From: an uncultured Candidatus Saccharibacteria bacterium | Lineage (GTDB): Bacteria; Patescibacteriota; Minisyncoccia; Phycocordibacterales; UBA2100 | DNA length: 64,000 nucleotides | NCBI GenBank assembly: GCA_964350885.1 | Contig: CAYGKV010000001.1 | Span: 4,073 to 68,072, forward strand | Direction: 5' to 3' | Shown here: piece after piece, positions 1-64,000 of the stretch | Layout: every line of letters begins with the position of its first letter | Numbering within the stretch: position 1 is the first letter of the stretch | Made by a program: the position numbers and the translations under genes | Notes under the pieces: model-generated | Database searches by the model: none | What the model saw: the letters and a program-made list of their open reading frames with translations, nothing else | Told to the model about the DNA's origin: nothing

Positions 1-8
1 CCGCCGCG

Positions 9-242
9 ATGATCGCGATGTGTCTCGTCTCTCCGATTGTACTCGGAAGTGTTGCGCATCGGTGGATGTTTAAGACGGCGCACTACGAAGTATCGTGGAA
101 GACGATCCTTCTTGGAGTTGCGCTGTACTTTGCGCTCGGCATGATCCCTTTCGCCGGAGATATCGCACAGTTCTTACTCATGCTTCTCGTACTAGGAGCC
201 GCACTGAAAATCAAAAAAGATGCAATCAAGGAGTGGCGGTAG
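9..242 (+). CDS. small hydrophobic membrane protein (possibly N-terminally truncated by window edge)
   Basis: ORF in frame with window start; two predicted TM helices (ILLGVALYFALGMIPFAG, FLLMLLVLGAAL); no recognisable family. Confidence 0.3.
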   Translation: MIAMCLVSPIVLGSVAHRWMFKTAHYEVSWKTILLGVALYFALGMIPFAGDIAQFLLMLLVLGAALKIKKDAIKEWR

Positions 243-259
243 GATGCTACAATTCGCAG

Positions 260-625
260 ATGCGGTCTATCGTTGTCGCGGTGTCGTTTTTTCTCCTCTT
301 AGGTCTCACCAATCTAGCGAGCGCCTACTACTATGACGACTCCGTCATCATCGAAATAGGAGATGGTACGCCGCCTGAACCAAGTACGCCGCCGGGAGGA
401 GATTCTCCACCGGAGAGTGGGGGATCAGGGTCGGGGGAATCTGGAGTCGATGGCACGAGCACGCAAGGCGGAAACGGCACAGGCGGACAAGGAAGCAGTG
501 GAAATCCAGATGGCAGCTCGGGCATCTCTGTGGGAGCGGGTAACAACTCTTCGGGTGAGGGGGGGGTACCACGTCGAATAATTCTGGAAGTGCAACTACC
601 GACCCGCTGTTTGATCTACTGGTAA
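260..625 (+). CDS. secreted Gly/Ser/Thr/Pro-rich protein, N-terminal part (signal peptide MRSIVVAVSFFLLLGLTNLASA); interrupted by frameshift at G8 tract 559-566
   Basis: ATG at 260 with hydrophobic signal peptide, long low-complexity GS/PT linker; reading frame terminates 60 nt after homopolymeric G run. Confidence 0.5.
   Translation: MRSIVVAVSFFLLLGLTNLASAYYYDDSVIIEIGDGTPPEPSTPPGGDSPPESGGSGSGESGVDGTSTQGGNGTGGQGSSGNPDGSSGISVGAGNNSSGEGGVPRRIILEVQLPTRCLIYW
559..566. repeat. homopolymeric G8 tract at frameshift point between the two secreted-protein ORF halves
   Basis: ggtgaGGGGGGGGtacc; a 9-G version would fuse frame +2 (…SSGEGG) to frame +1 (TTSNNSGSATTDPLF…) with no stop. Confidence 0.6.
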
Positions 626-642
626 CTCAAGGGGCGATTACG

Positions 643-1218
643 TTGCAAAATCAAAATGGGAATTCTCTCTCCGTCGGCACAGGCGGGGTGACAAGTGATG
701 CTGTCGGTAGTGGGGTAACAACGATCGGCGCGGCGAAGTTGCGCGCAACGCTTCGAGGCAAAGATAATTTCAGAAACATTCTCGATGATTACAGTAGCGG
801 ATATCGCGCGGGAAAATATCGGATGCTCTCAGCTCGCGATGTGGGACTCGTCGGTGCCTCAGCGATACTCGAAGATATCAATATAGACGCAATCACTTTC
901 GGCGCTACAAAATTCGAAATGGTATACCGGGCGCGAGGGTACCTCATCGGTTTTATTCCAAAGACGTTTCCCGTCCGAATTGCGGTCGATCCTCAGACGA
1001 CTGTTGCGACTGATCGGGTAGTACTCACCTTGCCGTGGTATCGGTTCTTACTGCGTAAACTCTTTACCTCTTCCGTGCTCGCTCGGGAGATCGATGCGGT
1101 CGTCGTGGCAGACGAGCGTTTGCCTGGCGACACATTGGCCGATGTGCAAGCACGTCTCTTCGAAGAGATATCCTCTACACTGAAGAAAAAAGTGGGAACG
1201 ATCGGGGTCAATCAATAA
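643..1218 (+). CDS. C-terminal part of the frameshifted secreted protein (frame +1 open from 559)
   Basis: ORF continues the G/S/T-rich character (NGNSLSVGTGGVTSDAVGSGVTTIG) then a globular C-terminal domain; TTG at 643 is probably not a real start. Confidence 0.45.
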   Translation: MQNQNGNSLSVGTGGVTSDAVGSGVTTIGAAKLRATLRGKDNFRNILDDYSSGYRAGKYRMLSARDVGLVGASAILEDINIDAITFGATKFEMVYRARGYLIGFIPKTFPVRIAVDPQTTVATDRVVLTLPWYRFLLRKLFTSSVLAREIDAVVVADERLPGDTLADVQARLFEEISSTLKKKVGTIGVNQ

Positions 1219-1413
1219 CCCAACTCCGAGTAAATTCTGTATCATCGGGCCCGTCCTTTTTCCGGTCGTCTACTTTCTTCGGAGGGATGGGCGAGGATGG
1301 GGATCTTTTTGCCGCTTTTCGCGCTTTCTCGTTTTCGAGCCACTCCTCATGCTCCATGTTTCGCATAGTATATATTGTATCGCAGCTTTTGCCTCTTGTG
1401 CTAGCATGGGCCA

Positions 1414-2388
1414 ATGCTAGTAGATGAAATAACAATTGAGCTCCACGCAGGAGATGGTGGCAAGGGTGCCGTCGCTTTCCAGAAGGTCCGGCTTGCCCGC
1501 GGTCCTACGGGGGGAGATGGGGGCAATGGTGGCAGCATCTATTTTGAAGGCGTCTCCAATCCGAGCGCACTCTCGGTGTTTGCTCATAAAAAGATAATTC
1601 AGGCGGAAAATGGCAGAGACGGTCGCGGGCAGTTTCTCGACGGCAGAGGAGGCGCCGATCTTATACTGAAGATTCCTATTGGCACGCGCATACACAATGT
1701 CAGTACTGGATATGTGCAAGAGATGGACGAGGTGGGACAGCGCATCTTGGCGGCAGGAGCGGGGATCGGAGGACGGGGGAATTTCAAATTCCGTTCATCA
1801 ACCAACACGAGCCCGATGGAGGCTGAGCCCGGATTAAAGGGCGATACATGCGCCTATAGACTTGAGCTCCGCTTGATTGCTGATGTCGGATTTGTCGGTT
1901 TGCCAAATGCGGGGAAGTCGAGTCTTTTGAATGAATTGACTGCAGCAAAGAGTCGCGTCGCGGGATACGCATTCACGACACTCGAACCTCACCTCGGCGC
2001 GTACTACGAGATCATTCTTGCCGATATCCCAGGACTTATCGAAGGGGCTTCGGAAGGTAAAGGGCTCGGTGTCAAATTTCTCAAGCATATCGAGCGCACG
2101 AAAGTTCTATTTCATCTCATTTCCGCAGAATCCGACGATGTGGCGAAAGATTATGAAGTTATTCGAAACGAGCTGGAGAGCTACAATCCGATGCTTACCA
2201 AGAAAATTGAATATGTGTTTCTCACAAAAACCGACGCTGTCACACCGGAGGAAATAAAGAAGAAGTTACAAGCACTCAAGAAAAAGAAATTAAAACCAAT
2301 CCCCATCTCAATTCTCGATGAAAAGAGCCTCATGGAAGTAAAAAAGATACTCAATAAGATAAAATCCGCGAAACTGGGAAAAGCATAA
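1414..2388 (+). CDS. obg: GTPase Obg/CgtA
   Basis: Obg-fold glycine-rich N-terminus (GDGGKGAVAF, GGDGGNGGSIYF, GRDGRGQF); G domain motifs GLPNAGKSSL, DIPGLIEGA, TKTD. Confidence 0.92.
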   Translation: MLVDEITIELHAGDGGKGAVAFQKVRLARGPTGGDGGNGGSIYFEGVSNPSALSVFAHKKIIQAENGRDGRGQFLDGRGGADLILKIPIGTRIHNVSTGYVQEMDEVGQRILAAGAGIGGRGNFKFRSSTNTSPMEAEPGLKGDTCAYRLELRLIADVGFVGLPNAGKSSLLNELTAAKSRVAGYAFTTLEPHLGAYYEIILADIPGLIEGASEGKGLGVKFLKHIERTKVLFHLISAESDDVAKDYEVIRNELESYNPMLTKKIEYVFLTKTDAVTPEEIKKKLQALKKKKLKPIPISILDEKSLMEVKKILNKIKSAKLGKA

Positions 2389-2412
2389 AGGTAGTTTCTC
2401 GGGGATTTTCCA

Positions 2413-2483
2413 GTTTACACGCTGCTGCCTGCGACGAAGCCGGTAGTCCAGCAGAGCTGTAGCGAGTAGCCGCCGGAGAGGGG
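2413..2483. repeat. direct repeat copy 1 (~70 bp, ~93% identical to 3047-3116), non-coding relic of flavoprotein 3' end
   Basis: gtttacacgctgctgcctgcgacgaagccggtagtccagcagagctgtagcgagtagccgccggagagggg aligned by eye to copy 2. Confidence 0.65.
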
Positions 2484-2497
2484 AAAATGAATGAGGC

Positions 2498-2752
2498 CTA
2501 CCGATATGCATCCTTGCGATTCTTAATGGCGTACACGAAGATTGTCGAGGTTTCGATGTCAAAAAGTATGCGATAGTTTCCGACCCGCTTGCGGTACCCG
2601 TGCAGGGGAAGCTGTAATTTCTTTATTTGCCGGAGTTCAGACGAGAAATCCACAAGCTCGCGCAATGCCTCGCCCACCCGAATCTTTTCCTTCGGAGGTA
2701 AAGCATCAAAATTCTTCACGGCACTTCCAAACAAAACCACCTTATACACCAT
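2498..2752 (-). CDS. type II toxin, RelE/ParE family
   Basis: 85 aa from MVYKVVLFGSAVKNFDALP…GYRKRVGNYRILFDIETSTIFVYAIKNRKDAYR, matching the RelE/ParE signature (RVGdYRiiy…v.ilri.hRkdvY); starts 5 nt after antitoxin stop. Confidence 0.75.
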   Translation of the reverse strand: MVYKVVLFGSAVKNFDALPPKEKIRVGEALRELVDFSSELRQIKKLQLPLHGYRKRVGNYRILFDIETSTIFVYAIKNRKDAYR

Positions 2753-2984
2753 AACGCTTGAGGATCTTTTCAAGCGGAGTACCGCGTTCGCCCGCATGCT
2801 TCTTTTTGAGTCGCATGAGTTCGAGCGAGTCTTCAAGGTCCTCAAGGTCGCGCTGGTTCATGATGGTGGCGACGGGTATTCCACTTTTTTCGAGAGTGAT
2901 GCGCTCCCCGTTCATTACACGTTCAATAACCGCGCCGAGGTTAATGCGCGCTTGCGTAATGGCCATAACAGTGGTGTCGGACAT
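2742..2984 (-). CDS. type II antitoxin, Phd/YefM family
   Basis: 80 aa; ITQARINLGAVIERVMNGERITLEKSGIPVATIMNQRDLEDLEDSLEL resembles the Phd/YefM N-terminal fold; located upstream of the toxin. Confidence 0.7.
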   Translation of the reverse strand: MSDTTVMAITQARINLGAVIERVMNGERITLEKSGIPVATIMNQRDLEDLEDSLELMRLKKKHAGERGTPLEKILKRYGV

Positions 2985-3046
2985 ATATTGATTGATGTTA
3001 AGTACTACTCATCAACTATACTCAATGCATGCCCGCTGTCAATAAC

Positions 3047-3116
3047 GTTTTACACGCTGCTGCCGGCGACGAAGCCGCTGCTCCAGCAGAGCTGTAGCGA
3101 GTAGCCGCCGGAGGGG
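3047..3116. repeat. direct repeat copy 2 (covers last ~21 codons and stop of flavoprotein gene)
   Basis: gttttacacgctgctgccggcgacgaagccgctgctccagcagagctgtagcgagtagccgccggagggg. Confidence 0.65.
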
Positions 3117-4282
3117 CGGTTGATGTGTAGCACATCGCCGATGAGATAGAGGTTAGAGATTTTGAGACTACGCATAGTGCGCGTATCTACTTCCGTGAGC
3201 GGCACGCCGCCGTCGGAGACGATGGCGCGATCGAAGCCCATCAATCCTTCAATCGTCGCTGGAGCTGACTTAAGAAGGTGAACGAAGCGTTTGCGATCTT
3301 CTTTGGTGAGGCTATGGGCTTTGAGCGAAGGGTTTGGCAAGTTCAGTAGTGAGGTATACGCGCGACTCATGCCGGCCGGTACAATTTCGTCGACAACATT
3401 TTTGAAATCCTTATTCTTACTCGCTTCAATGGCGGCGAGGACGCGCTTTTCGAGCACAGCAAAATCGGTGTCGGGAAATGCGTCGATGGCGCAAGTGACG
3501 GTACCGCCCGATAGAAGATCGTGTACCTGATGAGCGCAGTTCAATATGAGAGGGCCGGAGAGCCCAAAGTGAGTAAAAAGGAGCCGCCCTTTTCTTGCAA
3601 ACGCTCGTTTGCCGTCGACGAAGAAAACAATCTTCATATCAGGCAACGTAATGCCAGCGAGTTTTTTTACCCATGCATCATCTACGCGAAGCGGGACAAG
3701 GGTCGGAGTCGATGGGATTACAGTGTGACCAAGGGCGGGGAGCCAATTGAATCCGTCGCCCGTCGAGCCCGTCTCGGGATGCGATGCGCCGCCTGTTGCG
3801 AGTACAAACGACTCAGCAGTAAACATCCCCTTAGTGCTCACGACATCAGTAATACGGCCGTCTGTAGCATTGAGTTTTTCCACAGTCACGCCCGTCAATA
3901 CCTCGACGCCATGCTCGGCAAGATAGGTCTTGAGCGTTTTGGTAACGTCGGTCGCTTTCTGTGTAACAGGGAATGCGCGGTTTCGTGCTTCGATGACGAG
4001 AGGCAATCCGCGTGAAGCGAAAAAATCAAAGGTGCTCTGCACGCCAAATTGGGAGAAAGGGGAGTAGAGAAATTGTTCTGCGGCGCCGTAATTTTTCAAG
4101 AGCGCACGCACATCTAATTCCGCGTTTGTGATATTGCACCTGCCTCCGCCGGTCGTATCGAGCTTTTTCCCAAGCTTTGCGTTTTTTTCGATAAGTAAGA
4201 CCGATTTACCGCGCTCGGCTGCTATACCCGCAGCAAACATGCCCGCGGCCCCGCCGCCGATCACAATGACATCGTACTTCAT
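3050..4282 (-). CDS. NAD(P)/FAD-dependent oxidoreductase, HI0933/BaiN-like flavoprotein
   Basis: MKYDVIVIGGGAAGMFAAGIAAERGKSVLLIEKNAKLGKKL…GGGRCN Rossmann dinucleotide fold; chosen start is the internal Met (ORF track extends to 4456). Confidence 0.8.
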   Translation of the reverse strand: MKYDVIVIGGGAAGMFAAGIAAERGKSVLLIEKNAKLGKKLDTTGGGRCNITNAELDVRALLKNYGAAEQFLYSPFSQFGVQSTFDFFASRGLPLVIEARNRAFPVTQKATDVTKTLKTYLAEHGVEVLTGVTVEKLNATDGRITDVVSTKGMFTAESFVLATGGASHPETGSTGDGFNWLPALGHTVIPSTPTLVPLRVDDAWVKKLAGITLPDMKIVFFVDGKRAFARKGRLLFTHFGLSGPLILNCAHQVHDLLSGGTVTCAIDAFPDTDFAVLEKRVLAAIEASKNKDFKNVVDEIVPAGMSRAYTSLLNLPNPSLKAHSLTKEDRKRFVHLLKSAPATIEGLMGFDRAIVSDGGVPLTEVDTRTMRSLKISNLYLIGDVLHINRPSGGYSLQLCWSSGFVAGSSV

Positions 4283-4325
4283 TATACCCGCTTGCATTAG
4301 GAATATATAGCACGTAATTTGATTT

Positions 4326-4514
4326 TTGTCCCAAGACGTGGTATTATCGCACCTCATGAATATCCCCACAAAAACCTTCCAAAGGAACGGCAAATGGGTG
4401 GAAAAGACCAGCACGGTGAAGGTAGCGGTCTGTGCGTGCAAAAACAAGTACATCAAGACCCGTGAGAATCAACGACAGTGCATCCGGTGCATTTATAAAT
4501 CCGCGCGGATCTAA
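4326..4514 (+). CDS. small Cys-containing hypothetical protein (possible zinc ribbon)
   Basis: 62 aa ORF in a 300 bp intergenic gap; VCACKN…CIRC motif; no family recognised. Confidence 0.2.
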   Translation: MSQDVVLSHLMNIPTKTFQRNGKWVEKTSTVKVAVCACKNKYIKTRENQRQCIRCIYKSARI

Positions 4515-4539
4515 AATCCTAGGCTTTCTCTGATACAGT

Positions 4540-5295
4540 ATGGGACATCGCGTTCTTTTTCATAAAACGCGCTCGTATATGGCCACGCTAAAACAGCTGA
4601 AAGAATATATTGAACCGGGGATTTTCTATTTTGCGCTTGCGATCATCGTCGTAGTTATGATTTTCGTGCGAGAGCCGCTCGGTCTTCCCGGGATTGATTT
4701 TTTTGCCGGAATCGCGAAAGATTTCTTTGAACGATACGGCCTCATCACGCTCTACGTCTCGGCGGTGATCGAGAGTCTTTTCATGATCAGTTTCTACTTT
4801 CCAGGATCGCTCATCGTCGCTCTCGCAATCCTCGTGTCCGATAGAAGCGTCGCAGCCTTGGCGGTTATTGTGCTAATCGGGTGGGCGAGCGTGCTCACCG
4901 CGACCGCGATCAATTATTGGCTCGGGAAAGAGGGTTTTTATCGGCTTCTTCTGAGGCTCGGTTCGGAGGACACGCTTCACTCTATGCAGGCGTACCTGGA
5001 GAAACGTGGACGATGGGCTGTCTTTTTCTCCGCGGTGCATCCCAACCTTCTCGCCATCGCAACTATTTGTATGGGTATCGCTCGGACGGGTTTTGTAAAG
5101 ACGATGGCATTCTCTTTCATTGCTATAGCGTTCTGGATACCAGTGCAAGTGTACATTCTTGGTTTTGTACTTCCGGATCCAAATGAGAGCATGGCGCTCT
5201 TGCAATGGCTCATCGCCGCTCTCTTCGTCTTCGGTGGAGTCCGGGCGGTGCGAAAAAAACAGGGTGATGTACACTCAAGCAGCATTGGCGTATGA
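4540..5295 (+). CDS. DedA/VTT-domain family membrane protein
   Basis: ERYGLITLYVSAVIESLFMISFYFPGSLIVALAIL typical DedA core; multiple TM helices; alternative start at 4579. Confidence 0.7.
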   Translation: MGHRVLFHKTRSYMATLKQLKEYIEPGIFYFALAIIVVVMIFVREPLGLPGIDFFAGIAKDFFERYGLITLYVSAVIESLFMISFYFPGSLIVALAILVSDRSVAALAVIVLIGWASVLTATAINYWLGKEGFYRLLLRLGSEDTLHSMQAYLEKRGRWAVFFSAVHPNLLAIATICMGIARTGFVKTMAFSFIAIAFWIPVQVYILGFVLPDPNESMALLQWLIAALFVFGGVRAVRKKQGDVHSSSIGV

Positions 5296-5579
5296 AAAGA
5301 AATATCAAAAAGACGGCATTTTTCGCGGCGGGAGTGTTCTTCTTACCACTCGGGATTCTCGGTCTCGCACTTCCCTTTTTGCAAGGATTTTTATTTATTG
5401 CTATCGGACTCATTTTCCTTTCGATTTCCTCTCCTCGCGCACGCTCGTGGATCGAATCTCATACGACGCGGTACCCGAACGTACATGCAGTAATGGGGCG
5501 GATTGAGAAGTGGATCGTGGGCATTGTTGGTCCGCTCGACACAGAGAAGACAGAGGGAGAAAACAAAAGGAATTTCTAA
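5292..5579 (+). CDS. small membrane protein, PGPGW/YbaN-like
   Basis: 95 aa, two TM helices with LALPFLQGFLFIAIGL motif; ATGA overlap with dedA-like gene. Confidence 0.4.
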   Translation: MKRNIKKTAFFAAGVFFLPLGILGLALPFLQGFLFIAIGLIFLSISSPRARSWIESHTTRYPNVHAVMGRIEKWIVGIVGPLDTEKTEGENKRNF

Positions 5580-5605
5580 ACATACGCTCCGTAAAACGCG
5601 GTAGA

Positions 5606-8284
5606 ATGGAGGGCGTGACGTATTGGCATACACGATCAGTGCCCTTGGTACTCGACGAGCTCCGTACAAGCGAGCGCGGCCTCACAAGCGCTGAAGCAGC
5701 GAGACGTCTTCTTGAGTGGGGGAGAAATGTGTTGCCTGAAAAGAAACCTGACAGCACGATTCAGATTTTCTTTCGCCAGTTTCGTAGCCCCCTTATCTAC
5801 ATTCTTTTGGCGGCTGCGGCGGTTGTTTTCATCATGGGTGAGTACGTTGATGGCGCGATCATCCTCGCAATTTTGATTTTCAATGCCATCGTGGGGACGA
5901 TTCAGGAAGGGAGAGCGCAAAACACTCTCCGCGCTCTCCGACATCTCGTCGAGACGAAGGCAATCGTGGTGCGAGACGAGAAAGAGCTCATCATTCCCGA
6001 CGCTGAGGTGGTGGTTGGCGATATTCTTATGTTGGTCGAAGGAGCGAAAATCGCGGCGGACGCGCGGCTTATTGTTGCGAGGAGTCTTCGCAGCGACGAA
6101 TCCACCCTGACCGGGGAGTCCGTTCCTGTCGATAAACTTCACGATGTTGTTCTTGCGAAAGACAAAGCGACAGCCGAACAGATCAATATGATTTTCAAGG
6201 GTACAAATATTGTGGCGGGTAGCGGAAGGGCGGTTGTGGTCGCGACCGGAGTGAAGACCGCGATCGGGAAGATTGCACAGGCGCTCTCTTCGATTGAATC
6301 TGAAGTCCCCCTTAAATCGAGCATCGAGCATCTCTCGCGAGCGATCATCGTTATCGTGCTTTTCATTGGATCAGCTATTTTTGTACTGGGAATTATCGAA
6401 GGGTACTCAATGCGTACGATGTTTTCTACCGTAGTATCGCTTGCCGTTTCTATCATTCCGGAAGGGTTACCCATCGTCATGACCCTCATACTCGCGACGG
6501 GTGTATGGCGCATGTCTAAGCGCAACGCGCTTGTGAAAGAGCTTCAGGCGGTCGAAGCTTTGGGACAGGCAAATGTAATCGCCGTCGACAAGACGGGCAC
6601 CATCACACGCAACGAGCTTGTCGTCCAGGAGGTGTGGGTCGATGGGCAGCTCTTTCACATCGACGGGGTAGGGTATGAACCGAAAGGAGTAGTGCAACTG
6701 AATGATGCGGAGATTGATCCTGCGGAGAGTCCAGCGCTCCTCTATGCAGGCAAGTGCGCTGCATTTTCAGCAAGCGGACGAACGCTCTATTCAGAAGAGG
6801 AAGCTCGCTGGCGTGTTTTGGGAGATCCGACAGAAGCGGCACTGTTTGTCTTCGGTCAAAAGATTGGTTTCCATAAAGATACTCTTGAGCACACGTCGCC
6901 TCTTCTCGGAGAGATTCCGTTCGATTACCGATTGAAATACCACGGCACGCTCCATAACCACGAGGGGAAGAAGTTTCTCACGGTTGTCGGCGCTCCAGAG
7001 GAGATACTGGGACTTTCTAGCACGATATGGCACGAAGGTGCCCACCATCCGCTTGATCAGGGGAGTCGAGAAAGAATCGAGAAGATAGTCGAAGGCATGT
7101 CGTCGAAAGGCTTGCGCGTCATCGCGTTTGCAGTCGATGATCGTTCTCCGATATCGGATCTCAGGCCGGAGCATATTCGAGGCTTACAATTCATCGGTTT
7201 ATACGGAATGAAAGACGCGCTTCGGGAAGAGGTGAAAGATGCGATGTCTCGGGCAGAAGATGCAGGAATCCGCGTGGTCATGATCACGGGCGATCACGTG
7301 CTCACTGCGCGCGCTATTGCAAAGGAAGCGGGGATCTATCATGCCGGCGATCATGTACTCACGGGGCATGAGATAGATGGGCTCTCCGAAGAGGATCTGG
7401 CGCTCCGGCTTGCGAAGACATCGGTATTTGCACGCGTTACTCCCGAACATAAATTGCAAATCATCAACGCCTACAAGCGGCGTGGAGAAATCGTCGCCAT
7501 GACTGGAGATGGAGTAAACGACGCTCCCTCGCTCGCCGCCGCGGACTTGGGTGTCTCTATGGGTCGGATGGGTACAGAAGTTGCCAAGGAAGCTTCCGAC
7601 ATCATTTTGCTCGACGATAATTTTGGGAGCATTGTCTCTGCCGTAGAAGAAGGACGGAGCATTTACCAATCCATTCGAAAAGTCATCCTCTATCTTTTCT
7701 CGACGAGCGCTGGAGAGACACTCACTCTAATCGGGGCGTTGCTGCTCGGATTACCCCTACCACTTCTTGCTGCGCAGATTATTTGGCTCAACTTTGTGAC
7801 GGACGGATTTTTGGATGTTGCGCTTGCTATGGAGCCGAAAGAGCCAGGGCTCTTGAAAAGAGCGTTTGCGCGGCCTAAGAGATATCTCGTAGATTGGCGA
7901 ATGGGCAGGAGGATTGCCTTGGTGTCGGTCGTCATGATGTGCGGCACACTCTATTTGTTCAAAGACTATGTCGGTGTTGACATGACGAAAGCGTGGACGA
8001 TCTCACTCACCACACTTGCGGTATTTCAGTGGTTTAATGCATGGAACTGTCGATCAGATACGAAGTCAATATTTCAAATGAATCCTTTTTCAAACATGTA
8101 TCTCATTGGTGCCACCGCGATTGTCATCGTGCTGCAATTTTTGGCACTCCACACACCATTTTTGCAATCGATTCTCCACACGACTCCGCTTTCATGGAAT
8201 GAGTGGGTGATGATACTTGTGATCGCTTCGTCTATTATCGTTGCAGAGGAGGTGCGCAAATCATTCGCGCGTTTTCGAGCGTAA
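5606..8284 (+). CDS. cation-transporting P-type ATPase (P2-type, Ca2+/Mg2+-like)
   Basis: TGES, phosphorylation motif DKTGTIT, hinge TGDGVNDAPSLAAADLGVSMG, 10 TM organisation; start chosen at MEGVTYWH. Confidence 0.88.
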   Translation: MEGVTYWHTRSVPLVLDELRTSERGLTSAEAARRLLEWGRNVLPEKKPDSTIQIFFRQFRSPLIYILLAAAAVVFIMGEYVDGAIILAILIFNAIVGTIQEGRAQNTLRALRHLVETKAIVVRDEKELIIPDAEVVVGDILMLVEGAKIAADARLIVARSLRSDESTLTGESVPVDKLHDVVLAKDKATAEQINMIFKGTNIVAGSGRAVVVATGVKTAIGKIAQALSSIESEVPLKSSIEHLSRAIIVIVLFIGSAIFVLGIIEGYSMRTMFSTVVSLAVSIIPEGLPIVMTLILATGVWRMSKRNALVKELQAVEALGQANVIAVDKTGTITRNELVVQEVWVDGQLFHIDGVGYEPKGVVQLNDAEIDPAESPALLYAGKCAAFSASGRTLYSEEEARWRVLGDPTEAALFVFGQKIGFHKDTLEHTSPLLGEIPFDYRLKYHGTLHNHEGKKFLTVVGAPEEILGLSSTIWHEGAHHPLDQGSRERIEKIVEGMSSKGLRVIAFAVDDRSPISDLRPEHIRGLQFIGLYGMKDALREEVKDAMSRAEDAGIRVVMITGDHVLTARAIAKEAGIYHAGDHVLTGHEIDGLSEEDLALRLAKTSVFARVTPEHKLQIINAYKRRGEIVAMTGDGVNDAPSLAAADLGVSMGRMGTEVAKEASDIILLDDNFGSIVSAVEEGRSIYQSIRKVILYLFSTSAGETLTLIGALLLGLPLPLLAAQIIWLNFVTDGFLDVALAMEPKEPGLLKRAFARPKRYLVDWRMGRRIALVSVVMMCGTLYLFKDYVGVDMTKAWTISLTTLAVFQWFNAWNCRSDTKSIFQMNPFSNMYLIGATAIVIVLQFLALHTPFLQSILHTTPLSWNEWVMILVIASSIIVAEEVRKSFARFRA

Positions 8285-8293
8285 CGATCGGAT

Positions 8294-9571
8294 ATGTCTG
8301 CAATAAAAATGCTCGGTGATCAAATGTTTGCGTCACTCAAGATACGAAATTACCGGCTGTACTTTATCGGACAGGGGTTGTCGCACGGAGGAAATTGGAT
8401 GCAAATCGTCGCGTTGAGCTGGCTCGTGCTTCAGCTTACAGGGTCGGGCACTGCGCTCGGTAGTGTGCTCGCCGTTCGCTTCATGCCGATGCTTTTTGGA
8501 GGCCCGTTTGCTGGTATCGTAGTCGACAAATTCAATAAAAGGCACATTCTCTATGTCACGCAAACGTCATTCGCGTTTCTCGCGTTCGTGTTGAGCGTAT
8601 TGGTTTTTACAGACACTATTCAAATCTGGATGCTCTTTATAATCGCGATGGTCTACGGCCTTGTCGACGCAATCGATAATCCGACTCGACAGACGTTTGT
8701 CCACGAAATGGTAGGACGGGAGAATATTCGCAATGCGGTCTCACTCAATTCGACCGAGGCAAATATTGCGCGCGCAATCGGCCCTTTGATTGCGGGTTCT
8801 CTCATCGCGGGTGTAGGTATCGCGTTCTGTTTTTTGGCGAACGCGATTTCTTTCATCGCAGTGCTTTTTGTGTTATCGCGTATGCACAGAAAAGAGTTTC
8901 TGATTGAGAAGCAAGAGCATAAGCACATCGGACACATGTGGGAAAGTGTTTCGTACGCGGCATCGATGCCTCTCATTCGCACAGTCTTGATTGCCATGGC
9001 CGCTATCGGTACCCTTTCGTATGAATTTCAAGTAAGTCTCCCGCTGCTTGCCCAGAATACTTTCAATGGTGTGGCCGCAGATTATGCCGCCCTCCTCTCC
9101 GCTATGGGCGCAGGCTCTGTCGCGGGAGGGCTTTTTTCTGCAATCCGACAAAAGATCGAGCTGCGTGAATTCACCATTTCGGCATTCTTATTTGGATTCG
9201 CGATATGTATCACCGCAATCATGCCGACGCTCTCGCTTGCCGTAATCGGCATGATATTCGTTGGTTTTTTCTCTATCAATCTAACGTCGCTTGGAAATAC
9301 AATGATACAACTTGAGGCTGCACCGCACATGCGTGGTCGTGTAATGTCACTCTGGTCTACTGCGATTTTCGGTTCGACCTTGATCGGCGCACCGATCATT
9401 GGGTTTGTTGGAGAATTTGCGAATGCACGCTGGGCGCTCGCTGCGGGAGGTTTTGCTGCAATTGCTGCGGCCGCCTATACGATGAAGGCACTTCCGGACA
9501 GGGAACTACGGGCAGTCTCCGAATATCCTCGGCTAGAGGATACGGTGGTCGCTGAGAACACAAAAGTCTAA
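8294..9571 (+). CDS. MFS transporter
   Basis: 12 TM-type hydrophobicity, MFS-like loops ([13 protein letters not shown]), ~425 aa. Confidence 0.7.
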
Positions 9572-9588
9572 TATATTATAATTCGCAC

Positions 9589-10878
9589 ATGAAGATACGC
9601 ACTGTCCATGCACGAGAAATTCTTGATTCGAGAGGGAATCCGACCATCGAGGCCGATGTGACTCTTGAGAATGGCGTGATTGGTAGGGCGGCAGTGCCCT
9701 CGGGCGCTTCGACGGGAGCGCACGAAGCACATGAACTTCGCGATGGTGATGCGAAGCGATACGGTGGAAAGGGGGTATTGAAAGCGGTAGGGTATGTGAA
9801 CGGAGAAATTGATCGTGCCGTTTCCGGTATGGATGTCGAAGATCAAAAGGGGATCGACAAAAAACTCATTGCACTCGACGGGACAAAAAATAAATCGCGA
9901 TTGGGCGCGAATGCGATTCTTGCGGTGTCGCTCGCGGGCGCGCGCGCCGCTGCAGCGGCGCGCGCCGTCCCTCTCTACGAATATGTCCGCACGTTGAGTT
10001 CTAAAAAAAAGGAACTCACACTCCCCCTCCCGCAATGTGATATTTTGAACGGAGGGGCACATACGGACTGGCAATCCACAGACTTGCAGGAATTTATGAT
10101 TATGCCGGTTGGTGCTCCTACTTTCCGCGAAGCGTTGCGCATGATGGCGGAAGTATTCCACGCGCTCAGGAAGATACTCAAATCAAAAGGATACGGCACT
10201 TCTGTGGGAGATGAAGGAGGTTTTGCTCCGGCTGTGCGCGGCGGCAACGAAGAGGCGCTTTCGCTCATTGCGGAAGCAGTCGCATCGTCTGGGTATGCAC
10301 TTGGTGAAGACATCGCGATAGCTCTCGATTGCGCTGCGTCCGAGCTTTATGAAGACGGGCACTACTGGTCGCACATGGAAAAAAAGAAATTTACAACGGA
10401 CGAAATGATCAATTGGTACAAAAAAATGTGCGTGCAGTATCCTATTGTCTCGATTGAAGATGGTCTTGCGGAGGATGATTGGAGTGGCTGGAAGAAGATG
10501 ACGACAGCGCTCGGCGATTCGACCCAGCTCGTGGGCGATGATCTTTTGGTCACTAATGTAGAGTTTCTCAAGCGCGCAATTAAAGAAAGATCGGCCAACG
10601 CTATCCTCATCAAGGTAAATCAAATCGGGACGCTTACTGAAACCATTGCTGCGGTCGATATGGCACATGAGGCCGGGTGGCGCTCTGTCATGTCGCATCG
10701 TTCAGGAGAAACGGAAGATACGACGATCGCGCATCTCGCGGTGGGGCTTGGCACGGCTCAGATAAAAACCGGATCGGTGAGTCGGAGTGATCGCACAGCA
10801 AAATATAATGAACTATTACGGATAGAAGAGCTTCTGGGGGACGCCGCGCTTTTTGCCGGGAACAACGTGTTCAAATAA
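9589..10878 (+). CDS. eno: enolase (phosphopyruvate hydratase)
   Basis: [24 protein letters not shown]…; conserved enolase signature throughout, 429 aa. Confidence 0.95.
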
Positions 10879-10881
10879 TGT

Positions 10882-11514
10882 ATGGTCTATCTGCTCCTCG
10901 TTCGCCACGGAAAATCTGAATGGAACAAGACAGGTCAGTGGACAGGGCACACCGACATCGATTTGGCAGAGGAGGGGATTCGCGAGGCGGAGGCGGCAGC
11001 GGAAGCGGTGAGAGACATCCCTCTAGATTGCGCTTTCATCTCTGATATGAAGCGAGCGCAGCAGACGTTTGTAGAGATATGCCGCGTACTGGATACGCCA
11101 CGCATGAAAAGCGTGATCGACCCGGCGCTCAAAGAGCGCCACTATGGCATCTACACTGGGAAGAATAAGTGGGAAGTGCAAAAAGAAATCGGAGAGGAGG
11201 CGTTTCAAAAATTACGTCGAGGATGGGATGTGCAAATTCCTGAGGGAGAAACTCTCAAAGATGTCCATGCTCGCGTGGTACCTTACTATGAAAAAAATAT
11301 CAAACCGTTGCTCATGGAAGGAAAAAATCTTCTCGTCGTGGCGCACGGGAATTCCTTGCGTGCGCTCGTAAAACACCTAGAGAATATCCCGGAAGAAAAA
11401 GTCGCCGAATTGGAAATAGGGACGGGCGAGGTGTATTGCTATGAATTTGATGCGGTTGGGAAAATCCGTGCAAAAACCGTTCGGGCAGCGAACCTCGAGA
11501 AAGGCAAGATTTGA
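10882..11514 (+). CDS. gpmA: histidine-phosphatase family phosphoglycerate mutase (dPGM-like)
   Basis: LLLVRHGKSEWNKTGQWTGHTDIDL (RHGxSxWN catalytic His motif); immediately downstream of eno. Confidence 0.7.
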   Translation: MVYLLLVRHGKSEWNKTGQWTGHTDIDLAEEGIREAEAAAEAVRDIPLDCAFISDMKRAQQTFVEICRVLDTPRMKSVIDPALKERHYGIYTGKNKWEVQKEIGEEAFQKLRRGWDVQIPEGETLKDVHARVVPYYEKNIKPLLMEGKNLLVVAHGNSLRALVKHLENIPEEKVAELEIGTGEVYCYEFDAVGKIRAKTVRAANLEKGKI

Positions 11515-11560
11515 ACTTGAAAATATTGACACTCTAATTTTAGCGTTGTAATATACTCGC

Positions 11561-14029
11561 ATGAAAGGAATCAAGGTCCTCAAATTTGGAGGGACTTCAA
11601 TGGGCTCTGCGGAAGCGATTCTTCGAGTAATAGGAATTGTGAAGAAGCCGCAACACGATGCACGAATCGCGGCGGTCGTAGTCTCCGCGATGAGCGGAGT
11701 TACCGATCACCTCATTGATATTGCCTCACGCGCAGCGGCGAAAGATGCGTCGTATAAGAAGATCATTCGCGATATCGAGAAGCGACACATCGCTACTGTG
11801 AACGCACTCATCTCTGAACCCAATCGCGCCGCTGCTATTGAAAGCGTGAGAGAGCTCATTGATTCGCTGGAAGGTCTTGCTCGCGGAGTGTATCTTGTCG
11901 GAGAGCTTTCTCTTGGGGCATTGGATTACATCATGAGCTACGGCGAGCGACTCTCCGCGCATCTCCTCACGGATGCCTTGTGTGATAGGGGTGTTCGTGC
12001 TGAATATCTGAATGCACGCAATATTATCACGACGGATGGGACGTTTGGCGAGGCGGTAGTCAATTTCCCCATGACCAATAAGGCAGCGCGAGCATATTTC
12101 AAGAAGCATCCGAAGCTCCAGATCATGACCGGCTTTATTGCCTCAACGCAAAACAGAGCGACGACGACTCTGGGGCGCGGGGGGAGCGATTACTCGGCTT
12201 CGATATTGGGCGCGGCACTGAAGGCGCGTTCGATCGAGATATGGACAGATGTCTCCGGCGTTATGACGGCCGACCCGCGGAAGGTCAAGGATGCGCTACC
12301 GATTCGCTCTCTCAGCTATCTCGAGGCTGCCGAAATGTCGTACTTTGGCGCAAAGGTGATTCATCCTCCTACCATGCGTCCTGCGATGCAGAGCACTATT
12401 CCGATTCACATAAAAAACACGTTCAAACCTGACGCGTCCGGGACGATCGTGAGCAAAAAGACAGAAGATCTGGGGACGCACATCAAGGGTATTACCTCGG
12501 TCAATAATATTGCCATCCTTCAGGTAGAGGGCGGCGGATTGGCAAGTGTACGCGGTGCATCCGGCAGACTGTTCGGCTCCCTCGCTCGTGCAAAGGTCAA
12601 TGTCATTTTAATTACACAGGCATCATCCCAACACTCGATATCGTTTGTTGTCGCAAGTAATGAAGCGGAGCGTGCGCGTGAGGCTATAGAAGAAGAATTC
12701 GTACTTGAACGCCAGTCTCGTCTCGTTGATCCTGTGATCATCACACGCGAACTCTCGATTCTTGCCATCGTGGGCGAGGGGATGAAAAATCGGCGAGGAA
12801 TTGCCGGGAGATTCTTCCAGACGCTCGGTCAGAACGGAATCAATATTATTGCGATTGCCCAAGGATCATCGGAGCTCAACATCTCGGTCGTAATACAAAA
12901 GGAGGACGAGATGAAAGCGCTCAATGCTGTGCACGCAGCTTTTTTCTCTCCCGAGCAGTCGATCGTCAATGTCTTTATGGTGGGTACCGGTGTCGTTGGT
13001 TCTGCCCTCCTCAAGCAAATCGCCCAACAGAAGGAGCTCCTCGAACGAGATCATGGATACGTCGTCCGTTTGATCGGGCTTGCTGACGAGCATCGCATGG
13101 TATTTGACGATAATGGCGGCATACCAGCTTTCGAATGGCAATCGTATCTCAAAGCATCGAAAACAAAAATGAATATTCGTACATTCATTGAGACCATGAA
13201 AGCAAAAGAGCTCCAAAATAGTGTTTTCGTTGACTGTACGGCAAGCGAACAAATCGCTACGCATTACATCAGCGTGCTTCGCGCGGGCATATCCATCGCT
13301 ACTCCAAATAAGTACGCGAACTCTGGTTCGTACAAGCGGTACCTTGCTCTCAAGACCGCGGCGGCCAAGTACGGCGTAAAATTCCTATATGAGACCAACG
13401 TGGGCGCGGGTCTTCCCGTCTTGGGGACTCTAAAAGACCTCATTCTATCGGGAGATCGTGTGACAAAGATCGAAGCGGTGCTTTCGGGGACACTGAGCTA
13501 CGTGTTTGATAATTTCAAGGGGGCGAGGTCTTTTAGTGAAATTGTGATGGAAGCACGAAAACTTGGATTTACAGAGCCAGATCCGCGTAACGATTTGAGT
13601 GGGCTTGATGTCGCGCGCAAGATTCTCATCCTTGCCCGCGATATGGGAATACCTCTTAAGCTCAAAGATGTGAAGGTTGAGAGTCTTCTCTCGAGAAAAT
13701 GCCGCCAGTCGCCCTCGGTAGAAAAATTCTTCGAGCAACTCAAGAAAGAAGATCCTACCTATGAGACGAAGAAACGCGCAGCTGAAAAAAGTGGCAAAGT
13801 ACTTCGGTATGTCGCGACGCTGAATAAGGGAAAGGCGAGTGTATCGCTCCAGGCAGTGGATGCACTCCATCCTTTTTATGTTCTCTATGGCAATGACAAC
13901 ATCATCGCGTTCTTTACAGAACGGTACCAAAAATCACCACTCGTGATCCAGGGGCCAGGCGCGGGCGCGGAAGTCACAGCAGCGGGAGTGTTTGCAGACA
14001 TATTACGCACGGCTGTTGTTACAATGTAG
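11561..14029 (+). CDS. thrA: bifunctional aspartokinase / homoserine dehydrogenase
   Basis: N-terminal KVLKFGGTSMGSAE kinase motif, ACT region, C-terminal NAD-binding VFMVGTGVVGSALL and HSD catalytic domain; 822 aa. Confidence 0.85.
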   Translation: MKGIKVLKFGGTSMGSAEAILRVIGIVKKPQHDARIAAVVVSAMSGVTDHLIDIASRAAAKDASYKKIIRDIEKRHIATVNALISEPNRAAAIESVRELIDSLEGLARGVYLVGELSLGALDYIMSYGERLSAHLLTDALCDRGVRAEYLNARNIITTDGTFGEAVVNFPMTNKAARAYFKKHPKLQIMTGFIASTQNRATTTLGRGGSDYSASILGAALKARSIEIWTDVSGVMTADPRKVKDALPIRSLSYLEAAEMSYFGAKVIHPPTMRPAMQSTIPIHIKNTFKPDASGTIVSKKTEDLGTHIKGITSVNNIAILQVEGGGLASVRGASGRLFGSLARAKVNVILITQASSQHSISFVVASNEAERAREAIEEEFVLERQSRLVDPVIITRELSILAIVGEGMKNRRGIAGRFFQTLGQNGINIIAIAQGSSELNISVVIQKEDEMKALNAVHAAFFSPEQSIVNVFMVGTGVVGSALLKQIAQQKELLERDHGYVVRLIGLADEHRMVFDDNGGIPAFEWQSYLKASKTKMNIRTFIETMKAKELQNSVFVDCTASEQIATHYISVLRAGISIATPNKYANSGSYKRYLALKTAAAKYGVKFLYETNVGAGLPVLGTLKDLILSGDRVTKIEAVLSGTLSYVFDNFKGARSFSEIVMEARKLGFTEPDPRNDLSGLDVARKILILARDMGIPLKLKDVKVESLLSRKCRQSPSVEKFFEQLKKEDPTYETKKRAAEKSGKVLRYVATLNKGKASVSLQAVDALHPFYVLYGNDNIIAFFTERYQKSPLVIQGPGAGAEVTAAGVFADILRTAVVTM

Positions 14030-14032
14030 GAT

Positions 14033-15127
14033 ATGAAGACAAAAATTCCTGTTGGTATTTTGGGGGCGACCGGTATGGTTGGGCAACAGTACATCCACTT
14101 GCTCGCGGATCATCCGTGGTTTCGGGTCGCGTACGTTGCGGCTTCTCCACAGTCAGCGGGAAAAAAATACAAAGACGCTCTAAAGAGTGGTTGGATTGTT
14201 GGGGGAGAAATGCCCACGGATGTAGCAGAGCTTATCGTGCACGATGTTGCCGATGCGGGAAAAGCAAAAGATGAATGCGCGTTTGTGTTTTCTGCCTTCG
14301 AGATGCCAGATAAAGATGCGATCAGGGCAGCAGAAGATTCTTACGCCGCGGCGGGCATGCCAGTTTTTTCGAATGCCTCGGCTCATCGGCATACCGAAGA
14401 TGTGCCGATGCTCATACCGGAGATCAATGCCGATCATTTGGATATAATTCCGGAGCAGCAAAGAACTCGTGGATGGGAGAAAGGGTTTATTGTCGTAAAG
14501 TCGAATTGTAGTTTGCAGAGCTACCTTGCTCCAATCTATGCGCTCATGCAGGCTGGATATGTAATCGATAAGGTTGCCGTCACGACCATGCAGGCTACTT
14601 CGGGAGCAGGATATCCTGGTGTCGCTTCGCTGGACATTATCGACAACGTCGTCCCATATATTGGTGGTGAAGAAGATAAGAGCGAAGAAGAGCCTTTCAA
14701 AATTCTCGGCAATATCCATGAAGGAAAATTTGTGCCGCATAAAGGGATGGCGATCTCGGCGCAATGCAATCGGGTTCCTGTCTCAGACGGGCACCTAGCG
14801 TGCGTCAATATTTCATTCAAAGGCAAAAAGCCATCGGCAGAGCAGATAAGAGAAATTTGGGCAAAATTCCGTGGAGAGCCGCAAAAGCTCGATCTCCCTC
14901 TCGCCCCGAAGCAACCCATCATCTACCGCGACGAGCCGAATCGCCCGCAACCCAAGAAGGATCGCGATCTCGACAAGGGGATGGCGGTATCGGTAGGTCG
15001 CCTGCGCCCGTGCCCTGTATTTGATTACAAATTCGTCGCACTCTCGCACAACACCATTCGCGGAGCGGCCGGCGGCGGCATCTTGACCGCGGAGCTCGCC
15101 TTCAAAAAAGGATTTCTCAACGTGTAG
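14033..15127 (+). CDS. asd: aspartate-semialdehyde dehydrogenase
   Basis: GILGATGMVGQ NAD(P) motif, active-site KSNCSLQSY, 364 aa; adjacent to thrA. Confidence 0.85.
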   Translation: MKTKIPVGILGATGMVGQQYIHLLADHPWFRVAYVAASPQSAGKKYKDALKSGWIVGGEMPTDVAELIVHDVADAGKAKDECAFVFSAFEMPDKDAIRAAEDSYAAAGMPVFSNASAHRHTEDVPMLIPEINADHLDIIPEQQRTRGWEKGFIVVKSNCSLQSYLAPIYALMQAGYVIDKVAVTTMQATSGAGYPGVASLDIIDNVVPYIGGEEDKSEEEPFKILGNIHEGKFVPHKGMAISAQCNRVPVSDGHLACVNISFKGKKPSAEQIREIWAKFRGEPQKLDLPLAPKQPIIYRDEPNRPQPKKDRDLDKGMAVSVGRLRPCPVFDYKFVALSHNTIRGAAGGGILTAELAFKKGFLNV

Positions 15128-15132
15128 GTGGG

Positions 15133-16590
15133 GTGAGATATAATGACCTCGCTATGGTAGCACCATTAAAGAACATCCCGACGATTTTTGTAGCGTTTGG
15201 GGCGACGGGGGATTTGATGAAGCGGAAAGTGTTGCCCGCAATCTACTACTCATACAAGCACGCCGAGCTTCCGACAATGTTTCGTGTGATAGGATTTTCT
15301 CGCCGGGAGTGGAGTGATGATGAGTTTCGTGTGTTTGTGAAGGGCGTTTTGGAAGAGCATGCCGGTGAAAAAATCACGGACGATACTCTCAAGCCATTTC
15401 TTGACGTTTTTCGATTCCAGCGCGGGACGTTTGAGGATGCGGAGAGTTATACGGAATTGAAAAAAACGTTTGATGCGTGCGATGCGGAGTGGGGAGTTTG
15501 TTCCAACAAACTCTTCTATCTGTCTGTGGCACCGGAATTCTACGAGACGATATTAAACGAGCTCGCACGTTCGGGACTTTCTGATTCCTGTGCTCCGGGG
15601 CAAGGGTGGACACACATCATTGTGGAAAAACCGTTTGGAATGGATTCGCAGACGGCGAAGCAGATTGATGAATTACTCGGGAAGCTCTTTACCGAAGATC
15701 AGATCTATCGCATCGATCACTACCTCGCGAAGGAGATGTTGCAAAATATTCTCACATTCCGTTTCTCGAACAATTTGTTTGAATTAGCCTGGGACAATCG
15801 ACTGATCGAGAGTATTCACGTTCGCGTCTTGGAGAAAATCGGTGTCGAGAAGCGCGGGTCTTTTTATGACGGCGTAGGCGCTCTGCGCGATGTAGGGCAA
15901 AATCACCTCTTGCAGATGCTGGCACTCGTCACCATGGAGCATCCGGAGAGTTTCGAGGCCAGTGCAATCCAAGAGAAGCGGGCGGAAATCCTTGAATCCC
16001 TCGACATCCTTTCAGATGATGCCGTCAAAAAGGCGACGTTCCGTGGTCAGTACGACGGGTATCGTGATATTGAAGGAGTCCTCCCAAGCTCCGATACCGA
16101 GACGTATTTCAAGATTCGCGCCACGATGTCGTCCCCTCGATGGAAGGGCGTGCCCATGGTAATAGAAAGCGGCAAAAGACTCGGCGAACCTCTAAAAGAG
16201 ATCGTGGTCACCTTCAAGCATCCGATGCCATGTTTGTGTCCACCGAATGGCGAGCACCACAAAAATGAAATCATCTTTCGCATGGAACCGCGTGAGGAGA
16301 TTCTCATCGAATTTTGGTCGAAGAGCCTTGGGTTTACCTTTGCGACGGAGCGGCGTGAATTTCACTACATGCTCCGCGAGCAATCGGCCCATGTACCGTA
16401 CGTGGAAGAATACGCCAAGCTTCTTCTCGATTGTATTCGTGGTGATCAGACGCTCTTTATCGGTACCGAGGAAATCCGCGCAATGTGGCGATTCGTTGAT
16501 CCGATTTTGGACGCGTGGAAAAGGAATGTTAGAGTGCTCGAGACGTATAGACCTGATACGAAGGAAATTTTAACGAAACGAGGGAATTGA
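15133..16590 (+). CDS. zwf: glucose-6-phosphate 1-dehydrogenase
   Basis: FVAFGATGDLMKRKVLPA (GxxGDLA) and RIDHYLAKE motifs; 485 aa. Confidence 0.88.
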   Translation: MRYNDLAMVAPLKNIPTIFVAFGATGDLMKRKVLPAIYYSYKHAELPTMFRVIGFSRREWSDDEFRVFVKGVLEEHAGEKITDDTLKPFLDVFRFQRGTFEDAESYTELKKTFDACDAEWGVCSNKLFYLSVAPEFYETILNELARSGLSDSCAPGQGWTHIIVEKPFGMDSQTAKQIDELLGKLFTEDQIYRIDHYLAKEMLQNILTFRFSNNLFELAWDNRLIESIHVRVLEKIGVEKRGSFYDGVGALRDVGQNHLLQMLALVTMEHPESFEASAIQEKRAEILESLDILSDDAVKKATFRGQYDGYRDIEGVLPSSDTETYFKIRATMSSPRWKGVPMVIESGKRLGEPLKEIVVTFKHPMPCLCPPNGEHHKNEIIFRMEPREEILIEFWSKSLGFTFATERREFHYMLREQSAHVPYVEEYAKLLLDCIRGDQTLFIGTEEIRAMWRFVDPILDAWKRNVRVLETYRPDTKEILTKRGN

Positions 16591-16594
16591 TTTT

Positions 16595-17518
16595 ATGGAA
16601 ATTTTGATGAGAAGGGAAATCGCAGTGGTTGGTCTTGGGAAAATGGGCAGCAACATTGTTCGCCGTCTTTTAGAAAAGGATTGGAAGGTGCGTGGATACG
16701 ACCCCTCCGAATCGGCGCTTCTGCGTTTGCGTGACGAGGGGATGCATGAGGCTGTCTCTCTTTCTGCGCTTATTGGCCAGACGGAGACTCCGCGGATCGT
16801 CTGGCTTATGGTGCCAGCGGGCAAAATTGTCGATGATGTGCTGTTTGGAAAAGAGGGCATCGCAAAATCGCTCACCAAGGGAGACACGATCATCGACGGC
16901 GGCAATTCGTACTATGAGGATTCGATTCGTCGCGCCAAAAAGATTCACAAGCTGGGCCTGAAATACATCGATGTCGGGTTTTCTGGCGGACCGCGCGGTG
17001 CGCGTGAGGGAGGGTGCTTGATGGTCGGTGGTGACGAGGCATCCTTCCAGGCACTCGAACCGTTGTTTAAAGATCTTGCTGCCGATGGTGCGTATCAGTT
17101 TTTCAAAGGCTCTGGGGCGGGGCATTTTGTCAAAATGGTGCACAATGGAATCGAGTACGGAATGATGCAGGCTCTCGCGGAAGGTTTTGCTCTCCTCAAG
17201 AAATCAAAATACAAGCTCGACCTCACGCGCGTCGCGGATATTTATAGTCACCAGAGCGTCATAGAGTCGCGTCTCGTCAGGTGGATGAAAAGTGCATTTG
17301 AAGAATACGGGGAAAATCTTGCAAACATATCCGGTTCTGTCGCGCATTCTGGAGAAGGTGAGTGGACGGTAAAGACGGCAAAGAGGCTCGGCGTGTCGGT
17401 CAAAATAATCGAAGATGCGTTCACGTTTCGTGTGCAATCCAAGAAGAAGCCGAGTTATACAGGGAAGCTCCTCTCTGCGCTCCGAGGTCAGTTTGGCGGA
17501 CACAGTGTAAAGAAATAG
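16595..17518 (+). CDS. gnd: 6-phosphogluconate dehydrogenase (decarboxylating), short YqeC-like form
   Basis: AVVGLGKMGSNIVRRL NAD-binding, 6PGDH core (GNSYYEDS, VHNGIEYGMMQ); follows zwf. Confidence 0.7.
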   Translation: MEILMRREIAVVGLGKMGSNIVRRLLEKDWKVRGYDPSESALLRLRDEGMHEAVSLSALIGQTETPRIVWLMVPAGKIVDDVLFGKEGIAKSLTKGDTIIDGGNSYYEDSIRRAKKIHKLGLKYIDVGFSGGPRGAREGGCLMVGGDEASFQALEPLFKDLAADGAYQFFKGSGAGHFVKMVHNGIEYGMMQALAEGFALLKKSKYKLDLTRVADIYSHQSVIESRLVRWMKSAFEEYGENLANISGSVAHSGEGEWTVKTAKRLGVSVKIIEDAFTFRVQSKKKPSYTGKLLSALRGQFGGHSVKK

Positions 17519-17685
17519 GTACAAGCGGTTACCAATCGTGGGACTTCGAGTTCTTCTGATTGAAAATGACCGTCGTGATATACAGTACATTCATGAACGT
17601 TTCGGCAAATAATCTTCATCATACTGGCCTTATCTCGAAGGTCGGTGTTTGCCATTCCTAATTTTCTCTCAATTGAATGTCAAAA

Positions 17686-17714
17686 GCGGGCCTTTGAGGC
17701 CCGCATTGCTTTCG
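17686..17714 (+). terminator. GC hairpin gcgggcctttgaggcccgc followed by T-rich tail
   Basis: read directly from sequence; lies between gnd and hisG. Confidence 0.35.
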
Positions 17715-17745
17715 TGTGAAGGCACTGGAACCTGATCTTTAGGAT

Positions 17746-18672
17746 ATGAAAATGAACGAACTTGCTCACGCGCATCCGACGCTGCTCGGTATCCCGGCGG
17801 GGAAAAGCCTGGAGACAGGAACGCTCGATATGTTGTCTCAGGCGCACATCACAGTGCGTCGGGGTCACGAACGGAGCTGCACGGCGAAGATCGAAGGCTT
17901 TCCCGGCATTCAGCAGGCGGTCTTCATCAAGCCGAGCCAGATCCCTGCCCTCGTCGCCGACGGGGCGGTGCCCATCGCTCTCACGGGCGAGGACACGGTC
18001 ATCGAAAGCGGCGCCGACGTGGAAACGTTGACGACGCGCTCGTTCAGCAAGGCGACGGCGGGCGGCACCCGGTGCGTGCTCTTCGCACGCGAAGGATTCG
18101 ACGCGGATATCCTCGAAGGAGGGCCTCAGCGCCAACGTGAGCGGTCGATCACCGTGATCTCCGAGTATCCGAAGGAGACGCGGTTGTTCCTGGAGAACCA
18201 CGGCGTGAATGCCGAGGTTGTCCCGTGCTCCGGTTCTGCAGAGGCGCTCGTGGTCATCAAGAAGTACGACTACGGGGTCGCGCTGACCGAGACGGGCACG
18301 AGCTTGCAGGTGAATCGGCTCAAAGAAGTCGAGACCATCTTCACGTCGAAGACGGTTCTCATCGCCAACAAAGCGGCGATGCAGAACGGGGTTATCCGCG
18401 AACGCGCTACGTTCCTTGCAAGCCTGCTTGCGGGTGTGCTTGAAGCCCGCGATAAAGTCTACATCACGATGAATGCGCGGATCAACAGTCTGGGGGCGAT
18501 CAAGAATATCCTTCCGTCGCTGAAGAGTCCGACTGTCCAGCAACTCGCTGAAGAAGGCTTCTGCGCCATCTCGTCAGTCGTTCCTGTAGAAGGACTGGTC
18601 GAGCTCAAATTCTGTCTCAAAGCACTTGGAGCGGAAGGCATAGTCGAGTTCAATCATTCTTCGATCGTCTGA
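17746..18672 (+). CDS. hisG: ATP phosphoribosyltransferase, long form with C-terminal regulatory domain
   Basis: Collinear with E. coli HisG: LLGIPAGKSLETG (RIAMQKSGRL), IPALVADGAVPIALTGEDTVIE, GSAEALVVIKKYDYGVALTETGTSLQVNRL, C-terminal regulatory domain; no other his genes in the window. Confidence 0.8.
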   Translation: MKMNELAHAHPTLLGIPAGKSLETGTLDMLSQAHITVRRGHERSCTAKIEGFPGIQQAVFIKPSQIPALVADGAVPIALTGEDTVIESGADVETLTTRSFSKATAGGTRCVLFAREGFDADILEGGPQRQRERSITVISEYPKETRLFLENHGVNAEVVPCSGSAEALVVIKKYDYGVALTETGTSLQVNRLKEVETIFTSKTVLIANKAAMQNGVIRERATFLASLLAGVLEARDKVYITMNARINSLGAIKNILPSLKSPTVQQLAEEGFCAISSVVPVEGLVELKFCLKALGAEGIVEFNHSSIV

Positions 18673-18710
18673 ACTCCCTATGGCAAGGTCTTACCTTGCC
18701 GTGAAAACAA

Positions 18711-18747
18711 AGCGGGCGCGCCATAAGCGCGCCCGCGCTTTTTGTTG
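18711..18747 (+). terminator. strong rho-independent terminator (agcgggcgcgcc-ataa-gcgcgcccgcgc + TTTTTG)
   Basis: read directly; 39 nt after hisG stop. Confidence 0.6.
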
Positions 18748-18917
18748 CACGAAAAGAATGCCGTGATACGATGCGGACATGCAGGCAATGATTTCAATTT
18801 CAAATATGCGAGCCCGACGAGCGGTTTCTATTGAGGTTGTTTAGAGCGTTTGTAATCCCATTCAAACTTTCCAAAGCGGCCTCAATCAAGAGGCCGCTGT
18901 TCTTTTAGGGGGAGGCG

Positions 18918-19433
18918 ATGAAAGAAGTGAAGATGCTTTCTGATCGCCTCAAGGCGACAAGGAAGTTTTACGCTCCGCGTATCGAACCGGAGAATCTCGG
19001 GACGGCCATTCGCGAAGGTCGCGCAGCGATTCGCCGACTAGACGATAGAATCGAAGCCTTCGCGGCCCTTTGGCCCACAAACGATCCAGGGTGGTATGAG
19101 TTGGGTACCATCTGGGTAGGCGAGAGATTGCGTGGCAACGGATTGCGCCAGGACCTCATGGCTGAGGTCGTTGCACTGACTCCTGCTGGTCGGGGACTAT
19201 TCATGTTCACCCCTAATGAGGCGATCATGGACTCTGCGGTCAAGCTCGGGTTCGTTTTGGTGACGACCGATACGCGTCCAGATGTTCTTCTCTGGGGATC
19301 GCGGCTCGGGATCGCGGAGCGATTGCGCGAATCCATCAATGCGAACACCCCCAGAGCCTCGTGTGACGTGTCCACCGAGGGAATGCGTCGGCTCTTCATA
19401 CGGGATGCAGACAACAGGGGCGCACGTGGATGA
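18918..19433 (+). CDS. putative GNAT-family N-acetyltransferase
   Basis: motif-A-like IWVGERLRGNGLRQDLMAEVVAL; preceded by hairpin and AGGGGGAGG RBS; weak assignment. Confidence 0.4.
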   Translation: MKEVKMLSDRLKATRKFYAPRIEPENLGTAIREGRAAIRRLDDRIEAFAALWPTNDPGWYELGTIWVGERLRGNGLRQDLMAEVVALTPAGRGLFMFTPNEAIMDSAVKLGFVLVTTDTRPDVLLWGSRLGIAERLRESINANTPRASCDVSTEGMRRLFIRDADNRGARG

Positions 19434-19457
19434 TTCCGCGTGCGCCCGCACTTTTTT
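19418..19457 (+). terminator. hairpin gggcgcacg…cgtgcgccc + T6 overlapping GNAT stop
   Basis: read directly; followed by TATAAT-like box before purF. Confidence 0.45.
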
Positions 19458-19479
19458 CTGATATAATACTTCCTTCTCT

Positions 19480-20949
19480 ATGGAACTACCCGGAGAGAAG
19501 TGCGCAGTATTTGGAGCCTACGGAAAAGGGCTCGATGTTGCGCGCCTCTCCTTCTTCGGCCTCTTCGCTCTTCAGCATCGCGGACAAGAATCTTCCGGTA
19601 TTGCGACCGCGGACGGCGATACGATTACCGTACACAAGGGGATGGGGCTCGTCTCGCAGGTTTTTAATGACGATCTTGTCGGGAGCCTAAAGGGGCACGT
19701 TGCCGTGGGGCACAATAGGTATTCAACGACTGGCGGCTCGAAAGTGAAGCATGCCCAGCCTATGCTCGCCGCAGGAGCCTCTTCTTTGCAAAAACTCTCA
19801 TACGAGGATCCGCACCCCAGCCTCAATGATTCGATATCGCTGTGTTCTGGTCCCGATGACGGAGCGATCGCGCTAGCGCACAACGGAAACCTCCCGATCA
19901 CAGACAAGCTTGCCGAATTTCTTAATTCCAAAGGTGTCGATTCCGCAGAATTTTCAGATTCGCGAATGATGGTGGAGGCGATTGCGGCGCGCATGCGCGA
20001 AGGAATTGATCTCCCCTCGGCTATCAAAGATGTGTACCCGCTTTTCACCGGAGCTTTCTCGCTACTCATCATGTCAAAAGATACTCTGATCGCGGTGCGA
20101 GATCATTGTGGTATCCGCCCGCTTGCGCTTGCGAAATTAAATGGCGGATACATTATCGCGTCGGAGACGTGTGCGTTTGCCCCCATCGGAGCTGAGTTTG
20201 AGAGAGAAATCAATCCGGGAGAAATGGTGATCATCGATGAGAAGGGAATGCGTGCCGAACAGATTGCGCCGCCTGACCCTAAGCTCGATATTTTCGAGTT
20301 CGTTTATTTCGCGCGTCCCGACAGTCAGATCCTGGGGAAGTCGGTATATGAGGTCCGCCGCAATTTTGGTGTTGAACTTGCCAAAGAGTATCCCGTCAAG
20401 GCCGATGTCGTCATTCCGGTGCCCGAGACTGCCATTGCGTCTGCCATTGGTTACGCGCAAACGCTCGGAATTCCTTTTGAGATGGGGTTAACGAAGAACC
20501 GTTACATCCATCGCACATTCATCACGCCAGAGCAGCATGTGCGCGAGCAGGGAGTAAAAGCCAAGCTCACGCCCATTATCGAGGTTGTCCGGGGGAAACG
20601 CGTTGTCGTTTTTGATGATTCTATTGTACGCGGGACGACCTCACAGCAGATCGTCAAAATGCTTTTTGATGCTGGAGCATTGGAGGTCCACTGTCTGGTC
20701 GCTTCGCCCCCAGTCAAATTCCCCGATTTTTACGGCATCGACACACCCAAGCAGTCCGATCTCATTGCGGCGACCAAATCTGTGGAGGAGATAGAAAAAT
20801 ATCTCGGGGCGACCTCGCTTCGCTACCTTTCATACGAAGGCATGATCCGTGCTACCGGCCTTTCTGAAAACCAATTCTGCACCTCCTGCTTCACCGGCGT
20901 GTACCCTATAGATATTGGAGAACGAGCGAAGGAAATAAAAAAAGTGTAA
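19480..20949 (+). CDS. purF: amidophosphoribosyltransferase
   Basis: N-terminal propeptide then Cys nucleophile (CAVFGAY), Ntn glutaminase domain, PRTase motif VVVFDDSIVRGTT; C-terminal Cys cluster. Confidence 0.9.
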   Translation: MELPGEKCAVFGAYGKGLDVARLSFFGLFALQHRGQESSGIATADGDTITVHKGMGLVSQVFNDDLVGSLKGHVAVGHNRYSTTGGSKVKHAQPMLAAGASSLQKLSYEDPHPSLNDSISLCSGPDDGAIALAHNGNLPITDKLAEFLNSKGVDSAEFSDSRMMVEAIAARMREGIDLPSAIKDVYPLFTGAFSLLIMSKDTLIAVRDHCGIRPLALAKLNGGYIIASETCAFAPIGAEFEREINPGEMVIIDEKGMRAEQIAPPDPKLDIFEFVYFARPDSQILGKSVYEVRRNFGVELAKEYPVKADVVIPVPETAIASAIGYAQTLGIPFEMGLTKNRYIHRTFITPEQHVREQGVKAKLTPIIEVVRGKRVVVFDDSIVRGTTSQQIVKMLFDAGALEVHCLVASPPVKFPDFYGIDTPKQSDLIAATKSVEEIEKYLGATSLRYLSYEGMIRATGLSENQFCTSCFTGVYPIDIGERAKEIKKV

Positions 20950-21068
20950 AAACTGTTAATGCGGTAAGTGTGGATAACTAGTTTTTTGCTTTAAAATACG
21001 GGGGAAAAGCACGAGTCCTAGTCGTAAAACGTGCCCGCCAGACACGCAGAAGATATACAATTAACGCT

Positions 21069-21272
21069 ATGAGTGATGAAGTAGTAGAGCCAACCAAATT
21101 TCGTGGCTTGAAGAAAGAGCACGCTGGAAAGTGGGTGGTTGCTGACAGCAAAACTGGAAAAATACTTCTTGCTGCCGATTCTCTTGCGGAATCTCTAAAA
21201 AAGACTGACTCGGTTAAGAGAAGAAGGGTCTTTAAAGCACTCGGTCAATTCTATGCTGGTGCCGCTCTCTAA
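21069..21272 (+). CDS. small hypothetical protein (GKWVV…DSKTGKIL motif), partner of downstream protease
   Basis: 67 aa; stop overlaps downstream start (TAATG); local GC ~45%. Confidence 0.4.
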   Translation: MSDEVVEPTKFRGLKKEHAGKWVVADSKTGKILLAADSLAESLKKTDSVKRRRVFKALGQFYAGAAL

Positions 21273-21715
21273 TGAGATTTAGGACCAAGGAAGTTGAGTC
21301 ACCCGATAACCCTTCGGAGTATCTGAAGACCCCTTGGGGCACGACAGTAAAAAGACCCGAAATTGATATCGAATTGTTGGATTCTGATGAAGATTCGTTA
21401 TTCGACCTTTCCGCAATCATAGATTCAGGAGCTGACATTACGATGGTTAACGCCGAGTACGCACTATCTTTGGGAGTATCTCTTCATAAAATACCAGATG
21501 TAGACGTTAAGGGTGTCACGGTAGTCGCAAAAGGAAAGCCCGCCATCATAAAGGTGCATCTCACCAAACTCGGTGATACGCTAGATTTACCGGTGCTTTT
21601 TATCGATAAACCAACCGTAAATATACTTTTAGGACGCGAGGTCTTTTTTCAAAGGTACAAAATTCGTTTCTGTATTTCTGAAGGTTTCTTCGAGATTAAG
21701 CGCATATCAGGGTGA
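21272..21715 (+). CDS. retropepsin-like (clan AA) aspartic protease
   Basis: SAIIDSGADITMVN – the D-S/T-G-A catalytic motif in typical retropepsin context, 147 aa single-lobe size. Confidence 0.55.
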   Translation: MRFRTKEVESPDNPSEYLKTPWGTTVKRPEIDIELLDSDEDSLFDLSAIIDSGADITMVNAEYALSLGVSLHKIPDVDVKGVTVVAKGKPAIIKVHLTKLGDTLDLPVLFIDKPTVNILLGREVFFQRYKIRFCISEGFFEIKRISG

Positions 21716-22028
21716 GAACAAATCCCTCTAAAGAAAGAATCTAAGAGGTCATTCTCGGGATGATGCCCTTTCCACAGGATATATCTCAGCGGTGCCCTCC
21801 TTCCTTGCTTTTTATGAACTCTGTCCCAAAGACGCATCGGTGGGTTGCTAGCTCTGTTTAAGTGCGGTTGTCCGTTTCAATCCCGTCTACTAAGGATCGC
21901 ACACCCGATTTTCAGCGCCTTCGCCGCATCTCAGCGGCAAGAGATGTTTGAGCTGGTGGCATATTGCCAGCGAATCGCGCATGAGTCAACGCGTGGACAG
22001 GAAGGTGGAATACGGGTAATCTGCTCGC

Positions 22029-23279
22029 ATGTCATTCAAACAACCGTATCTGCCAAGTGAGAAAATATTAAAAAATTACGCCGATGTGCTGGTGAATTTT
22101 GCACTTGGCGGCGGAAAGGGAATTAAGAAAGGGGAGGTCGTGCGTGTATCGGCGAGCGAATCAGCGAAGCCGCTGTACCTCGCTGTCTGTAATGCGATTA
22201 TTGATTCGGGAGGTCATGTGCTGTCCAATTATGGACCGGATGACGAAAAGGGCGACAAACGCCGGAATGAAAGCTTCACGCGCCATTTCTACGAACATGC
22301 TGAGCCACACCAGTTGAATTTTTTCCCGGCGAAGTACTTGAAGGGGATTGTTGAACAAATGGACCATTCGGTCTTTTTGCTTGCCGAGAAAGATCCTCAT
22401 GCGCTCCAGGGTGTTGACCCAAAGAAAATAATGCAGCGTGGCCTCGCACTCAAACCGTTTATGGATTGGCGGCATAAGAAAGAGTGGGCGGGCAAGTTTA
22501 CCTGGACGATAGCGCTCTATGGCACGCCCGCCATGGCTAAGGAAGCCGGTATTTCTGAGAAAGAATATTGGGATCAGATAATCAAGGCGTGTTTCCTGGA
22601 CGAGAAAAATCCGATAGCGAAGTGGAAGGCCGTGTATCGCGATATCGAGAAATACCGCAGTCGTCTCAACAAGCTCTCGCCGCATATCGATAGATTGCAC
22701 GCCGTGGGCCCCGACATGGACATGTGGTATACGCTTGGCGAAAGGCGCGCATGGCACGCGGGGAGTGGAAGGAATATTCCAAGTTTCGAGATATTTACCT
22801 CGCCCGATTGGCGTGGCACCAATGGTTGGATACGGATCAATCAGCCCCTCTATCGTTATTCCAACAAGATCACTGGCATCGAACTTGTGTTCAAAGATGG
22901 AGTTGTTGTAAAGAGCTGCGCTAAGACCAACGAAAAATTACTGAAAGAAATGATTGCTACAAAAGGAGCAAACAAAATCGGCGAGTATTCACTGACCGAC
23001 AAACGCCACTCTCGCATCACAAAATTCATGGCGGAGACGCTCTTCGATGAGAATATGGGAGGTCGTTATGGCAATTCCCACATCGCGCTCGGTATGAGCT
23101 ACCGCGATACGTACGCGGGCGACGTGTCCAAACTCACCGACAAAGAGGCAAAGCGCCTTGGCTTCAACGACTCATCAGTCCACACGGACGTCGTCTCGAC
23201 GACCGACCGCACCGTAACCGCGCATCTGAAAGATGGCACGACGAAGGTCATCTACAAGGATGGGATGTTTGTCTTGTAA
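22029..23279 (+). CDS. aminopeptidase, M29 (AmpS/aminopeptidase T) family
   Basis: TLFDENMGGRYGNSHIALGMSY and SSVHTDVVSTTDRTVTAHLKDGT align with the AmpT C-terminus; 416 aa. Confidence 0.75.
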   Translation: MSFKQPYLPSEKILKNYADVLVNFALGGGKGIKKGEVVRVSASESAKPLYLAVCNAIIDSGGHVLSNYGPDDEKGDKRRNESFTRHFYEHAEPHQLNFFPAKYLKGIVEQMDHSVFLLAEKDPHALQGVDPKKIMQRGLALKPFMDWRHKKEWAGKFTWTIALYGTPAMAKEAGISEKEYWDQIIKACFLDEKNPIAKWKAVYRDIEKYRSRLNKLSPHIDRLHAVGPDMDMWYTLGERRAWHAGSGRNIPSFEIFTSPDWRGTNGWIRINQPLYRYSNKITGIELVFKDGVVVKSCAKTNEKLLKEMIATKGANKIGEYSLTDKRHSRITKFMAETLFDENMGGRYGNSHIALGMSYRDTYAGDVSKLTDKEAKRLGFNDSSVHTDVVSTTDRTVTAHLKDGTTKVIYKDGMFVL

Positions 23280-23282
23280 TCC

Positions 23283-23945
23283 ATGACGACAAAGACCGTT
23301 TATTTCGTCCGGCATGGGGAGAGCGAAGCTAACGCGGGACCTACGTGGGGAGACGAAACGTCCCCAATATCTTCCAAAGGAAAAGGTCAAGCGGAAGTTG
23401 TTGCCGAGCGAATGGCGAAGTTGCCCGTCGATGTAGTCATCTCAAGCACATTTGAAAGAGCAGTCGATACTGCGCGCATAATTGCACAGCGCATCGACAA
23501 AAAGACGAAGCAATCGAGCCTATTTGGGGAATATAAACGTCCATCTATATTGCACGGCAAAGTTCGCAAAGATCCTTCGGCAATGGAAATCACTGACGAG
23601 GTCCGGAACAACTTTCACGTACCCGGGTACAGGTATTCCGATGAGGAAAACTTCGACGACTTTAAAAAGAGGGCACTCGCGTGTCTCGATTACTTGGAGA
23701 AGCAAGAGGAAGAAAACATTGTTGTCGTGACTCACGGGTTTTTCCTTCGAGTACTTATGGCGGCTGTTGTCTTCGGCGACGAGCTTACAGGGAAAGAATG
23801 TGAACATTTCATACGCTCTTTTCGAATGGATAATGTTGGCATAACCATTGTGCGCCTTAGGAATGCTCCGTATCGACTACCTACTGGAGAGCCGGGGTCT
23901 AAGTGGGAACTGAAAGTCTGGAACGACCACGCGCACTTGGGGTAG
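23283..23945 (+). CDS. histidine phosphatase family protein
   Basis: VYFVRHGESEAN catalytic RHG motif; 220 aa. Confidence 0.65.
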   Translation: MTTKTVYFVRHGESEANAGPTWGDETSPISSKGKGQAEVVAERMAKLPVDVVISSTFERAVDTARIIAQRIDKKTKQSSLFGEYKRPSILHGKVRKDPSAMEITDEVRNNFHVPGYRYSDEENFDDFKKRALACLDYLEKQEEENIVVVTHGFFLRVLMAAVVFGDELTGKECEHFIRSFRMDNVGITIVRLRNAPYRLPTGEPGSKWELKVWNDHAHLG

Positions 23946-23965
23946 TGTGGTATCATATTCATCCC

Positions 23966-24508
23966 ATGAGATTTTCTATTCCCGAAGGCACGATCAAGTT
24001 TGTAATTGGTTGGACAGCGATATTCTTGTTTCGCCTGATTCCCTTCCGGCCGCCAAATTTTGAGCCGATGCTGGCGACTGTGATGCCTTTTTCCAAACGC
24101 TACGGGCTCGTGGGCAGTTTTCTTTTCGGGTTTTTGGGGATTGTGTTTTATGATGCAGTTACATCAGGGTGGGGGAGTTGGACATGGGTAACCGCCGTTT
24201 GCTACGGACTCCTCGGTGTTGCCGCGCACTACTTTTTCAAAAACCGCGCGGCATCGGTCAAGAATTTCCTTGTGTTCGGTATCCCGGCGACGATCGTTTA
24301 TGATGCGATTACGATGATGATAGGGCCGATTTTCCAGAGTCAGTCGTTTGCGGTCGCTCTTGCGGGCCAGATCCCCTTTACCCTCATGCACCTCCTCGGC
24401 ACGGTAGTTTTCTCGGTTCTCTTGAGCCCAGCGCTCTACCGATGGGTGGTGCAAAATAAGGTATTCGAGCTCTCGTGGGGAGGGCGGGTTGCGGCAAGTG
24501 TAAAATAG
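23966..24508 (+). CDS. membrane protein, possibly ECF-transporter S-component-like
   Basis: ~180 aa, 5-6 TM helices; start chosen at MRFSIPEG after upstream gene stop; family uncertain. Confidence 0.35.
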   Translation: MRFSIPEGTIKFVIGWTAIFLFRLIPFRPPNFEPMLATVMPFSKRYGLVGSFLFGFLGIVFYDAVTSGWGSWTWVTAVCYGLLGVAAHYFFKNRAASVKNFLVFGIPATIVYDAITMMIGPIFQSQSFAVALAGQIPFTLMHLLGTVVFSVLLSPALYRWVVQNKVFELSWGGRVAASVK

Positions 24509-24528
24509 TCTACACTTTACCTTTAATG

Positions 24529-25437
24529 CACCACCTCGTCCGGACACAGCAGTTCACCAGGGCCTCGCTGAAGCAACTCTTCGAGCTTGCCGACAAACTG
24601 GAGAAAGAAAAAGACGACAGTCTCAAAGGCAAGATAATGGCATCGCTCTTTTTTGAACCATCCACGCGGACGCGCTTTTCTTTTGAATCCGCGATGATGC
24701 GTCTTGGCGGCGATGTGCTCACGACCGAGAATGGCCGCGAATCTTCTTCATCGGCAAAAGGCGAGACCCTCGAAGACACGATCCGGGTGATGAACTACTA
24801 TGCGGACATCATCGTCATGCGCCACCCCGAGGAGGGCGCATCGGAGCGCGCTTCCAAGGTATCGGACATACCGGTCATCAATGCAGGTGACGGCGCAGGA
24901 CAGCATCCGACACAAGCGCTCCTCGATCTCTACACCATCCAGCGCGAGCACGGGAGTGCCGACGGCATATCGATCGCATTCGTCGGCGATCTCAAATACG
25001 GGCGTGCCGCGCGTTCGCTTGCGTACCTCCTCGGCAAATTCGATGATGTGAAGATAACGTTTGTGTCAGATCCAGAATTACGAGCCGGAGATGACATCAA
25101 GGCATACCTCAAGAGGCACAATACCCACTTTGAAGAAATCGAGGATATGGAGGCCGCCATGAAAAAGGTTGATGTCGTGTACCAAACGCGTATCCAGAAA
25201 GAACGCTTCAAAAGTGAAGACGAATACAAGCGTCTCAAGGGGCACTATGTCATCGATCGCAAGCGAGCTGATTCAATGAAAAAAGGCGCTATCATCATTC
25301 ATCCGCTTCCTCGTGTTGGCGAAATAATGCCGGAAGTCGACGATTCACCGCACGCCGTCTATTTCCGCCAAGTCGGTTATGGTCACTCCGTCCGCATGGC
25401 CCTCTTGAAAACGATGCTAAACGGAAAGAAAACTTAG
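24529..25437 (+). CDS. pyrB: aspartate carbamoyltransferase catalytic subunit
   Basis: STRTR carbamoyl-phosphate motif, HPTQALLD, HPLP; ~300 aa. Confidence 0.85.
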   Translation, partial: HHLVRTQQFTRASLKQLFELADKLEKEKDDSLKGKIMASLFFEPSTRTRFSFESAMMRLGGDVLTTENGRESSSSAKGETLEDTIRVMNYYADIIVMRHPEEGASERASKVSDIPVINAGDGAGQHPTQALLDLYTIQREHGSADGISIAFVGDLKYGRAARSLAYLLGKFDDVKITFVSDPELRAGDDIKAYLKRHNTHFEEIEDMEAAMKKVDVVYQTRIQKERFKSEDEYKRLKGHYVIDRKRADSMKKGAIIIHPLPRVGEIMPEVDDSPHAVYFRQVGYGHSVRMALLKTMLNGKKT

Positions 25438-25985
25438 CCTCTGTTCTCGAGTTTTCGGAAGATAGTAATTCCGAGCCACACAAAAATCCCGCCGAGGAAA
25501 AGTCCTGCGATGACATCGCTCAGGTAATGTACTCCGAGATAAAGGCGGCTAAACGCAATGCTCATAATAAGCGCGCCGAGACCAAGAGTTAGAAAGGTAC
25601 GGAAGGTTGATGGGGGAACGAGATGCCAGATGAGATAGATACAAAATCCGTAAAAGGCGGTTGCGATCGTTGCGTGCCCGCTCGGGAGCGAAAATCCGCT
25701 TTCAATATACGCTTGATATGCAACGGGGGGACGAGCACGTTGAATCAAATGTTTAAGCGTGTACATTGAGCCCACTCCTCCCAAAGAGCTTACAACGAAG
25801 CCAGCAAGATATGCGTAGCGCTTTTGCGAGGCGAGGAAGATGCTTATACAAACGGCAAGGCTGCAGATCAAAATGGCGCCCCCCATCTCGCTTACACCGA
25901 GTAAGAAATTCGTCGTGTAAAAATCGCGATGGGTGTACAGAGATTCGAGAACTCGCGTATCGAGCGACGAAATAATGTCAATCAT
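25434..25985 (-). CDS. PAP2-family lipid phosphatase
   Basis: KHLIQRARPP…SLPSGHATIATAFYG = PAP2 motifs (KxxxxxxRP, PSGH, SRxxxxxHxxxD-like). Confidence 0.7.
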   Translation of the reverse strand: MIDIISSLDTRVLESLYTHRDFYTTNFLLGVSEMGGAILICSLAVCISIFLASQKRYAYLAGFVVSSLGGVGSMYTLKHLIQRARPPVAYQAYIESGFSLPSGHATIATAFYGFCIYLIWHLVPPSTFRTFLTLGLGALIMSIAFSRLYLGVHYLSDVIAGLFLGGIFVWLGITIFRKLENRG

Positions 25986-26362
25986 GCGAGAGGGAGTAGA
26001 TAGGGAATGAATATGGTACTGCCAATCGTGAGCGCGGTTATCGCCGACAATAGTACCGCTGCGGCGGCGAGGTCTTTGATTTTTGCGATATGGGGATCAT
26101 GGTCACTCTTCACCATGTCGCAAAATTCTTCGAGCGCGGTATTGAGCGCTTCTGTAGCAAGAACAAAACCAATCAAAAAGATAATCACTACAAACTCAAT
26201 GCGCGTGAGTGGAAGTATGGACGCCGCTGCTATGGCAAGAGCACCACATACGACTTCGATCTTGAAATTCATCTCTTCACGCCATGCGATATTGACACCG
26301 CGCAGGGCGTGCCGAAAGCTTCGTACCTTCTTTTCAAGCATATGTGCTATTGTATACTCCAA
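25982..26362 (-). CDS. dgkA: diacylglycerol/undecaprenol kinase DgkA family
   Basis: 3-TM ~120 aa, ATEALNTALEEFCDMV (LNTAIE motif). Confidence 0.7.
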   Translation of the reverse strand: MEYTIAHMLEKKVRSFRHALRGVNIAWREEMNFKIEVVCGALAIAAASILPLTRIEFVVIIFLIGFVLATEALNTALEEFCDMVKSDHDPHIAKIKDLAAAAVLLSAITALTIGSTIFIPYLLPLA

Positions 26363-27126
26363 AGGACATGTTTGAAATACTCACCGCGTCGGTCCTCGTC
26401 ATGCTCGTCTCTCTTTCGGGCAAACTGATTACGATTCGACAAGTCGGGCCATTTTTCCAAAGAAACCTTCACTTTCTCGTTAGCTTTGCAGCCGGGGTGA
26501 TTTTTGTTGTTATGTATCGGCTTGTCGCAGAGATTGTCGAGCACACGGGGTCGCTCGTGGGAGGACTGCCATGGATACTTGTGGGTGGACTCGTCGTCTT
26601 TACTGCATTTCGGTACCTTCCGCATTTCCACCATCACCACGATGCCAGTGCGAAAGGTCACACGCATTCCCGGATTGATGCCAGCCGGATCTTGTTTAGC
26701 GATGGAATCCACAACGTTGGTGACGGTGTCGTGATCGTCACTTCATTTGCCGCCTCCCCTCTCTTGGGGATTGTGAGTACGGTGAGCATCATGGTACATG
26801 AAATGCTCCAAGAGATATCGGAGTTTTTTGTCCTTCGCGAGGCTGGCCTCTCTACACGAAAGGCGCTTATGTATAACCTCCTCACCTCATCGACCATCCT
26901 CGTTGGTGCACTCGGCGGGTTTTTCCTTCTTGAGAGATTTGAAGCTCTCGAGATACCCCTTCTCGGTTTTGCGGCTGGGTCGTACCTCATTGTTGTCTTT
27001 CACGATCTCATCCCACATTCTCTCGGAATGGCGAACGAGCATGGCCACCACCTTAAGCACGCTCTATTTTTCGTTGCAGGCATTGCGCTTATGGGGCTTT
27101 TTGTAGTTCTCCTCCCGTCGCACTAA
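26344..27126 (+). CDS. zupT: ZIP-family divalent metal transporter (ZupT-like)
   Basis: His-rich loop HFHHHHDASAKGHTHS, HNVGDG and HEMLQE/HDLIPHS metal-binding motifs in TM4/5. Confidence 0.7.
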   Translation: MLLYTPKDMFEILTASVLVMLVSLSGKLITIRQVGPFFQRNLHFLVSFAAGVIFVVMYRLVAEIVEHTGSLVGGLPWILVGGLVVFTAFRYLPHFHHHHDASAKGHTHSRIDASRILFSDGIHNVGDGVVIVTSFAASPLLGIVSTVSIMVHEMLQEISEFFVLREAGLSTRKALMYNLLTSSTILVGALGGFFLLERFEALEIPLLGFAAGSYLIVVFHDLIPHSLGMANEHGHHLKHALFFVAGIALMGLFVVLLPSH

Positions 27127-27198
27127 ACTCGGGAAAAGTCGCGAGGAGAAGGTCAAACGTTGACATGATTGTCAATGTAGTGTAATGTATTTCCTCGT

Positions 27199-28854
27199 AT
27201 GAATCCTAAAATACTGTTGATTAAAGCCGTTTTTTACGTGCGGCGAGACAGTCCTCGACTTTGGACATATATAAAGACACTAGGGTGGAAGAGGGGATCA
27301 ATTGCCTCGGCTGTTGTGATTGTCGCGATTGGCGGGATCGTTTTTGCAACACGGCAAACCGCCCCCGCAGCATTTGCTATTCCTTCGGAGAAGACAGTTC
27401 GACTGAAAAGCGTCGCTGAACTTTCGTCGCAAAGCTCACCGCTTTCAATCGTCGGCCAAGTAACATCAAAGTCTGAAGCGACTGTTCGGTCTGAGCGTTC
27501 AGGCCAAGTGGTCGCGATATACAAAGCGCTTGGTGATAGTATTTCTGCGGGCACTGTTGTTGCGGAGATTGAAAATGCGTCCGAGCGGGCAGCAGTCCTT
27601 CAAGCGGAAGCGGGCGTAGACGCAGCTGAAGCAAACCTCATGAAAGTGACCGGCGGAGCACGGAGCGAGCAGCTCGCCATTCTCGAATTGGGGGTCACCA
27701 ACGCGTCAGCATCTCTCCAGGCCTCGCGCTCGACCGCGTTGAATGCGATTCTATCTGCGTACGCTACAGCTGACAGCTCCGTTCATAGCACGGCAGACAA
27801 GATGTTCACCAACCCAGGTAAGACAGGTTCGACGTTCAACATCATTTCGTCGGACTCGCAATTGACAAATCGCATTGAAAATATGCGCAACACGGTCGAA
27901 CAATATCTCACGCGCCAAGAATTTATGGTAAACACACTTACGAGCGCATCAGACCTCGATAGCGAACTCGTGAAAGCCCAAGAAGAAATGCGTGAAATTC
28001 GAACGTTTTTGGACATGATCGTTTCCGCACTCAACAAGGGAATTTCATCGGGAATCTCGGGTACTACAATCGCCGCACATCTTGCCGAGGCTACCGTTGC
28101 GCGCTCGTCTCTCAGTGGCTCTTTGGCGGCTCTCTCTGGGGCAGTGCAGGGGATTGCCTCTAGCGAATCTGTGCTCGCTGTTTCGAAGAAAAATCTTGAA
28201 CAAGGCATCGTCGGGGGGCAAGCGGAAGATGTGGCCGCGGCACGGGCGGCGCTAAAACAAGCACAGGGCGGCTTGGCCGCGGCACGAGCGAATCTGCAAA
28301 AGACGATTATTCGCGCTCCAATCTCCGGTACGATTAATTCCTTTTCGTTGAAGCGCGGAGATTACGTCCAAATGTCTTCTCCCGTGCTCACGGTTGCGAA
28401 TAATGGGGCATTGGAAGTCGTAGCGTATGTATCCGAAGTAGATGCTCGCGAGCTTGCGGTAGGACAAAAAGCAACGCTCGACCAGGCGATTGGCGTTGTG
28501 ACGCGCATCGCCCAAGCTCTCGATCCGCTCACGAAAAAGATTGAGGTTCGCGTCGGTGTGAGCGATCCCACAGGCCTCATTAATGGTCAGTCGGTCTTGG
28601 TCGCGATCCAGCGCACATCGGCTCTCTCCGGAAGCGTGGCACGAATTACCATACCGATTGCCGCGATCAAGGTTGAATCGGATCGCGAGGTCGTTTTTGG
28701 GGTTACGCCCCAAAATACGCTCATCGCGTACCCTGTCGTCCTCGGCGCTCTCCTCGGGGAAAGGGTCGTGGTGGCCTCTGGTATTTCTGGCGACATGAAT
28801 ATCGTTATTGATGCTCGTGGATTGCGGGAGGGGGAAAGGGTGAAAGTACAATAA
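27199..28854 (+). CDS. efflux RND periplasmic adaptor (HlyD/MFP family) with extended coiled coil
   Basis: N-terminal TM anchor, biotinyl-lipoyl-like (VVAEIENA), long alpha-helical hairpin, beta-barrel C-terminus; precedes RND pump. Confidence 0.7.
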   Translation: MNPKILLIKAVFYVRRDSPRLWTYIKTLGWKRGSIASAVVIVAIGGIVFATRQTAPAAFAIPSEKTVRLKSVAELSSQSSPLSIVGQVTSKSEATVRSERSGQVVAIYKALGDSISAGTVVAEIENASERAAVLQAEAGVDAAEANLMKVTGGARSEQLAILELGVTNASASLQASRSTALNAILSAYATADSSVHSTADKMFTNPGKTGSTFNIISSDSQLTNRIENMRNTVEQYLTRQEFMVNTLTSASDLDSELVKAQEEMREIRTFLDMIVSALNKGISSGISGTTIAAHLAEATVARSSLSGSLAALSGAVQGIASSESVLAVSKKNLEQGIVGGQAEDVAAARAALKQAQGGLAAARANLQKTIIRAPISGTINSFSLKRGDYVQMSSPVLTVANNGALEVVAYVSEVDARELAVGQKATLDQAIGVVTRIAQALDPLTKKIEVRVGVSDPTGLINGQSVLVAIQRTSALSGSVARITIPIAAIKVESDREVVFGVTPQNTLIAYPVVLGALLGERVVVASGISGDMNIVIDARGLREGERVKVQ

Positions 28855-28869
28855 ATAGAGAATTCACGC

Positions 28870-31800
28870 ATGTTGCCACTCTGGAAATTTTTTGTAGAAA
28901 AGCGGCAGTTTACCCTCCTCGTCATATTCGGGTTCTCGATCGCGGGAATTGTCGCCATGTTTGGAATGACGAGAGAGTCCACGCCCGAGATACAAATACC
29001 CGTTGGGGGTGTCACGGTCGTCCTCCCAGGCGCTTCACCGGAAGATGTGGAGCGCCTCGTCACCAACAAGTTGGAAGAGCGCCTCGCGAATCTTCCCGAC
29101 CTCAACAATCTTACGTCTTCTTCACGGGAAGGCATGTCGATCGTTATCGCAGAGTTCAATGCGTCGGCTGATATACCAACATCCATTCAAAAGCTGAAAG
29201 ATGAGGTAGACAGTGCGGTGCCCGATTTACCCGCGGAAGCAAAAACGCCGATTGTAATTGAACAGAATTTTTCAGATCAGCCGATACAGTTGATATCGGT
29301 AAGCGCTGATTTACCGCCCGCGCAATTTGCGCAGCTTGCAGAAGATGTAAAGCGAGAGTTGAAAAGCGTGAGAGGCGTATCGCGTATCGACGTCTCCGGC
29401 GTGCGTGATCGAGAGATACAAGTCGTGGTACGGAAGGAAGATATCTCACGGCTCGGCATTTCACTTCCGCAGATTATCGGGGCTATCGCCTCGGCGAATG
29501 TTTCCCTGCCAATCGGATCAATAACCATCGACAATATTTCATACGCCGTGGCATTTCGCGGGAGTCTTGATTCCGTTGATGATATTGGGAGTGTCGCAAT
29601 ACTCAACGTCGGCGGACAGGTGATCTACCTGCGCGATATTGCTGATGTCTCTGATGGGGTACAAAGGGCGACATCGTACTCTCGCATTTCTGTTGCAGGA
29701 GAACCATCGCGGCAAGCAATGACGCTGAGCGTGGTGAAAGTCCGCGGTGAGGATATTACGAAAGTGACTAAAGCGGTAAAAGAAAAACTAGCCGAACTGC
29801 AGACGGGAATTCTTTTGGGGAGTGACGTGGTCATCTCCTATGACGCGGGCGATGATATACGCAAGAACCTCCGAGAACTCACCCAAACAGGCCTTGAGAC
29901 GGTGGCCTTGGTGATGCTCGCATTGCTTGCGACCATCGGGTGGCGTGAGGCGCTTGTTGCGGGAGTCTCGATCCCTCTTTCGTTCCTCATCGCATTTATC
30001 GGGCTCCTCTACAGCGGCAATACACTCAATATCGTCTCGTTGTTTTCTCTGATTCTTGCAATCGGGATTCTCATTGACGCGGGCATCGTGATCGTCGAGG
30101 CGATACATACGAGGACGCGACTCTATGGAGATAAACATCGGGCCGCGATCGAAGCGCTCCGCGAGTACGGGTGGCCGCTCATTGGTGGCACTATGGCGAC
30201 GATCGCATTTTTCGTACCGCTCTTCTTTATTTCTGGCATCGTCGGGAAATTCATCGCATCGATCCCGTTCACGCTCATTTTCGTTCTCCTCGCGTCCATT
30301 TTCGTGGCGCTCGGGCTCGTTCCTACGATCGCCAACATGATGGCGGCCAAAGAAGAATCCGAGCTCATGAAAAGCCAGGAGGAGTATGCGGAGCGCGCTC
30401 GTGTCTGGTACGCCGGACACCTTAGAGTGTTTCTCCAGAATCGTCGCATGCAAAACAAATTTCTTTGGGGAATGCTCGCATCGCTCATCGTCGCGTTTCT
30501 TCTCCCGATGCCGTTTGTGGGGCTCTTGAAGGTCTCTTTTTTTCCACAAGACGACAGCGAATTCCTTTACGTCGACATAGAAATGCCTCAGGGCACTGAC
30601 CTCAATCGCACTGACCTTGCGACACGCGCAGTGGAAGAGCAGCTCTTCGGCGACGAGCGGTTTTCTTCGGTCATATCGACGGTAGGGGGTCTCAGCGCTT
30701 TTTCGAGCTCAGACGGCTCAATACGCGCCGATGCGCGTTTTGCCAACGTTACGATCAATTTGGTGAAGGACAGGAAGGAAACTTCGAGCGAGATTCTTGC
30801 GAGCGTGAAGGATAAGCTTGCCTCCGTGCGAGACGCTGAGATTCGGGTGGGGGAACCATCGGGTGGCCCGCCGGTCGGTGCCGCGGTTGTCATAAAATTC
30901 CTTGGGAAAGATAGAGAGGAGCTGAATGCCGTTGTGGCACGCGCACGAGATGTGCTCGAACGAACTGAAGGTGCCACCGCCGTCAATTCATCAAACAAGT
31001 ACGACGGTACGCAATTTGTGCTCTCCATCGAACGAGGAAAATTGGCGCAGCTCGGACTTTCGCCATCGGGCGTTGCGGCGACCCTGCGCACCGCGGTCTC
31101 CGGCGTAACCGCTACATCGCTCACGGGAGGGCAGAAAAATGTCGACATTGTTGTTTCTCTCAATCTCAATCCGGATTTCGTGGATCCACACAATGCTTCA
31201 TACGCATCAGTCGAAAGTTTGCGACAAATTCCTCTCATCACTCCATCAGGGCAAACGGTTCTTCTTGGATCGGTGGTATCGGAGTCGATCGCGAAGAGTG
31301 ATACGGCGATTGCACACGAAAACCGTGAGCGTGTCGCCTCTCTCACAAGCGATGTTCTTCCCGGATACACACCCGCCGAGGTACTTGCTGCATTCAATTC
31401 CGAATTCAAGCCAGAGGAATTAGACCTTGGCGTTCGTATGGTGGTCGGTGGAGAAAATGAAGAGACCAACAAATCATTTGCCGAAATGGGGTATGCGATC
31501 ATCGCCGGTGCTGTGCTCACGTTTGTCATTCTCGTCCTCTCCTTCAATTCCTTCCGGTTTGCCGGCTTCCTCCTTCTCCTCGTGCCACTCTCACTTATCG
31601 GTGTCTTTGGCGGTCTCGCGCTTACGCTCCAGCCGCTCTCATTTCCTTCTCTAATGGGTGTGATTGCGCTTGCGGGCGTCATCATCAATCACGCGATTAT
31701 TCTCATGGATGCTTTCATCGTCCGGCTGCGTGAGGGGGAAGGGCGGGCGCTCATAGACATCGTCATTGATTCCGCGGTGTCGCGTTTGAGACCAATTATT

Positions 31801-31983
31801 CTCACGACGGTCACAACAGTCATCGGTATGGTGCCATTGGTGTTTGCTTCGGCGCTCTTCGGGCCGCTTGCGCTCGCGATTCTCTTCGGATTATCCTTCG
31901 CGATGGTTCTTACGCTCGTCCTCATTCCCGTCCTTGTATATCGATGGCCGGGTAAGATTCCTCCAGGCGTTCGGCGATCGTAA
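28870..31983 (+). CDS. RND-family efflux transporter permease (AcrB/HAE1-like)
   Basis: 1037 aa, 12 TM with two large periplasmic loops; no outer-membrane factor gene adjacent. Confidence 0.85.
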   Translation: MLPLWKFFVEKRQFTLLVIFGFSIAGIVAMFGMTRESTPEIQIPVGGVTVVLPGASPEDVERLVTNKLEERLANLPDLNNLTSSSREGMSIVIAEFNASADIPTSIQKLKDEVDSAVPDLPAEAKTPIVIEQNFSDQPIQLISVSADLPPAQFAQLAEDVKRELKSVRGVSRIDVSGVRDREIQVVVRKEDISRLGISLPQIIGAIASANVSLPIGSITIDNISYAVAFRGSLDSVDDIGSVAILNVGGQVIYLRDIADVSDGVQRATSYSRISVAGEPSRQAMTLSVVKVRGEDITKVTKAVKEKLAELQTGILLGSDVVISYDAGDDIRKNLRELTQTGLETVALVMLALLATIGWREALVAGVSIPLSFLIAFIGLLYSGNTLNIVSLFSLILAIGILIDAGIVIVEAIHTRTRLYGDKHRAAIEALREYGWPLIGGTMATIAFFVPLFFISGIVGKFIASIPFTLIFVLLASIFVALGLVPTIANMMAAKEESELMKSQEEYAERARVWYAGHLRVFLQNRRMQNKFLWGMLASLIVAFLLPMPFVGLLKVSFFPQDDSEFLYVDIEMPQGTDLNRTDLATRAVEEQLFGDERFSSVISTVGGLSAFSSSDGSIRADARFANVTINLVKDRKETSSEILASVKDKLASVRDAEIRVGEPSGGPPVGAAVVIKFLGKDREELNAVVARARDVLERTEGATAVNSSNKYDGTQFVLSIERGKLAQLGLSPSGVAATLRTAVSGVTATSLTGGQKNVDIVVSLNLNPDFVDPHNASYASVESLRQIPLITPSGQTVLLGSVVSESIAKSDTAIAHENRERVASLTSDVLPGYTPAEVLAAFNSEFKPEELDLGVRMVVGGENEETNKSFAEMGYAIIAGAVLTFVILVLSFNSFRFAGFLLLLVPLSLIGVFGGLALTLQPLSFPSLMGVIALAGVIINHAIILMDAFIVRLREGEGRALIDIVIDSAVSRLRPIILTTVTTVIGMVPLVFASALFGPLALAILFGLSFAMVLTLVLIPVLVYRWPGKIPPGVRRS

Positions 31984-32260
31984 GTTCTCCCCACGGGTGC
32001 CCTTCCGTTCGCTTGCTCGACACGGTAGACTTCCGCAATGTCCATTAAAACAAATGAAGAAAAGAGCGGAGTTGTGCATTCTACGCAAGTAATCTTTGGA
32101 AAAATATTGGAATCACGGACGAGCTCGAACATCTTAATCATAGTCCTTATTCTGCTGGCTGCACTGCCACTTTTTGGTGTGGGTATCATGACGACTAGTG
32201 CCGCAGCTCCGCAGGACATCGAGGATAATTAAGCACGACTCTCACATTGTGGTGAGAATT

Positions 32261-32269
32261 TGCTATCAT
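32261..32269 (+). promoter_or_regulatory. extended -10 element (TGcTATCAT) 9 nt upstream of lysS ATG, suggesting a (near-)leaderless transcript
   Basis: read directly from sequence; no SD between box and ATG. Confidence 0.25.
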
Positions 32270-32278
32270 GTGTCTACC

Positions 32279-33736
32279 ATGAGCGAGCACGATATACGGA
32301 CAGATCGTCTACGAAAGCTGGGGATGCTGAAATCCGTGGGGATGGATGGGTATCCTGCGCGTACAAAGCGCGACACCTCAATCACTGATTTTCTTGTCGA
32401 CTTCGACGCTCGGGAGGCGAGTGGAAAACCGCAGACAATCGCTGGAAGACTTATGTCGAAGCGCGGTCAGGGCGGGATCATGTTTGCAGATATTTTCGAC
32501 GGAGAGAAGACGCAACTCGTATTTCAGAAAGCGGATATGGATGAATCGATGTTTACGTTGTTCGCCGATGCGGTAGACACCGGTGATTTTTTGGAAGCGA
32601 CGGGTAGCGCCTCTAAGACGAAGCGCGGCGAACGCTCTCTCAAGGTGACGCATTGGAAGATGCTCGCAAAAGCGCTCTTGCCAATCCCGACCGAATACTT
32701 CGGCATCAAGGACGAAGAATTAATATTGCGCCAACGGTATCTCGACATTCTCTTGAACGAAGAGGTGCGGAAGATGTTTGAGCGCCGAGCTACATTTTGG
32801 CAATCCGCACGTCAATTTTATCTCTCCCGTGGTTTTCTCGAGGTGGAGACTCCCGTCCTCGAGACGACGCCTGGTGGAGCTGATGCTCGGCCGTTCAAGA
32901 CACATCACAACGCGCTCGACATTGACGTATATTTGCGCATTTCGGCTGGCGAACTATGGCAGAAAAAACTCCTCATCGCGGGGTATCCGAAGGTATTCGA
33001 GATCGGTCGTATTTTCCGCAATGAGGGTCAATCGCGCGAGCACCTCCAAGATTATACGCAACTAGAGTCTTACGAGGCGTTTTCTGACGCTAAGGAGGGA
33101 ATGGAATTTGTAAAAGAACTCTACCGCCATATCGCCAAAGAAACATACGGCCAATATTCTTTCACAATAGGTGATCATGAGGTTGATTTGGCAGACGATT
33201 GGGCGATCATTGATTTCGCGTCTTCTATCAAGCAGCGATATGGAATCGACCCCATTTCATGCAGCGAGGAAGAGGCAGTATCTGCTGCGAAAAATGCAGG
33301 GGTGAAGTTTGGCGACGTGCCCAACAAAGCCCGCGCCGTTGATCATTTGTGGAAGCAGATCAGAAAATCGATCACGGGGCCGGCATTTTTGAGGGGGGTG
33401 CCTGTATTTCTAGAGCCGCTCGCAAAACGGGTGGAGGACGACGAATCTATCGTCGATAGATTTCAAGTTATTTTGGCGGGAAGCGAAATGGGTAAGGGTT
33501 ACAGTGAGCTCAACGATCCGCAAGATCAGCGTGCGCGGTTTGAAGAGCAGCAAAAATTGCGCGATGAAGGCGACGACGAAGCGCAGCGTCTTGATGAAGA
33601 GTACATCCGCGCCATGGAATTTGGCATGCCGCCAGCTTTTGGCTTCGGTGTCTCTGAGCGCCTCTTCTCTTTCCTCGAAAATCGCCCAGCGCATGAGACA
33701 CAACTCTTCCCGCTCCTGCGCCCTAAATCAGAGTGA
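32279..33736 (+). CDS. lysS: lysine--tRNA ligase (class II)
   Basis: OB-fold anticodon-binding N-terminus, class II motifs (FRNEG, GGADARPF), 485 aa from MSEHDIRTDR. Confidence 0.9.
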   Translation: MSEHDIRTDRLRKLGMLKSVGMDGYPARTKRDTSITDFLVDFDAREASGKPQTIAGRLMSKRGQGGIMFADIFDGEKTQLVFQKADMDESMFTLFADAVDTGDFLEATGSASKTKRGERSLKVTHWKMLAKALLPIPTEYFGIKDEELILRQRYLDILLNEEVRKMFERRATFWQSARQFYLSRGFLEVETPVLETTPGGADARPFKTHHNALDIDVYLRISAGELWQKKLLIAGYPKVFEIGRIFRNEGQSREHLQDYTQLESYEAFSDAKEGMEFVKELYRHIAKETYGQYSFTIGDHEVDLADDWAIIDFASSIKQRYGIDPISCSEEEAVSAAKNAGVKFGDVPNKARAVDHLWKQIRKSITGPAFLRGVPVFLEPLAKRVEDDESIVDRFQVILAGSEMGKGYSELNDPQDQRARFEEQQKLRDEGDDEAQRLDEEYIRAMEFGMPPAFGFGVSERLFSFLENRPAHETQLFPLLRPKSE

Positions 33737-34284
33737 TGATTTCCGGTGAACGAAATCAAATCGCGGTATTCGGGGGTGGTTGCTTTTGGTGCACGGAGGC
33801 GGTCTTTCAAACGCTGAAAGGTGTTGAGAAAGTAGAATCCGGCTACGCCGGAGGGGAGAAGGAAAATCCGTCATACGAAGCCGTAAGCAGTGGAAACACC
33901 GGCCATGCAGAAGTTATTCGTGTCACGTACGATCCCGCCGTAATTTCGTACGAAGATTTACTCACTGTCTTTTTCGGCTCGCACGACCCTACGACTCCGA
34001 ATCGGCAGGGGGCGGACGTGGGGGAGCGATATCGTTCGGTTATTTTGTATGAGACTGAGGGGGAGAAGGTGACTGCTGAACGCGTCGCGAAAGAGATTCA
34101 AGATTCTCTGAAAGATGGGACCCGCGTGGTCACGCAAATTGTCCCCCTCGGAAAATTCTTTACCGCAGAGTCATACCATCAAAATTATTTCAAAACCAAT
34201 ACCTCGGCACCGTATTGCCAGCTTGTTATCGAGCCAAAAATAGAGAAGGTGCGCAAACAATTTGCCGAACTCGTAAAGCAGTGA
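33733..34284 (+). CDS. msrA: peptide-methionine (S)-S-oxide reductase
   Basis: FGGGCFWCTEAVF active-site motif; ATGA overlap with lysS. Confidence 0.9.
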   Translation: MMISGERNQIAVFGGGCFWCTEAVFQTLKGVEKVESGYAGGEKENPSYEAVSSGNTGHAEVIRVTYDPAVISYEDLLTVFFGSHDPTTPNRQGADVGERYRSVILYETEGEKVTAERVAKEIQDSLKDGTRVVTQIVPLGKFFTAESYHQNYFKTNTSAPYCQLVIEPKIEKVRKQFAELVKQ

Positions 34285-34727
34285 TGATCTCAATGTTACG
34301 AATCGATTTTGAGAAGCTCGTTACCGAAGGGTATGAAAAATTACCCGAGTGGGTGCGATTGAAGATACGAAACGTCGCGCTTCTCGTCGAGGACGAGCCA
34401 TCGAATGAGGATCGAAAGACGGAAGGGTTGGCCGACGACGAGACGTTACTCGGACTGTACAAAGGTATTCCACTCTCGGAGCGCGGAGAGCTTTATGGCG
34501 TAGGGATGACCATGCCGGATACCATTACGCTCTATCAAAAACCTATCGAAGAGGCCGCCTCAGAATTATGGATGTCCGACATCCATAATTCTGGGGTGCA
34601 AACTTTTCAGGACGCAGTCAAGAGCGTGGTAGCCGACACTGTCTGGCATGAATTCGCTCACCATTTTGGTATGGATGAGGGGGAGGTGAGGAAGCGCGAG
34701 CAGGAGCGTTTTGGGGATGTGGTATAA
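34284..34727 (+). CDS. zincin-like metallopeptidase family protein (DUF1025-type)
   Basis: HEFAHHFG HExxH motif near C-terminus; start overlaps msrA stop (TGATG). Confidence 0.55.
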   Translation: MISMLRIDFEKLVTEGYEKLPEWVRLKIRNVALLVEDEPSNEDRKTEGLADDETLLGLYKGIPLSERGELYGVGMTMPDTITLYQKPIEEAASELWMSDIHNSGVQTFQDAVKSVVADTVWHEFAHHFGMDEGEVRKREQERFGDVV

Positions 34728-34737
34728 ATATGGAATG

Positions 34738-35985
34738 ATGAAACTTTCGGAGATTCTGCGCACAAGGGGGCTCGTGCACCAATTCTCGTCCGAAACCCTG
34801 GAAGAAATTACCGACGGTAAAAAACGCACCCTCTATATCGGCGTCGACCCGACGGCTGATTCCATCCACGTCGGCAACCTCGCAGCCTACATGCTTTTAC
34901 GGCGCTTTGCCGACGCTGGGCACAAGGTAATCCTCCTCGTGGGGGGAGGCACGGGCATGATTGGTGATCCGAAACCCGATGTGGAGCGGCCGCTTCTCGA
35001 TAAGGATACGATTACTGCGCGCGTGGAAAAGTTGAAAATGCAGGTGACGAAACTGTTCGGCGGTATAGAAGTCGAGGTTGTCAATAATGCCGATTGGCTC
35101 GAAAAGCTTAGTCTCATAGAATTTTTGCGCGATATCGGCAAATACTTCACGGTAAACAATTTGGTCAAGAAAGATGCGATAAGTGCGCGCATGAAGAGCG
35201 CGGAGGGAATTTCATTTACCGAATTCTCCTACCCACTTCTTCAGGCATACGACTTTTGGCATCTCTTTACCGAACACGCCTGCGACGTGCAAATCGGTGG
35301 CTCCGATCAGTGGGGCAATATTGTGTCGGGAGTAGATCTCATACGGCGGAAGGAAAATAAAATCGCCTATGCGCTCACGATTCCGATTATCACAGACAAG
35401 GCAACTGGCAAGAAATTTGGAAAAAGCGAGGGAAATGCCGTGTGGCTCGACTCCTCGATGACCTCTCCCTACGTCTTTTATCAATTTTGGCTCAATACAA
35501 GCGACGAAAGCGCGAGCGACTACCTCAAGATATTCACACTCCTTTCCGATATGGAAATCGGTGCTGTGACGGAATTACACCGACGCGATACAAAAGGCCG
35601 CCATGCCCAGAAGACTCTTGCGCGCGAACTCACTACGCTCGTGCATGGAGTTGATGAGGCGGGGAGAGCGGAACTAGTAACACAAGTGTTGTTTGGAGAA
35701 GAAGACCTCTCTGTGCTCGATACCGAAGCTGTTGCGACGTTGCGCGCAGCAGCACCTCTCTATGAAGTGCAGGCAGACACGCTTCTTCTCGATGCATTGG
35801 TAGGTGCGAAGCTTGCGAGCTCGAAGACCGAGGCGCGTCGTTTTATGAAAGAGAAAGCAGTGTTTCTCAATGACGAGTGTGTGACGGATATTGAAAAGAA
35901 GTTCGATTTGAAAGATTTTCAGAATGGTATTGCTCTTCTAAAGCGTGGGAAGCGCAACGTCTGTGTTTTGACTCTCAGGCAATAA
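34738..35985 (+). CDS. tyrS: tyrosine--tRNA ligase
   Basis: HIGH-type motif (DSIHVGNL), KMSKS-type (KKFGKSEG), C-terminal S4 domain. Confidence 0.9.
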   Translation: MKLSEILRTRGLVHQFSSETLEEITDGKKRTLYIGVDPTADSIHVGNLAAYMLLRRFADAGHKVILLVGGGTGMIGDPKPDVERPLLDKDTITARVEKLKMQVTKLFGGIEVEVVNNADWLEKLSLIEFLRDIGKYFTVNNLVKKDAISARMKSAEGISFTEFSYPLLQAYDFWHLFTEHACDVQIGGSDQWGNIVSGVDLIRRKENKIAYALTIPIITDKATGKKFGKSEGNAVWLDSSMTSPYVFYQFWLNTSDESASDYLKIFTLLSDMEIGAVTELHRRDTKGRHAQKTLARELTTLVHGVDEAGRAELVTQVLFGEEDLSVLDTEAVATLRAAAPLYEVQADTLLLDALVGAKLASSKTEARRFMKEKAVFLNDECVTDIEKKFDLKDFQNGIALLKRGKRNVCVLTLRQ

Positions 35986-36028
35986 ACAGCAGGTACCATT
36001 TTTTGATCAACCCTGATACAGTACTCTC

Positions 36029-38044
36029 GTGAATGAGTTCAAAATCGTATCAAAATACAAGCCGGCCGGCGATCAACCGGCCGCTATCAAAGCCCTCGTG
36101 AAGGGCCTTAAGGCAGGTATGCGTGATCAGACGCTCTTGGGGGTTACGGGCTCGGGCAAGACTTTTACGGTTGCAAACATCATCGAAAAGACGCAAAAAC
36201 CAACGCTCGTGATCGCTCACAACAAAACACTTGCCGCGCAGCTAGCCGCCGAGTATCGTGAATTTTTTCCTGATGCCGCGGTGCACTATTTCGTCTCGTA
36301 CTACGATTACTACCAGCCGGAAGCGTATGTGCCGGTGACCGACACATACATCGAGAAGGAGGCGATGGTCAACGAAGACATCGAGCGCCTGCGGCATGCG
36401 GCGACGCAAGCGCTACTCACGCGTCCCGATGTCATCATCGTTGCCTCAGTGTCGTGTATCTATGGATTGGGAAGCCCTGAGGAATATAAAAAGGTGAATT
36501 TGAAAATCACGGAAGGTGAGCCGACGACTCGCGCTACACTCGCTCGGAAACTGATCGCGATGTATTTCGAACGTGTCGCCGGAGACCTTTCTCCCGGTAC
36601 GTTTCGTGCGCTCGGGGCTGCGGTCGAGATCATGCCCGCAAGCGAACGCGTCATCTATCGCATAGATCTCACGGGAGGCAAAATCGCTCGGATCGAAGAG
36701 ATAGATGCTCTCACGCGCGGTATCCAAGGTGTACATGACGCGACGTTCATTTTTCCCGCAAAACACTACGTAACGCCGAAAGATGTGCAGGATGCTGCGT
36801 TGGCAGAAATGGAGATCGAACTTGCTCAACAGCTAAAGAAGTTTGCCGCAGAAGGAAAGATTTTGGAGGCCGAGCGCTTGAAACGTCGGACAAGGCAAGA
36901 TATTTCAATGATACGCGAGTTTGGTTTTTGTAATGGGATTGAGAATTATTCTCGGCACTTCGACAGGAGGGAGCCAGGCGAGCCGCCCTACACGTTGCTC
37001 TCGTATTTTCCGAAAAAGAGGGATGGTTCTCCCGATTTTTTGACCGTGATCGACGAATCGCATGTTACCGTCTCTCAAATTGGAGGTATGTACGCAGGGG
37101 ATCGTTCTCGAAAAGACATGTTGGTCGCGCACGGATTTCGCCTCCCGAGCGCAGTTGATAATCGTCCGCTCACGTTTTCCGAATTTCGAGAGCGTGTGGG
37201 GCAGACGATCTACACATCCGCGACTCCAGGAAAATTTGAACTTGAGCAGAGTGGCACTCCTGTCTCGCAGATTATCCGCCCCACCGGTCTTGTTGATCCG
37301 CAGATAGAGGTACGCCCAATTGTGGCTCGAGGAGAATATGTGGGGCAGGTCAAAGATTTTATTGCGGAGGCAGAGAAGGTGACTGCGCGCGGGGCTCGCT
37401 CCATGGTGACAGTCCTCACAAAGAAAATGGCGGAAGATCTAACGGCTTTTCTTGCCGAGAAAAAAATAAAGGTGCGCTACATCCACAGCGATGTGAAAAC
37501 GATAGAGCGTATCGAGATTCTCACCGATTTCCGTAAGGGCGTATTTGATATTCTTGTCGGTGTAAACCTGTTGCGCGAAGGATTGGATTTGCCCGAGGTC
37601 GAACTTGTGGCGATCTTGGACGCGGACAAGGAAGGATTCTTGCGTAGCGAGACATCACTCATCCAGACTATCGGACGTGCTGCACGAAATGTTTTGGGGC
37701 GTGTCATTCTGTATGCCGATACGATGACTGGTTCTTTGGAGCGGGCGATCGGGGAAACCAATCGTCGCCGCGCCATTCAAGAAGAGTACAACAAAAAGCA
37801 CAACATTACACCCCAGACTATTCAGAAGCGTATTCATGATATCGTAGGCGACATTCAACGCGCGCGCACGCGCGCAGTGGGCGAGCTTGCAGAATTAGAC
37901 AAGGCGGCGTACAAGGGGGACATCAAAAAACTCATCAAAGACAAGAAAAACCAAATGCGCGAAGCTGCCGACAAGTTGGATTTTGAGACCGCGGCTCTTT
38001 TGCGCGATGAAATACACACATTGGAAACAAGAGGTAAGAAATAA
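36029..38044 (+). CDS. uvrB: excinuclease ABC subunit B
   Basis: GVTGSGKTFT Walker A, helicase motifs, C-terminal UVR domain (LDFETAALLRDEIHTLE); GTG start. Confidence 0.95.
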   Translation: MNEFKIVSKYKPAGDQPAAIKALVKGLKAGMRDQTLLGVTGSGKTFTVANIIEKTQKPTLVIAHNKTLAAQLAAEYREFFPDAAVHYFVSYYDYYQPEAYVPVTDTYIEKEAMVNEDIERLRHAATQALLTRPDVIIVASVSCIYGLGSPEEYKKVNLKITEGEPTTRATLARKLIAMYFERVAGDLSPGTFRALGAAVEIMPASERVIYRIDLTGGKIARIEEIDALTRGIQGVHDATFIFPAKHYVTPKDVQDAALAEMEIELAQQLKKFAAEGKILEAERLKRRTRQDISMIREFGFCNGIENYSRHFDRREPGEPPYTLLSYFPKKRDGSPDFLTVIDESHVTVSQIGGMYAGDRSRKDMLVAHGFRLPSAVDNRPLTFSEFRERVGQTIYTSATPGKFELEQSGTPVSQIIRPTGLVDPQIEVRPIVARGEYVGQVKDFIAEAEKVTARGARSMVTVLTKKMAEDLTAFLAEKKIKVRYIHSDVKTIERIEILTDFRKGVFDILVGVNLLREGLDLPEVELVAILDADKEGFLRSETSLIQTIGRAARNVLGRVILYADTMTGSLERAIGETNRRRAIQEEYNKKHNITPQTIQKRIHDIVGDIQRARTRAVGELAELDKAAYKGDIKKLIKDKKNQMREAADKLDFETAALLRDEIHTLETRGKK

Positions 38045-38065
38045 CGACTTACGGTATCGTTGATT

Positions 38066-38106
38066 CACCCACCAAACCTACGCTATAGCGTAGGTTTGGT
38101 GGGGTG
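38066..38106 (+). terminator. near-perfect 18 bp stem-loop downstream of uvrB (no T-tract)
   Basis: cacccaccaaacctacgc-tata-gcgtaggtttggtggggtg read directly. Confidence 0.4.
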
Positions 38107-38127
38107 CGTGTGTCGCGTGTATCGGGA

Positions 38128-38133
38128 TATAAT
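38128..38133 (+). promoter_or_regulatory. TATAAT -10 box 6 nt upstream of murB ATG (leaderless arrangement)
   Basis: gggaTATAATgcgcggATG read directly. Confidence 0.25.
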
Positions 38134-38139
38134 GCGCGG

Positions 38140-39060
38140 ATGCTGGAAATAAAGGAAAATGTACCACTGTCGCCGCTCACCACTTTTGAGATTGGTGGCA
38201 AGGCGCGATATTTTGTGGATGTCGCGAGTGATGATCAGATTCGTGAGGCGTTGCATTGGGCACACGATGTTGGGGTCCGGCCAATCATTCTTGCCGGAGG
38301 CAGCAACGTGCTTGTGCCGGATGAGGGCATCGAAACGCTCGTCATGCGTATCGTCAGCAAGCATATCTCTTTTGTGGATCAAGAACTTGATGCGGATGCT
38401 GGCTGCAATCTCTTGGGGCTTATTCGTGAAGCGGGGAAGCGGGGGCTTGGCGGGTGGGAAAAGCTCGCGGGGATTCCAGGTACGATCGGTGGCGCGGTAC
38501 GAGGCAACGCCGGCGCTTTTGGGCCGGAAATCAAAGATTTTGTGCACAAGGTGCGAGCGATCAATATGAATACAGGGAGGACAAGAGAATTTGAGAATAC
38601 AGAGTGTGGTTTTCAGTATCGCAATAGTTTTTTCAAACAACATCCAAAATGGCTCATCACGCGTGTGTACCTGCATTTGGAAAAAGTACTCCCAGCAGAA
38701 AGCGCCAAACTCATCGAGGAGACAATTGTCGAACGCGAGAGGCGTCATCTCCAAAATGTCAGGGCCGCTGGCTCATTTTTTATGAATCCTACGGCACCTA
38801 AAGAAATCGTTGACATGTTTGAAAAAGAGAAAGGTGTGAAATCTCGGGAGAGTCGTGTTCCTGCGGGCTGGCTTATCGAAAAGGCGGGCATGAAAGGCGT
38901 CACCGTTGGAGGTGCAATCGCCAGCCTCCAGCATCCGAATTACATCGTGAATCAGGATAATGCCACCGCAAAGGATGTCAAAACTCTCGCGGAGAACGTG
39001 AAAATCGCGGTGATGTCCCGATTTGGTGTCGACTTGCACGAAGAGGCTGCAATTTTGTGA
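38140..39060 (+). CDS. murB: UDP-N-acetylenolpyruvoylglucosamine reductase
   Basis: FAD-binding domain (ILAGGSNVLVPDEG), MurB C-terminal domain; ~306 aa. Confidence 0.85.
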   Translation: MLEIKENVPLSPLTTFEIGGKARYFVDVASDDQIREALHWAHDVGVRPIILAGGSNVLVPDEGIETLVMRIVSKHISFVDQELDADAGCNLLGLIREAGKRGLGGWEKLAGIPGTIGGAVRGNAGAFGPEIKDFVHKVRAINMNTGRTREFENTECGFQYRNSFFKQHPKWLITRVYLHLEKVLPAESAKLIEETIVERERRHLQNVRAAGSFFMNPTAPKEIVDMFEKEKGVKSRESRVPAGWLIEKAGMKGVTVGGAIASLQHPNYIVNQDNATAKDVKTLAENVKIAVMSRFGVDLHEEAAIL

Positions 39061-39117
39061 ACGTGCTATAGTGGCCCGTACCAACCCCTAGCGCAAAGCG
39101 GGGGTCGAGGTCATATT

Positions 39118-41739
39118 ATGGAAGACAAAATTGTCGTAAAAGGCGCGAGAACACACAATCTCAAAAACGTGAGCGTGGAAATACCGCGCAATAAAATGGT
39201 CGTGTTTACAGGGCTTTCTGGGAGTGGGAAGTCGTCTCTGGCATTCGACACTATTTTTGCAGAGGGGCAGCGCAAATATGTGGAATCGCTCTCCGCCTAT
39301 GCTCGACAATTTTTACGACAAATGCAGAAGCCCGATGTCGATGAGATCACTGGTCTTTCGCCAGCAATTTCTATTGACCAAAAATCTCGTTCCAATAATC
39401 CGCGCTCGACGGTCGCGACCATCACGGAGATTTACGATTACTTACGCGTACTCTATGCACGCGTCGGTAAACCGCATTGCCCGACGTGTGGCAGGGAAGT
39501 GCGCAAGCAATCCAACGAAGAAATTTTGGAATCAGTGTTGGATATCGTCGAAAACTCTCGAAAGTCTGATGTTCGACTTCGTAAGTCGAACATCCTTACA
39601 AAAGGGGTGTCAGCTGCCAAAATACGCATAAGTTCGCCGGTGGTTGTTGGCCGAAAAGGCGAATATTTCCAACTCCTCTACGACATGCTCAATAAAGGTT
39701 TTGAAAAAGCGATCGTCGATGGAGAGGAAAAATCCTTGCGCGAACGCATAGACCTCAAAAAACATTTTAAGCACAATATCGATATTGTCGTTGACGAAAT
39801 ATTCGTTTCTGAATTTACCGACGATGCGAAAGCTGCGCGCGAGCGCGCGAGCGAAGCGATTGAGCGAGCTCTCTCGGAATCCGAAGGCCTCGTCAAAATC
39901 ACCGATGCAAGCGGAGAGAGCCGGATTGTTTCGGCCAAGTTCATGTGCCCGTATGATGGTTTTTCATTCCCCGAAATCGAGCCTCGCCTTTTCTCATTCA
40001 ATTCTCCGTATGGGGCGTGTTCTGAATGTAAGGGGCTTGGCAGTAAGTATTTTTTCGGAGATGAGCCATGTGACATGTGTAAGGGTGCCCGATTGCGACC
40101 CGAAGCGCTCAATGTGTTTTTGGGAAAAGTGCAGGGAGAACCTGGCGCGGGAGGGGTAACGGGGATGGACATTGTGCGACTTTCCTCGCTCTCGATAGAA
40201 GACGCGCAGGCTTTTTTTGCAAAGTTGAACCTCTCGAAAAAGGAACAAGAGATTTCTCGCGTCGTCATAAAGGAAATTACGAATCGTTTGCAATTCATGT
40301 TGAATGTCGGTATAGAGTATCTAACGCTCGATCGAAAAGCAAACACGCTCTCGGGCGGCGAAGCGCAGCGCATCAGGCTTGCCTCTCAGCTTGGGAGCGG
40401 GCTCGTAGGCGCGCTCTACGTGCTCGACGAGCCGACGATCGGGCTCCACCAGCGCGACAACGACAAGCTCATACAAACGCTCAAACGCCTCCGCGATCTT
40501 GGGAACACCGTGCTCGTCGTCGAGCATGATGAAGACACCATCTTCGCATCTGATTACATAGTAGATCTGGGGCCGGGCGCGGGAGTGCATGGAGGCGAGA
40601 TCGTCGTCTCGGGCTGGCTCGAGGATTTGCTTACTGCAAAAACCAATAAATCGAGTTCACGTACACTCGCATATCTGCGCGAGGAAGCACGAGTGGAGCG
40701 CCCGGAGAAACCTCGGACAGCCGATCGCGGATCGATCAAGATACGAGGAGCCAATAAGTTCAACATATCAAACCTCAACGTAGATGTACCGCTTTCGAAG
40801 TTTGTCGCTGTTTCGGGAGTTTCTGGTTCGGGCAAATCCACATTTCTCTACGAGATACTTCACCGTAATCTCCAAGCACGCTTCGATAAGCGATATCGCA
40901 CGGCAAAAATCTATAATTGCAAAGAATTTAGTGGTACCGAATATCTCGGTCGGGCCATATTGATTGACCAATCTCCCATTGGTCGCACGCCGCGGTCGAA
41001 TCCCGCGACCTACACGGGTGCCTGGACACATATACGCGATATGTTTGCGATGAACGAAGAATCGCGCGCGCGCGGATGGGGGCCGGGCAGATTTTCCTTC
41101 AATGTGAAAGGGGGACGCTGCGAAGCGTGTCAGGGCAATGGTCTCGTCGCGGTCGAGATGCACTTTCTCCCCACTGTTTACGTGACATGTGATGTGTGCA
41201 ATGGCAAACGTTTTATGAAAGAAACGCTCGAAGTAAAGTATAAAAAGAAAAACATTCACGATGTGCTTTCTATGACCGTCGAAGAGGCGAATATCTTTTT
41301 TGAAGACATTCCCGCTGTTGCCGACCGCATGCAGAGTTTGATTGATGTGGGGTTGGGATACCTTGAGCTCGGGCAAAGCGCCACGACTCTCTCCGGCGGA
41401 GAAGCACAACGTGTGAAAATAGCCTCTGAACTTTATCGACCGCATATCACAAAAAGTATTTATTTGCTCGATGAGCCGACGGTCGGACTGCACTATGACG
41501 ATGTCGCCAAACTCATCGACATTCTGCAAAAGCTCGTAGAGAGGGGAAATACAGTGATCACGATTGAGCACAATCTCGATGTCCTTAAGTGCGCGGATTA
41601 CATCATCGACATGGGCCCCGAAGGTGGCGCGGGAGGAGGCAAAATCGTCGCAAAAGGCACCCCCGAGGAGGTCTCAAAAACCGACGGTTCGCATACGGGG
41701 TATTACTTAAAGCGAGTTCTTAAGAAGAAACAGCATTAG
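39118..41739 (+). CDS. uvrA: excinuclease ABC subunit A
   Basis: two ABC ATPase modules ([19 protein letters not shown]), LSGGEAQR signatures, CxxC zinc fingers. Confidence 0.95.
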
Positions 41740-44700
41740 GTTGAACGATATTCGCTCCACGATTTGGTTTTTAGTCCGTCTCCCTTTATCTCCGCAAGTG
41801 CCGTGACGAAGGCTTCGGCGAGTTGTCGGTTGGTAATGAGAGGGATATTCATATCGACGGCTCTTCGGCGAATGATAAAACCATCGGTCGATTCGCCGCC
41901 GAAGGCGTGCGTGGGGATGTTGATAATGAGGTCCACGAGGGCATTCGATAGCAATTCTGAGATGTTCGGAGTCTTGTCGTGACTTATTTTGTAGACCTTC
42001 TCGCATTCGATATTATTCGCGAGAAGGAAATCTGCGGTGTGCTCCGTTGCGAAGAGTTTGAATTTCATATCAGAGAGAATTTGCATTGCAGGCAAGAGCT
42101 TAATCTTGTTTTCTTCCTGACCGAGAGACACCAGTATGTTTTTCTTGGGCAAGCGGAAACCGGCCGCGAGCATGGATTTGATGAGTGCTTCGGAGTAAGA
42201 ATCTCCAAGGCACGCCACTTCGCCCGTCGAAGCCATCTCTACATGTGATCGTGGGTCTGCGCCTTTGATGCGGCTGTATGAGAATTGAGGTGATTTTACC
42301 GCGACACAATCCAATTCCACGGTACGGTATTCTCCCGCGATATCGTAGCCTAAGAGTGCGCGCGTCGCGATTTCGATAAAATTGTAGCCCGTCGCTTTCG
42401 AGACAAACGGGAAACTGCGCGAAGCGCGCAAATTGCATTCGATGACGAGGAGGTGATTGTCTTTGGCGATGAATTGAATATTAAACGGACCGGTGATCGC
42501 GAGCTTCTTCACGATCTCTCTCGTAATGTGTTTTGCGCGGCGGATGGTCTCGAGGTAGGTGCGTTGCGGGGGCAAAACGACCGTGGCATCGCCCGAGTGC
42601 GTGCCCGCGTTTTCGATGTGCTCGGTGATGGCGTAAATCGCGAGCTTTCCCTTTGCCGCCACGCCGTCGATTTCGATCTCGCGCGCATTCTCGATAAATT
42701 TTGAAATGACGACGGGATGGTCTGCAGAGACTGCAGCGGCGCGCTCGAGGTACTTGCTGAGAGATTTTGCATCGTATGAGACGTTCATTGCAGAACCAGA
42801 AAGTACGTACGACGGTCGAACCAGGACAGGGTATCCGATCTTTTCGGCGGTCTTGAGTGCCGCGGCGGTAGTAGTCAATTCTGCCCACGCTGGTTGATCT
42901 ACCTCGAGCTCGTCGAGCAATTTCGAGAAAATATGGCGATCCTCGGCGCGGTCAATGTCCGATGGGTTCGTCCCTAACACGTGCACGCCATTACGCTTGA
43001 GTGGGAGCGCAAGGTTGTTGGGAATTTGGCCTCCTGTCGAGACGACGATCCCGGTCGGCTTCTCAAATTCGACGATGTCGAGGATGCGTTCGAGAGAGAG
43101 TTCTTCGAAATAGAGTCGGTCCGAGACATCGTAATCGGTCGATACGGTCTCCGGGTTGGAATTGATCATGATCGTTTGGCGGCCACTTGTTTTCAATGTT
43201 TTTAGAGCTTGCACGCACGACCAGTCGAATTCGACTGAAGAGCCGATGCAGTACGGTCCGCTCCCGAGTACGGCAATTTGTTTTTTTCCCCGCTCCACAT
43301 CGTGCTCCGTGCCGTGATATGTCATGTAGAGATAGTTGGTTTCCGAAGGGAATTCGCCGGCCAGAGTGTCGATCCGTTTAATGACAGGAAATACTTTGAA
43401 TTTCTTCCGAAGTGAACGAACGTGCGCCTCAGTCGTTTTCTTTCCGCCCGAGGCGGATCGGCCTTGGGTCGAAATAACTGCAATTTGCCTGTCTGAAAAG
43501 CCGAGTTTTTTGGCGTTTCGGAGCGTCTCTGTATCAAGGCGTCGCTTTACCATTTCTCGCTCGAACGAGATGATGTTTTTCATCTTCTCCAAAAACCACG
43601 GATCAATTTTTGAAAGCGCATGGATTTTCTCCACGCTCACATTGGCGTGCAGTGCTTCAGCGAGCGCAAAGAGGCGGCGTGTCGTTGGGAATTTGATCTC
43701 TTTCTCATAGTCGAGGATTTTGAAATTACCATTCCTGTGCGCGGTAAATCCGTCGGCGCCGATATTTTGCATGCGGAGCGCCTTCTGAAGCACTTCTTCA
43801 AAACTCCGGCCGATAGCCATAACTTCTCCCACGCTTTTCATTTCTGTGCCGATGCGCGTGGCCGCTTTTTCGAATTTTGCGAGATCCCAGCGGGGGAGTT
43901 TGAGGACGAGATAATCGAGCGCCGGCTCGAAGCATGCGGTTGTGCCTGTGATTGCATTCTTCAGCTCGGGGAGCGTATACCCGAGCGCCAGTTTGGCAGC
44001 AACGAAAGCAAGTGGATATCCAGTCGCTTTAGAGGCGAGTGCTGAAGATCGCGAAAGGCGCGCGTTGACCTCGATCACACGGTAGTCTCCGGTCACAGGG
44101 TTCAGGGCATACTGGATGTTGCATTCGCCGACGATTCCAAGATGGCGGATCGTGCGTATTGCGATTTCGCGCAAGCGATGGTATTCCTCGTTGGAAAGGG
44201 TCTGAGATGGGGCAACGACTGCGCTCTCACCTGTGTGCACTCCCATTGGATCAATATTTTCCATATTGCACACAGTGATGCAGTTGTCGGCGCGGTCGCG
44301 CACAACTTCATATTCGACCTCTTTCCACCCAGTCAAATTTTCTTCTATAAGAACTTGCGGAGTAGAGCGGAATGCTTCGGTAAGTTTTATCGAGAGTTCT
44401 TCAGCGGTTCGCACGACACCAGATCCTTCACCACCGAGGGCAAAACCGGAGCGCATCATAACGGGGTATCCTATTGTTGCTGCCGCCGCGAGCGCCGCCT
44501 CGGGATTCGCTGTGGCAGAACTTCGTGCAGTTTGAACATCGATTTCGGAAAGTCGCTTCACAAAGAGCGCGCGGTCTTCAGTGTCGCGTATGGTTGAAAC
44601 AGGTGTTCCGAGTACGCGCACGCCATATTTTTTCAACACGCCCGTCTTTTCAAGTGCGAGACCGAGGTTGAGTGCTGTCTGTCCGCCAAATGAAAGGAGA

Positions 44701-45062
44701 ATGACATCGGGGCGTTCTTTGCGGATAATCTGCGTTGCGAAGTGCTCTGTAAGCGGCAGAAAATAAATCGTATCAGCAAGCTTCTCGTCCGTTTGTACGG
44801 TTGCGATATTTGGATTCATGAGAACTATCTGGATACCCTCTTCCTTGAGCGCTTTGATGGCTTGTGAGCCCGAATAATCAAATTCTCCGGCTTGGCCGAT
44901 TTTGAGTCCGCCGGAGCCGAGGAGAAGCACTCGACGGACCCGCCTCTTCGGCGTCGCTGTCTGCCGCTGCTGCGGCAGCGCTGCCTCTCGCGCCGTCGCG
45001 CTACGAGACACGCCGGAAGAGGCGGGTCCGCGCTCGTTAGAATCGATTAAATGCGAAGTCAT
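41736..45062 (-). CDS. carB: carbamoyl-phosphate synthase large subunit
   Basis: two ATP-grasp halves, GQAGEFDYSGSQ, MGS-like C-terminus; start chosen at ATG forming ATGA overlap with carA stop (ORF track runs further upstream, antisense into carA). Confidence 0.93.
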   Translation of the reverse strand: MTSHLIDSNERGPASSGVSRSATAREAALPQQRQTATPKRRVRRVLLLGSGGLKIGQAGEFDYSGSQAIKALKEEGIQIVLMNPNIATVQTDEKLADTIYFLPLTEHFATQIIRKERPDVILLSFGGQTALNLGLALEKTGVLKKYGVRVLGTPVSTIRDTEDRALFVKRLSEIDVQTARSSATANPEAALAAAATIGYPVMMRSGFALGGEGSGVVRTAEELSIKLTEAFRSTPQVLIEENLTGWKEVEYEVVRDRADNCITVCNMENIDPMGVHTGESAVVAPSQTLSNEEYHRLREIAIRTIRHLGIVGECNIQYALNPVTGDYRVIEVNARLSRSSALASKATGYPLAFVAAKLALGYTLPELKNAITGTTACFEPALDYLVLKLPRWDLAKFEKAATRIGTEMKSVGEVMAIGRSFEEVLQKALRMQNIGADGFTAHRNGNFKILDYEKEIKFPTTRRLFALAEALHANVSVEKIHALSKIDPWFLEKMKNIISFEREMVKRRLDTETLRNAKKLGFSDRQIAVISTQGRSASGGKKTTEAHVRSLRKKFKVFPVIKRIDTLAGEFPSETNYLYMTYHGTEHDVERGKKQIAVLGSGPYCIGSSVEFDWSCVQALKTLKTSGRQTIMINSNPETVSTDYDVSDRLYFEELSLERILDIVEFEKPTGIVVSTGGQIPNNLALPLKRNGVHVLGTNPSDIDRAEDRHIFSKLLDELEVDQPAWAELTTTAAALKTAEKIGYPVLVRPSYVLSGSAMNVSYDAKSLSKYLERAAAVSADHPVVISKFIENAREIEIDGVAAKGKLAIYAITEHIENAGTHSGDATVVLPPQRTYLETIRRAKHITREIVKKLAITGPFNIQFIAKDNHLLVIECNLRASRSFPFVSKATGYNFIEIATRALLGYDIAGEYRTVELDCVAVKSPQFSYSRIKGADPRSHVEMASTGEVACLGDSYSEALIKSMLAAGFRLPKKNILVSLGQEENKIKLLPAMQILSDMKFKLFATEHTADFLLANNIECEKVYKISHDKTPNISELLSNALVDLIINIPTHAFGGESTDGFIIRRRAVDMNIPLITNRQLAEAFVTALAEIKGDGLKTKSWSEYRST

Positions 45063-46108
45063 ATTTTGTTTTTTAAATCCTGAAGGAATTGGTCGAAAAT
45101 CCATGCTGTGTCCGTAGGTCCCGGCGACGCTTCGGGATGGAATTGTACGGAAGACCACGGCTTGCTTGTGTGTCGGATTCCCTCGTTGCTTCCATCGTTC
45201 GCATTTGTAAACCATTCTTCCCACCCGACGGGCAAGGAAGTGGAGTCGACAGCGTAGCCGTGATTTTGAGATGTAATGTAGCAACGACCTGTTCGCGTCT
45301 CGATGCATGGTTGGTTCTGAGAACGGTGCCCATATTTGAGTTTGTATGTTCGCGCTCCTGCCGCGAGAGCGAGGAGTTGGTTGCCGAGACAAATTCCCAG
45401 GATTGGTTTGTCGCTCGCCATCGCTTTTTGGATGTGTCCGATCGTCGCCACACACTCCGTAGGATCTCCGGGCCCGTTTGATACAAACAACGCGTCGTAT
45501 TCGTCGTTTGTAAAATCATAATCCCACGGTACGCGAGTGAATGTCACTTCGGGTCGCGCTAGCAGACGAATTTGATTTTCCTTCATGCCGCAATCAATCC
45601 CGATGATCTTTATCGGCCCGTTGCCATAGGTGTGTTTCTTTTTGGTACTTACGCGGGCGACTAGGTTTTCTTCGTTCGGTTCCTTGAGCTGCATGTTCGA
45701 CCTCGTAGGTCGAACATCTTCAATGCGACCCAACATTACGCCGCGCTCGCGCAAGCGTTTGGTGAGCGCACGAGTGTCGATACCGGTGATTGCCGGTACA
45801 CCGGATTCTTTGAGCCACTCGGCGAGAGAATGTTTTGCGTCGTGATGTGAATACTTCTCAGAATATTCTGAGACGATCAGCCCTGCCAACTGCACCTTCC
45901 CTGATTCCCAAGTCTTTTTGTCGGGGACTCCGTAGTTTCCGACAAGTGGGTATGTGCATACAAGAATCTGACCTGCATACGATGGATCAGTAAGACTCTC
46001 CACATACCCTGTCATGCCAGTATTGAAAACGACTTCTCCGGTCGCTTGGACGGATGCGCCAAAACTCTCTCCTTCAAATACAGCGCCGTCTTCAAGGAGT
46101 AGCTTCAT
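45059..46108 (-). CDS. carA: carbamoyl-phosphate synthase small subunit (glutamine amidotransferase)
   Basis: class I GATase triad context GICLGNQLL, CPSase small N-domain. Confidence 0.9.
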   Translation of the reverse strand: MKLLLEDGAVFEGESFGASVQATGEVVFNTGMTGYVESLTDPSYAGQILVCTYPLVGNYGVPDKKTWESGKVQLAGLIVSEYSEKYSHHDAKHSLAEWLKESGVPAITGIDTRALTKRLRERGVMLGRIEDVRPTRSNMQLKEPNEENLVARVSTKKKHTYGNGPIKIIGIDCGMKENQIRLLARPEVTFTRVPWDYDFTNDEYDALFVSNGPGDPTECVATIGHIQKAMASDKPILGICLGNQLLALAAGARTYKLKYGHRSQNQPCIETRTGRCYITSQNHGYAVDSTSLPVGWEEWFTNANDGSNEGIRHTSKPWSSVQFHPEASPGPTDTAWIFDQFLQDLKNKI

Positions 46109-46258
46109 AAAGCAAGAAAAAACCCGCGAGGAGCGGGTTGAACGATCAGATATAAAAATACACCCTGGTGGGTGTTCTTTGCGCGAATCTTCCTGGGGGT
46201 CATTAAAAGAACAGTATAGCCGATTTCAATTTTTTGTCAATGTCAGTATACTCACCCA

Positions 46259-47473
46259 ATGACTCGAGAAGAATTGCGGAAATTTACACTGCCGGATCAT
46301 CCTGGAGTTTATTTTTTCCGCGACACGAAGAAGAGGATTCTCTACATCGGTAAAGCCACCTCATTGCGCGATCGCGTGCGGAGTTATTTTTCTTCGGATC
46401 TCGGAGCAGGAAGAGGTGAGAGGGTTGTCGCCATGGTTGCCGAGGCCGCATCGATCTCGTACCAGAAAACAGATTCTGTGCTCGAAGCGTTGATGCTTGA
46501 AGCAAATTTGATCAAAAAACACCAACCCCCCTACAATGTCGATCAGAAAGACAACAAAAGCTGGAATTACGTCGTCATTACCAAAGAAGATTTCCCGCGA
46601 GTTCTTGTTGTTCGTGGGCGTGAACTCTTCCAAAAATCGGGATTTACGAAATCCCGATATGTATTTGGGCCGTTTCCTCACGGGAAGCAATTGCAAGAAG
46701 CGCTCAAGATCATTCGTAAGATTTTTCCGTATGCGGATGCGTGCGTCGCGGGAGTTGGGAAGCCGTGCTTCAACAGGCAGATTGGGTTGTGTCCCGGTGT
46801 GTGCTCGGGAGAAATCTCGAAAGATAAGTATGCGCGCACGATTCGCAACATCCGCCAGCTGTTCTCGGGTAATTTTAAGGGGCTCAAGAGCCAGCTCGCT
46901 CGGGACATGAAAATGGCAGCAGGTGCCTTGAAATTTGAAGAAGCCGCGCGGATTCGTCATCAAATACGCGCGCTCGAACATATTCGCGATGTATCGCTCA
47001 TAAGGGGAGAGCAGATTTCTGCGGGAGGCGGTGTGCGTATTGAGGCATTTGATGTCGCGCACACATCAGGTAGTGAAACGGTCGCTGCCATGACCGTAGT
47101 ACATGGTGGCGAAACGATGAAGGTGGCATATAGGAAATTTAAAATACAAACAGCGACCAACGATGACGTCGCCGCCCTCGGAGAAGCGCTCACGCGGCGA
47201 CTCAATCATCCCGAGTGGCCCCTGCCGCGCGTGTTTGTGGTGGATGGGGGGAAGGGGCAGCTACGCGCAGCGGAGCGGGTTTTGAAGCAAGCAGGAATCA
47301 TGGTGCCGCTCGTCGGCGTTGTGAAAAGTGAATTTCACAAGCCGGAGCGTTTGATCGGCGACAAACGGATGATCGAAGCATACGAAAAGGATATTTTACT
47401 CGCAAACAGCGAGGCGCATCGATTTGCGATTCAGTGGCATCGGATTCGACGTCGGAAAGCGATGGTACAATAA
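46259..47473 (+). CDS. uvrC: excinuclease ABC subunit C, short form lacking C-terminal (HhH)2
   Basis: GIY-YIG (GVYFFRD…LYIGKA), UVR domain (FEEAARIRHQIRALEHI), RNase H-like endonuclease domain (IEAFDVAHTSG…VVDGGKGQL); only 404 aa. Confidence 0.75.
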   Translation: MTREELRKFTLPDHPGVYFFRDTKKRILYIGKATSLRDRVRSYFSSDLGAGRGERVVAMVAEAASISYQKTDSVLEALMLEANLIKKHQPPYNVDQKDNKSWNYVVITKEDFPRVLVVRGRELFQKSGFTKSRYVFGPFPHGKQLQEALKIIRKIFPYADACVAGVGKPCFNRQIGLCPGVCSGEISKDKYARTIRNIRQLFSGNFKGLKSQLARDMKMAAGALKFEEAARIRHQIRALEHIRDVSLIRGEQISAGGGVRIEAFDVAHTSGSETVAAMTVVHGGETMKVAYRKFKIQTATNDDVAALGEALTRRLNHPEWPLPRVFVVDGGKGQLRAAERVLKQAGIMVPLVGVVKSEFHKPERLIGDKRMIEAYEKDILLANSEAHRFAIQWHRIRRRKAMVQ

Positions 47474-47477
47474 AAAG

Positions 47478-48446
47478 ATGGCACGAATGAGTGTTGGCGT
47501 TTTGCGCGGAGGAACATCGAGTGAATACCCTCTGTCGCTGAAGACAGGAGCAGCGATGCTCGCAGCTCTCCCCGGAGATCGATTCGACACGCGAGATATT
47601 TTTGTAGACAAACGCGGGTACTGGCATTCACGTGGGATTCCGATCGACGCAGCGCGAGCTCTTTCTCAAGTCGATGTCGCGCTCAATGCGCTTCACGGAG
47701 GCGTGGGAGAAGATGGTTCGGTACAGCGAATTCTCGAACGAGCGGGTGTCCCTTACATTGGCTCTTCTGCTCTACCCTCGTCTCTTTCTCTCAATAAGAT
47801 CCGCGCTCGCCAAGTCTTGCAAAAAGCCGGCATCCGCATGCCCCGCGCAATCTCATTTTCTACCCGCAATTCTCTCAATACTGTCGAAATGGCCCGAATT
47901 ATATTCGCACAATTTGGCCCACCGTACGTCGTGAAGCCGCCGAACGAGGGAGCTTCCCATGGCATCCGCGTAGCCGCGCACCTCGTCGAGTTGCCCGATG
48001 TTCTCGGTGATGTACTCGATGCCTATGGCGCCGCGCTCGTTGAAGAGTTTGTGCGCGGGCAAGAGGCGACCGTGGGTGTAATTGAAGATTTCCGAGGGGA
48101 AGAGATGTACACATTACCGCCAACACACGTCATTTTACCCGAGGGCGCGCGCTTCATGGATCCGCTTCATCATGAAGAGGGAAGTCTGCGACACATCGTA
48201 CCGAGCAACTTCAGTCACTCGGAAAAACAAGCTCTTGCAGATATCGCACGTGCAGCGCATAAGGCACTTGGCATGGGGCATTTTTCTCGAGCAGATATCA
48301 TACTCACCTCGCACGGGCCATACCTGCTTGAAGTAAATTCTATCCCCGGACTCTATCCCGGTGCCGCCTTCTCGCACATGCTCGAATCGGTGGGTTCCTC
48401 CGTGCGTGAATTCCTAGAACATGCTATTAACCTGTCTCGACATTAA
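47478..48446 (+). CDS. ddl: D-alanine--D-alanine ligase
   Basis: N-terminal MSVGVLRGGTSSE, ATP-grasp fold (EEFVRGQEATVGVI), C-terminal NSIPGL. Confidence 0.85.
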   Translation: MARMSVGVLRGGTSSEYPLSLKTGAAMLAALPGDRFDTRDIFVDKRGYWHSRGIPIDAARALSQVDVALNALHGGVGEDGSVQRILERAGVPYIGSSALPSSLSLNKIRARQVLQKAGIRMPRAISFSTRNSLNTVEMARIIFAQFGPPYVVKPPNEGASHGIRVAAHLVELPDVLGDVLDAYGAALVEEFVRGQEATVGVIEDFRGEEMYTLPPTHVILPEGARFMDPLHHEEGSLRHIVPSNFSHSEKQALADIARAAHKALGMGHFSRADIILTSHGPYLLEVNSIPGLYPGAAFSHMLESVGSSVREFLEHAINLSRH

Positions 48447-48454
48447 GTCCCTTA

Positions 48455-49732
48455 TTAATCTCCAGACACTATTAGAAATGGTCCCGAACCTGATCTCGAG
48501 ATAACAATACCATTCTTATCTTTTTGCGTGATGCTAATGCGATACGAAGCTGAAACGGGCACGTTTGAGGGAATTTTTATCTGAATCGAGGGTGTGTTCG
48601 GCTGAAAACTTGTGATGCCATACTCGGTCGAATCATCGTCGGCTTTTATGGAAGCAGAGATCGTACTTACTACCCCTGTGTTGAGATTTGATTCAAGATA
48701 TACATTGAGTGTATCTCCGATAAATGCTGCTTGGGAGCCGCCAACCAATCTCATGAGTTCATATCCTGGTATCTGGCTTTCGGTGTATCCGCGAACGCTA
48801 AGCCGCGAAATAAAAATTGATGGATTTTTGGCATAGTCACATGCGCCATCATACAATTTCACAGCTTTTGCTGACGAGAAGTAACATGAATTGGGGTATG
48901 TCTTTGGAGAGTTTCCACTTCCATCATATCCGCATATCGGCGCACTATCGGTTGGGCAACTCGTAACAGCCGGATCGTTGCCTGGGACGACAATACGAAA
49001 GCCGCGAGTTTCGGCGGAAGCAACGGTTGTTGGTCTCGGGCCTTGGCAAAATCCAAGACATGCGTCTGAAGGCGTATAAACGACCGCCTTAATTGCGAGT
49101 GGACGATTAAAACTCTCTGTCGAACAAAAGCTTAATCCATCAGAGAAACCGGAACAGAGCATTTTTTCTGGTTCGGGGATTTTCCAAGTGTATGAGCCAA
49201 GGTTGGGATTAAGTTGTCCTTTGATTACGATCCCATTGCTTGCCATAAGATACATTGTCGCGTTCTGCGGAATGCCTTGCGCGTTCCACCGTATCGTCAT
49301 CGAGTCGCCGATGCGAAACGTCTCGTCACCGGAAGGATAGTTGAACGATATGGATGCAGCGCCCGGTAGTGCGACTGAGGGCTTTGTGCCGCAGCGCGTC
49401 GCGATTGCGGCACGTGTTTTGGGGCCAATGACACCGTAGCCTGTCGAAACAGCGTTGCCGTATGAGACAATCGAATTTTGCGCCTGCCATTTTTGCACGG
49501 CTGCTTCTGTCATTGGTCCAAAGAATCCAGTTGCCAGGTCGTTTCCCAAGGATTCCTGCGCAATCAGGAATTTCTGAAGGGAGATTACGTCGTTGCCTCG
49601 ACTGCCGCGCGCAAGTGTACGATAGAGATTTGGACAAGAATCCGTCGTTGTTATTGCACTTGCAAGCATAGGAACAAGCAAATTGGAAACCAAAAGAGCA
49701 GCAAGGAGATTTTGCTTTTTCATGTTGTACAT
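48455..49732 (-). CDS. secreted protein with peptidoglycan-binding (PG_binding_1) domain and Cys-containing Kazal-like segment
   Basis: signal peptide MYNMKKQNLLAALLVSNLLVPMLASA; RGSRGNDVISLQKFLIAQESLGNDLATGFFGPMTEAAVQKWQ = PG-binding repeat; CPTDSAPICGYDGSGNSPKTYPNSC resembles Kazal core PxCGxDGxTYxNxC. Confidence 0.6.
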   Translation of the reverse strand: MYNMKKQNLLAALLVSNLLVPMLASAITTTDSCPNLYRTLARGSRGNDVISLQKFLIAQESLGNDLATGFFGPMTEAAVQKWQAQNSIVSYGNAVSTGYGVIGPKTRAAIATRCGTKPSVALPGAASISFNYPSGDETFRIGDSMTIRWNAQGIPQNATMYLMASNGIVIKGQLNPNLGSYTWKIPEPEKMLCSGFSDGLSFCSTESFNRPLAIKAVVYTPSDACLGFCQGPRPTTVASAETRGFRIVVPGNDPAVTSCPTDSAPICGYDGSGNSPKTYPNSCYFSSAKAVKLYDGACDYAKNPSIFISRLSVRGYTESQIPGYELMRLVGGSQAAFIGDTLNVYLESNLNTGVVSTISASIKADDDSTEYGITSFQPNTPSIQIKIPSNVPVSASYRISITQKDKNGIVISRSGSGPFLIVSGD

Positions 49733-49776
49733 TGTCTCATTTGCAACCCCCGTTTTCAACGTCACTACGCTTATTT

Positions 49777-49799
49777 GGTGGATCAGCGGGGGATCGGTC
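49777..49799 (-). other. relic copy of tRNA-Ala 3' end (acceptor/T-arm, ~19/23 identical)
   Basis: ggtggatcagcgggggatcggtc vs tRNA 3' segment tgtggaccagcgggggatcgaac. Confidence 0.4.
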
Positions 49800-49912
49800 A
49801 CGCATAATTCTTTCGCCGTCGCACAAGAATTTCCGCTACCCCGACTCGGCCTCCCCACTGTTGACTCACAAAAAATATTCGCTCGACGCTTCACGTCGAT
49901 CGCATTATTTTG

Positions 49913-49984
49913 TGGACCAGCGGGGGATCGAACCCCGGACCTCCTCATTGCAAATGAGGCATTCTACCACTGAACTACTGGCCC
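49913..49984 (-). tRNA. tRNA-Ala (anticodon UGC)
   Basis: GGGCCAGTAGTTCAGTGGTAGAATGCCTCATTTGCAATGAGGAGGTCCGGGGTTCGATCCCCCGCTGGTCCA: cloverleaf folds, anticodon loop UUUGCAA, G3:U70 Ala identity pair, discriminator A, no encoded CCA. Confidence 0.88.
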
Positions 49985-50035
49985 AAATTTTACTTTCCTT
50001 CGACAGTTCTCTAACTTATTACGCACAGAGCCGGT

Positions 50036-50060
50036 GCTTCTACCACTGAACTACTGGCAC
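50036..50060 (-). other. relic copy of tRNA-Ala 5' half (acceptor + D-arm, ~22/25 identical), not foldable into a full tRNA
   Basis: GTGCCAGTAGTTCAGTGGTAGAAGC on minus strand; downstream sequence lacks anticodon/T arms. Confidence 0.4.
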
Positions 50061-50144
50061 TTCTGCTCTGTTATATCAGAGAAATGACAAACTGGGAATC
50101 ATAGACGATTGGCACGTTGCGTAGGTATCTGGTAATCTGAGCAC

Positions 50145-51350
50145 ATGAAGTCCAATACGGTAAAAGCGCTGACGCTCGATATCAAACAGGATGGATGGGA
50201 GAAAAGTCGTGGATTTGTGATGCGTGAGGTTCCCATGCCCGTTTTGGATGAAAAGAATAATACAGAAGATGCGCTCGCAGTCATTCTGAAGATCAGGTAC
50301 GCCGGCGTGTGCGGTACTGACCGCGGGCTGTGGAATCGCGCCGTTTTTAAAGATTATGTACATGATTCACTTGCGCGGGAGAAGAAGACCACGCGCATCA
50401 TGGGCCATGAGTTTGTGGGGGAAATAATCGAAGTCGGCTCGATGGTTCCGCGTTTGTATAATGATCCGGATGAGAAAAACCGCGTAAAGATACAGGTCGG
50501 CAGCCTTGTCTCGGGAGATTCGCATGTGACCTGCGGCAGATGCTATCAGTGCCGTATTGGAGAACAGCATGTGTGCATCAATGAAGGGATCTTGGGTATC
50601 TCAATGGACGGCATCTTTGCAGAGTATGTGAAGATCCCCGCCAAGAATCTGTGGGCAATCGACGAGAGCCGCATTCGCCCTGAGATTGCCGCTATCCTCG
50701 ATCCGTTTGGGAATGCGGTACACGCGACGACCATCGTCGATTTCCGAGGGCAGCGCGTAGCGGTATTTGGGTGCGGCCCTATCGGTATGTTCGCAATATT
50801 GCTTTTGCGAAGTTTCGGGGCAGTGAAGATTATCGCTGTCGATGTAAACAAAGCGAATCTGGTGATGGCGAAACAACTAGGCGCGCATGAGACTATTCTT
50901 ATTGAAAGCAAGAAGAAACAAAACGAATGGGAACACGATCCCGAAGTCGTCGCCCGCATCATGGAGCTGACGTATGGAAAAGGCGTCGACATCTCAATGG
51001 AAATGGCAGGACCGGCAGCGTCGGTCAACAACTGCATCGAGAGCACTCGTCGGGGCGGACATGTCATTTTGTTTGGCCTCAAAGATGGGGATATCACCAT
51101 TCCGAAGTTTTCCCGTGCCATCGTACGCGGATTGACTTTCCACGGGATTATCGGGCGCAACATTTTCAAGACGTGGCAAATCGCCCAGCGTATGCTCTCC
51201 GACAAAACCAACGGCATTCAAGATGCAATATGGAAGGTAATCCTGAAGGAGGGCAAGGGGACACTCTATGATTTCAAATCTTTTACGCCCGAGAGTTTCG
51301 AAAAGGCCATGAATGAAAACCCTAAGATCGTGTTTAAGATCAATGGGTAA
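50145..51350 (+). CDS. tdh: L-threonine 3-dehydrogenase (Zn-dependent MDR family)
   Basis: GVCGTDRGLW, GHEFVGEI, structural Zn Cys cluster (CGRCYQCRIGEQHVC), ILDPFGNAVHA identical to the TDH motif, operon with kbl. Confidence 0.8.
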   Translation: MKSNTVKALTLDIKQDGWEKSRGFVMREVPMPVLDEKNNTEDALAVILKIRYAGVCGTDRGLWNRAVFKDYVHDSLAREKKTTRIMGHEFVGEIIEVGSMVPRLYNDPDEKNRVKIQVGSLVSGDSHVTCGRCYQCRIGEQHVCINEGILGISMDGIFAEYVKIPAKNLWAIDESRIRPEIAAILDPFGNAVHATTIVDFRGQRVAVFGCGPIGMFAILLLRSFGAVKIIAVDVNKANLVMAKQLGAHETILIESKKKQNEWEHDPEVVARIMELTYGKGVDISMEMAGPAASVNNCIESTRRGGHVILFGLKDGDITIPKFSRAIVRGLTFHGIIGRNIFKTWQIAQRMLSDKTNGIQDAIWKVILKEGKGTLYDFKSFTPESFEKAMNENPKIVFKING

Positions 51351-51356
51351 ATCCGT

Positions 51357-52541
51357 ATGTACGCAAATCTCAAGTCGATTCTCGAAACGGAACTCGCGAC
51401 AGCAAAAGAGAATGGCACGTACAAGCAGGAGCGCGTACTCGAATCTCCGCAGGGGCGTGAAATAACCGTCGGAGGGAAGAAGTATTTGAATTTTTGTGCA
51501 AACAACTATCTCGGACTCTCCGGCACGGAGCTCTTGCAAGAGGCATCGGAAAAGGCTGTCGAGAAGTGGGGGTACGGCCTCGCATCAGTGCGATTTATTT
51601 GCGGGACGCAGGTAGTTCACAAAGATCTCGAGCGAGCTGTCGCACGATTAGTCGGCACGGAAGATGCCGTTTTGTACTCCTCGTGTTTTATGGCCAATGT
51701 GGGGCTCTTTCAGACCTTTTTTGGCGATCAAGATGCGATTATCAGCGATGAGCTCAATCATGCGAGCCTGATAGATGCGATCCGACTTACAAAATCGGAG
51801 CGCCATGTCTACAAACACATGGATATGGCGGATCTCGAAGAAAAATTGAAAGTGACAGTGGGGAAGCGCTTTCGTGTGATAGCGACCGACGGCGTGTATA
51901 GCATGGACGGTGATATTGCGCCATTGAAAGAAATTTGTGATTTGGCCGACAAATACGACGCATTGGTGATGGTGGACGATGCGCATGCCGTTGGCGTCAT
52001 GGGAGAGACAGGCGGTGGTACTCCGGAAAGCTGTGGCGTCCTGGGGCGCGTGGATTTTATCACCGGTACATTCGGCAAGGCGTTCGGCGGAGCGGGTGGA
52101 GCATTCACCGCGACACACAAAGAGGCGGCAGAGTATCTGCGCAACCGTTCGCGCTCATACTTATTTTCAAACTCGCTCGACACCGCTGTCGTCGGCACAT
52201 CACTCTTTGTGATCGACTATGTAAAATCACATCCCGAAATCCGTGAGCGCTTATGGACGAACACAAAACTTTTTCGCGAACTAATGAAGAAAAATGGTTT
52301 CAAAGTCCCCGATGCGCAGCATCCAATTACACCAATCATGCTTGGCGATGAGAAAAAGGCGGTGGATATGGCGAAGGCGCTATTCGATGAAGGGATCTAT
52401 GTGATCGGATTTGCATTTCCCGTCGTCCCGAAAGGCAAAGCACGCATTCGCGTGCAGGTCTCCGCCGCACACACTAAGGAAGATATCGAGACGGCGGTCG
52501 CAAAATTCACAGAAATAGGCAGGAAGTTTGGGGTTGTGTAA
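51357..52541 (+). CDS. kbl: glycine C-acetyltransferase (2-amino-3-ketobutyrate CoA ligase)
   Basis: PLP-dependent alpha-oxoamine synthase fold, NFCANNYLGLSG, lysine motif region TFGKAFGGAGGAF; 394 aa. Confidence 0.85.
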   Translation: MYANLKSILETELATAKENGTYKQERVLESPQGREITVGGKKYLNFCANNYLGLSGTELLQEASEKAVEKWGYGLASVRFICGTQVVHKDLERAVARLVGTEDAVLYSSCFMANVGLFQTFFGDQDAIISDELNHASLIDAIRLTKSERHVYKHMDMADLEEKLKVTVGKRFRVIATDGVYSMDGDIAPLKEICDLADKYDALVMVDDAHAVGVMGETGGGTPESCGVLGRVDFITGTFGKAFGGAGGAFTATHKEAAEYLRNRSRSYLFSNSLDTAVVGTSLFVIDYVKSHPEIRERLWTNTKLFRELMKKNGFKVPDAQHPITPIMLGDEKKAVDMAKALFDEGIYVIGFAFPVVPKGKARIRVQVSAAHTKEDIETAVAKFTEIGRKFGVV

Positions 52542-52563
52542 GGAACCTCACTCTCCCCTAGAG

Positions 52564-52662
52564 GGACTGCTGTTTGTCACCAGTCGCTTCGCTCCTGGAC
52601 AAACAGGGAGCCCTACAGGACTGCTGTTTGTAGCCACGCATGGCGTGGACAAACAGGGAGCC
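52564..52662. repeat. two tandem palindromic repeat units (GGACTGCTGTTTGT…ACAAACAGGGAGCC) immediately downstream of kbl
   Basis: unit 1 52564-52612, unit 2 52618-52662; each is an imperfect hairpin with shared arms and variable centre. Confidence 0.5.
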
Positions 52663-52772
52663 TTGACAATTATTCGTTTTCCCCGATGATTGTGGGGAAT
52701 GTAAGTTTTCCATACAAAAGCGTGGAAAGGTTGGTTTACATTATTTTAGAGGAAACACATACACAAAGAATC

Positions 52773-53114
52773 ATGGCTAAGAAGCTATACGTCGGCGGGC
52801 TGCCCTACAGCACGACCGATACAGAGCTCAAAGACGCTTTCGCGCAGTGCGGAGCCGTCGAGTCTGCTGTTATCATCATGGACAAGATGAGCGGCCGCTC
52901 GAAAGGTTTCGGTTTCGTGGAGATGTCATCTGATGAGGATGCACAGAAGGCGATTGAGATGTGGAACGGGAAAGATTTTGGTGGACGCTCGCTCACGGTA
53001 AATGAAGCGCGCCCAATGGAAGATCGCCCGCGACGCGATTTTCGTAGCGGCGGTGGCAGTAGCGACCGTGGCGGTTACGGAGGAGGCGGAGCACGAGGAG
53101 GAAAGAGCTGGTAA
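52773..53114 (+). CDS. RRM-domain glycine-rich RNA-binding protein
   Basis: RNP2 KLYVGGL and RNP1 KGFGFVEM motifs, C-terminal RGG/GGYGGGG tail. Confidence 0.85.
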   Translation: MAKKLYVGGLPYSTTDTELKDAFAQCGAVESAVIIMDKMSGRSKGFGFVEMSSDEDAQKAIEMWNGKDFGGRSLTVNEARPMEDRPRRDFRSGGGSSDRGGYGGGGARGGKSW

Positions 53115-53135
53115 GCTCTTTCTATATCTCCATCA

Positions 53136-53160
53136 AAAAGCCCCTTCGGGGGCTTTTTGA
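53136..53160 (+). terminator. rho-independent terminator aaaagcccc-ttcg-ggggcttttt
   Basis: read directly, 22 nt after RRM gene stop; preceded by second hairpin gaaagagct-ggta-agctctttc. Confidence 0.65.
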
Positions 53161-53285
53161 TTTCCGTCGCCACATATCCACACGTGGTGAATGGAGAGTC
53201 GTCGGTCTCGTTCATAATGATGTACTACAACGTTATGCGATCTCAATTTGCGCACGAACCTGCACCGAGGAATCCTCGAGGGTCT

Positions 53286-54437
53286 ATGAGAGCGCTCGCC
53301 ATTCACCGATTTCTCCTGCGTCTTGCGTTTGCGGCAGTGCACGTGTTTGCGTGGGTATTTGTATTTCAGTATTTTTACTCTCTTGAATTGAGCGTTGCGA
53401 CTGCGCTCATACATACGGCGCTTTTCTACACGCTCTCGCAGGCAATTGCATGTCTTGTCACTCCGATTGCAGCGCGCTTCTTGCGCGGAGGAGTGCGGCG
53501 GCTCATGTTTTTGGGGGTATTGTTTGCGGCCGCCGCCTTCGTCGTACTCGGAGCTGCTCTTGAGGGATTCTGGCCTCTTGAGTATATGGGTGCTGCCATC
53601 GCCGCGTTTGCCGTCTGCATGGGCTTTTACCGAGCGCTGTATTGGATTCCATACGAAGTGGAAATATCGGGAGAAACGAGAAAACGCCCTTCCGTTTTTT
53701 GGGAGATATTGATCGCCGTCTCGCCGCTTGTGGCGGGCCTCTTGATAGCGAGCGCAGGAGAAATATCGGGATGGGTTCTCTATAGTGGTGCGGGGATTGT
53801 ACTCCTCTCCTTGGTACCGATTCTCTCGGTGCGCGACATACATGAGCGATTCTCCTGGGGGTACCGCGAGACATTCACAAAGCTCTTTACTATCGAACAT
53901 CGACACATCGCGACGAGCTCGTTTTTGGAAGGAGTGTCGGGCGCTGCGCTACTCTTTTTTTGGCCCCTTGCGGTGTTTCTCATCGTCGAATCTTCGTACG
54001 GAATGCTCGGCATCATTCTCGCGTTTACTTTTCTGATGGCGATCCTTACACGTGGTGCCGTGCGGAAGGCTCTGCGTCGCCTCGGCCTCGCTAGGTCAAG
54101 GACTCTCGACGTGGTGTTCGCTGCTAGTCCATGGTTGTTTCGAATTGTTGTGGGGACTCCCTTTGCGATCATGCTCGTCGATTCGTATTTTTATACGACT
54201 ACGCCACGCCGCCTCGGTGTCGATCCACTAGTATTTGAACAAGCAGCAGATGGTGGTTCGTATGTAGACGAATACACGGCGCTCAAAGAAATCGCACTTG
54301 CGCTCGGGAGAACGGTCATCAGTATCTTGGGTGTGACGACCGCGCTCTTCATGCCAATCCCGGCCGTATTTATCTCGATTTTCGTTGCAGCCGGCCTGTG
54401 TACCGTCGCGGGTGTTCTGTGGTTGCGCTCAAATTAA
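53286..54437 (+). CDS. polytopic membrane protein, MFS-like
   Basis: ~10-12 TM helices, loop ARFLRGGVRRLMFLG reminiscent of MFS motif A; start uncertain (ORF opens at 53157). Confidence 0.4.
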   Translation: MRALAIHRFLLRLAFAAVHVFAWVFVFQYFYSLELSVATALIHTALFYTLSQAIACLVTPIAARFLRGGVRRLMFLGVLFAAAAFVVLGAALEGFWPLEYMGAAIAAFAVCMGFYRALYWIPYEVEISGETRKRPSVFWEILIAVSPLVAGLLIASAGEISGWVLYSGAGIVLLSLVPILSVRDIHERFSWGYRETFTKLFTIEHRHIATSSFLEGVSGAALLFFWPLAVFLIVESSYGMLGIILAFTFLMAILTRGAVRKALRRLGLARSRTLDVVFAASPWLFRIVVGTPFAIMLVDSYFYTTTPRRLGVDPLVFEQAADGGSYVDEYTALKEIALALGRTVISILGVTTALFMPIPAVFISIFVAAGLCTVAGVLWLRSN

Positions 54438-54483
54438 AAAAGAGAGCGGGACGAATGTCCCGCTCCAGATTTTCTTCATATCG

Positions 54484-54870
54484 TCAGATCAGTCGGAGGT
54501 ACCCATCTTGATCCAACACGGGATTTCGAGGCGGCTTTTGACCAGCTGATTTCCGTAAAGCCTTTTGGAAACCCTTCCGACGACGGAAGATCTCCATCAT
54601 GGCGTCACGATAGGCCATTCCGAGTTCCCTCGTCGCTTTGTTGACATCGGGAACAAACTCGCGAACGACTGTGCCCGTCAGCAGCGCAAGTTCACATTTC
54701 GGAGTGCGCCGTTTTGCAATCTCGATCGAGATGGCGCGAAGGAGAAACCAATCCACCCACAACGTTTTCTTCGGCGGCATGAGATGGGCATATGCGGGAT
54801 GATCTCTCAGAAAGCCGAGGCCTGCCGCCAGTTCGGTGTTTCCAGCAGGCTGGTAAAACTCTCTTTTCAT
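54484..54870 (-). CDS. hypothetical basic protein (128 aa), downstream partner of cryptic pair
   Basis: ORF with ATG overlapping upstream stop by 1 nt (TAATG); no motif recognised. Confidence 0.4.
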   Translation of the reverse strand: MKREFYQPAGNTELAAGLGFLRDHPAYAHLMPPKKTLWVDWFLLRAISIEIAKRRTPKCELALLTGTVVREFVPDVNKATRELGMAYRDAMMEIFRRRKGFQKALRKSAGQKPPRNPVLDQDGYLRLI

Positions 54871-55214
54871 TAGATGACCCTCCTCTTTCCTCGTTTGTCA
54901 GCAGAAGCACGCACAGGATGTTCGCGATTGTTCAGGATTTTGACGAGAAGCCGCCAATATGCTCTGAATACTTTCTGCCGCCTTTTCCGTTCCCCCTGTG
55001 TTCCGATATAAAGTTCGGAAATAGTGTAGCGGACCGCACCGCACTTACCCACGCGGGGGAGTTTGTTAAGAGTGAGGTTAAATGCCCTCAGTGCGAGGTC
55101 AGGCTTGATGTACTGCCTGTCCTCTTTTGAAAGCGAGTCAAGAGCAGTGCCGACCTCGCCATCTTGGATGTGTATGTGCAACATGACTGCCTCCTCTCGG
55201 CGTCTGGGTTCCAA
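54870..55214 (-). CDS. hypothetical basic protein (~105-114 aa), upstream partner of cryptic pair
   Basis: ORF; Lys/Arg-rich C-terminus (KRRQKVFRAYWRLL…KRGKRR), possible nucleic-acid binding. Confidence 0.4.
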   Translation of the reverse strand: MEPRRREEAVMLHIHIQDGEVGTALDSLSKEDRQYIKPDLALRAFNLTLNKLPRVGKCGAVRYTISELYIGTQGERKRRQKVFRAYWRLLVKILNNREHPVRASADKRGKRRVI

Positions 55215-55258
55215 CTCTTTACTTCTACGACTATTCCACGAAATTCAATGTTGCGCAA

Positions 55259-55711
55259 TTAATGCAATAGTTGGGCGACGACCTGCTTTACATCGTTTCC
55301 ATCAGCGCCGCCGGCGAATTCTTTCATTACGGCACCGGTCAGTTTGCCTGCGCCTGATGCGTCAGTCACTCCCAGTTCAGCCATTTTTGCGCGCGCGACC
55401 TTCTCGATCTCTTCGCGGCTTGCCGTTTGGGGTAAATACGTCTCTATAATTTTGAGTTCGTTGGATTCTTTCTCAGCGAGCTCCGGTCTGCCGCCTGCTG
55501 CGAATTGCTCTGCAGAATCTTTCCGCTGCTTGGCGAGCCGCTTCAATACAGATACAGCATCGGCATCAGACATTTCTTCTGTCGGTTTGCGGCCTTTGGC
55601 GACCAGTTCGTTGGTAAAAGCAGAAAGCGCTCCGCGCAACGTATCGCGCTTTAGATCGTCCTTCGCCTTCATAGCCGCGACCATATCTGTCCGAATTTGT
55701 TGGGTCAACAT
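55259..55711 (-). CDS. GatB/YqeY domain protein
   Basis: 150 aa, LKRDTLRGALSAF…LAKQRKDSAEQF typical YqeY. Confidence 0.75.
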   Translation of the reverse strand: MLTQQIRTDMVAAMKAKDDLKRDTLRGALSAFTNELVAKGRKPTEEMSDADAVSVLKRLAKQRKDSAEQFAAGGRPELAEKESNELKIIETYLPQTASREEIEKVARAKMAELGVTDASGAGKLTGAVMKEFAGGADGNDVKQVVAQLLH

Positions 55712-55752
55712 GTTTTAAGTATACCAAGAGCGCCCCATGATACAATCGCCCC

Positions 55753-56829
55753 ATGGAATGGGTCGTCGTCGTTCTTCTGGTCGCAATACTCGGACTCCTC
55801 GTATTTCTTTTTTGGCGTCGGCCGGATACCAAACAAGATGTGCAGAGCCTCATGCTCTTGCAAAATCAGATGCAAGAGCTTTCTCGTGCGATGGAAGCCA
55901 AGCTCGGGGAGGGAACGACCCGGATGTTTGAGAGCATGAAAACCCAATTTGGCGAGTCGCAGCGGCTTGCTTCAGACATTCGTGATCTAGTAGCAAAGCA
56001 GCTCACAGAAGTGCGCGTGGAGCAGACGAAAACCAATGAATCCACGACACGCTTTATGGTGATTGCCGAACAATTGGCCAATCTTGAAAAAGTGCTCAAA
56101 CACCAAAAGCAGCGTGGCAACCTCGGTGAAGCTTCGCTCGAGCTTATCCTCTCCAACATTCTGCCGCCCGGATCATACGAGATGCAGCATCAATTTCCTG
56201 GTGGAGAGACGGTGGATGCCGTCATTATTACGAAAGAGGGCGTGATACCGATCGATGCGAAATTTTCGCTCGACAACTATCAGCGGCTTGTGAGCGCGAT
56301 TGATGACACCCAGCGTGCTGAATTGGAAAAACAATTCAAAAATGACCTCAAGCTGCGGATCGACGAGACTTCCAAATATGTGCGCCCCAAAGACGGTACG
56401 CTACCGTTTGCCTTTATGTACATCCCCGCAGAGGCTATCTACTACGACCTCCTCATCAACGAGGTGGGCTCGGTCAAGGTAAATACGCGCAATCTCATTG
56501 ATTATGCCTACAACGAAAAAAGAGTCATCATCGTTTCTCCGACCACGTTTGCGGCGTACCTCCAATCAGTCCTATACGGTTTCAAGGCGTTCAAAATAGA
56601 GGAAACAGCGAAAGATATAGCCAAGAATGTCGAGGCGCTTGGCCGACACCTCAATGCGTATCAGGAGTACTACAAAAAACTCGGCGCGTCACTCTCCACT
56701 ACGGTCAATCATTTCAACGCGGGTTCCAAGGAACTCGGCAAAATCGACAAAGATGTACTCCGTATCACGGGCGAGTCGGCAGCGCTCGATGCGCCGCTTT
56801 TGGAGCGGCCGGTTGCAGCCGACGAGTAA
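55753..56829 (+). CDS. rmuC: DNA recombination protein RmuC
   Basis: N-terminal TM helix, long coiled coil, C-terminal RmuC nuclease-like domain (FAFMYIPAEAIYYDL). Confidence 0.8.
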   Translation: MEWVVVVLLVAILGLLVFLFWRRPDTKQDVQSLMLLQNQMQELSRAMEAKLGEGTTRMFESMKTQFGESQRLASDIRDLVAKQLTEVRVEQTKTNESTTRFMVIAEQLANLEKVLKHQKQRGNLGEASLELILSNILPPGSYEMQHQFPGGETVDAVIITKEGVIPIDAKFSLDNYQRLVSAIDDTQRAELEKQFKNDLKLRIDETSKYVRPKDGTLPFAFMYIPAEAIYYDLLINEVGSVKVNTRNLIDYAYNEKRVIIVSPTTFAAYLQSVLYGFKAFKIEETAKDIAKNVEALGRHLNAYQEYYKKLGASLSTTVNHFNAGSKELGKIDKDVLRITGESAALDAPLLERPVAADE

Positions 56830-56849
56830 TCGATGTATAGTGCTGCCAC

Positions 56850-57170
56850 ATGGCTAAGATTGCGATTATCGAGACGGGCGGAAAGCAGTACGTCGTAACA
56901 AACGACAGCGTTTTGGATATTGAAAAAATCACCGGAATCACCGGTGCTGGGGCGAAGATTACATTTGACAAAGTATTGCTAACCGACGATGGAAAAGAAA
57001 TGAAGGTGGGCACGCCATACCTCGCGGGAGCTACCGTATCAGCCGAACTTGTGGAAGAGGGGCGCGATTCAAAAGTCACGGTAATACACTACCGTCCCAA
57101 AAGTCGCCACTTCAAAAAAGCGGGCCATCGCCAACCGTACGCGAAAGTAAGGATCACCGCCCTTACGTAA
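56850..57170 (+). CDS. rplU: 50S ribosomal protein L21
   Basis: MAKIAIIETGGKQYVV…, 106 aa. Confidence 0.9.
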   Translation: MAKIAIIETGGKQYVVTNDSVLDIEKITGITGAGAKITFDKVLLTDDGKEMKVGTPYLAGATVSAELVEEGRDSKVTVIHYRPKSRHFKKAGHRQPYAKVRITALT

Positions 57171-57198
57171 ATCCAAGAGGTTCCGCCTCTTTGGTTTA

Positions 57199-57795
57199 TT
57201 AGTGTCTGTTTTCTAGCGCGCTTTTTATAGTTTCAGGGTCGGCGTATTCAAGCTCGCTTCCAGTCGAAAGCCCACGGCCCAACGTGGTTATTTTTAATGA
57301 TTGAGATACGGCCCCCATTAATTTCTCGCGCACGTGGATTGCGGTCACATCTCCTTCGGGGTTAGCAGGGAAGGCGAGGATTACCTCGCTAAGGCCGGGC
57401 CTTGCCGCGATTGAAGCTAATAATTGCTTGATGCGCAACCCGTTGGTTTTTTCCGATGCGAGCGAGATAGTACCACCAAGAACAAAATAATGTCCCCGAA
57501 ATGTGCCGCTTCTCTCGAGTGCGGCCAGGTCTGCATCGGAAGCGATAACAGCGAGGACTTTTTCATCCCGTTCTGGATTCGAACACGTGCTGCACACCTT
57601 CTTCTCGCCTCCATGAAAGCGCATGCAAGAGGAACACTGAAAGACCGAATCTGATAGTGTCTCCAATAGGTCGATAAGCTCTTTTCGTATTGCGGCATTA
57701 CGCAAAAGAAATTGCACGAATCTCTGTGCCTGGCGCGGTCCGATACCGGGAAACCGTGCGAATATGGAAGTCAGGCGCTCGATCGCATCGGTCAT
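57199..57795 (-). CDS. recR: recombination protein RecR
   Basis: HhH N-terminus (RFPGIGPRQAQR), C4 zinc finger (CSSC…CSTC), Toprim domain. Confidence 0.9.
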   Translation of the reverse strand: MTDAIERLTSIFARFPGIGPRQAQRFVQFLLRNAAIRKELIDLLETLSDSVFQCSSCMRFHGGEKKVCSTCSNPERDEKVLAVIASDADLAALERSGTFRGHYFVLGGTISLASEKTNGLRIKQLLASIAARPGLSEVILAFPANPEGDVTAIHVREKLMGAVSQSLKITTLGRGLSTGSELEYADPETIKSALENRH

Positions 57796-57798
57796 GTC

Positions 57799-59265
57799 TT
57801 AGAAAGGGGAAGGTTCGACCTCCGCTTCTGGAGTGAAGTCGCCGAAATCGCTTTTTTCGATAGAGCGGAAGGTCGTCTTTTCTTCATCAAAACGCAACTC
57901 CACTTTGCCCGTAGGCCCATTGCGGTGTTTTTCGATGAGAATCTCCGCGATGTTGTTTTTTTCAGCGCCAGTGTCGGCGTTCATTTTGTCTTCCCGGTGA
58001 ATAAACATTACTACATCCGCGTCTTGTTCAATCGATCCGGAGTCGCGGAGATCGGAGAGTCGTGGTCGTCCACGACGCTGCTCTACTGCGCGAGAAAGCT
58101 GCGAGAGCGCAAGTACTGGCACGTCGAGCTCGCGGGCCATCGCCTTCAGCGATCTGGATATCTCTGTAATTTGTTGAACCAGGTTATCATTTCCGCGAGA
58201 ATGCGTCGGGGTGATGAGCTGGAGGTAATCGACGATGATGAGCCCCAGATCTTTTTCCAGTTTGAGTCGCCGCGCGACGGAGCGCATTGAGAGTACGGTG
58301 GCACTCGGCTGATCGTCAATGAATATCGGAGCTTCCGATAGGGAAGCCATACCTTCCTGGAGGCGTTCGAAGTCATCTTCTTTCTTGATTTTACCTGTAC
58401 GCAGCTTCCACGAATCGACGTTGGATTGGGCGGAGAGCATGCGATCGGTGAGTTGCTGCGAACTCATTTCGAGGGAGAAGATTCCGACTGCGGTTTTGTG
58501 TTTGATGGCAGTTTTTCGTGCGATATCCAAAGCGAGCGCGGTCTTTCCCATCGAAGGACGGGCGGCTAGAATGATGAGGTCGGATTTTTGAAAACCGGAC
58601 AAGCGGCTATCTAATTCGGGGAAACCAGTGGGCACGCCACGCATTGCCAGCTCATTTTTCTGCAGATGCTCAAGCCGCTCCCACGCTTCGGCGAGCTCTT
58701 CCCGAATCATGCTGAACTTTCTCAACGATGGTGCATTGGCGACGGAAAAGATCGCCTGTTCCGCTTCTTCGAGTATATCTTCAACCTGTCGATCTTCACT
58801 GTATCCGAGCTCACTAATCTGCCATCCGACAGACAAGAGAGAGCGAAGAATAAATTTACTCTGGACTATATCCGCGTAATGTTTTGCGCTTCCCGGAGAC
58901 GCGGAAGCGGCCACCAATTCCGAAAGGTACGCAGAACCGCCGACATCGCTCAACTGCCCAAGATCTTTGAGTCTGCTCGATACCGTGATCAAATCGATCG
59001 GCTGTCCTTTCTCATAGAGAGCGAGCATTGAATCAAACACGATACGATTTTGTCCGGCATAAAATGAATCAGCTCTGACAACATCAGCCACTTCATACAT
59101 CGCCTCGGCATTTATCATGAGGGATCCGAGTAATGCGCGTTCGGTATCGAGACTCTGTGGAGGTACGCGCAAACCAGAACTCGTTTGCACAGGGCTTTGG
59201 ATCCCTTGTGAGATGTCGCCTCTACGCGACGTTTTGTTTTTGTTACGATCATGGAAAGAGGCCAT
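57799..59265 (-). CDS. dnaB: replicative DNA helicase DnaB
   Basis: N-terminal DnaB domain (ERALLGSLMIN), Walker A ARPSMGKTALAL, RecA-like C-terminus; no intein. Confidence 0.92.
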   Translation of the reverse strand: MASFHDRNKNKTSRRGDISQGIQSPVQTSSGLRVPPQSLDTERALLGSLMINAEAMYEVADVVRADSFYAGQNRIVFDSMLALYEKGQPIDLITVSSRLKDLGQLSDVGGSAYLSELVAASASPGSAKHYADIVQSKFILRSLLSVGWQISELGYSEDRQVEDILEEAEQAIFSVANAPSLRKFSMIREELAEAWERLEHLQKNELAMRGVPTGFPELDSRLSGFQKSDLIILAARPSMGKTALALDIARKTAIKHKTAVGIFSLEMSSQQLTDRMLSAQSNVDSWKLRTGKIKKEDDFERLQEGMASLSEAPIFIDDQPSATVLSMRSVARRLKLEKDLGLIIVDYLQLITPTHSRGNDNLVQQITEISRSLKAMARELDVPVLALSQLSRAVEQRRGRPRLSDLRDSGSIEQDADVVMFIHREDKMNADTGAEKNNIAEILIEKHRNGPTGKVELRFDEEKTTFRSIEKSDFGDFTPEAEVEPSPF

Positions 59266-59498
59266 GCACAGATTCTAGCATTTCTAGGGTACTAGTCTGT
59301 GAAGGGAAACTACCCGTTATGCCGTATAACCCTTTGATAAGGTGTTTACAACGCTGGGGATATGTATCTCCGTCGCCTTCTCTTAGGTCGCGGCCATGTC
59401 CTTGACTCCAAGAGGTAAGTTTGATACAACGTAAACCACAGGAATAAAAATAGTCAAACTACCCAGAAAACCTATATTTTGCAACAAAAAACATCAAT

Positions 59499-60518
59499 AT
59501 GCTCTCATTTTCACCAAAATTAGTCTCAAAAGAGCTTATTGCGGGGCTTCCAGAACGCTCTCGCAGTGTGCTCAATGATCGATTCGGTCTCTTAAAAGGC
59601 AAGCGTCGCACACTCGATGCGATAGGTCAGGAATACAATATTACCCGTGAGCGCGTACGTCAGATCGAGAATCACAGCATCTCTACGGTGCGTGATTCGG
59701 ATGCATACAAAACGCTTACGGAGAGTTGGGAACATTTAAAAGCAGTTATTGCTACTCTCGGTGGAGTTCTCTCTGAGCAAACAATTTTACAGGAGCTCGC
59801 AAAAAACGAGGCGGATCGGAGTCACATACTGTTTCTGCTTACCGTCGGACATCATTTTACTGACCGACGCGAAGACAACGACTTTGCAGCTCGTTGGCAT
59901 GTGGACGAGCAGCTTGCGGAGCAGGTGGAAGCTGCACTCGCTAGTCTCTATGAGGCAATCGATGACGACAAGCTTATTCCAGAAGAAGAATTTTTAGAAT
60001 CTTTTGCAAAACACCTCAAACAGGCAGGGGTAAAAAATAGGCCTCCCGAAGTTATTTCGCGTTGGCTTTTGATATCAAAACGGATTGGACGCAATCCTCT
60101 CGGCGAGTGGGGTAAACAGGATTCGCCGCACGTACGAATCAAGAACACGCGAGATTTTGCGTACCTGACGCTCAAGCGCCACGGTTCCCCGATGCATTTT
60201 ATTGAGGTCGCCAAAAACATCGAGAAGCTTTTTAGTCGCAAGACACATCCCGCGACGACGCACAACGAACTCATCAAGGATAATCGGTTTGTGTTGGTTG
60301 GTCGCGGACTCTACGCACTCAAGGAGTGGGGATATCAATCAGGCGTTGTCCGCGACGTTATTGTCAGCATTTTAGAGCGCGAAGGACCGCTTACGCGAGA
60401 CGAGATCATCGAGCGAGTGAAGCGGGAGCGATATGTGAAAGACGCGACCATTGCCGTCAATTTGCAAAATAGCATGTTCGTCAAGAATTCTGACGGTAAA
60501 TACGGGCTTGCGAAATAG
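59499..60518 (+). CDS. sigma-70 region 4-like HTH / HARE-HTH fusion protein
   Basis: N-terminus: ERSRSVLNDRFGL…TLDAIGQEYNITRERVRQIENHSI (sigma r4 HTH). C-terminus: HFIEVAKNIEKLF…FVLVGRGLYALKEW (HARE-HTH/RpoE-delta-like). Confidence 0.5.
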   Translation: MLSFSPKLVSKELIAGLPERSRSVLNDRFGLLKGKRRTLDAIGQEYNITRERVRQIENHSISTVRDSDAYKTLTESWEHLKAVIATLGGVLSEQTILQELAKNEADRSHILFLLTVGHHFTDRREDNDFAARWHVDEQLAEQVEAALASLYEAIDDDKLIPEEEFLESFAKHLKQAGVKNRPPEVISRWLLISKRIGRNPLGEWGKQDSPHVRIKNTRDFAYLTLKRHGSPMHFIEVAKNIEKLFSRKTHPATTHNELIKDNRFVLVGRGLYALKEWGYQSGVVRDVIVSILEREGPLTRDEIIERVKRERYVKDATIAVNLQNSMFVKNSDGKYGLAK

Positions 60519-60630
60519 TACTTCCAGCGATTTGCTTTAAAATTTACAAATATCTCTCGTGGGTTCTTTTTTTCTATCCCGCAGTTCTGAATAAAATAGG
60601 CGAAATTAGGGCTCGAGGTATAATCAGAAA

Positions 60631-60852
60631 ATGGAAAAATGGCCGGTCTTCAAGCCAGAATCGGATATTGACAAGGGGTTACCCGCCAACCTTCCCACGC
60701 TTCAAGAAATCATCGAAAATTCGCATTTGAGCAAGACTGATTTTGATGAATCAAGATATCGAGAATATATACAATCTTTTCAGGAAAGAGTGCGGCTGTT
60801 GCGGGAGCAAGAAACACACCGCCGGAGGTTTTTGCGTTCATCGCAACGATAA
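60631..60852 (+). CDS. small hypothetical protein (73 aa)
   Basis: ORF only; charged, no TM. Confidence 0.25.
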   Translation: MEKWPVFKPESDIDKGLPANLPTLQEIIENSHLSKTDFDESRYREYIQSFQERVRLLREQETHRRRFLRSSQR

Positions 60853-60955
60853 TGTTTACAATCGCTAGGCGATGCAAGAAAGACAACTGGATGGCACCTT
60901 TTTTATGTCAAGATGTTGATAGTGGAGTAACCATGTAGTAAGAAGATGTTACAAT

Positions 60956-62374
60956 TTGTCGGTGATTCATGAGTTTGAACAAAAAGGAATCGTCACCTCA
61001 GAGGGTTTTCGTTTGGCAATATCGTCCCTGCTCAGTTTTGATTTGCACGGTGTTGTCGACGGTTATCTCGGGAGTTACTGGGGCATTTCTCGGTGCCTTA
61101 CACTGAGCATCTTTTTTTTCGGTTTACTGATGATTTTGTCGACACAAATACCAAACCTCTTCATTTTTGCGTCGGGATGGCTCTTTGGTACGGCACCGGT
61201 CTGGATTCCTGTGATTACTCTTATGTCTGCGTGGTATGTGTGGTTGTGGTACGTGCGAAGTGCATATATCGCGAAGCAAGTACCCATTCTTCTCGAAGTG
61301 AAGATGCCTCGAGAGATCAATCGATCCCCGCGCGCAATGGAAAATGCACTCTCCAAGCTGTGGACGGATTCTGGCGAGACGACATTTTACAATCGATCAT
61401 GGCAAGGCCAATGCCGTCCCTACTTTTCACTTGAGATGGCGTCTTTTGGCGGTGAAGTTCACTTTTATATTTGGTGTTGGAAAAATTGGCGGCCGACGGT
61501 CGAATCTATGATGTACGCATACTATCCAGAGGTTGAACTCGTAGAGACAGAAGATTATGCGTCGAAATTTAAATATGATCCTGAGAAGTACGATTCCTTT
61601 CCTACCGATTGGCGTTACGAACCGCGCAACGATGCCTATCCCATTCGAACGTATGTCGAATTTGAACTCGATAAGGATCCGAAAGACGAGTACCGAGTAG
61701 ATCCTCTTGCACAGGTTTTGGAGAGATTGAGCACACTAAAGCCGAGCGAACAAATGTGGGTCCAGATTATCATCACGATGAGTCGGGATACGCGTCGAGT
61801 AAAAGACGGCGCGTGGTGGCAAACGGAACCTCGATTCGAGTCGTTGATAAAAGAAGAGGTTGAGAAACTCCGTAAGGAAACATCCTCCCAATCAGACTCT
61901 CCCGATGAACGATGGAAAGCGTACGCTCGTGTTCCTCTATTCCGGTATACGGAATTGGTCAAAGCCATGGATCGCAATATGGGTAAACACCCGTTCAACG
62001 TCGGCATGCGCGGCATTTATGTTGCAGAATCCAAAGACTTCAATGCGCCGAGCTATACAGGGTTGCGATGGATATGGAGACCCTTCGGCAATCCCCAGTA
62101 CATGAATCAAATGCGCCCGCGCCGATGGGGGAATCCATTCGATTGGCCGTGGCAAGATTACAAAGACGTGCGATGGAATCTCATGATCAGGCGCGCGCTT
62201 GATGCATATCGCAGACGCTCGCATTTTTATTCGCCTTGGATCTTTCCGCACAACATGATGTCGACCGAAGTGATAGCAACTATGTGGCATCCACCGAGCG
62301 CCTCTGTCGCAGCTCCTGGTCTTGAGCGCATCGCAGCCAAGAAAGCAGAGCCACCACCAAATTTACCTAAATAG
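60956..62374 (+). CDS. membrane-anchored hypothetical protein with Trp/Tyr/Arg-rich extracytoplasmic domain
   Basis: two N-terminal TM helices (LSIFFFGLLMIL…, VWIPVITLMSAWYVWLWYV) then ~380 aa soluble domain with many W (WRPFGNPQY, WGNPFDWPWQDY); GTG start, contains in-frame T8 run at 61112-61119. Confidence 0.45.
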   Translation: MSVIHEFEQKGIVTSEGFRLAISSLLSFDLHGVVDGYLGSYWGISRCLTLSIFFFGLLMILSTQIPNLFIFASGWLFGTAPVWIPVITLMSAWYVWLWYVRSAYIAKQVPILLEVKMPREINRSPRAMENALSKLWTDSGETTFYNRSWQGQCRPYFSLEMASFGGEVHFYIWCWKNWRPTVESMMYAYYPEVELVETEDYASKFKYDPEKYDSFPTDWRYEPRNDAYPIRTYVEFELDKDPKDEYRVDPLAQVLERLSTLKPSEQMWVQIIITMSRDTRRVKDGAWWQTEPRFESLIKEEVEKLRKETSSQSDSPDERWKAYARVPLFRYTELVKAMDRNMGKHPFNVGMRGIYVAESKDFNAPSYTGLRWIWRPFGNPQYMNQMRPRRWGNPFDWPWQDYKDVRWNLMIRRALDAYRRRSHFYSPWIFPHNMMSTEVIATMWHPPSASVAAPGLERIAAKKAEPPPNLPK

Positions 62375-62398
62375 GTTTTCCACCTCACACGACATCAC

Positions 62399-63433
62399 AT
62401 GGAACCTTTCTTTAGGCGTCTGCAAAAATTACTGGACACAGGACATTTCTTAATTCACAACCTCGAAGAGCGTTCTCAGGAAGGCGTAAATCGCCGCACC
62501 ATCATCATCATTTGTGTCGCAGGATTTTTGTCGGCAATTGCATATTTGTTTGTAATCCGACCCCCCCACAATTTTCCCATCGACACACTCGTCTCTGTGA
62601 AAGATGGATCATCACTCGAGAGTGTTGCGCGAGATATGCAAACAAGCGGTGTCGTTCGCTCCGGCGCGCTCTTGCGGGCACTCGTGTGGGCAATGGGAAA
62701 TTCGCGATCCGTGCGCGCCGGAGATTATCTTTTTAAAAAACCGGAGGACATTTTCTCGGTTGCGCGCACTCTCGCATTGGGTCGCTATGGGCTCGAACCC
62801 TTTAGAATTCGAATTCACGAAGGAGCGATGACGAAAGAAATGGTCGATTTATTTGATAAACGACTCGAACGGTTTGATGGGGATCGTTTTCTCCGCGAAG
62901 CGCAGTCGCATGAAGGGTACCTCTTTCCCGACACATACTTTTTCATGCCAAACGCGACAGATGAGACGGTAATTCAGACACTGCGGCAAAATTTTGACCA
63001 ACAGATTGCCACTATTTCTTCAGAACTCGCGAGTTCTACACGCACTCTTTCCGAAATCGTCACTATGGCTTCAATCGTCGAGCGCGAAGCGCGCGACCCA
63101 AAAGACAGGCGCATGATTGCGGGAGTCTTGTGGAACCGCCTTGCACGCGACATGCCGCTCCAGGTGGATGTCACGTTTCTCTACACCATCGGCAAAGGCA
63201 CGTTTGATCTCACTATGACGGATCTCGTCAGCGACTCTCCGTACAACACATACAAAAACAAAGGACTTCCGCCGACACCAATAGGGAGCCCATCTTTGGA
63301 CTCCATTCTCGCTGCGGCACAGCCGACAAAGAACAACTATCTGTACTACCTCGCGGACAATACGGGCGTGACGCACTTTAGCAAAACCTACGCAGAGCAT
63401 CTCCGCAAAAAACGCCTGTATTTGGGCACGTGA
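62399..63433 (+). CDS. mltG: endolytic murein transglycosylase MltG (YceG family)
   Basis: N-terminal TM helix, YceG core (VTIHEGAMTKE, GYLFPDTYFF, LPPTPIGSPS). Confidence 0.8.
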   Translation: MEPFFRRLQKLLDTGHFLIHNLEERSQEGVNRRTIIIICVAGFLSAIAYLFVIRPPHNFPIDTLVSVKDGSSLESVARDMQTSGVVRSGALLRALVWAMGNSRSVRAGDYLFKKPEDIFSVARTLALGRYGLEPFRIRIHEGAMTKEMVDLFDKRLERFDGDRFLREAQSHEGYLFPDTYFFMPNATDETVIQTLRQNFDQQIATISSELASSTRTLSEIVTMASIVEREARDPKDRRMIAGVLWNRLARDMPLQVDVTFLYTIGKGTFDLTMTDLVSDSPYNTYKNKGLPPTPIGSPSLDSILAAAQPTKNNYLYYLADNTGVTHFSKTYAEHLRKKRLYLGT

Positions 63434-63449
63434 TAGTGTATTGTGCCTG

Positions 63450-64000
63450 GATGTCAGAAAAGGTCTTCGTAGGACTCTCGGGTGGCGTGGACAGCGCCGT
63501 ATCGGCTGCGTTATTGAAGAGTCAGGGATACGACGTGACAGGTGTGTTCATAAAAATCTGGCAACCAGAATTTATCGAATGCACATGGAAAGAAGATCGG
63601 CTTGATGCAATGCGGGTGGCCGCGGCCTTGGGAATTCCATTTCGAGAAATAGATTTGTCGGAAGAGTATAAGAAAGAAGTGATCACAGACATGCTCTCTA
63701 ATTATTCAAAAGGACTCACGCCAAATCCCGATGTTCTCTGCAATCAACACATAAAATTCGGCGCGTTTCTCGATTGGGCGCTGAAGGAGGGAGCCGATAT
63801 GGTGGCGACCGGGCACTATGCGCGGGTGAGAAAGGACGGGGGAGCGTATTCGTTGCTACGTGGGAAAGACTCACATAAAGACCAGTCGTATTTTTTGTGG
63901 AAATTGGATCAGAATGCGCTGCGACACACCATCTTTCCTCTCGGTGAATACACGAAACCGGAAGTGCGTGATCTCGCCAAAAGATATGCTCTACCTAACG
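63450..64000 (+). CDS. mnmA: tRNA-specific 2-thiouridylase MnmA (3' truncated by window end)
   Basis: PP-loop VGLSGGVDSAVSA, CNQHIKFG, ATGHYAR. Confidence 0.88.

Follow-up and report, generated by a model that had tools for sequence, protein, structure and literature searches.

Does a G8 tract that separates two open reading frames mark the junction of two short genes, a sequencing error, a mutation, or a switch? This question was raised by positions 559 to 566 of a 64-kb stretch of DNA (hereafter the window, meaning the whole stretch that was analyzed), which read GGGGGGGG and form the sole G run of at least 7 nt within it. The upstream frame, ORF1, opens at ATG 260 and closes at TAA 623–625, its stop lying 57 nt past the G8, while the second frame is shut by TGA 556–558, is open from 559 onward for 219 codons, and stops at 1216–1218. 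The first-pass annotation had placed the meeting point of these two frames at the G8, which we confirmed from the sequence and by tblastn: The repaired protein matched the window in two HSPs abutting at the tract, one covering residues 1–102 in frame 2 (260–565) and one covering residues 88–319 in frame 1 (520–1215). The frame change is confined to 559 to ~606, the point at which homology to the LFDLLVTQGAIT motif starts, and G8 is the only homopolymer in this interval. In silico, the addition of one G yielded 319 aa and the removal of two yielded 318 aa, homologous throughout in both cases, and the G8, G7, and G10 alleles gave truncated products. Re-translation with nine G, which had been predicted to restore a protein of ~320 aa, did restore one, of 319 aa, that is matched by intact homologues; the tract occupies codons 100–103 of it, within the 5′ third of the repaired gene. 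G/C runs of at least 8 nt were expected 0.73 times in 64 kb under an order-1 Markov model and were observed once, i.e., we found no enrichment of G/C tracts in the window over that expectation. By composition alone, the G8 is unsurprising, but its placement at the frame change between the halves of a conserved gene is not chance. The only other G/C run of at least 7 nt, a C7 at 62561–62567, lies inside an intact 344-aa ORF (62399–63433).

The native part of ORF1 consists of the signal peptide, the YYYDDSVIIEIGDG motif, and the first G/S linker (Table 1), and it is within this linker, 13 codons 5′ of the LFDLLVTQGAIT helix, that the frame breaks. Read from the sequence, the N-terminus of the repaired protein, MRSIVVAVSFFLLLGLTNLASA followed by YYY, has the layout of a signal peptide, after which come G/S/T/P-rich linkers; the signal-peptide layout is kept in homologues (alignment A1). 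The junction peptide of the full-length protein is SSGEGGGTTSNNSGSATTDPLF, the stretch spanning the junction in the full-length product reads ...SSGEGGGTTSNN..., and the tail peptide of the truncated product is VPRRIILEVQLPTR. Database gene callers render ORF1 as a 130-aa protein (P0018) starting at GTG 233 and annotate the downstream frame only as 688–1218, a 176-aa protein (P0002) that lacks a signal peptide. Candidate internal starts of the downstream half are TTG 643 and GTG 688, neither of which gives an export signal, so that a product from either would be mislocalized. We rejected a genuine pair of short proteins, because the stop of ORF1 is shared by none of the homologues and an export signal is lacking from the second half. 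The reading of the two ORFs as halves of one secreted-protein gene is proven by the intact homologues. The first-pass annotation had also named two observations that would point to a protein pair rather than a switch: The shared stop was not seen in the homologues, which disposes of the pair; as to the uniformity of the tract, every available assembly carries G8 with no length variant. The two hypothetical proteins of the databases (130 and 176 aa) should be one disrupted gene.

Table 1. Coordinates of the split gene, its parts, and its neighbors in the window.
Feature	Position	Strand	Description
Upstream gene, 3′ end (DUF8173/PF26514 protein)	9..242	+	Full 380-aa gene read in contig L001
ORF1, N-terminal fragment	260..625	+	103 native residues, then 19-aa out-of-frame tail VPRRIILEVQLPTRCLIYW, stop
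Predicted signal peptide MRSIVVAVSFFLLLGLTNLASA	260..325	+	A-x-A cleavage motif; read from sequence
N-terminal motif YYYDDSVIIEIGDG	326..367	+	Family-defining; columns I31, E32, I33, G34 invariant in A1
G8 homopolymer	559..566	+	Frame-change site; same in contigs L001–L004 and L043
Downstream frame, rest of protein	559..1218	+	Upstream bound is TGA 556–558
Helix motif LFDLLVTQGAIT	607..642	+	C-terminal module's first structured element, 13 codons past G8
Alpha/beta C-terminal domain, ~170 aa	706..1215	+	Conserved in alignments A1–A3
obg GTPase gene, downstream neighbor	1414..2388	+	Pfam GTP1_OBG, 4.9e-40

Protein family and operon context

A cluster search with the repaired protein among 5.8 billion protein clusters returned 16 homologues of either 303–355 aa or 498–522 aa, the latter being fused to an N-terminal YdjM membrane domain, and the sole near-identical match was the 176-aa C-terminal fragment P0002. 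The repaired protein aligned end to end with at least 12 intact homologues of 303–355 aa, and all 33 of the 33 invariant columns in alignment A1 are kept in it. Searching 1.84 billion representatives with a profile, we obtained 149 clusters at E ≤ 1e-10, nearly all of 290–360 aa and with the whole profile covered. The named sources of homologues are Kaiserbacteria, Paceibacterota, and other Patescibacteria, i.e., CPR bacteria. The alignment passes in order through an export signal, an invariant Y-x-D-S-V-I-IEIGD motif, a G/S/T/P linker, the LFDLLVTQGAIT helix, a second linker, and the C-terminal domain (~170 aa). Its N-terminal motif, Y-[DN]-[DN]-S-x-[VI]-IEIGD, is present in the repaired window protein; L121, G125, and A126 of the helix are invariant (A1), with pLDDT >90 in the model; and the C-terminal domain carries the motifs YRSRGYL, IPKTFPVR, and LPWYRF, its AF2 model reaching a mean pLDDT of 89.6 and a pTM of 0.84. 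A search of the fused protein against Pfam and structure predictors had been suggested as a check; the model was confident, but no match in Pfam, no relative in the PDB, and no membership in a curated family or known fold was found for the protein family.

In four homologues from Paceibacterota (P0011, P0012, P0015, and P0017; loci L006 and L010), a multi-pass YdjM domain (PF04307) stands where the other members have their signal peptide and ends directly before the Y-N-D-S-x-I-IEIGD motif. As judged from this domain order, the fusion implies a probable membrane tethering on the outer face, and YdjM in the place of a signal peptide fits an extracytoplasmic, membrane-proximal location. The stop codon of the upstream DUF8173 gene lies 17 nt before ATG 260, which makes this gene a probable operon partner; its 380-aa product has a signal peptide, beta-helix-like G-rich repeats, and a C-terminal membrane domain. 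The gene order DUF8173, family gene, obg is kept in four relatives of a close Kaiserbacteria-like clade (L005, L014, L015, and L016). The family gene is always preceded by DUF8173 and, in the close clade, always lies 5′ of obg. In the same relatives, identity is 56–59% for the family protein, compared to 71–76% for DUF8173 and 85–94% for Obg, and the family protein thus evolves faster than its neighbors. We infer for the family a putative role in the envelope or at the surface, in which it would work with the DUF8173 protein.

Beyond obg, we observed a 68-nt direct repeat, 93% identical between its copies at 2414–2481 and 3049–3116, that brackets a minus-strand toxin-antitoxin pair (2498–2845, 115 aa; 2742–2984, an 80-aa PhdYeFM antitoxin). 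The second copy is the 3′ end of an HI0933-like flavoprotein gene (3050–4456), so that the cassette looks inserted with a duplication of that end; window position 2476, inside the first copy, is where two Logan contigs, L001 and L004, stop. Farther along (5510–45455), the large genes, which all look intact, include those for an AcrB-type RND pump with its HlyD partner, a P-type ATPase, UvrA, UvrB, G6PD, the large subunit CarB, and a bifunctional aspartokinase-homoserine dehydrogenase. By this predicted gene content, the window appears rich in functions for a CPR-affiliated genome.

The tract across assemblies and relatives

If the true genome carried G9 and an intact gene, a systematic homopolymer miscall that lost one G would produce the observed sequence. 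Indel errors classically fall in homopolymers, and the repaired gene is otherwise perfect. We found the break to be reproducible, however: Five contigs (Logan ERR3094295 and ERR3094293; ENA ERZ27247817, ERZ27247837, and ERZ27247830) were 100% identical to the window over 1.2–3.9 kb, with 0 mismatches, and all carried G8. These five assemblies represent at least two read sets and two assembly pipelines in exact agreement, although the samples apparently belong to one study, as their adjacent accession numbers indicate, possibly with one chemistry, so that biological independence of the read sets is uncertain (a literature search found no paper on runs ERR3094293/ERR3094295). The truncated products are also encoded on a 153,719-bp NCBI MAG contig. 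The window contains 97 homopolymers of at least 6 nt, including an A8, a T8, and 17 A7/T7 runs, and when +1 and −1 indels were simulated at all 97, only the G8 joined two halves of one gene. The 96 others disrupt no gene, whereas a platform that tends to err in homopolymers would have left more damage; the ten largest genes of the window have full-length Pfam coverage. Hence, given that the five assemblies agree and that no other gene in the window is broken at a homopolymer, the sequencing error that the first-pass annotation had offered as its alternative is quite improbable. Eight other homopolymer candidates were rejected as gene junctions or antisense noise; the candidate at the A7 at 5253 is a normal VTT-domain/DUF454 gene pair that is also present in relative L016.

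Three independent assemblies break inside the gene, with contig starts at 333 (L002) and 373 (L004) and a contig end at 1180 (L043), the two starts lying no more than 40 nt apart in the first linker. A tblastn search of the window found no paralogue or repeat that would account for the breaks at 333 and 373; possible causes are strain heterogeneity at the locus and a drop in coverage.

Every relative proved intact at the site. The gene is in a single frame in 8 of 8 loci from GTDB genomes and in 22 of 23 metagenome loci; the remaining one, L038, was rejected as a second split homologue because its break falls at an N, a scaffold artifact. P0038 was likewise rejected, being truncated at a contig edge, as were the other short family members that we checked. 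No G/C run of at least 7 nt was found at the homologous site in about 30 homologous loci, and the window lineage, set against these single-frame loci without a long G run, is the exception. In a codon alignment, the four closest relatives encode x-Gly-Gly-x with mixed GGN codons at the site, and the ancestor may therefore have been G6 (E-G-G-T) or G9 (E-G-G-G-T). A change from G9 to G8 is the simplest, as a single-step route, and a change from G6 to G8 is also possible. On a 1425-bp contig (ENA ERZ27297570), the 269-aa family member P0031 (335–1144) starts inside the first linker and is preceded by a same-strand 103-aa ORF in a different frame (3–314); this locus may represent another lineage whose gene is split in that linker, or the ORF may simply be the end of a DUF8173 gene.

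The lesion appears to be young. We found no further stops, indels, or accelerated substitution in the split gene. The C-terminal domain has 4 lineage-unique substitutions in 167 columns, all conservative, where intact relatives have 2–15. Pairwise omega of this domain against relatives was ~0.1, like that of the neighboring DUF8173 gene, a value that reflects long-term purifying selection only and does not date the frameshift, since dS is saturated (0.8–3). With both halves otherwise undegraded, the frameshift is recent, and the lack of secondary lesions together with the conserved operon position indicates an inactivation that is either very recent or not permanent.

Possible loss of function, switching, and recoding

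We give about even chances to the explanation that the G8 is a genuine, recent slipped-strand frameshift and a null allele at the level of the population consensus. A single-base slippage in the G run, most simply from G9 to G8, would have been fixed in the sampled population and would have recently inactivated a conserved envelope or secreted-protein gene of a CPR (Kaiserbacteria-like) bacterium. The G8 product would then comprise the signal peptide, the N-terminal motif, the linker, and a 19-aa nonsense tail, and the C-terminal module (the LFDLL helix and the ~170-aa alpha/beta domain) would go untranslated or be made only from internal starts without an export signal. A recent fixed loss-of-function mutation is the simplest reading, and the first-pass annotation had omitted it. 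The ORF is disrupted relative to its orthologues, as in a pseudogene; the additional degradation by which pseudogenes are also recognized was not seen. The data show the break, where exactly it lies, that it is reproducible, and that every relative is intact; from them, we infer that replication slippage produced the G8, that this allele is null, and that no evolved switch is involved. A lesion within a G8 tract can revert, but we found no evidence that reversion is used. Besides the possible non-independence of the read sets, two considerations count against a null allele. Consensus assemblies cannot reveal minority G9 reads, such that a mixed ON/OFF population is possible, and a conserved operon gene with both halves preserved is also what a switching or a recoded gene looks like.

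A contingency locus, as the first-pass annotation had proposed, would use the G tract as a reversible slipped-strand ON/OFF switch (G9 or G6 ON, G8 OFF) of a surface or secreted protein and would vary an exposed envelope component, e.g., against phage or in host attachment, in populations that are predominantly OFF. We consider such a switch rather unlikely. The proposal had rightly recognized the tract as a classic substrate for slipped-strand mispairing. In favor of a switch, the G8 lies in the 5′ third of a signal-peptide gene whose frame is restored by +1 or −2; neither half has decayed, which suits a gene that is turned ON from time to time; and the protein evolves faster than its neighbors, as exposed proteins often do. 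Hypermutability of G/C tracts of 7–8 or more is established for Neisseria, Campylobacter, Bordetella, and M. tuberculosis (PMC5084427, PMC8355987, PMC1891110, PMC10334774). What did not bear out the proposal is that the tract is absent from the ~30 homologous loci, that one G/C tract of at least 8 nt in the window equals the chance expectation, and that the OFF allele was the only one seen. Every assembled allele is G8, and tract length showed no heterogeneity between populations among the contigs of the five assemblies, at the consensus level. Among ~15 billion proteins, the G8 products were recovered (P0018 on 3–6 contigs and P0002 on 4–7), but the exact products of the G6, G7, G9, and G10 alleles from either start codon were absent. 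A flanking-DNA pattern with a variable gap had 0 matches in the JGI metagenomes, a collection without the organism. Of the features by which contingency loci are recognized, a tract of at least 7–8 nt in an ORF and, in silico, a toggle between full-length and truncated products are thus present, and length heterogeneity and conservation or over-representation of the tract are not. Among the papers searched, none described homopolymer phase variation in CPR bacteria; the nearest case is a Gracilibacterium gene with a hypervariable 9-mer repeat that stays in frame (PMC6851277). In principle, phase variation is possible, and only the kind of tract and the kind of gene product speak for it.

The preserved halves would also be explained if the full-length protein were made from the G8 template, through −1 ribosomal frameshifting or through RNA-polymerase slippage that adds a G to the mRNA, in which case the gene would merely look split. 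In the phase of ORF1, the tract reads GAG GGG GGG GTA, and positions 559–565 formally constitute a −1 slippery heptamer of the X_XXY_YYZ type that marks programmed −1 frameshifting (G_GGG_GGG), on which a −1 slip would give exactly the homologous sequence ...GEGGGTTSNN.... We nonetheless regard such recoding as very improbable. No stimulatory stem-loop or pseudoknot was found 3′ of the G8, where folds of 567–660 and 520–640 were no stabler than shuffled sequences (z = +0.34 and +0.68, respectively); no homologue shares the frameshift, in contrast to the programmed cases of dnaX, prfB, and IS elements; and all-G heptamers and G runs generally slip poorly compared with A/U-rich sites.

Taken as a frameshifted gene, the locus is nothing out of the ordinary, and its main practical value lies in annotation. 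A true contingency locus would plausibly alter the surface that the cell presents to hosts or phages, with the sampled populations being OFF. We think it unlikely that the locus is a working one and the first case of homopolymer-driven ON/OFF phase variation in CPR/Patescibacteria, toggling a lineage-conserved, fast-evolving envelope protein paired with a DUF8173 membrane protein. To our knowledge, CPR bacteria are uncultivated episymbionts of whose surface biology almost nothing is known, and if G8/G9 heterogeneity were seen in reads, a stochastic switch on a conserved envelope protein would offer a first way into the variation of that surface and give the locus more weight. The family itself is a reasonable target for structural and functional work, as it spans ~150 clusters, is restricted to CPR bacteria, has a confident model without a PDB relative, and shows conserved synteny with DUF8173 and an occasional YdjM fusion.

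Compared with known systems, the locus shares features with several. As in the poly-G/C contingency loci of Neisseria, Campylobacter, Haemophilus, Bordetella, and M. tuberculosis, an 8-nt intragenic G tract sits close to the start of a gene whose product is exported, and +1 or −2 toggles its frame; unlike in those loci, the tract is without observed length heterogeneity, conservation in orthologues, or enrichment at the level of the window, and its host is an uncultivated CPR bacterium, one of a group from which no switch of this kind has been described. With genes that use programmed −1 frameshifting or transcriptional slippage (dnaX, IS3-family transposases, Shigella mxiE, and the poly(A) rescue of endosymbionts), it has in common overlapping frames that are joined at a slippery site and a −1 event that gives the full-length product, but it has neither a stimulator nor conservation in homologues, and its tract is G-rich rather than A/T-rich. 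Homopolymer frameshift pseudogenes are common in reduced or host-associated genomes, and in recent ones, as here, a single indel splits an otherwise intact conserved gene that is in a single frame in relatives; the window gene differs from them in being free of secondary lesions and in its conserved operon position. Last, the repaired window protein has every module of the unnamed CPR family that adjoins DUF8173 (PF26514), and the window copy, unlike the other members of this family, is frameshifted.

What the first reader, a model, noticed from the sequence alone, without database searches (positions are those of the whole stretch)
2413..3116. Toxin-antitoxin (TA) cassette bracketed by ~70 bp imperfect direct repeats, one of which is the 3' end of the neighbouring flavoprotein gene
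Segment 2413-2483 and segment 3047-3116 align over ~70 bp with about 5 substitutions and 1 indel. The right copy encodes the last ~21 codons (…YSLQLCWSSGFVAGSSV*) of the HI0933-like flavoprotein; the left copy is out of frame and non-coding. Between them sit only the Phd/YefM-RelE/ParE genes. This is the footprint expected if a small TA cassette inserted at the 3' end of the flavoprotein gene with duplication of the target, or was captured by recombination between short repeats. It marks the obg-flavoprotein intergenic region as a recombination hot spot.
Basis: seen in the sequence. Interest (0 to 1): 0.6.

Follow-up and report, generated by a model that had tools for sequence, protein, structure and literature searches.

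The report
Toxin-antitoxin cassette flanked by duplicated gene end
A tiny self-contained toxin-antitoxin gene pair sits just after a flavoprotein gene in an ultrasmall (Patescibacteria) bacterium, with a spare copy of the gene's last 68 bases on its far side; this is a real insertion scar of a known general type, and the same kind of scar recurs around this cassette family at other conserved genes.

Summary
The repeat is real. Window 2414-2481 and 3049-3116 match at 63 of 68 bases with no indel, and it is the only direct repeat of 30 nt or more in the 64 kb. The right copy is the functional end of an HI0933-like flavoprotein gene. The left copy is a displaced end that still reads LSGGYSLQLCWTTGFVAGSSV-stop. 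Between them lies only a Phd/YefM–RelE/ParE operon with its own promoter, TTGACA-16-TATAGT, and a palindromic operator.

Relatives show the empty site: flavoprotein and obg stops 9 or 75 nt apart, with one copy of the end. Two related lineages share the cassette at this site.

The same cassette, running from its -35 box to the toxin stop codon, occurs in about ten other genomic contexts. Several are also bracketed by duplicated host sequence, including four copies of an EF-G gene end around three cargo units.

In those other loci the copies differ almost only at synonymous positions. They therefore look like gene ends from different lineages, not decaying target duplications.

My best reading is recombinase-independent integration at conserved gene ends. 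This resembles "insertion with long target duplication" of restriction-modification genes and gene-end replacement by integrative elements. The mechanism is inferred, not shown. Interest is moderate.

The parts
1414..2388 (+). obg (GTPase Obg, 324 aa), convergent with the flavoprotein gene. It is the ancestral downstream neighbour of the flavoprotein stop codon.
   Evidence: PF01018 E=4.9e-40 and PF01926. In L005 and L010 the obg stop lies 9 or 75 nt from the flavoprotein stop.
2414..2481 (-). Left repeat copy: the displaced remnant of the flavoprotein gene's 3' end. Its peptide frame is intact (LSGGYSLQLCWTTGFVAGSSV) and it has its own stop at 2415-2417. It lies 25 nt from the obg stop.
   Evidence: It keeps the 'TT' residues seen in all close relatives, whereas the functional copy has 'SS'.
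2482..2497 (-). Junction between the toxin stop codon and the remnant. It is probably a strongly diverged continuation of the remnant, which in L004 starts about 10 nt further upstream in the gene, at codon I387.
   Evidence: Alignment A1, four-way alignment and junction comparison with L004 and L179. The homology here is weak, at about 10 of 16 bases.
2498..2752 (-). RelE/ParE-superfamily toxin gene (84 aa). Its start overlaps the end of the antitoxin gene by 11 nt.
   Evidence: PF05016 E=3.5e-5, 24.7 bits against a cut-off of 23. Weak PDB matches to RelE3 (3bpq), Rv2866 and aRelE. Nine homologues at 68-100% identity.
2742..2984 (-). Phd/YefM antitoxin gene (80 aa).
   Evidence: PF02604 E=3.3e-8. 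TIGR01552. Thirty-six homologues, all small Phd-family proteins.
2985..3049 (-). The cassette's own promoter and operator. The -35 box TTGACA is at 3042-3037 and the -10 box TATAGT at 3020-3015. An inverted repeat, TTGATG...CATCAA, spans 3015-2992. The cassette sequence starts 7 nt after the flavoprotein stop codon.
   Evidence: The promoter scan gives 11 of 12 matches. The same layout, TTGACA-N16/17-TAT(A/G)AT followed by TTGAT/ATCAA palindromes, precedes the antitoxin gene in all other contexts.
3049..3116 (-). Right repeat copy: the functional last 22 codons plus stop of the flavoprotein gene.
3050..4282 (-). HI0933-like / aminoacetone-oxidase-family FAD flavoprotein gene (410 aa), intact.
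   Evidence: PF03486, PF22780 and TIGR00275. Orthologues at 57-80% identity in Patescibacteria.

Best explanation
This is the scar of an integration event. A minimal, self-expressed type II toxin-antitoxin cassette (promoter, operator, Phd/YefM antitoxin, RelE/ParE toxin; about 565 bp) was placed directly after the stop codon of the flavoprotein gene in an ancestor of this organism and at least two related lineages.

What is shown:
- The repeat exists and is unique in the window.
- Relatives have the empty site.
- The cassette is found in many other contexts.
- Similar scars surround this and other small cargo elsewhere.

What is inferred (the mechanism):
- The event used the highly conserved last 70-80 nt of the gene as the recombination substrate. 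One copy of that segment keeps the flavoprotein intact. The other copy, probably the former resident end, which still has the clade-typical 'TT' residues, was pushed to the far side of the cargo, next to obg.
- No recombinase is carried by the cassette, the host sequences duplicated at other loci differ, and the cassette orientation varies. I therefore think host homologous or one-ended recombination is most likely, probably on DNA taken up by natural transformation. Transformation is documented in Patescibacteria.
- Such a process would resemble Campbell-type or 'ends-in' integration, or homology-facilitated illegitimate recombination. It would not need a dedicated integrase or transposase.

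Consequences, also inferred:
- The two copies share a 32-nt perfect run, so RecA could excise the cassette precisely and restore an intact gene.
- The addictive property of the toxin-antitoxin pair would select against such loss. That would explain why toxin-antitoxin pairs are the cargo most often seen inside such repeats.
For: The repeat and its anatomy:
- 63 of 68 bases identical and unique in the window.
- A strong promoter lies immediately after the flavoprotein stop codon.
- The cassette's G+C content (0.50) equals that of the genome (0.51).

Empty sites and sharing among relatives:
- L005 and L010 have the empty site.
- L004 (flavoprotein 80% aa identity) and L179 (Obg 84-86% aa identity) have the same layout and junctions. 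Toxin-antitoxin nucleotide identity among the three is 75-81%.

Mobility:
- The cassette, bounded by its -35 box and the toxin stop codon, occurs in about ten other contexts.

Sister scars:
- L175: the last ~119 nt of an EF-G gene occur four times, separating BrnT/BrnA, Phd/ParE and a PG_binding_1 gene.
- L178: the cassette lies in the opposite orientation between an EF-G end and its remnant.
- L171: a 51-nt copy of the EF-G end.
- L166: an MNT/HepT pair between a gene end and its remnant.
- L164: a 28-nt repeat that includes a -35 box.

Codon-position test on six functional/remnant pairs:
- Differences fall [22, 15, 72] at codon positions 1, 2 and 3. This gives p=3e-12 against a uniform spread and p=9e-5 against the 1:1:1.7 ratio expected for a duplication followed by neutral decay of one copy.
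- In L178, 13 of 13 differences are synonymous.

Absence of a dedicated recombinase or phage source:
- There is no room for a recombinase in the insert, and a crude motif screen found no integrase-like motif among window ORFs.
- No phage contigs encode the antitoxin or carry these gene ends.

Literature:
- RM genes inserted with direct repeats longer than 30 bp, often spanning start or stop sites and mostly in naturally competent species (PMC2853133).
- Natural competence in Patescibacteria (PMC10633639 and PMC10187176, abstract shown).
Against: - The window's own pair has only 5-6 differences, and their codon positions ([0, 4, 2]) are not synonymous-biased. The 'replacement end' signature therefore comes from sister loci, not from this locus.
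- If the insertion is ancestral to the window, L004 and L179, a neutral remnant should have decayed. Four-fold sites of the flavoprotein gene are only 74/186 identical between the window and L004. Yet the two remnants are 61/69 identical. The simple model does not explain this. It needs gene conversion, repeated turnover or selection as an addition.
- No excision product, circular form or within-population empty allele was observed.
- Only a crude motif screen excludes a recombinase acting in trans, and only for these 64 kb.
- My first argument that the module is younger than the host genes failed its control. High synonymous identity in the last 35 codons is also seen between relatives that lack the cassette.
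Confidence: 0.6

Rival explanations
1. In situ 'long target duplication'. The cassette was pasted into a single target after staggered breaks about 70-80 nt apart, or after replication template switching. Both repeat copies would then derive from the resident gene end, and the detached one is slowly decaying.
For: The window pair is 93% identical, and its differences are not synonymous-biased. The layout meets the formal criteria used for RM genes in PMC2853133: an insert under 20 kb without mobility genes, a repeat longer than 30 bp, and an empty site in a relative.
Against: In L004, L175, L178 and L171 the copies differ mainly or only at synonymous sites. A duplicate that lost its coding function would not do this. 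The functional copy in the window carries 'SS', whereas the remnant and all close relatives carry 'TT'.
Confidence: 0.15
2. Site-specific integration. The repeat would be an attL/attR pair made by an integrase that targets the 3' end of the flavoprotein gene, as with e14 at icd or ICEs at fda/rplL. The present 0.6 kb would be a decayed or cis-mobilisable remnant, or a cassette serviced by an integrase encoded elsewhere.
For: Restoring the gene with a foreign-looking end, leaving a displaced end, and stacking units tandemly at one site (L175) are the classic signature of such elements. That comparison rests on my own knowledge of e14/icd and ICE/CIME accretion. In the window, L004 and L179 the remnant starts at about the same codon.
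Against: - There is no integrase in or next to any of about twelve cassette loci (gene tables).
- A crude screen found no integrase-like motif in the 64 kb.
- The duplicated host sequences differ: a flavoprotein end, an EF-G end, the end of a PKD-domain protein gene, and a promoter.
- Repeat lengths vary from 28 to about 200 nt, and the cassette orientation relative to the repeat flips.
- There are no phage-borne copies.
Confidence: 0.15
3. The detached copy is kept because it is useful, for example as a 3' end or terminator element for obg or for the toxin-antitoxin operon, or as a translated peptide. On this reading it is not merely a scar.
For: The remnants of the window and L004 are 61/69 identical. 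Neutral sites are about 40-56% identical, and conservation stops sharply at the edges of the homology.
Against: - No stable or unusual RNA fold on either strand (z-scores -0.5 to +1.0) and no terminator-like site.
- No Rfam match.
- The remnant's frame relative to the toxin differs between the window and L004 (+2 against +1), which argues against a conserved read-through or frameshift product (coordinates).
- L179 has lost most of the remnant.
- In L004 a 127-aa gene separates the remnant from obg.
Confidence: 0.08
4. Chance similarity or an assembly artefact.
For: None found.
Against: E-value about 2e-23. The structure is identical in three independent assemblies, and a homologous structure occurs in L004.
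Confidence: 0.01

Closest known systems
'Insertion with long target duplication' of restriction-modification gene units (Nobusato et al. 2000, Gene 259:99; Furuta, Abe & Kobayashi 2010, NAR, PMC2853133)
   Same: A small addiction-type gene unit with no mobility gene, flanked by direct repeats longer than 30 bp that align to a single copy at the empty site of a relative. The repeats often span a stop or start site, so no gene is broken. The cases are mostly in naturally competent bacteria.
   Different: The cargo here is a type II toxin-antitoxin pair and the host is a Patescibacterium. In sister loci the repeats are 75-85% identical with almost purely synonymous differences, so they are not simple duplicates of one target. 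I found no paper describing this for toxin-antitoxin pairs or for Patescibacteria.
Integrative elements that replace the 3' end of a protein gene (prophage e14 at icd; ICE/IME/CIME at fda, rplL, rpsI in streptococci). This comparison is from my own knowledge and was not looked up here.
   Same: The target gene stays intact because the incoming DNA supplies a synonymous-variant 3' end. The resident end is left as a pseudo-fragment at the other border. Tandem accretion gives arrays of units separated by att-like repeats, as in L175.
   Different: Those elements encode, or depend on, a specific integrase with one fixed att core. Here no integrase is present, the duplicated host sequences and repeat lengths vary, and the cassette orientation flips.
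Homology-facilitated illegitimate recombination and transformation-generated merodiploidy (papers listed, e.g. PMC3240628 and PMC3784515; only abstracts seen)
   Same: Foreign DNA is integrated using one homologous anchor and no dedicated recombinase, in naturally transformable bacteria. It can create duplications.
   Different: This process has not been shown to produce short gene-end duplications around small cassettes. Its role here is inferred only.
Integron gene cassettes (toxin-antitoxin cassettes in Vibrio superintegrons). This comparison is from my own knowledge.
   Same: Small promoter-proximal cargo units, often toxin-antitoxin pairs, stacked in arrays at one landing site.
   Different: There are no attC-type imperfect inverted repeats at the cassette ends and no IntI gene. 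The separators here are copies of a host gene's coding end.
Phd/YefM–RelE/ParE type II toxin-antitoxin systems
   Same: An antitoxin-first, overlapping two-gene operon with Pfam hits above their cut-offs for both genes and a palindromic operator over the promoter.
   Different: The toxin is a divergent member. It has no NCBIfam hit, and its PDB matches are only E=0.01-0.07. Its activity is untested.

Membership tests
Type II toxin-antitoxin system, Phd/YefM–RelE/ParE | Two small adjacent co-oriented genes, antitoxin first, usually overlapping | tested here: met
   Antitoxin at 2742-2984 and toxin at 2498-2752, with an 11-nt overlap.
Type II toxin-antitoxin system, Phd/YefM–RelE/ParE | Family-level sequence match for both proteins | tested here: met
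   PF02604 at 33.6 bits (cut-off 29.8), PF05016 at 24.7 bits (cut-off 23) and TIGR01552 at 26.5 bits (cut-off 20.8). The toxin match is marginal.
Type II toxin-antitoxin system, Phd/YefM–RelE/ParE | Own promoter with a palindromic operator for autoregulation | tested here: met
   TTGACA-16-TATAGT plus TTGATG...CATCAA, conserved in all contexts. Binding itself was not tested.
Type II toxin-antitoxin system, Phd/YefM–RelE/ParE | Toxin arrests growth and antitoxin neutralises it | not testable with these tools
   Needs expression experiments.
Insertion with long target duplication (criteria of PMC2853133) | Insert under 20 kb with no transposase, integrase or other mobility gene | tested here: met
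   The 567 nt between the repeats hold only the toxin-antitoxin operon.
Insertion with long target duplication (criteria of PMC2853133) | Flanking direct repeat longer than 30 bp and unique in the genome | tested here: met
   68 nt, with no other copy in the 64 kb. The rest of the genome was not available.
Insertion with long target duplication (criteria of PMC2853133) | A related genome has an empty site in which the repeat aligns once | tested here: met
   L005 and L010 (also L006 and L009) have a single flavoprotein end adjacent to obg.
Insertion with long target duplication (criteria of PMC2853133) | Both repeat copies derive from the one resident target (implied by the name) | tested here: inconclusive
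   The window pair has too few differences to tell. In the sister loci L004, L175, L178 and L171 this is not met, because the differences are synonymous-biased.
Integrase-mediated integrative element (att-flanked island, prophage or CIME) | Tyrosine or serine recombinase in the element or adjacent to it | tested here: not met
   None in the insert. None in the gene tables of twelve cassette loci. The motif screen of window ORFs was negative but crude.
Integrase-mediated integrative element (att-flanked island, prophage or CIME) | One fixed att core shared by independent insertions | tested here: not met
   Different host sequences are duplicated, with lengths from 28 to about 200 nt and both cassette orientations.
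Integrase-mediated integrative element (att-flanked island, prophage or CIME) | Target gene restored by an element-borne 3' end, with the resident end displaced | tested here: met
   The flavoprotein gene is intact, and the displaced end has its own stop. Sister loci show synonymous-variant ends.
Integron cassette | attC imperfect inverted repeat at the cassette end, with IntI and attI nearby | tested here: not met
   No inverted repeat at the cassette borders and no integrase motif.
IS, transposon or MITE | Terminal inverted repeats and a short (2-15 bp) target-site duplication | tested here: not met
   No terminal inverted repeats, and the direct repeat is 68 nt.

The most novel reading that the evidence does not exclude
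Patescibacteria, which largely lack classical mobile elements, may acquire and stack small selfish or defence cassettes without any recombinase. The conserved 3' ends of housekeeping genes (the flavoprotein gene here, fusA/EF-G elsewhere) would serve as portable homology arms. Each cassette would travel with a copy of the gene end, integrate by host recombination after DNA uptake, displace the resident end, and could be excised precisely. This would amount to an integron-like accretion system built only from homology. The unexpectedly high conservation of the displaced end would then reflect continuing recombination or turnover at the site.
Probability: 0.3. Interest if true: 0.7.

Novelty: new variant of a known kind. 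Interest (0 to 1): 0.45.

Why it matters
How ultrasmall, mobile-element-poor bacteria gain accessory genes is poorly understood. This locus, together with the sister loci found here, shows compact toxin-antitoxin cassettes landing exactly at the ends of conserved genes without breaking them. They are bounded by copies of the gene end that look as if they came from other lineages.

If the mechanism is homology-driven capture after natural transformation, three things would follow:
- It would extend the "long target duplication" route, described for restriction-modification genes, to toxin-antitoxin modules.
- It would give a simple rule for finding recently acquired cargo in metagenome-assembled genomes: search for C-terminal peptide echoes downstream of genes.
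- It would suggest a design for inserting genes into Patescibacteria.

For annotation, it warns that the 2414-2481 segment is a gene fragment and not a regulatory repeat.

Tried and rejected
- RNA element or terminator in the remnant: folding of both strands in the window and L004 gave z-scores near zero. The pattern scan found no terminator-like site, and Rfam gave nothing.
- Phage or plasmid source: the antitoxin has no relative in viral contigs, and degenerate patterns for the flavoprotein and EF-G ends gave zero hits.
- "Module younger than host genes": synonymous identity is higher in the last 35 flavoprotein codons between the window and L004 (22/30 against 128/290, p=0.003). I retracted this argument because the same elevation appears between relatives without the cassette, which points to codon bias.
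- A conserved cassette-end motif (CTATCCACA.CACCCC) that might give microhomology with the flavoprotein sequence: it is present in only a few contexts, probably orthologous ones, so I dropped it.
- Read-through or frameshift fusion of the toxin to the remnant peptide: the relative frame differs between the window and L004.
- Gene conversion as the sole explanation for remnant conservation: it fits the window but not L004, where the remnant is closer to the window copies than to its own partner.
- A structured RNA in the ~550 nt after the toxin in L164: no Rfam hit.
- Closer relatives in JGI metagenomes: none above 71% identity.
- The 127-aa membrane ORF of L004: no counterpart in any other locus.
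Full report
**1. The observation**

The window holds a direct repeat at 2414-2481 and 3049-3116. It is 68 nt long, 63 bases are identical, and there is no gap. The mismatches are at 2430, 2443, 2445, 2446 and 2479, and the longest perfect run is 32 nt. BLAST of either copy against the whole window finds only its partner (E about 2e-23). A whole-window search finds no other direct repeat of 30 nt or more. The repeat is therefore neither a chance match nor a dispersed REP-like element, at least within these 64 kb.

The same arrangement is present on contigs from three other samples, and one of them covers the whole locus (L001-L003). That rules out an assembly artefact.

**2. Anatomy**

The locus reads as follows on the minus strand:
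- An intact 410-aa HI0933-like / aminoacetone-oxidase-family flavoprotein gene (3050-4282). Its last 22 codons plus stop form the right repeat copy.
- Seven bases after the stop, a near-consensus promoter: TTGACA at 3042-3037, a 16-nt spacer, and TATAGT at 3020-3015.
- An inverted repeat, TTGATG...CATCAA.
- A Phd/YefM antitoxin gene (2742-2984).
- An overlapping RelE/ParE-superfamily toxin gene (2498-2752).
- About 16 nt after the toxin stop, the left repeat copy.

In its own frame the left copy still reads LSGGYSLQLCWTTGFVAGSSV followed by a stop. It is a detached but unscrambled gene end.

Twenty-five bases further on is the stop codon of the convergent obg gene (1414-2388). The cassette's G+C content (0.50) matches that of the window (0.51).

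**3. Relatives**

The organism belongs to the Patescibacteria (Paceibacteria-type MAGs).

In relatives whose flavoprotein is 63-70% identical, the flavoprotein and obg genes are also convergent neighbours. In L005 the two stops are 9 nt apart and in L010 they are 75 nt apart. Both have one copy of the gene end and no toxin-antitoxin genes.

Other relatives have 157 to 3291 nt of unrelated cargo in the same gap, with no duplicated end. The gap is therefore variable.

L004, the closest genome (flavoprotein 80% aa identity, Obg 86%), has the same layout and the same junctions: stop codon, then ATTGACA...; toxin stop, a 4-nt linker, then a remnant that starts at codon I387. L179, a third lineage (Obg 84-86% identical to both), has the cassette next to obg but has lost most of the remnant. 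Toxin-antitoxin nucleotide identity among the three is 75-81%. A single insertion in their common ancestor is the simplest reading.

**4. The cassette is mobile**

Homologues of the antitoxin (36 proteins) and the toxin (9 proteins) are all from similar small operons. I looked up twelve proteins in total (the flavoprotein and eleven of these homologues).

The same unit always starts at its -35 box and ends at the toxin stop codon. It lies in about ten different neighbourhoods, with no integrase or transposase nearby. The neighbourhoods include:
- upstream of carA;
- next to PG_binding_1 genes;
- immediately before recJ;
- after a HicAB pair;
- repeatedly beside the 3' end of an EF-G gene.

**5. 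Sister scars**

A scan for peptide echoes of gene C-termini downstream of genes, run over the window and the 176 loci fetched up to that point, and direct inspection found the following.

| Locus | What is duplicated | Cargo |
|---|---|---|
| L175 | The last ~119 nt of EF-G, present four times | A BrnT/BrnA pair, the Phd/ParE cassette and a PG_binding_1 gene, one between each pair of copies |
| L178 | An EF-G end and an 84-nt remnant | The Phd/ParE cassette, in the opposite orientation |
| L171-L174 | A 51-nt copy of the EF-G end | It lies between EF-G and the cassette |
| L166 | A gene end and its remnant | An MNT/HepT pair |
| L164 | A 28-nt repeat that includes a -35 box | The cassette plus about 550 nt |
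| L041 (Cohnella), L058 (Melghirimyces) | A flavoprotein end (L041); the ends of a convergent gene pair (L058) | Other small cargo |

**6. What the repeats are**

If the repeats were made by copying one target, the detached copy should decay at all codon positions. Instead, across six functional/remnant pairs the differences fall [22, 15, 72] at codon positions 1, 2 and 3. This gives p=3e-12 against a uniform spread. It gives p=9e-5 against the 1:1:1.7 ratio expected when one copy stays coding and the other decays.

Individual pairs show the same thing:
- In L178, all 13 differences in 84 nt are synonymous.
- In L171, 13 differences leave the 16-residue peptide unchanged and include a TCC/AGT serine switch.
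- In L175, 18 of 22 differing codons are synonymous.
- In L004, 8 of 10 differing codons are synonymous.

Both copies therefore evolved as coding sequence, presumably in different genomes. This is the signature of an incoming replacement end plus a displaced resident end.

L175 fits this reading. The remnant next to the newest cargo resembles the EF-G end of the related L171 more than the currently functional end does (22 against 30 differences).

In the window itself the pair has only 5-6 differences, which are not synonymous-biased. The detached copy keeps the 'TT' residues of all close relatives, while the functional copy has 'SS'. That is compatible with the same model but does not prove it.

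**7. Mechanism**

What is shown: an insertion scar, an empty site in relatives, a mobile cassette, and recurrent gene-end duplications.

What is inferred: integration by host recombination at conserved gene ends, probably after DNA uptake. My reasons are:
- The cassette carries no recombinase.
- Different host sequences are duplicated, repeat lengths range from 28 to about 200 nt, and the cassette orientation is not fixed. All of this fits a site-specific integrase poorly.
- The duplicated segments are the most conserved parts of their genes.
- Natural competence is documented in Patescibacteria (PMC10633639 and PMC10187176, abstract shown).

The nearest described phenomenon is "insertion with long target duplication" of restriction-modification genes. 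There the repeats often span start or stop sites, and most cases are in competent species (PMC2853133). I found no description of this for toxin-antitoxin cassettes or for Patescibacteria.

The 32-nt perfect run would allow precise RecA-mediated excision. Toxin-antitoxin addiction would oppose such loss. Both points are inference.

**8. What remains unexplained**

If the insertion predates the split between the window lineage and L004, the remnant should be a neutral relic. Four-fold degenerate sites are 74/186 identical in the flavoprotein gene and 36/64 identical in the toxin-antitoxin genes. Yet the two remnants are 61/69 identical (p=7e-13 and p=3e-5). The conservation ends abruptly at the borders of the homology.

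Gene conversion fits the window but not L004. A functional RNA or terminator is not supported. Repeated insertion and deletion turnover at the site, as the L175 array suggests, is possible but untested.

One of my own arguments, that the module is younger than the host genes, failed a control and is withdrawn.

**9. Verdict**

The object is a new variant of a known kind of insertion scar. Interest is moderate. It would rise if the recombinase-free, gene-end-targeted capture route were shown to be general in Patescibacteria.

Noticed in passing
L175:774-3597 (Logan SRR22388241 contig): An array at the 3' end of an EF-G gene. The functional end (774-892) is followed by three remnants (1524-1642, 2265-2383 and 3504-3597, the last with a 33-nt internal deletion). 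These separate a BrnT/BrnA pair, the Phd/ParE cassette and a PG_binding_1 gene. The remnants keep the peptide but differ at synonymous sites.
   Followed up: partly
L164:4421-4448 and 5532-5559 (CAYGMC010000024): A 28-nt direct repeat, TTTTCCACAGCAAGrAAAATTTGACATG, brackets the Phd/ParE cassette plus about 550 nt of G+C-rich sequence with no convincing ORF. The repeat ends in a -35 box, so both the cassette and the downstream carA gene keep a promoter. The 550 nt gave no Rfam hit.
   Followed up: partly
L178:1683-1799 and 2638-2766; L169:2220-2324; L176:2840-2902 and 3466-3552: The same cassette lies beside EF-G 3' ends in the opposite orientation. L178 has a remnant whose 13 differences from the functional end are all synonymous. 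L176 shows EF-G fragments on both sides of the cassette, next to rpsJ, which suggests a more complex rearrangement.
   Followed up: partly
L166:837-1905 (VMGC01000001): An MNT/HepT (NTP_transf_2/HepT-like) pair at 955-1573 lies between the end of a PKD-domain protein gene (...ANSLTALESALKAILQLLGR, stop at 899) and a 20-aa echo of it at 1843-1902. Several PG_binding_1 paralogues nearby share the same C-terminal motif.
   Followed up: partly
L041:7060-7257 and 10330-10524 (Cohnella cholangitidis NZ_CP041969): In a Firmicute, the orthologous flavoprotein gene has an echo of its last ~59 codons (~180 nt) 3.1 kb downstream. The intervening DNA carries two oppositely oriented secreted-protein genes and no recombinase.
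   Followed up: no
L058:11066-12141 (Melghirimyces algeriensis): Between two convergent genes, the ends of both genes are echoed (11752-11859 and 11155-11102) around a 137-aa membrane-protein ORF. This is an insertion with duplication of a junction that spans both stop codons.
   Followed up: no
L116/L118:6431-7116: Tandem ~120-nt repeats on the minus strand, read as an artificial repetitive ORF, surround a small (86 aa) GIY-YIG-like ORF on the plus strand. This is a different kind of repeat element from the finding.
   Followed up: no
window:553-650: A run of eight G at about 559-566 separates two ORFs (95-625 and 643-1218). Together they look like one secreted Gly/Ser-rich protein with a signal peptide near 260. 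This may be a frameshift, a phase-variable tract or a sequencing error.
   Followed up: no
window:4326-4514: A small ORF (62 aa) with a CxC...CxxC pattern lies between the flavoprotein and VTT-domain genes. It has no Pfam match.
   Followed up: no
L004:7905-8288: A 127-aa multi-pass membrane ORF lies between the remnant and obg in L004 only. It has no counterpart in any other fetched locus.
   Followed up: partly
L170:4481-4482: In this context the toxin stop codon directly abuts the start of recJ, with no intergenic space.
   Followed up: no

Follow-up and report, generated by a model that had tools for sequence, protein, structure and literature searches.

Single-domain retropepsin-like aspartic proteases are common in prokaryotes, and a role or a regulator is known for very few of them. 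The window analysed here, a stretch of 64,000 nucleotides from an uncultured Candidatus Saccharibacteria bacterium, codes for one such protease. Its gene overlaps an upstream gene for a very small protein. This raises two questions: do the two genes form a unit, and, if so, what does the small protein do for, or to, the protease?

The gene pair in the window

A first-pass annotation of the window, made from the sequence alone, had described a module of two translationally coupled genes. Both ORFs are present where it had placed them, and each begins with ATG. The pair and its immediate surroundings comprise the following features:

20950..21068, + strand: spacer of 119 nt between purF and the small gene, presumed promoter region (by inference)
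21069..21272, + strand: gene for the small protein (67 aa, pI 9.9), a divergent DUF5678 partner on sequence comparison
21270..21274, + strand: TAATG stop/start (1-nt overlap, with the protease in the -1 frame)
21272..21715, + strand: gene for the retropepsin-like aspartic protease (147 aa, pI 5.2), assigned by PF13650 score and fold model
21716..22028, no strand: post-cassette stretch of 313 nt without a convincing gene, end of the low-GC module

The junction reads ctcTAATGaga. The final A of the stop codon of the small gene is also the A of the protease ATG, in agreement with the TAATG coupling that had been proposed. The local GC content, given earlier as about 45%, is 43-46% over positions 20600-21800 and roughly 50-56% on both sides. 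This dip fits an acquisition of the cassette from elsewhere. The flanking genes code for a PurF-like amidophosphoribosyltransferase and an M29 aminopeptidase, as had been noticed, and the pair was correctly taken to be unrelated to this purine and peptidase metabolism; the neighbourhoods of its relatives vary (see below).

The spacer on the purF side is presumed to be the promoter region of the cassette; a sigma-70-like promoter, a terminator and an inverted repeat were looked for in these 119 nt, and none was found. The stretch after the protease gene holds only short, unconserved ORFs and yielded no Rfam match and no terminator-like site. Around the cassette as a whole, flanking repeats, promoter- or terminator-like sites and Rfam elements are all absent.

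The protease

The assignment of the 147-residue protein to the clan AA retropepsin-like proteases holds, both by its PF13650 match above threshold and by the retropepsin fold of its AlphaFold model. The PF13650 match covers residues 46-123 (27.7 bits against a cut-off of 24.3, E 4.5e-6). PF13975, the other Pfam family that had been suggested, stays below its threshold (21.6 bits, cut-off 28.2), and the matches to PF09668 and PF00077 are weaker than that to PF13650. The IIDSGAD motif is found at residues 49-55, and two hallmarks of the family can be located:

21422..21436, + strand: catalytic motif D51-S-G-A-D55, read from the sequence
21632..21640, + strand: G121-R-E123, counterpart of the retroviral G-R-N/D, read from the sequence

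DSGAD is invariant in five close relatives and is kept in 123 of the 124 distinct sequences of the protease family. The second hallmark, as part of LLGRE, is invariant among the close relatives, and we take G121-R-E123 to be the equivalent of G86-R87-N88 in the HIV-1 protease. The AlphaFold model (pLDDT 85.5, pTM 0.76) retrieves 28 PDB matches with Foldseek at E <= 1e-3, all of which are retropepsins or RVP domains of Ddi1. The top matches are APRc, M-PMV, HIV-1, EIAV and Ddi1, so the motif lies in a retropepsin fold and not in a different one. A search of solved structures by sequence gave only marginal matches, to Ddi1 and retroviral proteases. The protease is under selection, as indicated by the retention of DSGAD together with the retropepsin fold. 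Among the close relatives, translation of the protease begins at a conserved Met of its own, and in this clade an N-terminal extension of about 45 residues precedes the catalytic Asp. Retropepsins are obligate homodimers with a single active site between the subunits. By analogy, the window protease should be homodimeric as well.

Assignment of the small protein to DUF5678

The small protein has no direct match in Pfam (also at E <= 10), NCBIfam, PADLOC or PHROGs, and a word-indexed homology search returned only the protein itself. The idea that a DUF-type family might be recognised thus failed for the protein on its own and succeeded through its relatives, the route being the upstream neighbours of related proteases. 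Partners of relatives of the protease are clear members of DUF5678 (PF18929), with E-values from 1e-11 to 4e-19. Those of two close relatives score 23.0 and 22.9 bits, just under the curated threshold of 23.2 bits; the window protein also lies below this threshold and has no match even at E <= 10. When the window protein was compared with typical DUF5678 partners by hhalign, the probability was 91% (E 1e-6). The sequences align colinearly from end to end, and the hairpin, the helix, the strand and the tail follow one another in the same order. With the window subfamily included, a profile retrieved 590 proteins, and PF18929 was present on 120 of the 120 matches listed. Based on the scores of its relatives, the profile-profile match and the colinear alignment, the small protein is classified as a divergent DUF5678 member. 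Two of its elements are considered further:

21108..21218, + strand: DUF5678-like core, residues 14-50, aligned by hhalign, with a predicted beta-hairpin GKWVVADSKTGKILLA and a helix
21231..21269, + strand: C-terminal strand and tail FKALGQFYAGAAL-COOH, the proposed protease-contacting element

The typical DUF5678 partners agree with the window protein in size, gene order and coupling. The window subfamily differs from them by a two-residue insertion in the hairpin and by its tail, which is ...(I/F)YAGA(A/C)L as opposed to ...E-x-L-V-L. In the alignment, the tail of the window protein is the counterpart of the K-V-P-x-x-(D/E)-x-L-(I/V)-(L/F)-COOH tail that typical DUF5678 proteins carry. This consensus forms the exact C-terminus in 153 of 239 DUF5678 cases and lies at most 5 residues from the end in 227 of the 239. 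Y62 and G64 of the small protein are invariant within the close subfamily.

The AlphaFold model of the small protein has low confidence (pLDDT 56.8), with predicted strands at residues 22-26 and 32-36 and a helix at residues 39-48; the tail is poorly ordered in this monomer model. In this it resembles antitoxin tails that become folded on their toxin. The tail of the small protein may touch the protease. The small protein is basic and the protease acidic (pI 9.9 versus 5.2), and this is also true of the family medians (8.9 versus 6.1). No DNA-binding domain is recognisable in the low-confidence model, and no operator-like palindrome was found upstream of the small gene.

DUF5678 is a sizeable family of small archaeal and bacterial proteins, with about 1,760 clusters at 50% identity in a collection of 1.84 billion representative proteins. 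A sequence search returned no solved structure of a family member, and a search of the literature found nothing published on its function.

The pair is conserved across bacteria and archaea

The two families also occur together elsewhere: the partner is found upstream of the protease at every locus that could be tested. This applies to 50 of 50 testable loci in species-representative genomes from many bacterial and archaeal phyla, where a DUF5678-like gene lies directly upstream, and to all 77 testable protease matches in metagenomes (71 by HMM and 6 by inspection), which were scanned with the protease alignment as query. A protease without a partner was seen in 0 of 127 testable cases. The four close relatives of the window protease all have a homologous small ORF directly upstream. 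In total, the same pair occurs in the same order, with overlapping or near-touching ends, at more than 120 loci of other organisms, and this conservation excludes a chance pair of ORFs. The junction is TAATG or TGATG in three of the four close relatives, while a 4-nt ATGA overlap is found in 36 of 46 more distant pairs.

The reverse relation was sampled with seven DUF5678 genes, a small set drawn from proteins that resemble known paired partners. Five of them are followed by an intact protease gene, one by a remnant of only 33 residues, and one by no protease. A further copy of the cassette, beyond these seven, is frameshifted. Such an asymmetry (no intact protease beside 2 of 7 partners, a lone protease in 0 of 127 cases) is typical of toxin-antitoxin pairs. 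Tandem, multiple or divergent copies are found at three loci (L005, L079 and L134), and one Gemmatimonadota genome carries two copies.

No fused DUF5678-protease protein was encountered among 120 and 150 DUF5678 matches listed. One protein of 182 residues is a tandem double DUF5678. A fusion by programmed -1 frameshifting was also considered for the window pair; it was rejected for lack of a slippery heptamer and because the Met start of the protease is conserved.

The hosts are mainly uncultured bacteria (the Patescibacteria group, Omnitrophota, Nitrospirota and others). Among the archaea, the cassette is found in Methanoperedens, in Thermoplasmata and in DPANN-type lineages. Searches of sequenced plasmids, phages and IMG/VR returned no match to the cassette, these collections being poor in the lineages concerned. 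In Sulfolobales, small retropepsin-domain proteins have been reported beside type III CRISPR loci, which is a different context (PMC3973734). A literature search for the pairing of DUF5678 with a protease found nothing.

The genomic context of the pair is variable. The four close relatives reside in four different contexts. A third conserved gene was not detected: among 148 neighbouring genes with 150 Pfam families, each family occurs at no more than three loci. Across loci, the neighbours are mostly housekeeping genes, and defence genes are not enriched. Some copies adjoin a gene for ParE, an integrase, or a HicB-like or Imm5-like protein, and AAA_14/DUF4143 genes lie beside some copies.

Comparison with known systems

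The best Foldseek match of the window protease is APRc from Rickettsia conorii (PDB 5c9d, 5c9b and 5c9f; E 6e-5). Each has one retropepsin-type domain, which contains the D-S/T-G-A active-site loop and the G-R-x helix motif, but their sequence identity is only 16-19%. The window clade differs from APRc in its constant upstream partner gene and in its N-terminal extension. APRc is a membrane-anchored enzyme, and we know of no report of a DUF5678 partner for it.

The proteases from HIV-1, EIAV, M-PMV and HTLV-1 and the RVP domain of Ddi1 have the same fold (TM-score of up to 0.70 on the target) and share the D-(S/T)-G-A-D ... G-R-(N/D/E) signature. In contrast to the retroviral proteases, the window cassette encodes no polyprotein, and it lacks a frameshift site and retroelement genes. 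In Ddi1, the ubiquitin-like and UBA domains belong to the protease chain itself; the accessory protein of the window protease is encoded by a separate gene and is predicted to have a different fold.

NCBIfam has two models for archaeal and bacterial single-domain proteases of clan AA, TIGR03698 (clan_AA_DTGF) and TIGR02281 (clan_AA_DTGA). The scores for these models are 12-21 bits, far below the cut-offs of 57.35 and 57.95, so that the proteases described here belong to neither. Their motif is DSGAD as opposed to DTGF and DTGA.

PADLOC lists two candidate defence systems, PDC-M52 and PDC-M08, which consist of two genes each and have a retropepsin-like B component. Relatives of the window protease match PDC-M52B with E-values of 1.8e-8 and 3.5e-8 and PDC-M08B with 4e-6; the window protease itself matches PDC-M52B with 0.001. 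These scores are weak (13-32 bits), and the small partners match no model of either system. For these two reasons, the window cassette has an effector from the same superfamily but is not the same system.

Finally, the cassette resembles type II toxin-antitoxin modules. In both cases, a small upstream gene is co-directional with and overlaps a larger effector gene, and the two form an autonomous unit. This unit is patchy in its distribution, moves horizontally and occurs in several copies, and the small gene may be orphaned while the effector is never alone. The small protein is also predicted to have a disordered C-terminal tail. The differences are that the effector is an aspartic protease and that neither a DNA-binding fold nor an operator was detected for the small gene, both of which are usual in classical type II antitoxins. 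We know of no aspartic protease that is an established toxin.

Proposed function and alternatives

We tentatively propose, at slightly less than an even chance, that the two genes form a self-contained cassette and that the small DUF5678 protein controls the retropepsin-like protease, following the logic of a toxin-antitoxin or stress/defence module. The DUF5678 gene comes first, and the protease gene is translationally coupled to it. The protease would be catalytically competent and homodimeric, as other retropepsins are, and the small basic protein would bind the acidic protease in a complex and restrain it. The conserved strand and the hydrophobic C-terminal tail of the partner may fill the substrate cleft. 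Alternatively, they may insert into the terminal beta-sheet at the dimer interface. Loss or displacement of the partner would then activate the protease, which would be the effector of a type II toxin-antitoxin or a stress/defence module, and the cassette would be transferred between genomes as one unit. The data show the genes, the fold and the motifs, as well as the strict pairing, the variable context and the behaviour in copy number; that the two proteins bind each other, that the tail inhibits and that the protease is toxic at all are steps that we infer. The first-pass annotation had offered the small protein as an inhibitor, an in-trans propeptide or a substrate, in a toxin-antitoxin-like or processing cassette. 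The circumstantial evidence favours the toxin-antitoxin-like version of this hypothesis, given the autonomy of the cassette, its variable neighbourhoods, its multiple and tandem copies, the occurrence of orphan partners but never of an orphan protease, and the combination of a basic partner with an acidic protease. As counterpoints, the cassette was absent from plasmids, phages and IMG/VR, its neighbours are mostly housekeeping genes without enrichment for defence, and the partner matches no A component of the PADLOC candidates.

It is tempting to go further and to regard the DUF5678-protease pairs as a widespread new class of toxin-antitoxin or defence module, in which the C-terminal ...L-(I/V)-(L/F)-COOH tail mimics a substrate or a dimer-interface strand and holds the protease inactive. 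Synthetic interface peptides are known to block the dimerisation of HIV protease. In this full form, the idea is speculative and would probably not hold.

Strict co-occurrence and coupling suit an obligate heteromer equally well. Without the small protein, the protease might be unable to fold or dimerise. The partner would then be an obligatory positive cofactor, acting as in-trans propeptide, folding chaperone or assembly factor, and the two would make up a housekeeping or stress protease with cellular substrates, without any toxin logic. The prosegment of pepsinogen is basic, and the combination of a basic partner with an acidic protease recalls it; the mostly housekeeping neighbours and the absence from plasmids and phages are compatible with a cellular function. 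Against this, partners also exist without an intact protease, divergent tandem copies occur within one locus, the spread over bacteria and archaea is patchy, and the genomic position is not conserved even between close relatives. A housekeeping enzyme would not usually behave in this way, which weakens the cofactor explanation; we consider it rather unlikely. The small protein could also be a dedicated substrate or precursor, the tail of which is trimmed by the protease (for example after the conserved Y-A-G or at K-V-P) to yield a matured protein or peptide as the functional product. The tail is conserved and ends at the C-terminus, and the usual cleavage sites of retropepsins lie between hydrophobic residues or ahead of Pro; one close relative ends in ...YVGG, the others two to three residues beyond A-G. 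Yet conservation extends over the whole small protein, where a precursor would show a leader and a variable core; Gly-Gly is absent from the tails that are typical of the family, and genes for conjugation, export or modification do not recur nearby. A substrate role is thus improbable in our view.

An anti-phage function by abortive infection would assume that infection removes or titrates the partner, whereupon the protease, once free, would degrade proteins of the host or of the phage. The family has its weak matches to PDC-M52B and PDC-M08B, some copies lie next to ParE, HicB-like, Imm5-like, integrase or AAA_14/DUF4143 genes, and the cassette occurs in several copies and behaves like a mobile unit. 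However, the window protein reaches only 16.7 bits with the PADLOC models and its relatives no more than 32, the partner does not match the A components, most neighbours are housekeeping genes, and the PDC entries are themselves candidates for which we found no published test. We rate a dedicated defence function as quite improbable. A retroelement remnant, comparable to a gag-pro fragment, is suggested by the fold, by the DSGAD and GRE motifs and by the -1 frame of the protease relative to the upstream ORF. Nevertheless, reverse transcriptase, integrase and repeats are absent around the window pair and in the neighbourhoods of its relatives, no slippery heptamer precedes the stop codon of the small gene, and the protease starts from a Met of its own that is conserved. 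With the conservation at more than 120 prokaryotic loci, which excludes a chance pair, the retroelement and chance explanations are effectively refuted and retain a negligible probability.

Significance

PF13650 and DUF5678 are existing Pfam families, and we found no paper on their widespread pairing. One clade of retropepsin-like proteases thereby gains a constant, dedicated partner, and DUF5678, an orphan family, gains its first functional context. With 67 and 147 residues, the cassette is small and experimentally tractable. If the partner is an inhibitor, this would be the first protease-based toxin-antitoxin-like module that is built on an aspartic protease, and a natural case of retropepsin control by a short C-terminal peptide. 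A protease held by such a tail would, if true, be the natural counterpart of the synthetic interface peptides directed at HIV protease. An inhibitory partner would then also bear on the regulation of retroviral and Ddi1-type proteases and on the design of inhibitors.

The gene pair and its surroundings

The small gene and the protease gene form a conserved, autonomous and translationally coupled two-gene cassette. In the window, both genes are found exactly where the first-pass annotation had placed them. Together with the adjacent gap, the features are:

21069-21272, + strand, ORF of the small protein (partner), 67 aa
21272-21715, + strand, ORF of the protease, 147 aa
21716-22028, gap (313 nt) between the protease and the M29 peptidase gene; neither conserved ORF, Rfam match nor terminator-like site found

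The reported stop/start overlap is evident from the junction (ctcTAATGaga), where the final base of the stop codon doubles as the initial base of the start codon. According to the GC profile of the window, GC is 43-46% over the pair and roughly 50-56% on either side. Pfam assigns the flanking genes to a PurF-type amidotransferase, an M29 aminopeptidase, a GNAT-like protein and a histidine phosphatase. Neither flanking repeats nor a consensus promoter or terminator nor an Rfam element was found beside the pair. The only ORFs at the gap code for 62 aa (minus strand, 21649-21837) and for 71 aa (TTG start, 21845-22060), and neither resembles the sequence downstream of related cassettes. GC also deviates in the hisG region (ATP phosphoribosyltransferase, 17600-18600), being 57-64% compared with roughly 47-53% in the neighbouring genes, a shift in the opposite direction to that at the cassette.

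The protease

Retroviral retropepsins are characterized by two signature motifs, D-T/S-G-A-D and G-R-N/D. The 147-aa protein carries the IIDSGAD motif (D51-D55) already noted in the first-pass annotation and, further along, LLGRE (G121-E123); by sequence, these are both signature motifs. The suggested assignment to Pfam PF13650 (Asp_protease_2) holds, with 27.7 bits against a curated cut-off of 24.3. Matches to PF13975, PF09668 and PF00077 are weaker, and the protein falls outside NCBIfam TIGR03698 and TIGR02281 (12-21 bits, with cut-offs near 57).

An AlphaFold model computed from a five-sequence alignment is almost all beta (mean pLDDT 85.5, pTM 0.76). Its top Foldseek matches in the PDB are exclusively retropepsins (28 matches at E <= 1e-3), including APRc from Rickettsia conorii, the proteases of M-PMV, HIV-1, EIAV, FIV and HTLV-1, and the RVP domains of Ddi1. 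Therefore, the motif resides in a clan AA retropepsin fold, as proposed, and not in a different one. The active site is intact; DSGAD occurs in 123 of 124 distinct protease sequences, and the enzymes of this family are therefore very probably active. The protease is acidic (pI 5.2 in the window; family median 6.1).

The small partner is a divergent DUF5678 protein

The small protein from the window is not recognised by any model in Pfam, NCBIfam, PADLOC or PHROGs, and a homology search with it returned only itself. Its assignment was reached via the protease, which has four close relatives (44-55% identity). On all four contigs, a small ORF directly upstream of the protease gene codes for a homolog of the window protein (42-52% identity). 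The partners of this window subfamily have in common EHAGKWVV..SGK.L.A..TLAEALKK...KK.VFKV.P.IYAGA(A/C)L. The ORFs upstream of more distant protease relatives conform to ..Y.GkWVAIvdgKVvAhGkd.eevl.kAkkkyP.k.pfvAKVPxexxLVL and clearly belong to PF18929 (DUF5678; E 1e-11 to 4e-19). Against PF18929 (cut-off 23.2 bits), two of the window protein's close relatives reach 23.0 and 22.9 bits. When profiles of the window subfamily and of typical partners were compared, the probability was 91% (E 1e-6), and in a joint alignment the two are colinear from the hairpin through the C-terminal tail. On these grounds, we place the window protein in the DUF5678 family, as a divergent member that does not itself reach the Pfam threshold.

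DUF5678 is a small family (1,763 clusters at E <= 1e-3 in a set of 1.84 billion representatives), made up of stand-alone proteins of 56-120 aa. Their C-terminus is strikingly conserved: K-V-P-x-x-(D/E)-x-(L/M)-(I/V)-(L/F). The Pro is present in 219 of 239 sequences; the motif's end coincides with the last residue in 153 and lies within five residues of it in 227. The window subfamily and one related subfamily, the latter common in loci from the Patescibacteria group and from groundwater metagenomes, instead have ...P.(I/L).YA(G/P)... near the C-terminus. With a pI of 9.9 in the window (family median 8.9), the partner is basic.

Among the 150 best representatives, the only multi-domain architecture is a 182-aa protein with two tandem DUF5678 domains (P0227). 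Five DUF5678 proteins of 64-71 aa (P0021, P0064, P0112, P0050 and P0056) are clearly misnamed in public sources, as 'succinyl-CoA synthetase subunit alpha', 'disulfide oxidoreductase YuzD' or 'ABC-type hemin transport system ATPase subunit'.

Co-occurrence of partner and protease

A scan with the protease alignment, restricted to one genome per species, returned a further 51 relatives at greater distance (25-35% identity), from bacteria (the Patescibacteria group, Omnitrophota, Nitrospirota, Gemmatimonadota, Planctomycetota, Margulisiibacteriota), archaea (Methanoperedens, Thermoplasmata/Aciduliprofundum, Thermoproteota, Woesearchaeota) and other lineages within these domains. HMMs of partner and protease were run against six-frame translations of every locus. 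In 50 of the 51 loci, the gene immediately before the protease is the partner; the last locus has only 66 nt of contig upstream. An independent metagenome scan yielded 80 loci with 82 protease matches, 77 of which have testable upstream sequence. Of these, 71 are paired by HMM, and inspection reveals an obvious GkW(V/I)A... ORF upstream of the other six. Thus, the co-occurrence elsewhere that the first-pass annotation had called for is firmly established, in 50/50 genome loci and 77/77 metagenome cases with enough upstream sequence. A 4-nt ATGA overlap is present in 36 of 46 cleanly called pairs.

Seven DUF5678 proteins drawn from a profile search were analyzed from the partner side. An intact protease gene follows in five cases, a 33-residue remnant in one (locus L064) and no protease in one (L061). 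Orphan partners therefore occur, while an orphan protease was never found.

In L064 (4214-4363 and 5047-5359), only about the first 33 residues of the protease remain after the DUF5678 gene (E 9e-7), and the next uncalled stretch of 1.2 kb holds an archaeal SRP RNA (Rfam RF01857, 211 bits). In L061 (4001-8210; Aciduliprofundum boonei T469, DS990516.1), the orphan DUF5678 gene is followed by an unrelated 66-aa gene, in an island with genes for an AAA_14/DUF4143 ATPase, a ParE toxin and a phage-type integrase. One of the five intact cases is represented by two assemblies with the same DUF5678 protein; across L149 (2722-3122) and L150 (2722-3126), the protease is intact in one assembly and frameshifted in the other, either by pseudogenisation or by sequencing error.

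Genomic context and copy number

The context of the cassette is variable. The 148 nearest neighbours in the genome sample represent 150 Pfam families, none in more than three loci, and include ribosomal protein L2, EF-G, RuBisCO, MCM and glycosyltransferases. Each of the window pair's four close relatives lies in a different, unrelated context. No conserved third gene was found in the genome-sample loci or in the close subfamily, and no copy of the cassette in a plasmid collection, a phage collection or IMG/VR. Upstream of one close relative's cassette (L007, 641-1483), a gene codes for a 280-aa protein with a D...E-C-K pattern that, by eye, recalls PD-(D/E)xK nucleases.

Multiple copies occur. 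Locus L005 (identical to L067), a 2.6-kb contig, has two tandem cassettes (2-1662) on either side of an immunity-type gene:

79-525, first cassette, partner and protease
557-1018, Imm5_like gene
1037-1252, second, divergent partner
1237-1662, second protease, with DSGTD instead of DSGAD

In L079, two complete divergent cassettes (1057-1693 and 2744-3402) lie 1 kb apart directly downstream of EF-G (fusA), with an unrelated 250-aa gene between them. L134 has the cassette twice in inverted orientation (+ near 2986, - near 1381) with identical partner sequences; this could be a genuine inverted duplication or else a palindrome produced by the assembly. Two copies on separate contigs were found in one Gemmatimonadota genome.

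Possible function of the cassette

An effector that is never alone and a small gene that sometimes is: toxin-antitoxin pairs follow the same pattern. We infer that partner and protease bind each other and that the partner restrains the protease, probably through its strand and conserved tail. These would lie either in the substrate cleft or in the beta-sheet by which retropepsin dimers are joined, built from N- and C-terminal strands. Dimerisation of HIV-1 protease is reported to be blocked by peptides that mimic its C-terminal strand (T-L-N-F). The typical DUF5678 ending, T/A-L-(I/V)-(L/F)-COOH, looks similar, which we consider just a lead. Taken as a whole, the toxin-antitoxin-like reading is tentative, its likelihood being a little short of even.

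In the chief competing explanation, a cellular protease depends on the partner as its obligatory cofactor, propeptide or assembly factor. This would explain the strict pairing equally well, but accounts less well for orphan partners, tandem divergent copies and shifting positions. It is also possible that the partner is a substrate or precursor. A role in phage defence is possible too: relatives of the protease weakly match the retropepsin-like B components of two PADLOC candidate two-gene systems, PDC-M52 and PDC-M08, although none of the PADLOC models for these systems recognises the partners. Retroelement genes are absent around the pair in the window and from the neighbourhoods of relatives, there is no slippery site, and translation of the protease has a conserved start of its own; a retroelement remnant and programmed frameshifting are therefore excluded.

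Both protein families are already in Pfam, DUF5678 without an assigned function. A literature search on DUF5678 returned nothing on function, the sole mention found being unrelated. Nor did searches for retropepsin or aspartyl protease together with antitoxin, toxin-antitoxin or arCOG, or for the PADLOC candidates, return anything on the pair. Another prokaryotic context for stand-alone retropepsins is provided by type III CRISPR-Cas loci of Sulfolobales, where proteins of ~100 aa with a retropepsin domain (e.g., Saci_1895) are reported to be encoded by accessory genes (PMC3973734).

We class the pair as a two-gene module with toxin-antitoxin architecture, which joins a known protease family to a known, uncharacterised small-protein family. 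The window copy is part of a divergent subfamily whose partner escapes the Pfam model. The association between partner and protease is clean and easy to test.

Follow-up and report, generated by a model that had tools for sequence, protein, structure and literature searches.

The locus described here raises the question of how a tRNA gene came to be flanked, on both sides, by partial copies of itself. Fragments of tRNA genes can arise from integration into those genes (PMC9897764), and an earlier note on this DNA took the duplicated ends to be the product of site-specific integration. According to ARAGORN, the window (the whole stretch of DNA that was analysed, 64 kb in length) contains a single tRNA gene, tRNA-Ala(tgc), at 49912–49984 on the minus strand. 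The Rfam model RF00005 matches 49913–49984 with 70 bits, as compared with a gathering threshold of 29, and at gathering threshold tRNA was the only Rfam family found in the whole window. As read from the sequence, the gene contains G3:U70 and the anticodon UGC, and A73 is followed by CAA instead of CCA. Both programs and the sequence agree, then, with the note's description of an intact minus-strand tRNA-Ala(UGC) at 49913–49984 that lacks an encoded CCA. The neighbouring genes are housekeeping genes (ddl, uvrC, carB, tdh and kbl), together with a gene for a peptidoglycan-binding protein, and an identical tRNA-Ala was found in the relatives L001, L003 and L004. The chromosome to which the window belongs is Paceibacteria-like (Nomura-/Kaiserbacteria). 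The arrangement of the fragments is base-for-base the same in three independent assemblies, one from ENA and two from Logan (L043, L044 and L045), and is not, therefore, an assembly artefact.

The copy situated beyond the 3′ end of the gene had been described as some 23 nt long (49777–49799). It is real, and longer than that: positions 49771–49796 match 49905–49930 at 24 of 26 bases, a stretch that extends from C56 to A73 of the tRNA and through 7 nt of the trailer. A 22-mer search located the repeat at these two sites only, and no further copies were found in the window. The fragment proper, designated S′, lies at 49776–49795 on the minus strand and reads GATCCCCCGCTGATCCACCA. It consists of tRNA nt R57–A73 (16/17 identical) followed by an encoded CCA, which the intact tRNA-Ala gene lacks. 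Approximately 113 nt separate the gene from the copy. An alignment to the tRNA trailer showed that the direct repeat goes on, in diverged form, as a copy of that trailer at 49748–49775 (minus strand). This extension, of about 30 nt, is identical to the trailer of the intact tRNA at 22 of 34 positions; 31 of 2000 shuffles score equally.

On the other side of the gene, a copy of the 5′ acceptor and D-arm had been reported at 50036–50060, and this was borne out. The fragment, on the minus strand, corresponds to tRNA nt 1–25, and within it 50038–50058 is an exact copy (21/21) of 49962–49982, i.e. nt 3–23. No other match with three or fewer mismatches was found in the window, and none in 100 shuffles. 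It is apparent from these figures, and from those for the 3′ repeat, that neither fragment is a chance match, a possibility that had been set beforehand as a test of refutation. Nor is the 5′ fragment a complete tRNA, as had been noted; ARAGORN and Rfam (E≤10) both give a single tRNA in 49650–50150. A second tRNA, intron-containing or split, that would make use of the fragment was considered and rejected, since no tRNA similarity is observed after nt ~28 of the fragment. A hairpin is predicted at 50025–50071 (inner stem GUGC/GCAC), with the fragment inside it, and this fold is not significant alone (z = –1.17). A simple scan detected no tRNA promoter overlapping the fragment. In L001, a similar, diverged fragment (GGGU...ACCC) is situated 49 nt upstream of the identical tRNA. 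The 5′ type of fragment is common to the window and that relative.

Much of the DNA between the tRNA gene and S′ belongs to a conserved 90-nt structured module, to which the name X is given here. R1, a covariance model of the 90-nt X core built in the present analysis, was run on the 64 kb window and yielded one credible match, at 49796–49855 on the minus strand (49.8 bits, E~1e–9); intact copies score 80–106 bits with the same model. The core begins 57 nt after A73 of the tRNA, on the same strand, and S′ begins directly after the GUGACC with which the core ends. The P3 hairpin with its apical GUGCGACGGCGAA, the CGAG-U-CGGGG junction and the terminal GUGACC have been kept, while 1 nt stands in place of 31 model positions. 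With helix P2 and the 5′ strand of P1 gone, the three-way junction is not intact, and this copy is, therefore, a decayed member of the family; it is probably inert. The 3′ fragment is, in other words, the 3′ closing arm that belongs to one decayed copy of X, a structured RNA element that is linked to tRNAs and occurs in many copies.

Other possible parts of that element lie nearer to the gene. In the MFE fold, the tRNA trailer forms a hairpin (UCGACG-UGAAG-CGUCGA, 49883–49899, minus strand) with a T-run after it. By position this hairpin corresponds to HP0 of the X family, as seen at other loci, and a simple scan called no terminator there. A possible remnant of the segment designated anti-S, UUUUGUGAGUCAACAGUGGGG, was observed at 49853–49873 on the minus strand. 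Its alignment with the reverse complement of the tRNA 3′ end and trailer gave a score of 18, which 68 of 2000 shuffles reached (p about 0.03), and the MFE fold pairs it with the 3′ fragment (z = –2.46). The alignment is weak alone; the position fits the architecture of the family, and the segment may be an anti-S remnant.

In intact copies of X the order is HP0, anti-S, the 90-nt three-way-junction core and S′. The loop of HP0 is usually CUGC. Anti-S is an inverted complement of the 3′ part of the upstream tRNA, usually with about 9 nt contiguous. The core is laid out as GAAAG-P1-P2-P1′-GG-P3-GUGACC and contains the invariant apical module GAGCGACGGCGA. Anti-S pairs with S′ in a closing helix, P0, and the core thus occupies the place of the loop in a T-arm look-alike. 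'Short-type' copies have a terminator-like hairpin ahead of the core. Among the long-type copies, 6 of 35 contain a strand resembling the acceptor 5′ strand, as against 3% in controls; a full acceptor/T minihelix mimic was rejected as a general feature of X on that count, and most copies are not true minihelices, because the acceptor 5′ strand is absent from them. A kissing interaction between the HP0 and P2 loops was also considered and was dropped by eye, both being simple tetraloops (CUGC and ANNA) with no covariation.

In the helices of X, 95.9% of cells are paired, as compared with 72% in shuffled and 35–51% in slid alignments. The covariation score was 0.676 against 0.216, and none of 500 shuffles reached 0.676. 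Junction and loop nucleotides are invariant in every copy. The core helices contain 66 G:U and 16 A:C combinations, and this usage of wobble pairs assigns the structure to the tRNA-sense strand. Structural selection on X is strong, and the element is bound to one fixed nucleotide of the T-loop. No Rfam 15 family was found on X, either in the window (49650–50150, E≤10) or in eight loci with intact X (E≤1), and the same searches gave no match on X to a ribozyme or intron family. Weak matches to sX4 and to permuted tmRNA (12.9 bits) were dismissed as noise. Full-text literature searches retrieved no description of an X-like element, and X is, apparently, undescribed so far.

A strict 30-nt pattern for X was matched by at least 120 metagenome contigs, and R1 gave 137 matches in 100 loci; IMG/VR viral contigs yielded 0 matches to the pattern. 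Contigs from Hainich groundwater (H41/H51) are among those with X. A tRNA lies directly upstream on the same strand for 74 of 117 X copies. Conversely, X was found within 300 nt downstream of 81 of 163 tRNAs, a count that covers the tRNAs of X-bearing loci only. Of the tRNA genes sampled in X-bearing loci of these ultra-small (CPR/Patescibacteria) bacteria, about one in two is thus followed by X. In the metagenomes, the tRNAs with X directly 3′ represent at least 30 anticodons, and one copy lies 3′ of a tmRNA. Some copies are situated 3′ of protein genes, with the duplicated segment within the coding sequence (L118), others lie beside an antisense tRNA, at its 5′ end (L075 and L156), and tandem and nested copies occur as well.

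The flanks of X derive from its targets. A direct downstream copy of at least 12 nt of its own 3′ end was found for 51 of 182 tRNAs, versus 1–7 with permuted flanks; inverted copies of the 3′ segment, 10 nt or longer, were found for 64 of 182, versus 1–4 in the permuted-flank controls. A 3′ self-copy belonging to X is present at roughly a quarter to a third of the sampled tRNA genes. The direct repeat is 10–43 nt long and sometimes reaches into the locus-specific trailer; in all 28 family members with a recognizable adjacent repeat, it begins at R57 of the T-loop. In 17 of 24 non-redundant long-type loci, S′ has no mismatch to nt 57–73 of its own tRNA. The repeats match each of at least 30 tRNA species, along with private trailers; the target itself must therefore have supplied them, and not an attP brought in by the element. 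CCA follows S′ in 8 of the same 24 loci and follows the tRNA gene in 4; it is present on S′ but not on the gene in 6 loci, and the reverse is true of 2. The idea that S′ is the original, CCA-bearing 3′ end was rejected, these counts being suggestive but not significant.

A search was made for genes that might mobilize X. The 427 ORFs within 3 kb of X were clustered, the clusters being unannotated. No integrase, transposase or reverse transcriptase was enriched within 3 kb of about 100 X copies, and no recurring cluster resembling a recombinase or reverse transcriptase was suggested among these ORFs. IF-2-like and L19-like sequences come first among the top clusters, and others are presumably rbfA, ftsA and rluD, as named from their first residues only. 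At the ddl/tRNA-Ala/tdh locus X may be present or absent, and three architectures were observed; it is absent between tRNA-Ala and tdh in L001, L003, L005, L007 and L025. Alignments of filled with empty sites (the window with L001, and L004 with L025) were not significant. The region upstream of tdh varies among relatives. In the closer relatives, L166 and L167 (tdh 89–91% identical) and L168 (84%), the locus is rearranged, so that these are uninformative for dating.

Median identity between X copies is 0.63 within a contig and 0.64 between genomes. Since identity within contigs is no higher than between genomes, a model in which X is a MITE that spread in a recent burst was rejected. The nearest neighbour of an X copy is associated with the same tRNA anticodon in 12 of 70 cases, versus 1.5% expected. 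The combined pattern fits old vertical inheritance, possibly with a function in the host, and not recent transposition.

On balance, the account we favour, with a fair measure of reservation, is that the 3′ fragment is the S′ of a decayed X and that X itself is, or was, a non-autonomous insertion element that copies the flanks of its target. Such an element would enter stable-RNA genes either at C56|R57 or at their 3′ end; its mechanism would involve copying, with the target flank duplicated in direct and inverted orientation and the tRNA gene left intact. Several observations speak for insertion: X may be present or absent at the ddl/tRNA-Ala/tdh locus, copies occur in tandem or nested, and some follow protein genes or adjoin antisense tRNAs. 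Once inserted, X would be transcribed by read-through from the tRNA, and the lineage represented in the window would later have lost P2 and the 5′ strand of P1. A broader proposal is put forward tentatively, as one that may well prove wrong: that X constitutes a new, CPR/Paceibacteria-specific class of RNA-structured element, which docks in the T-loop (C56|R57) of a tRNA or tmRNA gene, or at its 3′ end, and uses the target as a template from which the gene is restored, with a direct and an inverted copy of the target left on either side of a conserved three-way-junction RNA. Were that so, X RNA might be a new ribozyme, a scaffold for protein binding or the relic of a tRNA-primed retroelement.

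A host non-coding RNA would be equally compatible with strong purifying selection on every copy, and this is the most substantial rival, even though we regard it as rather unlikely. X would then be a tRNA-like companion that is co-transcribed with each tRNA, and the copy in the window its pseudogene. The T-arm look-alike stem, or at times an acceptor-arm look-alike, would allow X to be excised and stabilized by RNase P, RNase Z and the CCA-adding enzyme, while gene conversion or selection would keep S′ and the tRNA identical. The deep covariation and invariant nucleotides, the location of the structure on the tRNA-sense strand, the perfect agreement of S′ with its own tRNA in 17 of the 24 long-type loci, the CCA that follows it in 8 of the 24 and the occasional acceptor-5′-like strand are all in keeping with such a role, as are the age and divergence of the copies within a genome, the tracking of the tRNA by orthologous copies and the lack of mobility genes found nearby. 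The same acceptor strand, however, is missing from most copies, and X is dispensable at the tRNA-Ala/tdh locus, where L001, L003, L005, L007 and L025 do without it. X also occurs after protein genes, antisense beside the 5′ end of a tRNA, and in nested and tandem form. Moreover, a closing stem needs no particular sequence, so that the copied 3′ end of the neighbour, non-functional trailer or coding segment looks like the by-product of a mechanism.

The T-loop is reportedly among the sublocations used by tRNA-targeting integrases. A phage, ICE or island with its own integrase could, in principle, have regenerated the 3′ end of tRNA-Ala and left an attR before being lost by deletion or excision; a direct repeat that runs from the T-loop past the 3′ end is a classical sign of integration into tRNA genes (PMC9897764), and the region upstream of tdh is indeed variable. 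To that extent the reading of the duplicated ends in the earlier note was sound, for the duplicated 3′ end, its start in the T-loop and a foreign-looking spacer are all present. That spacer is, however, a recognizable member of a 90-nt RNA-structured family. The same kind of repeat stands behind 30 tRNA species with locus-specific trailers, and a single element with a fixed attP is excluded, since X follows a tmRNA as well as 30 or more species of tRNA and is accompanied in each case by a copy of the 3′ end concerned. The statement that neither integrase nor element remains holds for the integrase, which is not among the neighbouring genes, but not for the element, since a decayed copy of the ~90-nt X was detected between the repeats by R1. 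An ancient excision or a decayed island boundary is contradicted by the presence of only ~113 nt between the repeats, with X among them and no foreign DNA on the kilobase scale. Housekeeping neighbours, the lack of enrichment of integrase families near X and the lack of matches in IMG/VR point the same way. Integration at a 3′ end, furthermore, does not account for the 5′ fragment, nor for the inverted copies. The integrase model is, consequently, largely refuted, and we give it very little credence. Scarcely more probable is a tandem duplication of tRNA-Ala, the decay of which would have left a remnant of the 5′ part upstream and one of the 3′ part downstream, the spacer resembling X by coincidence only. 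In its favour, the distance from the start of the 5′ fragment to that of the tRNA is 76 nt, about one tRNA length, and tandem repeats of leader and 5′ end were found at other tRNAs (L056 and L088). No residual tRNA similarity was observed between the 5′ fragment and the tRNA, however; the spacer on the 3′ side matches R1 at E~1e–9, and the 3′ copy starts exactly at the R57 junction of the family. For the 5′ fragment alone, tandem duplication is a possible origin.

Several known systems resemble X in part. Bacterial MITEs and structured intergenic repeats, among them REP/BIME, ERIC, Correia and RUP repeats and the PATEs derived from IS200/IS605, are likewise multi-copy, ORF-less, hairpin-rich and about 100–150 nt long; like X, they are found where transcription units end, and some are tandem or nested. 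The X core, in contrast, is a complex three-way junction with covariation of the RNA type; its target is strict (R57 of the T-loop or the tRNA 3′ end), and its copies are as divergent within a genome as between genomes. Unlike MITEs, X lacks fixed terminal inverted repeats and a target duplication of fixed length, its flanks being target-derived, 10–43 nt long, and both direct and inverted. With the tRNA mimics (the tRNA-like domain of tmRNA, YrlA Y RNA, mascRNA and viral TLS) X shares a T-arm-like stem and a discriminator base, and some copies also share an acceptor-like stem and a 3′ CCA, in a position suited to processing by tRNA enzymes. X differs from them in that it imitates the particular tRNA beside it, with a 90-nt domain in place of the T-loop; most copies are without the acceptor 5′ strand, and no Rfam tRNA-like family was matched. 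The primer-binding site of LTR retroelements is 18 nt complementary to a tRNA 3′ end and is regenerated from the primer tRNA. As an analogy, it resembles X in placing a complement of the tRNA 3′ end, with a boundary in the T-loop, beside a conserved element, whereas anti-S is usually only ~9 nt contiguous and no reverse transcriptase is linked to X.

Elements that use tyrosine integrases produce attL and attR sites (Reiter 1989; Williams 2002; reviewed in PMC9897764) that, like X loci, consist of a complete tRNA and a displaced partial 3′ copy, with a repeat that runs from the T-loop through the 3′ end; tmRNA genes are targeted too, and the tRNA stays functional. The 'insert' in the case of X, however, is ~100–200 nt and gene-free, no associated integrase was found, the repeats differ with each tRNA, private trailer included, rather than representing a constant attP, and the core is flanked on its other side by this tRNA segment in inverted form, which is not a feature of att sites. 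Structured inserts at a defined position in a tRNA loop are also known from split or permuted tRNA genes, from archaeal T-loop introns and from group I introns in the tRNAs of Patescibacteria (PMC13011429). The introns reported there lie in the anticodon loop (35/36), not at 56/57, and group II introns are reported to be absent from Patescibacteria. X interrupts a mere 3′ stub beside an intact gene and is far smaller than a group I intron; it occurs in a lineage known for intron-rich tRNA genes. These tRNA group I introns (PMC13011429) and the tRNA fragments that derive from integration (PMC9897764) represent the nearest literature.

Fragments of tRNA genes are routinely read as the footprints of phages or islands and are used to delimit islands, a practice that would be systematically wrong in the X-bearing lineage. 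A covariance model of X would improve the annotation of CPR genomes and prevent false calls of islands or pseudo-tRNAs. X points either to a new route by which elements colonize essential genes non-lethally or to unknown tRNA-linked RNA biology in ultra-small symbiotic bacteria; if this is true, a new mechanism of mobility or a new tRNA-coupled system of non-coding RNA would be present at about half of the tRNA genes.

A third fragment, absent from the earlier note, was observed at 49724–49746 on the plus strand. It is an inverted copy of tRNA nt 15–37, identical at 19 of 23 positions, of which 11 nt are exact, and the 11-mer concerned, CTCATTTGCAA, occurs twice in the window, as compared with 0.07 occurrences expected. 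A tRNA origin is inferred from these figures. This anticodon-arm fragment and the 5′ fragment would appear to be separate, older relics of rearrangement at tRNA-Ala. The inverted fragment abuts the start codon (49723, minus strand) of the peptidoglycan-binding protein gene.

The window contains a single tRNA gene by both ARAGORN and Rfam, the tRNA-Ala(UGC) at 49913-49984 on the minus strand (Rfam, 70 bits). As the earlier note described, it carries the G3:U70 pair and encodes no CCA, A73 being followed in the sequence by CAA. The partial copies reported on both sides of the gene are also present. The 5' copy (50038-50058) is identical to tRNA nucleotides 3-23 (21/21), and the 3' copy (49771-49796) matches C56-A73 plus 7 nt of trailer at 24 of 26 positions. 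They are not chance matches: with up to three mismatches allowed, no further match to either copy was found in the 64 kb window, and none in shuffled sequences. Nor are they assembly artefacts, since one ENA assembly and two from Logan have this locus in identical form. The 3' copy, unlike the gene, encodes CCA (GATCCCCCGCTGATCCACCA, 49795-49776), and the direct repeat runs approximately 30 nt further, in diverged form, as a copy of the tRNA trailer. A third tRNA-derived fragment, at 49724-49746 (+), is an inverted copy of nucleotides 15-37 in the D-arm/anticodon-arm region (19/23, with 11 nt exact) and adjoins the start codon of a gene for a peptidoglycan-binding protein. Those 11 nt are present at two places in the window, where 0.07 occurrences would be expected. 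It is tempting to speculate that this fragment may be a relic of a tRNA-Ala on the plus strand, which is how most relatives carry the gene.

A decayed copy of a structured RNA element, here called X, is also present in the window; X is widespread, linked to tRNA genes and apparently undescribed. A conserved sequence was observed after tRNA-Ala in four of the fetched relative or metagenome loci (L004, L009, L040 and, in two copies, L019), and it aligns to the spacer in the window as well. A 30-nt pattern representing the 3' hairpin of X, TGWGYGACGGCGAR-N10-GTGACC, matched at least 120 metagenome contigs and had no matches in IMG/VR. The tRNAs preceding X copies are not limited to tRNA-Ala, but represent 30 different anticodons. 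Alignment of 63 non-identical cores yielded a 90-nt consensus, GAAAG-N-CGG-AGC...P2...CGAG-N'-CGGGGUC...P3 (apical GAGCGACGGCGA)...GUGACC, which forms a three-way junction of helices P1, P2 and P3. This structure is well supported. Standard pairs make up 95.9% of pair cells, compared with 72% after shuffling and 35-51% when the partners were slid, and both sides have changed in 433 pair cells. The covariation score was 0.676 versus 0.216, a value reached by none of 500 shuffles; the N:N' pair alone is GC in 24 cases, CG in 20, AU in 17 and UA in 2. The core helices contain 66 G:U as against 16 A:C oppositions, so that the structure belongs to the tRNA-sense strand. Searches of Rfam 15 gave no family matching X, at E ≤ 10 for the window and at E ≤ 1 for eight loci whose copies are intact.

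A covariance model of the X core built in this analysis (R1) gave one credible match in the window, at 49796-49855 (-), with 49.8 bits and an E value of approximately 1e-9; intact copies score 80-106 bits. In place of 31 model positions, corresponding to helix P2, the window has a single nucleotide. The window copy has thus lost P2, along with the 5' strand of P1, and keeps P3, the CGAG-U-CGGGG junction, GUGACC and S', the direct copy of the 3' part of the upstream tRNA that follows the core. A weak remnant of anti-S, the inverted complement that precedes the core, lies at 49853-49873. Its alignment score was equalled by 68 of 2000 shuffles, and it pairs with S' in the minimum free energy fold (z = -2.46).

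A variant form of 66 nt, X2, was found in L137 (1084-1149), L152 (2695-2760), L110 (2147-2212), L073 (225-290) and L094 (430-495). X2 carries an invariant GCGACGGCG module on P2 and an AGCA-type tetraloop on P3, while the main form, X1, has the reverse; the swap indicates that the architecture is modular. Cores with extra hairpin domains were observed in L079 (~5669-5900, -), L047 (9759-9856), L053 (7396-7511) and L069 (6998-7175), and in L079 one X-like core appears to be nested within another.

The sequences flanking X derive from its neighbour. In long-type copies, S' directly follows the GUGACC that ends the core, and in all 28 copies where an adjacent repeat could be recognised it starts at T-loop R57. 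Its length ranges from 10 to 43 nt; it sometimes extends into the private trailer of its tRNA, and shows no mismatch to nucleotides 57-73 of that tRNA in 17 of 24 non-redundant long-type loci. Anti-S is a true reverse complement of S', T-loop nucleotides included, so that pairing between them encloses the core in a helix. Of 81 copies, 49 have a closing helix of 6 bp or more (31% in controls) and 27 have one of 9 bp or more (7% in controls). A further hairpin, HP0, whose loop is usually CUGC, lies 5' of anti-S. In short-type copies (L004, L019b, L062, L081, L089 and others) the last nucleotides of the tRNA and its trailer pair with their complement in one long hairpin, and the repeat that follows the core is only ~6 nt. 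Across all 182-188 tRNAs of the fetched loci, 51 had a direct downstream copy of at least 12 nt of the tRNA 3' end, compared with 1-7 when flanks were permuted, and 64 had an inverted downstream copy of at least 10 nt, compared with 1-4.

In X-bearing loci, 81 of 163 tRNAs (approximately half) have X within 300 nt downstream, and for 74 of 117 X copies a tRNA lies directly upstream on the same strand. The others follow a tmRNA, RNA-like 3' ends or protein genes, and two adjoin the 5' end of an opposite-strand tRNA. In L060, the tmRNA gene (944-1339, +; Rfam, 70.9 bits) is followed after 66 nt by an intact core (1405-1494, +), whose anti-S complements the tmRNA in its T-arm and the 3' strand of its acceptor. 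The protein genes in L106, L090 and L118/L126 are presumably rplL-, rpsI- and topA-like, as judged by eye from C-terminal translations; in L118 the duplicated segment is inside the coding sequence, 114 nt upstream. In L075 (10341-10431, +) and L156 (263-353, +), the X hairpin uses the complement of a tRNA-Lys 5' end as though it were a 3' end. A shared RNA-like 3' end (...GGUACUUAACCCACAAU...), which has no Rfam match at gathering score, precedes X in L138 (upstream of 4458, -) and L149 (upstream of 2861, +). Two X-bearing loci also contain riboswitches unrelated to X, a fluoride riboswitch (L058, 795-880, +; 46.7 bits) and an AdoCbl-II riboswitch (L098, 6107-6186, -; 38.6 bits).

The neighbours of the tRNA-Ala in the window are housekeeping genes, in the order carB, short uvrC, ddl, the secreted peptidoglycan-binding protein gene (48455-49723, -), tRNA-Ala, tdh (50145-51350, +), kbl and an RRM protein gene. 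The uvrC-like ORF (46259-47473) is unusually short, at 404 aa. All tdh relatives are CPR/Patescibacteria MAGs labelled Nomurabacteria, Kaiserbacteria, Parcubacteria or Paceibacterota. A tRNA-Ala(UGC) was found near tdh in ten of the examined loci, with varying orientation and varying sequence after the tRNA. The closest relative with the same tRNA, L001 (tdh 93% and tRNA 100% identical), encodes CCA and lacks X, and its tRNA points the other way with respect to tdh; X is therefore dispensable at this locus. In L166 (tdh 89% identical) no tRNA adjoins tdh, and a piece resembling P3 of X (GCGACGGCGAA...GTGAC plus GATTTCTCTACCG) is located at the contig edge (1-75, +).

As a rule, a partial tRNA copy signals an integrated element of 9-120 kb that has the complete tRNA at one end and the partial one at the other (PMC9897764). 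The earlier note proposed an integration/excision scar from which integrase and element had both gone. In a general sense the duplication does reflect an insertion. The insert, however, is ~113 nt of X remnant, lying between the tRNA and the 3' copy; across the X family the repeat is specific to each tRNA and locus; an inverted copy accompanies the direct one; and no integrase is present. An integrase-mediated origin is thus not supported.

Two readings of X itself were considered. The one favoured here, by inference, is that X is an old non-autonomous insertion element whose structure is needed for its spread. Consistent with this are the presence or absence of X, and three architectures, at one orthologous locus; direct and inverted flanks derived from the target, including segments of non-functional trailer or coding sequence; copies in tandem and nested; and occasional non-tRNA and antisense sites. 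X would be transcribed by read-through from the tRNA, and its flanks might be copied by fold-back or target-primed synthesis, or by gene conversion. The surviving alternative is that X is a host non-coding RNA co-transcribed with each tRNA. The core is under strong purifying selection, ORFs within 3 kb of X, clustered and judged by their first residues only, showed no conspicuous mobility gene family, the median identity of copies is no higher within one contig than between genomes (0.63 versus 0.64), and nearest-neighbour copies share an anticodon in 12 of 70 cases against 1.5% expected. The insertion element is nevertheless preferred, because the closing helix needs no particular sequence and the systematic copying of neighbours looks like the by-product of a mechanism.

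The 5' fragment in the window is not part of a second tRNA, as determined with ARAGORN and Rfam. L001 has a similar, diverged fragment 49 nt upstream of the identical tRNA. The stem is GGGC...GCCU in the tRNA, GUGC...GCAC in the window fragment and GGGU...ACCC in L001. These two compensatory double changes in a 4-bp stem, a small sample, are suggestive of its conservation; the fold by itself does not reach significance. Few tRNAs elsewhere have a partial 5' copy (8 of 188 versus 0-3 in controls), and the eight include a duplicate assembly of the window locus (L043) and an artefact in L003. In the latter (~4127-4249), a stretch of Ns fills the interval between the tRNA and 23 nt that repeat the tRNA-Ala 5' end; this is most likely a scaffold gap where a tRNA is repeated, and not a genuine 5' fragment. 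Perfect or near-perfect tandem units, each a leader plus the first 13-24 nt of the tRNA, lie directly upstream of intact tRNAs in L056 (~6955-7030, +; two 38-nt units) and L088 (two ~84-nt units before tRNA-Val(gac), 1071-1145, -). Upstream of tRNA-Ser(gga) in L110 (6718-6783, -, and flanks), nucleotides 1-19, an X2-type core and an anticodon-arm copy form a pseudo-tRNA 5' half with an inserted core. A pseudo-tRNA-Ala (nucleotides 1-13 and 18-48) with an insert of ~85 nt in its D-loop precedes tRNA-Ala in L019 (~5735-5890, -). Thus, tRNA self-copies with inserts occur on the 5' side too.
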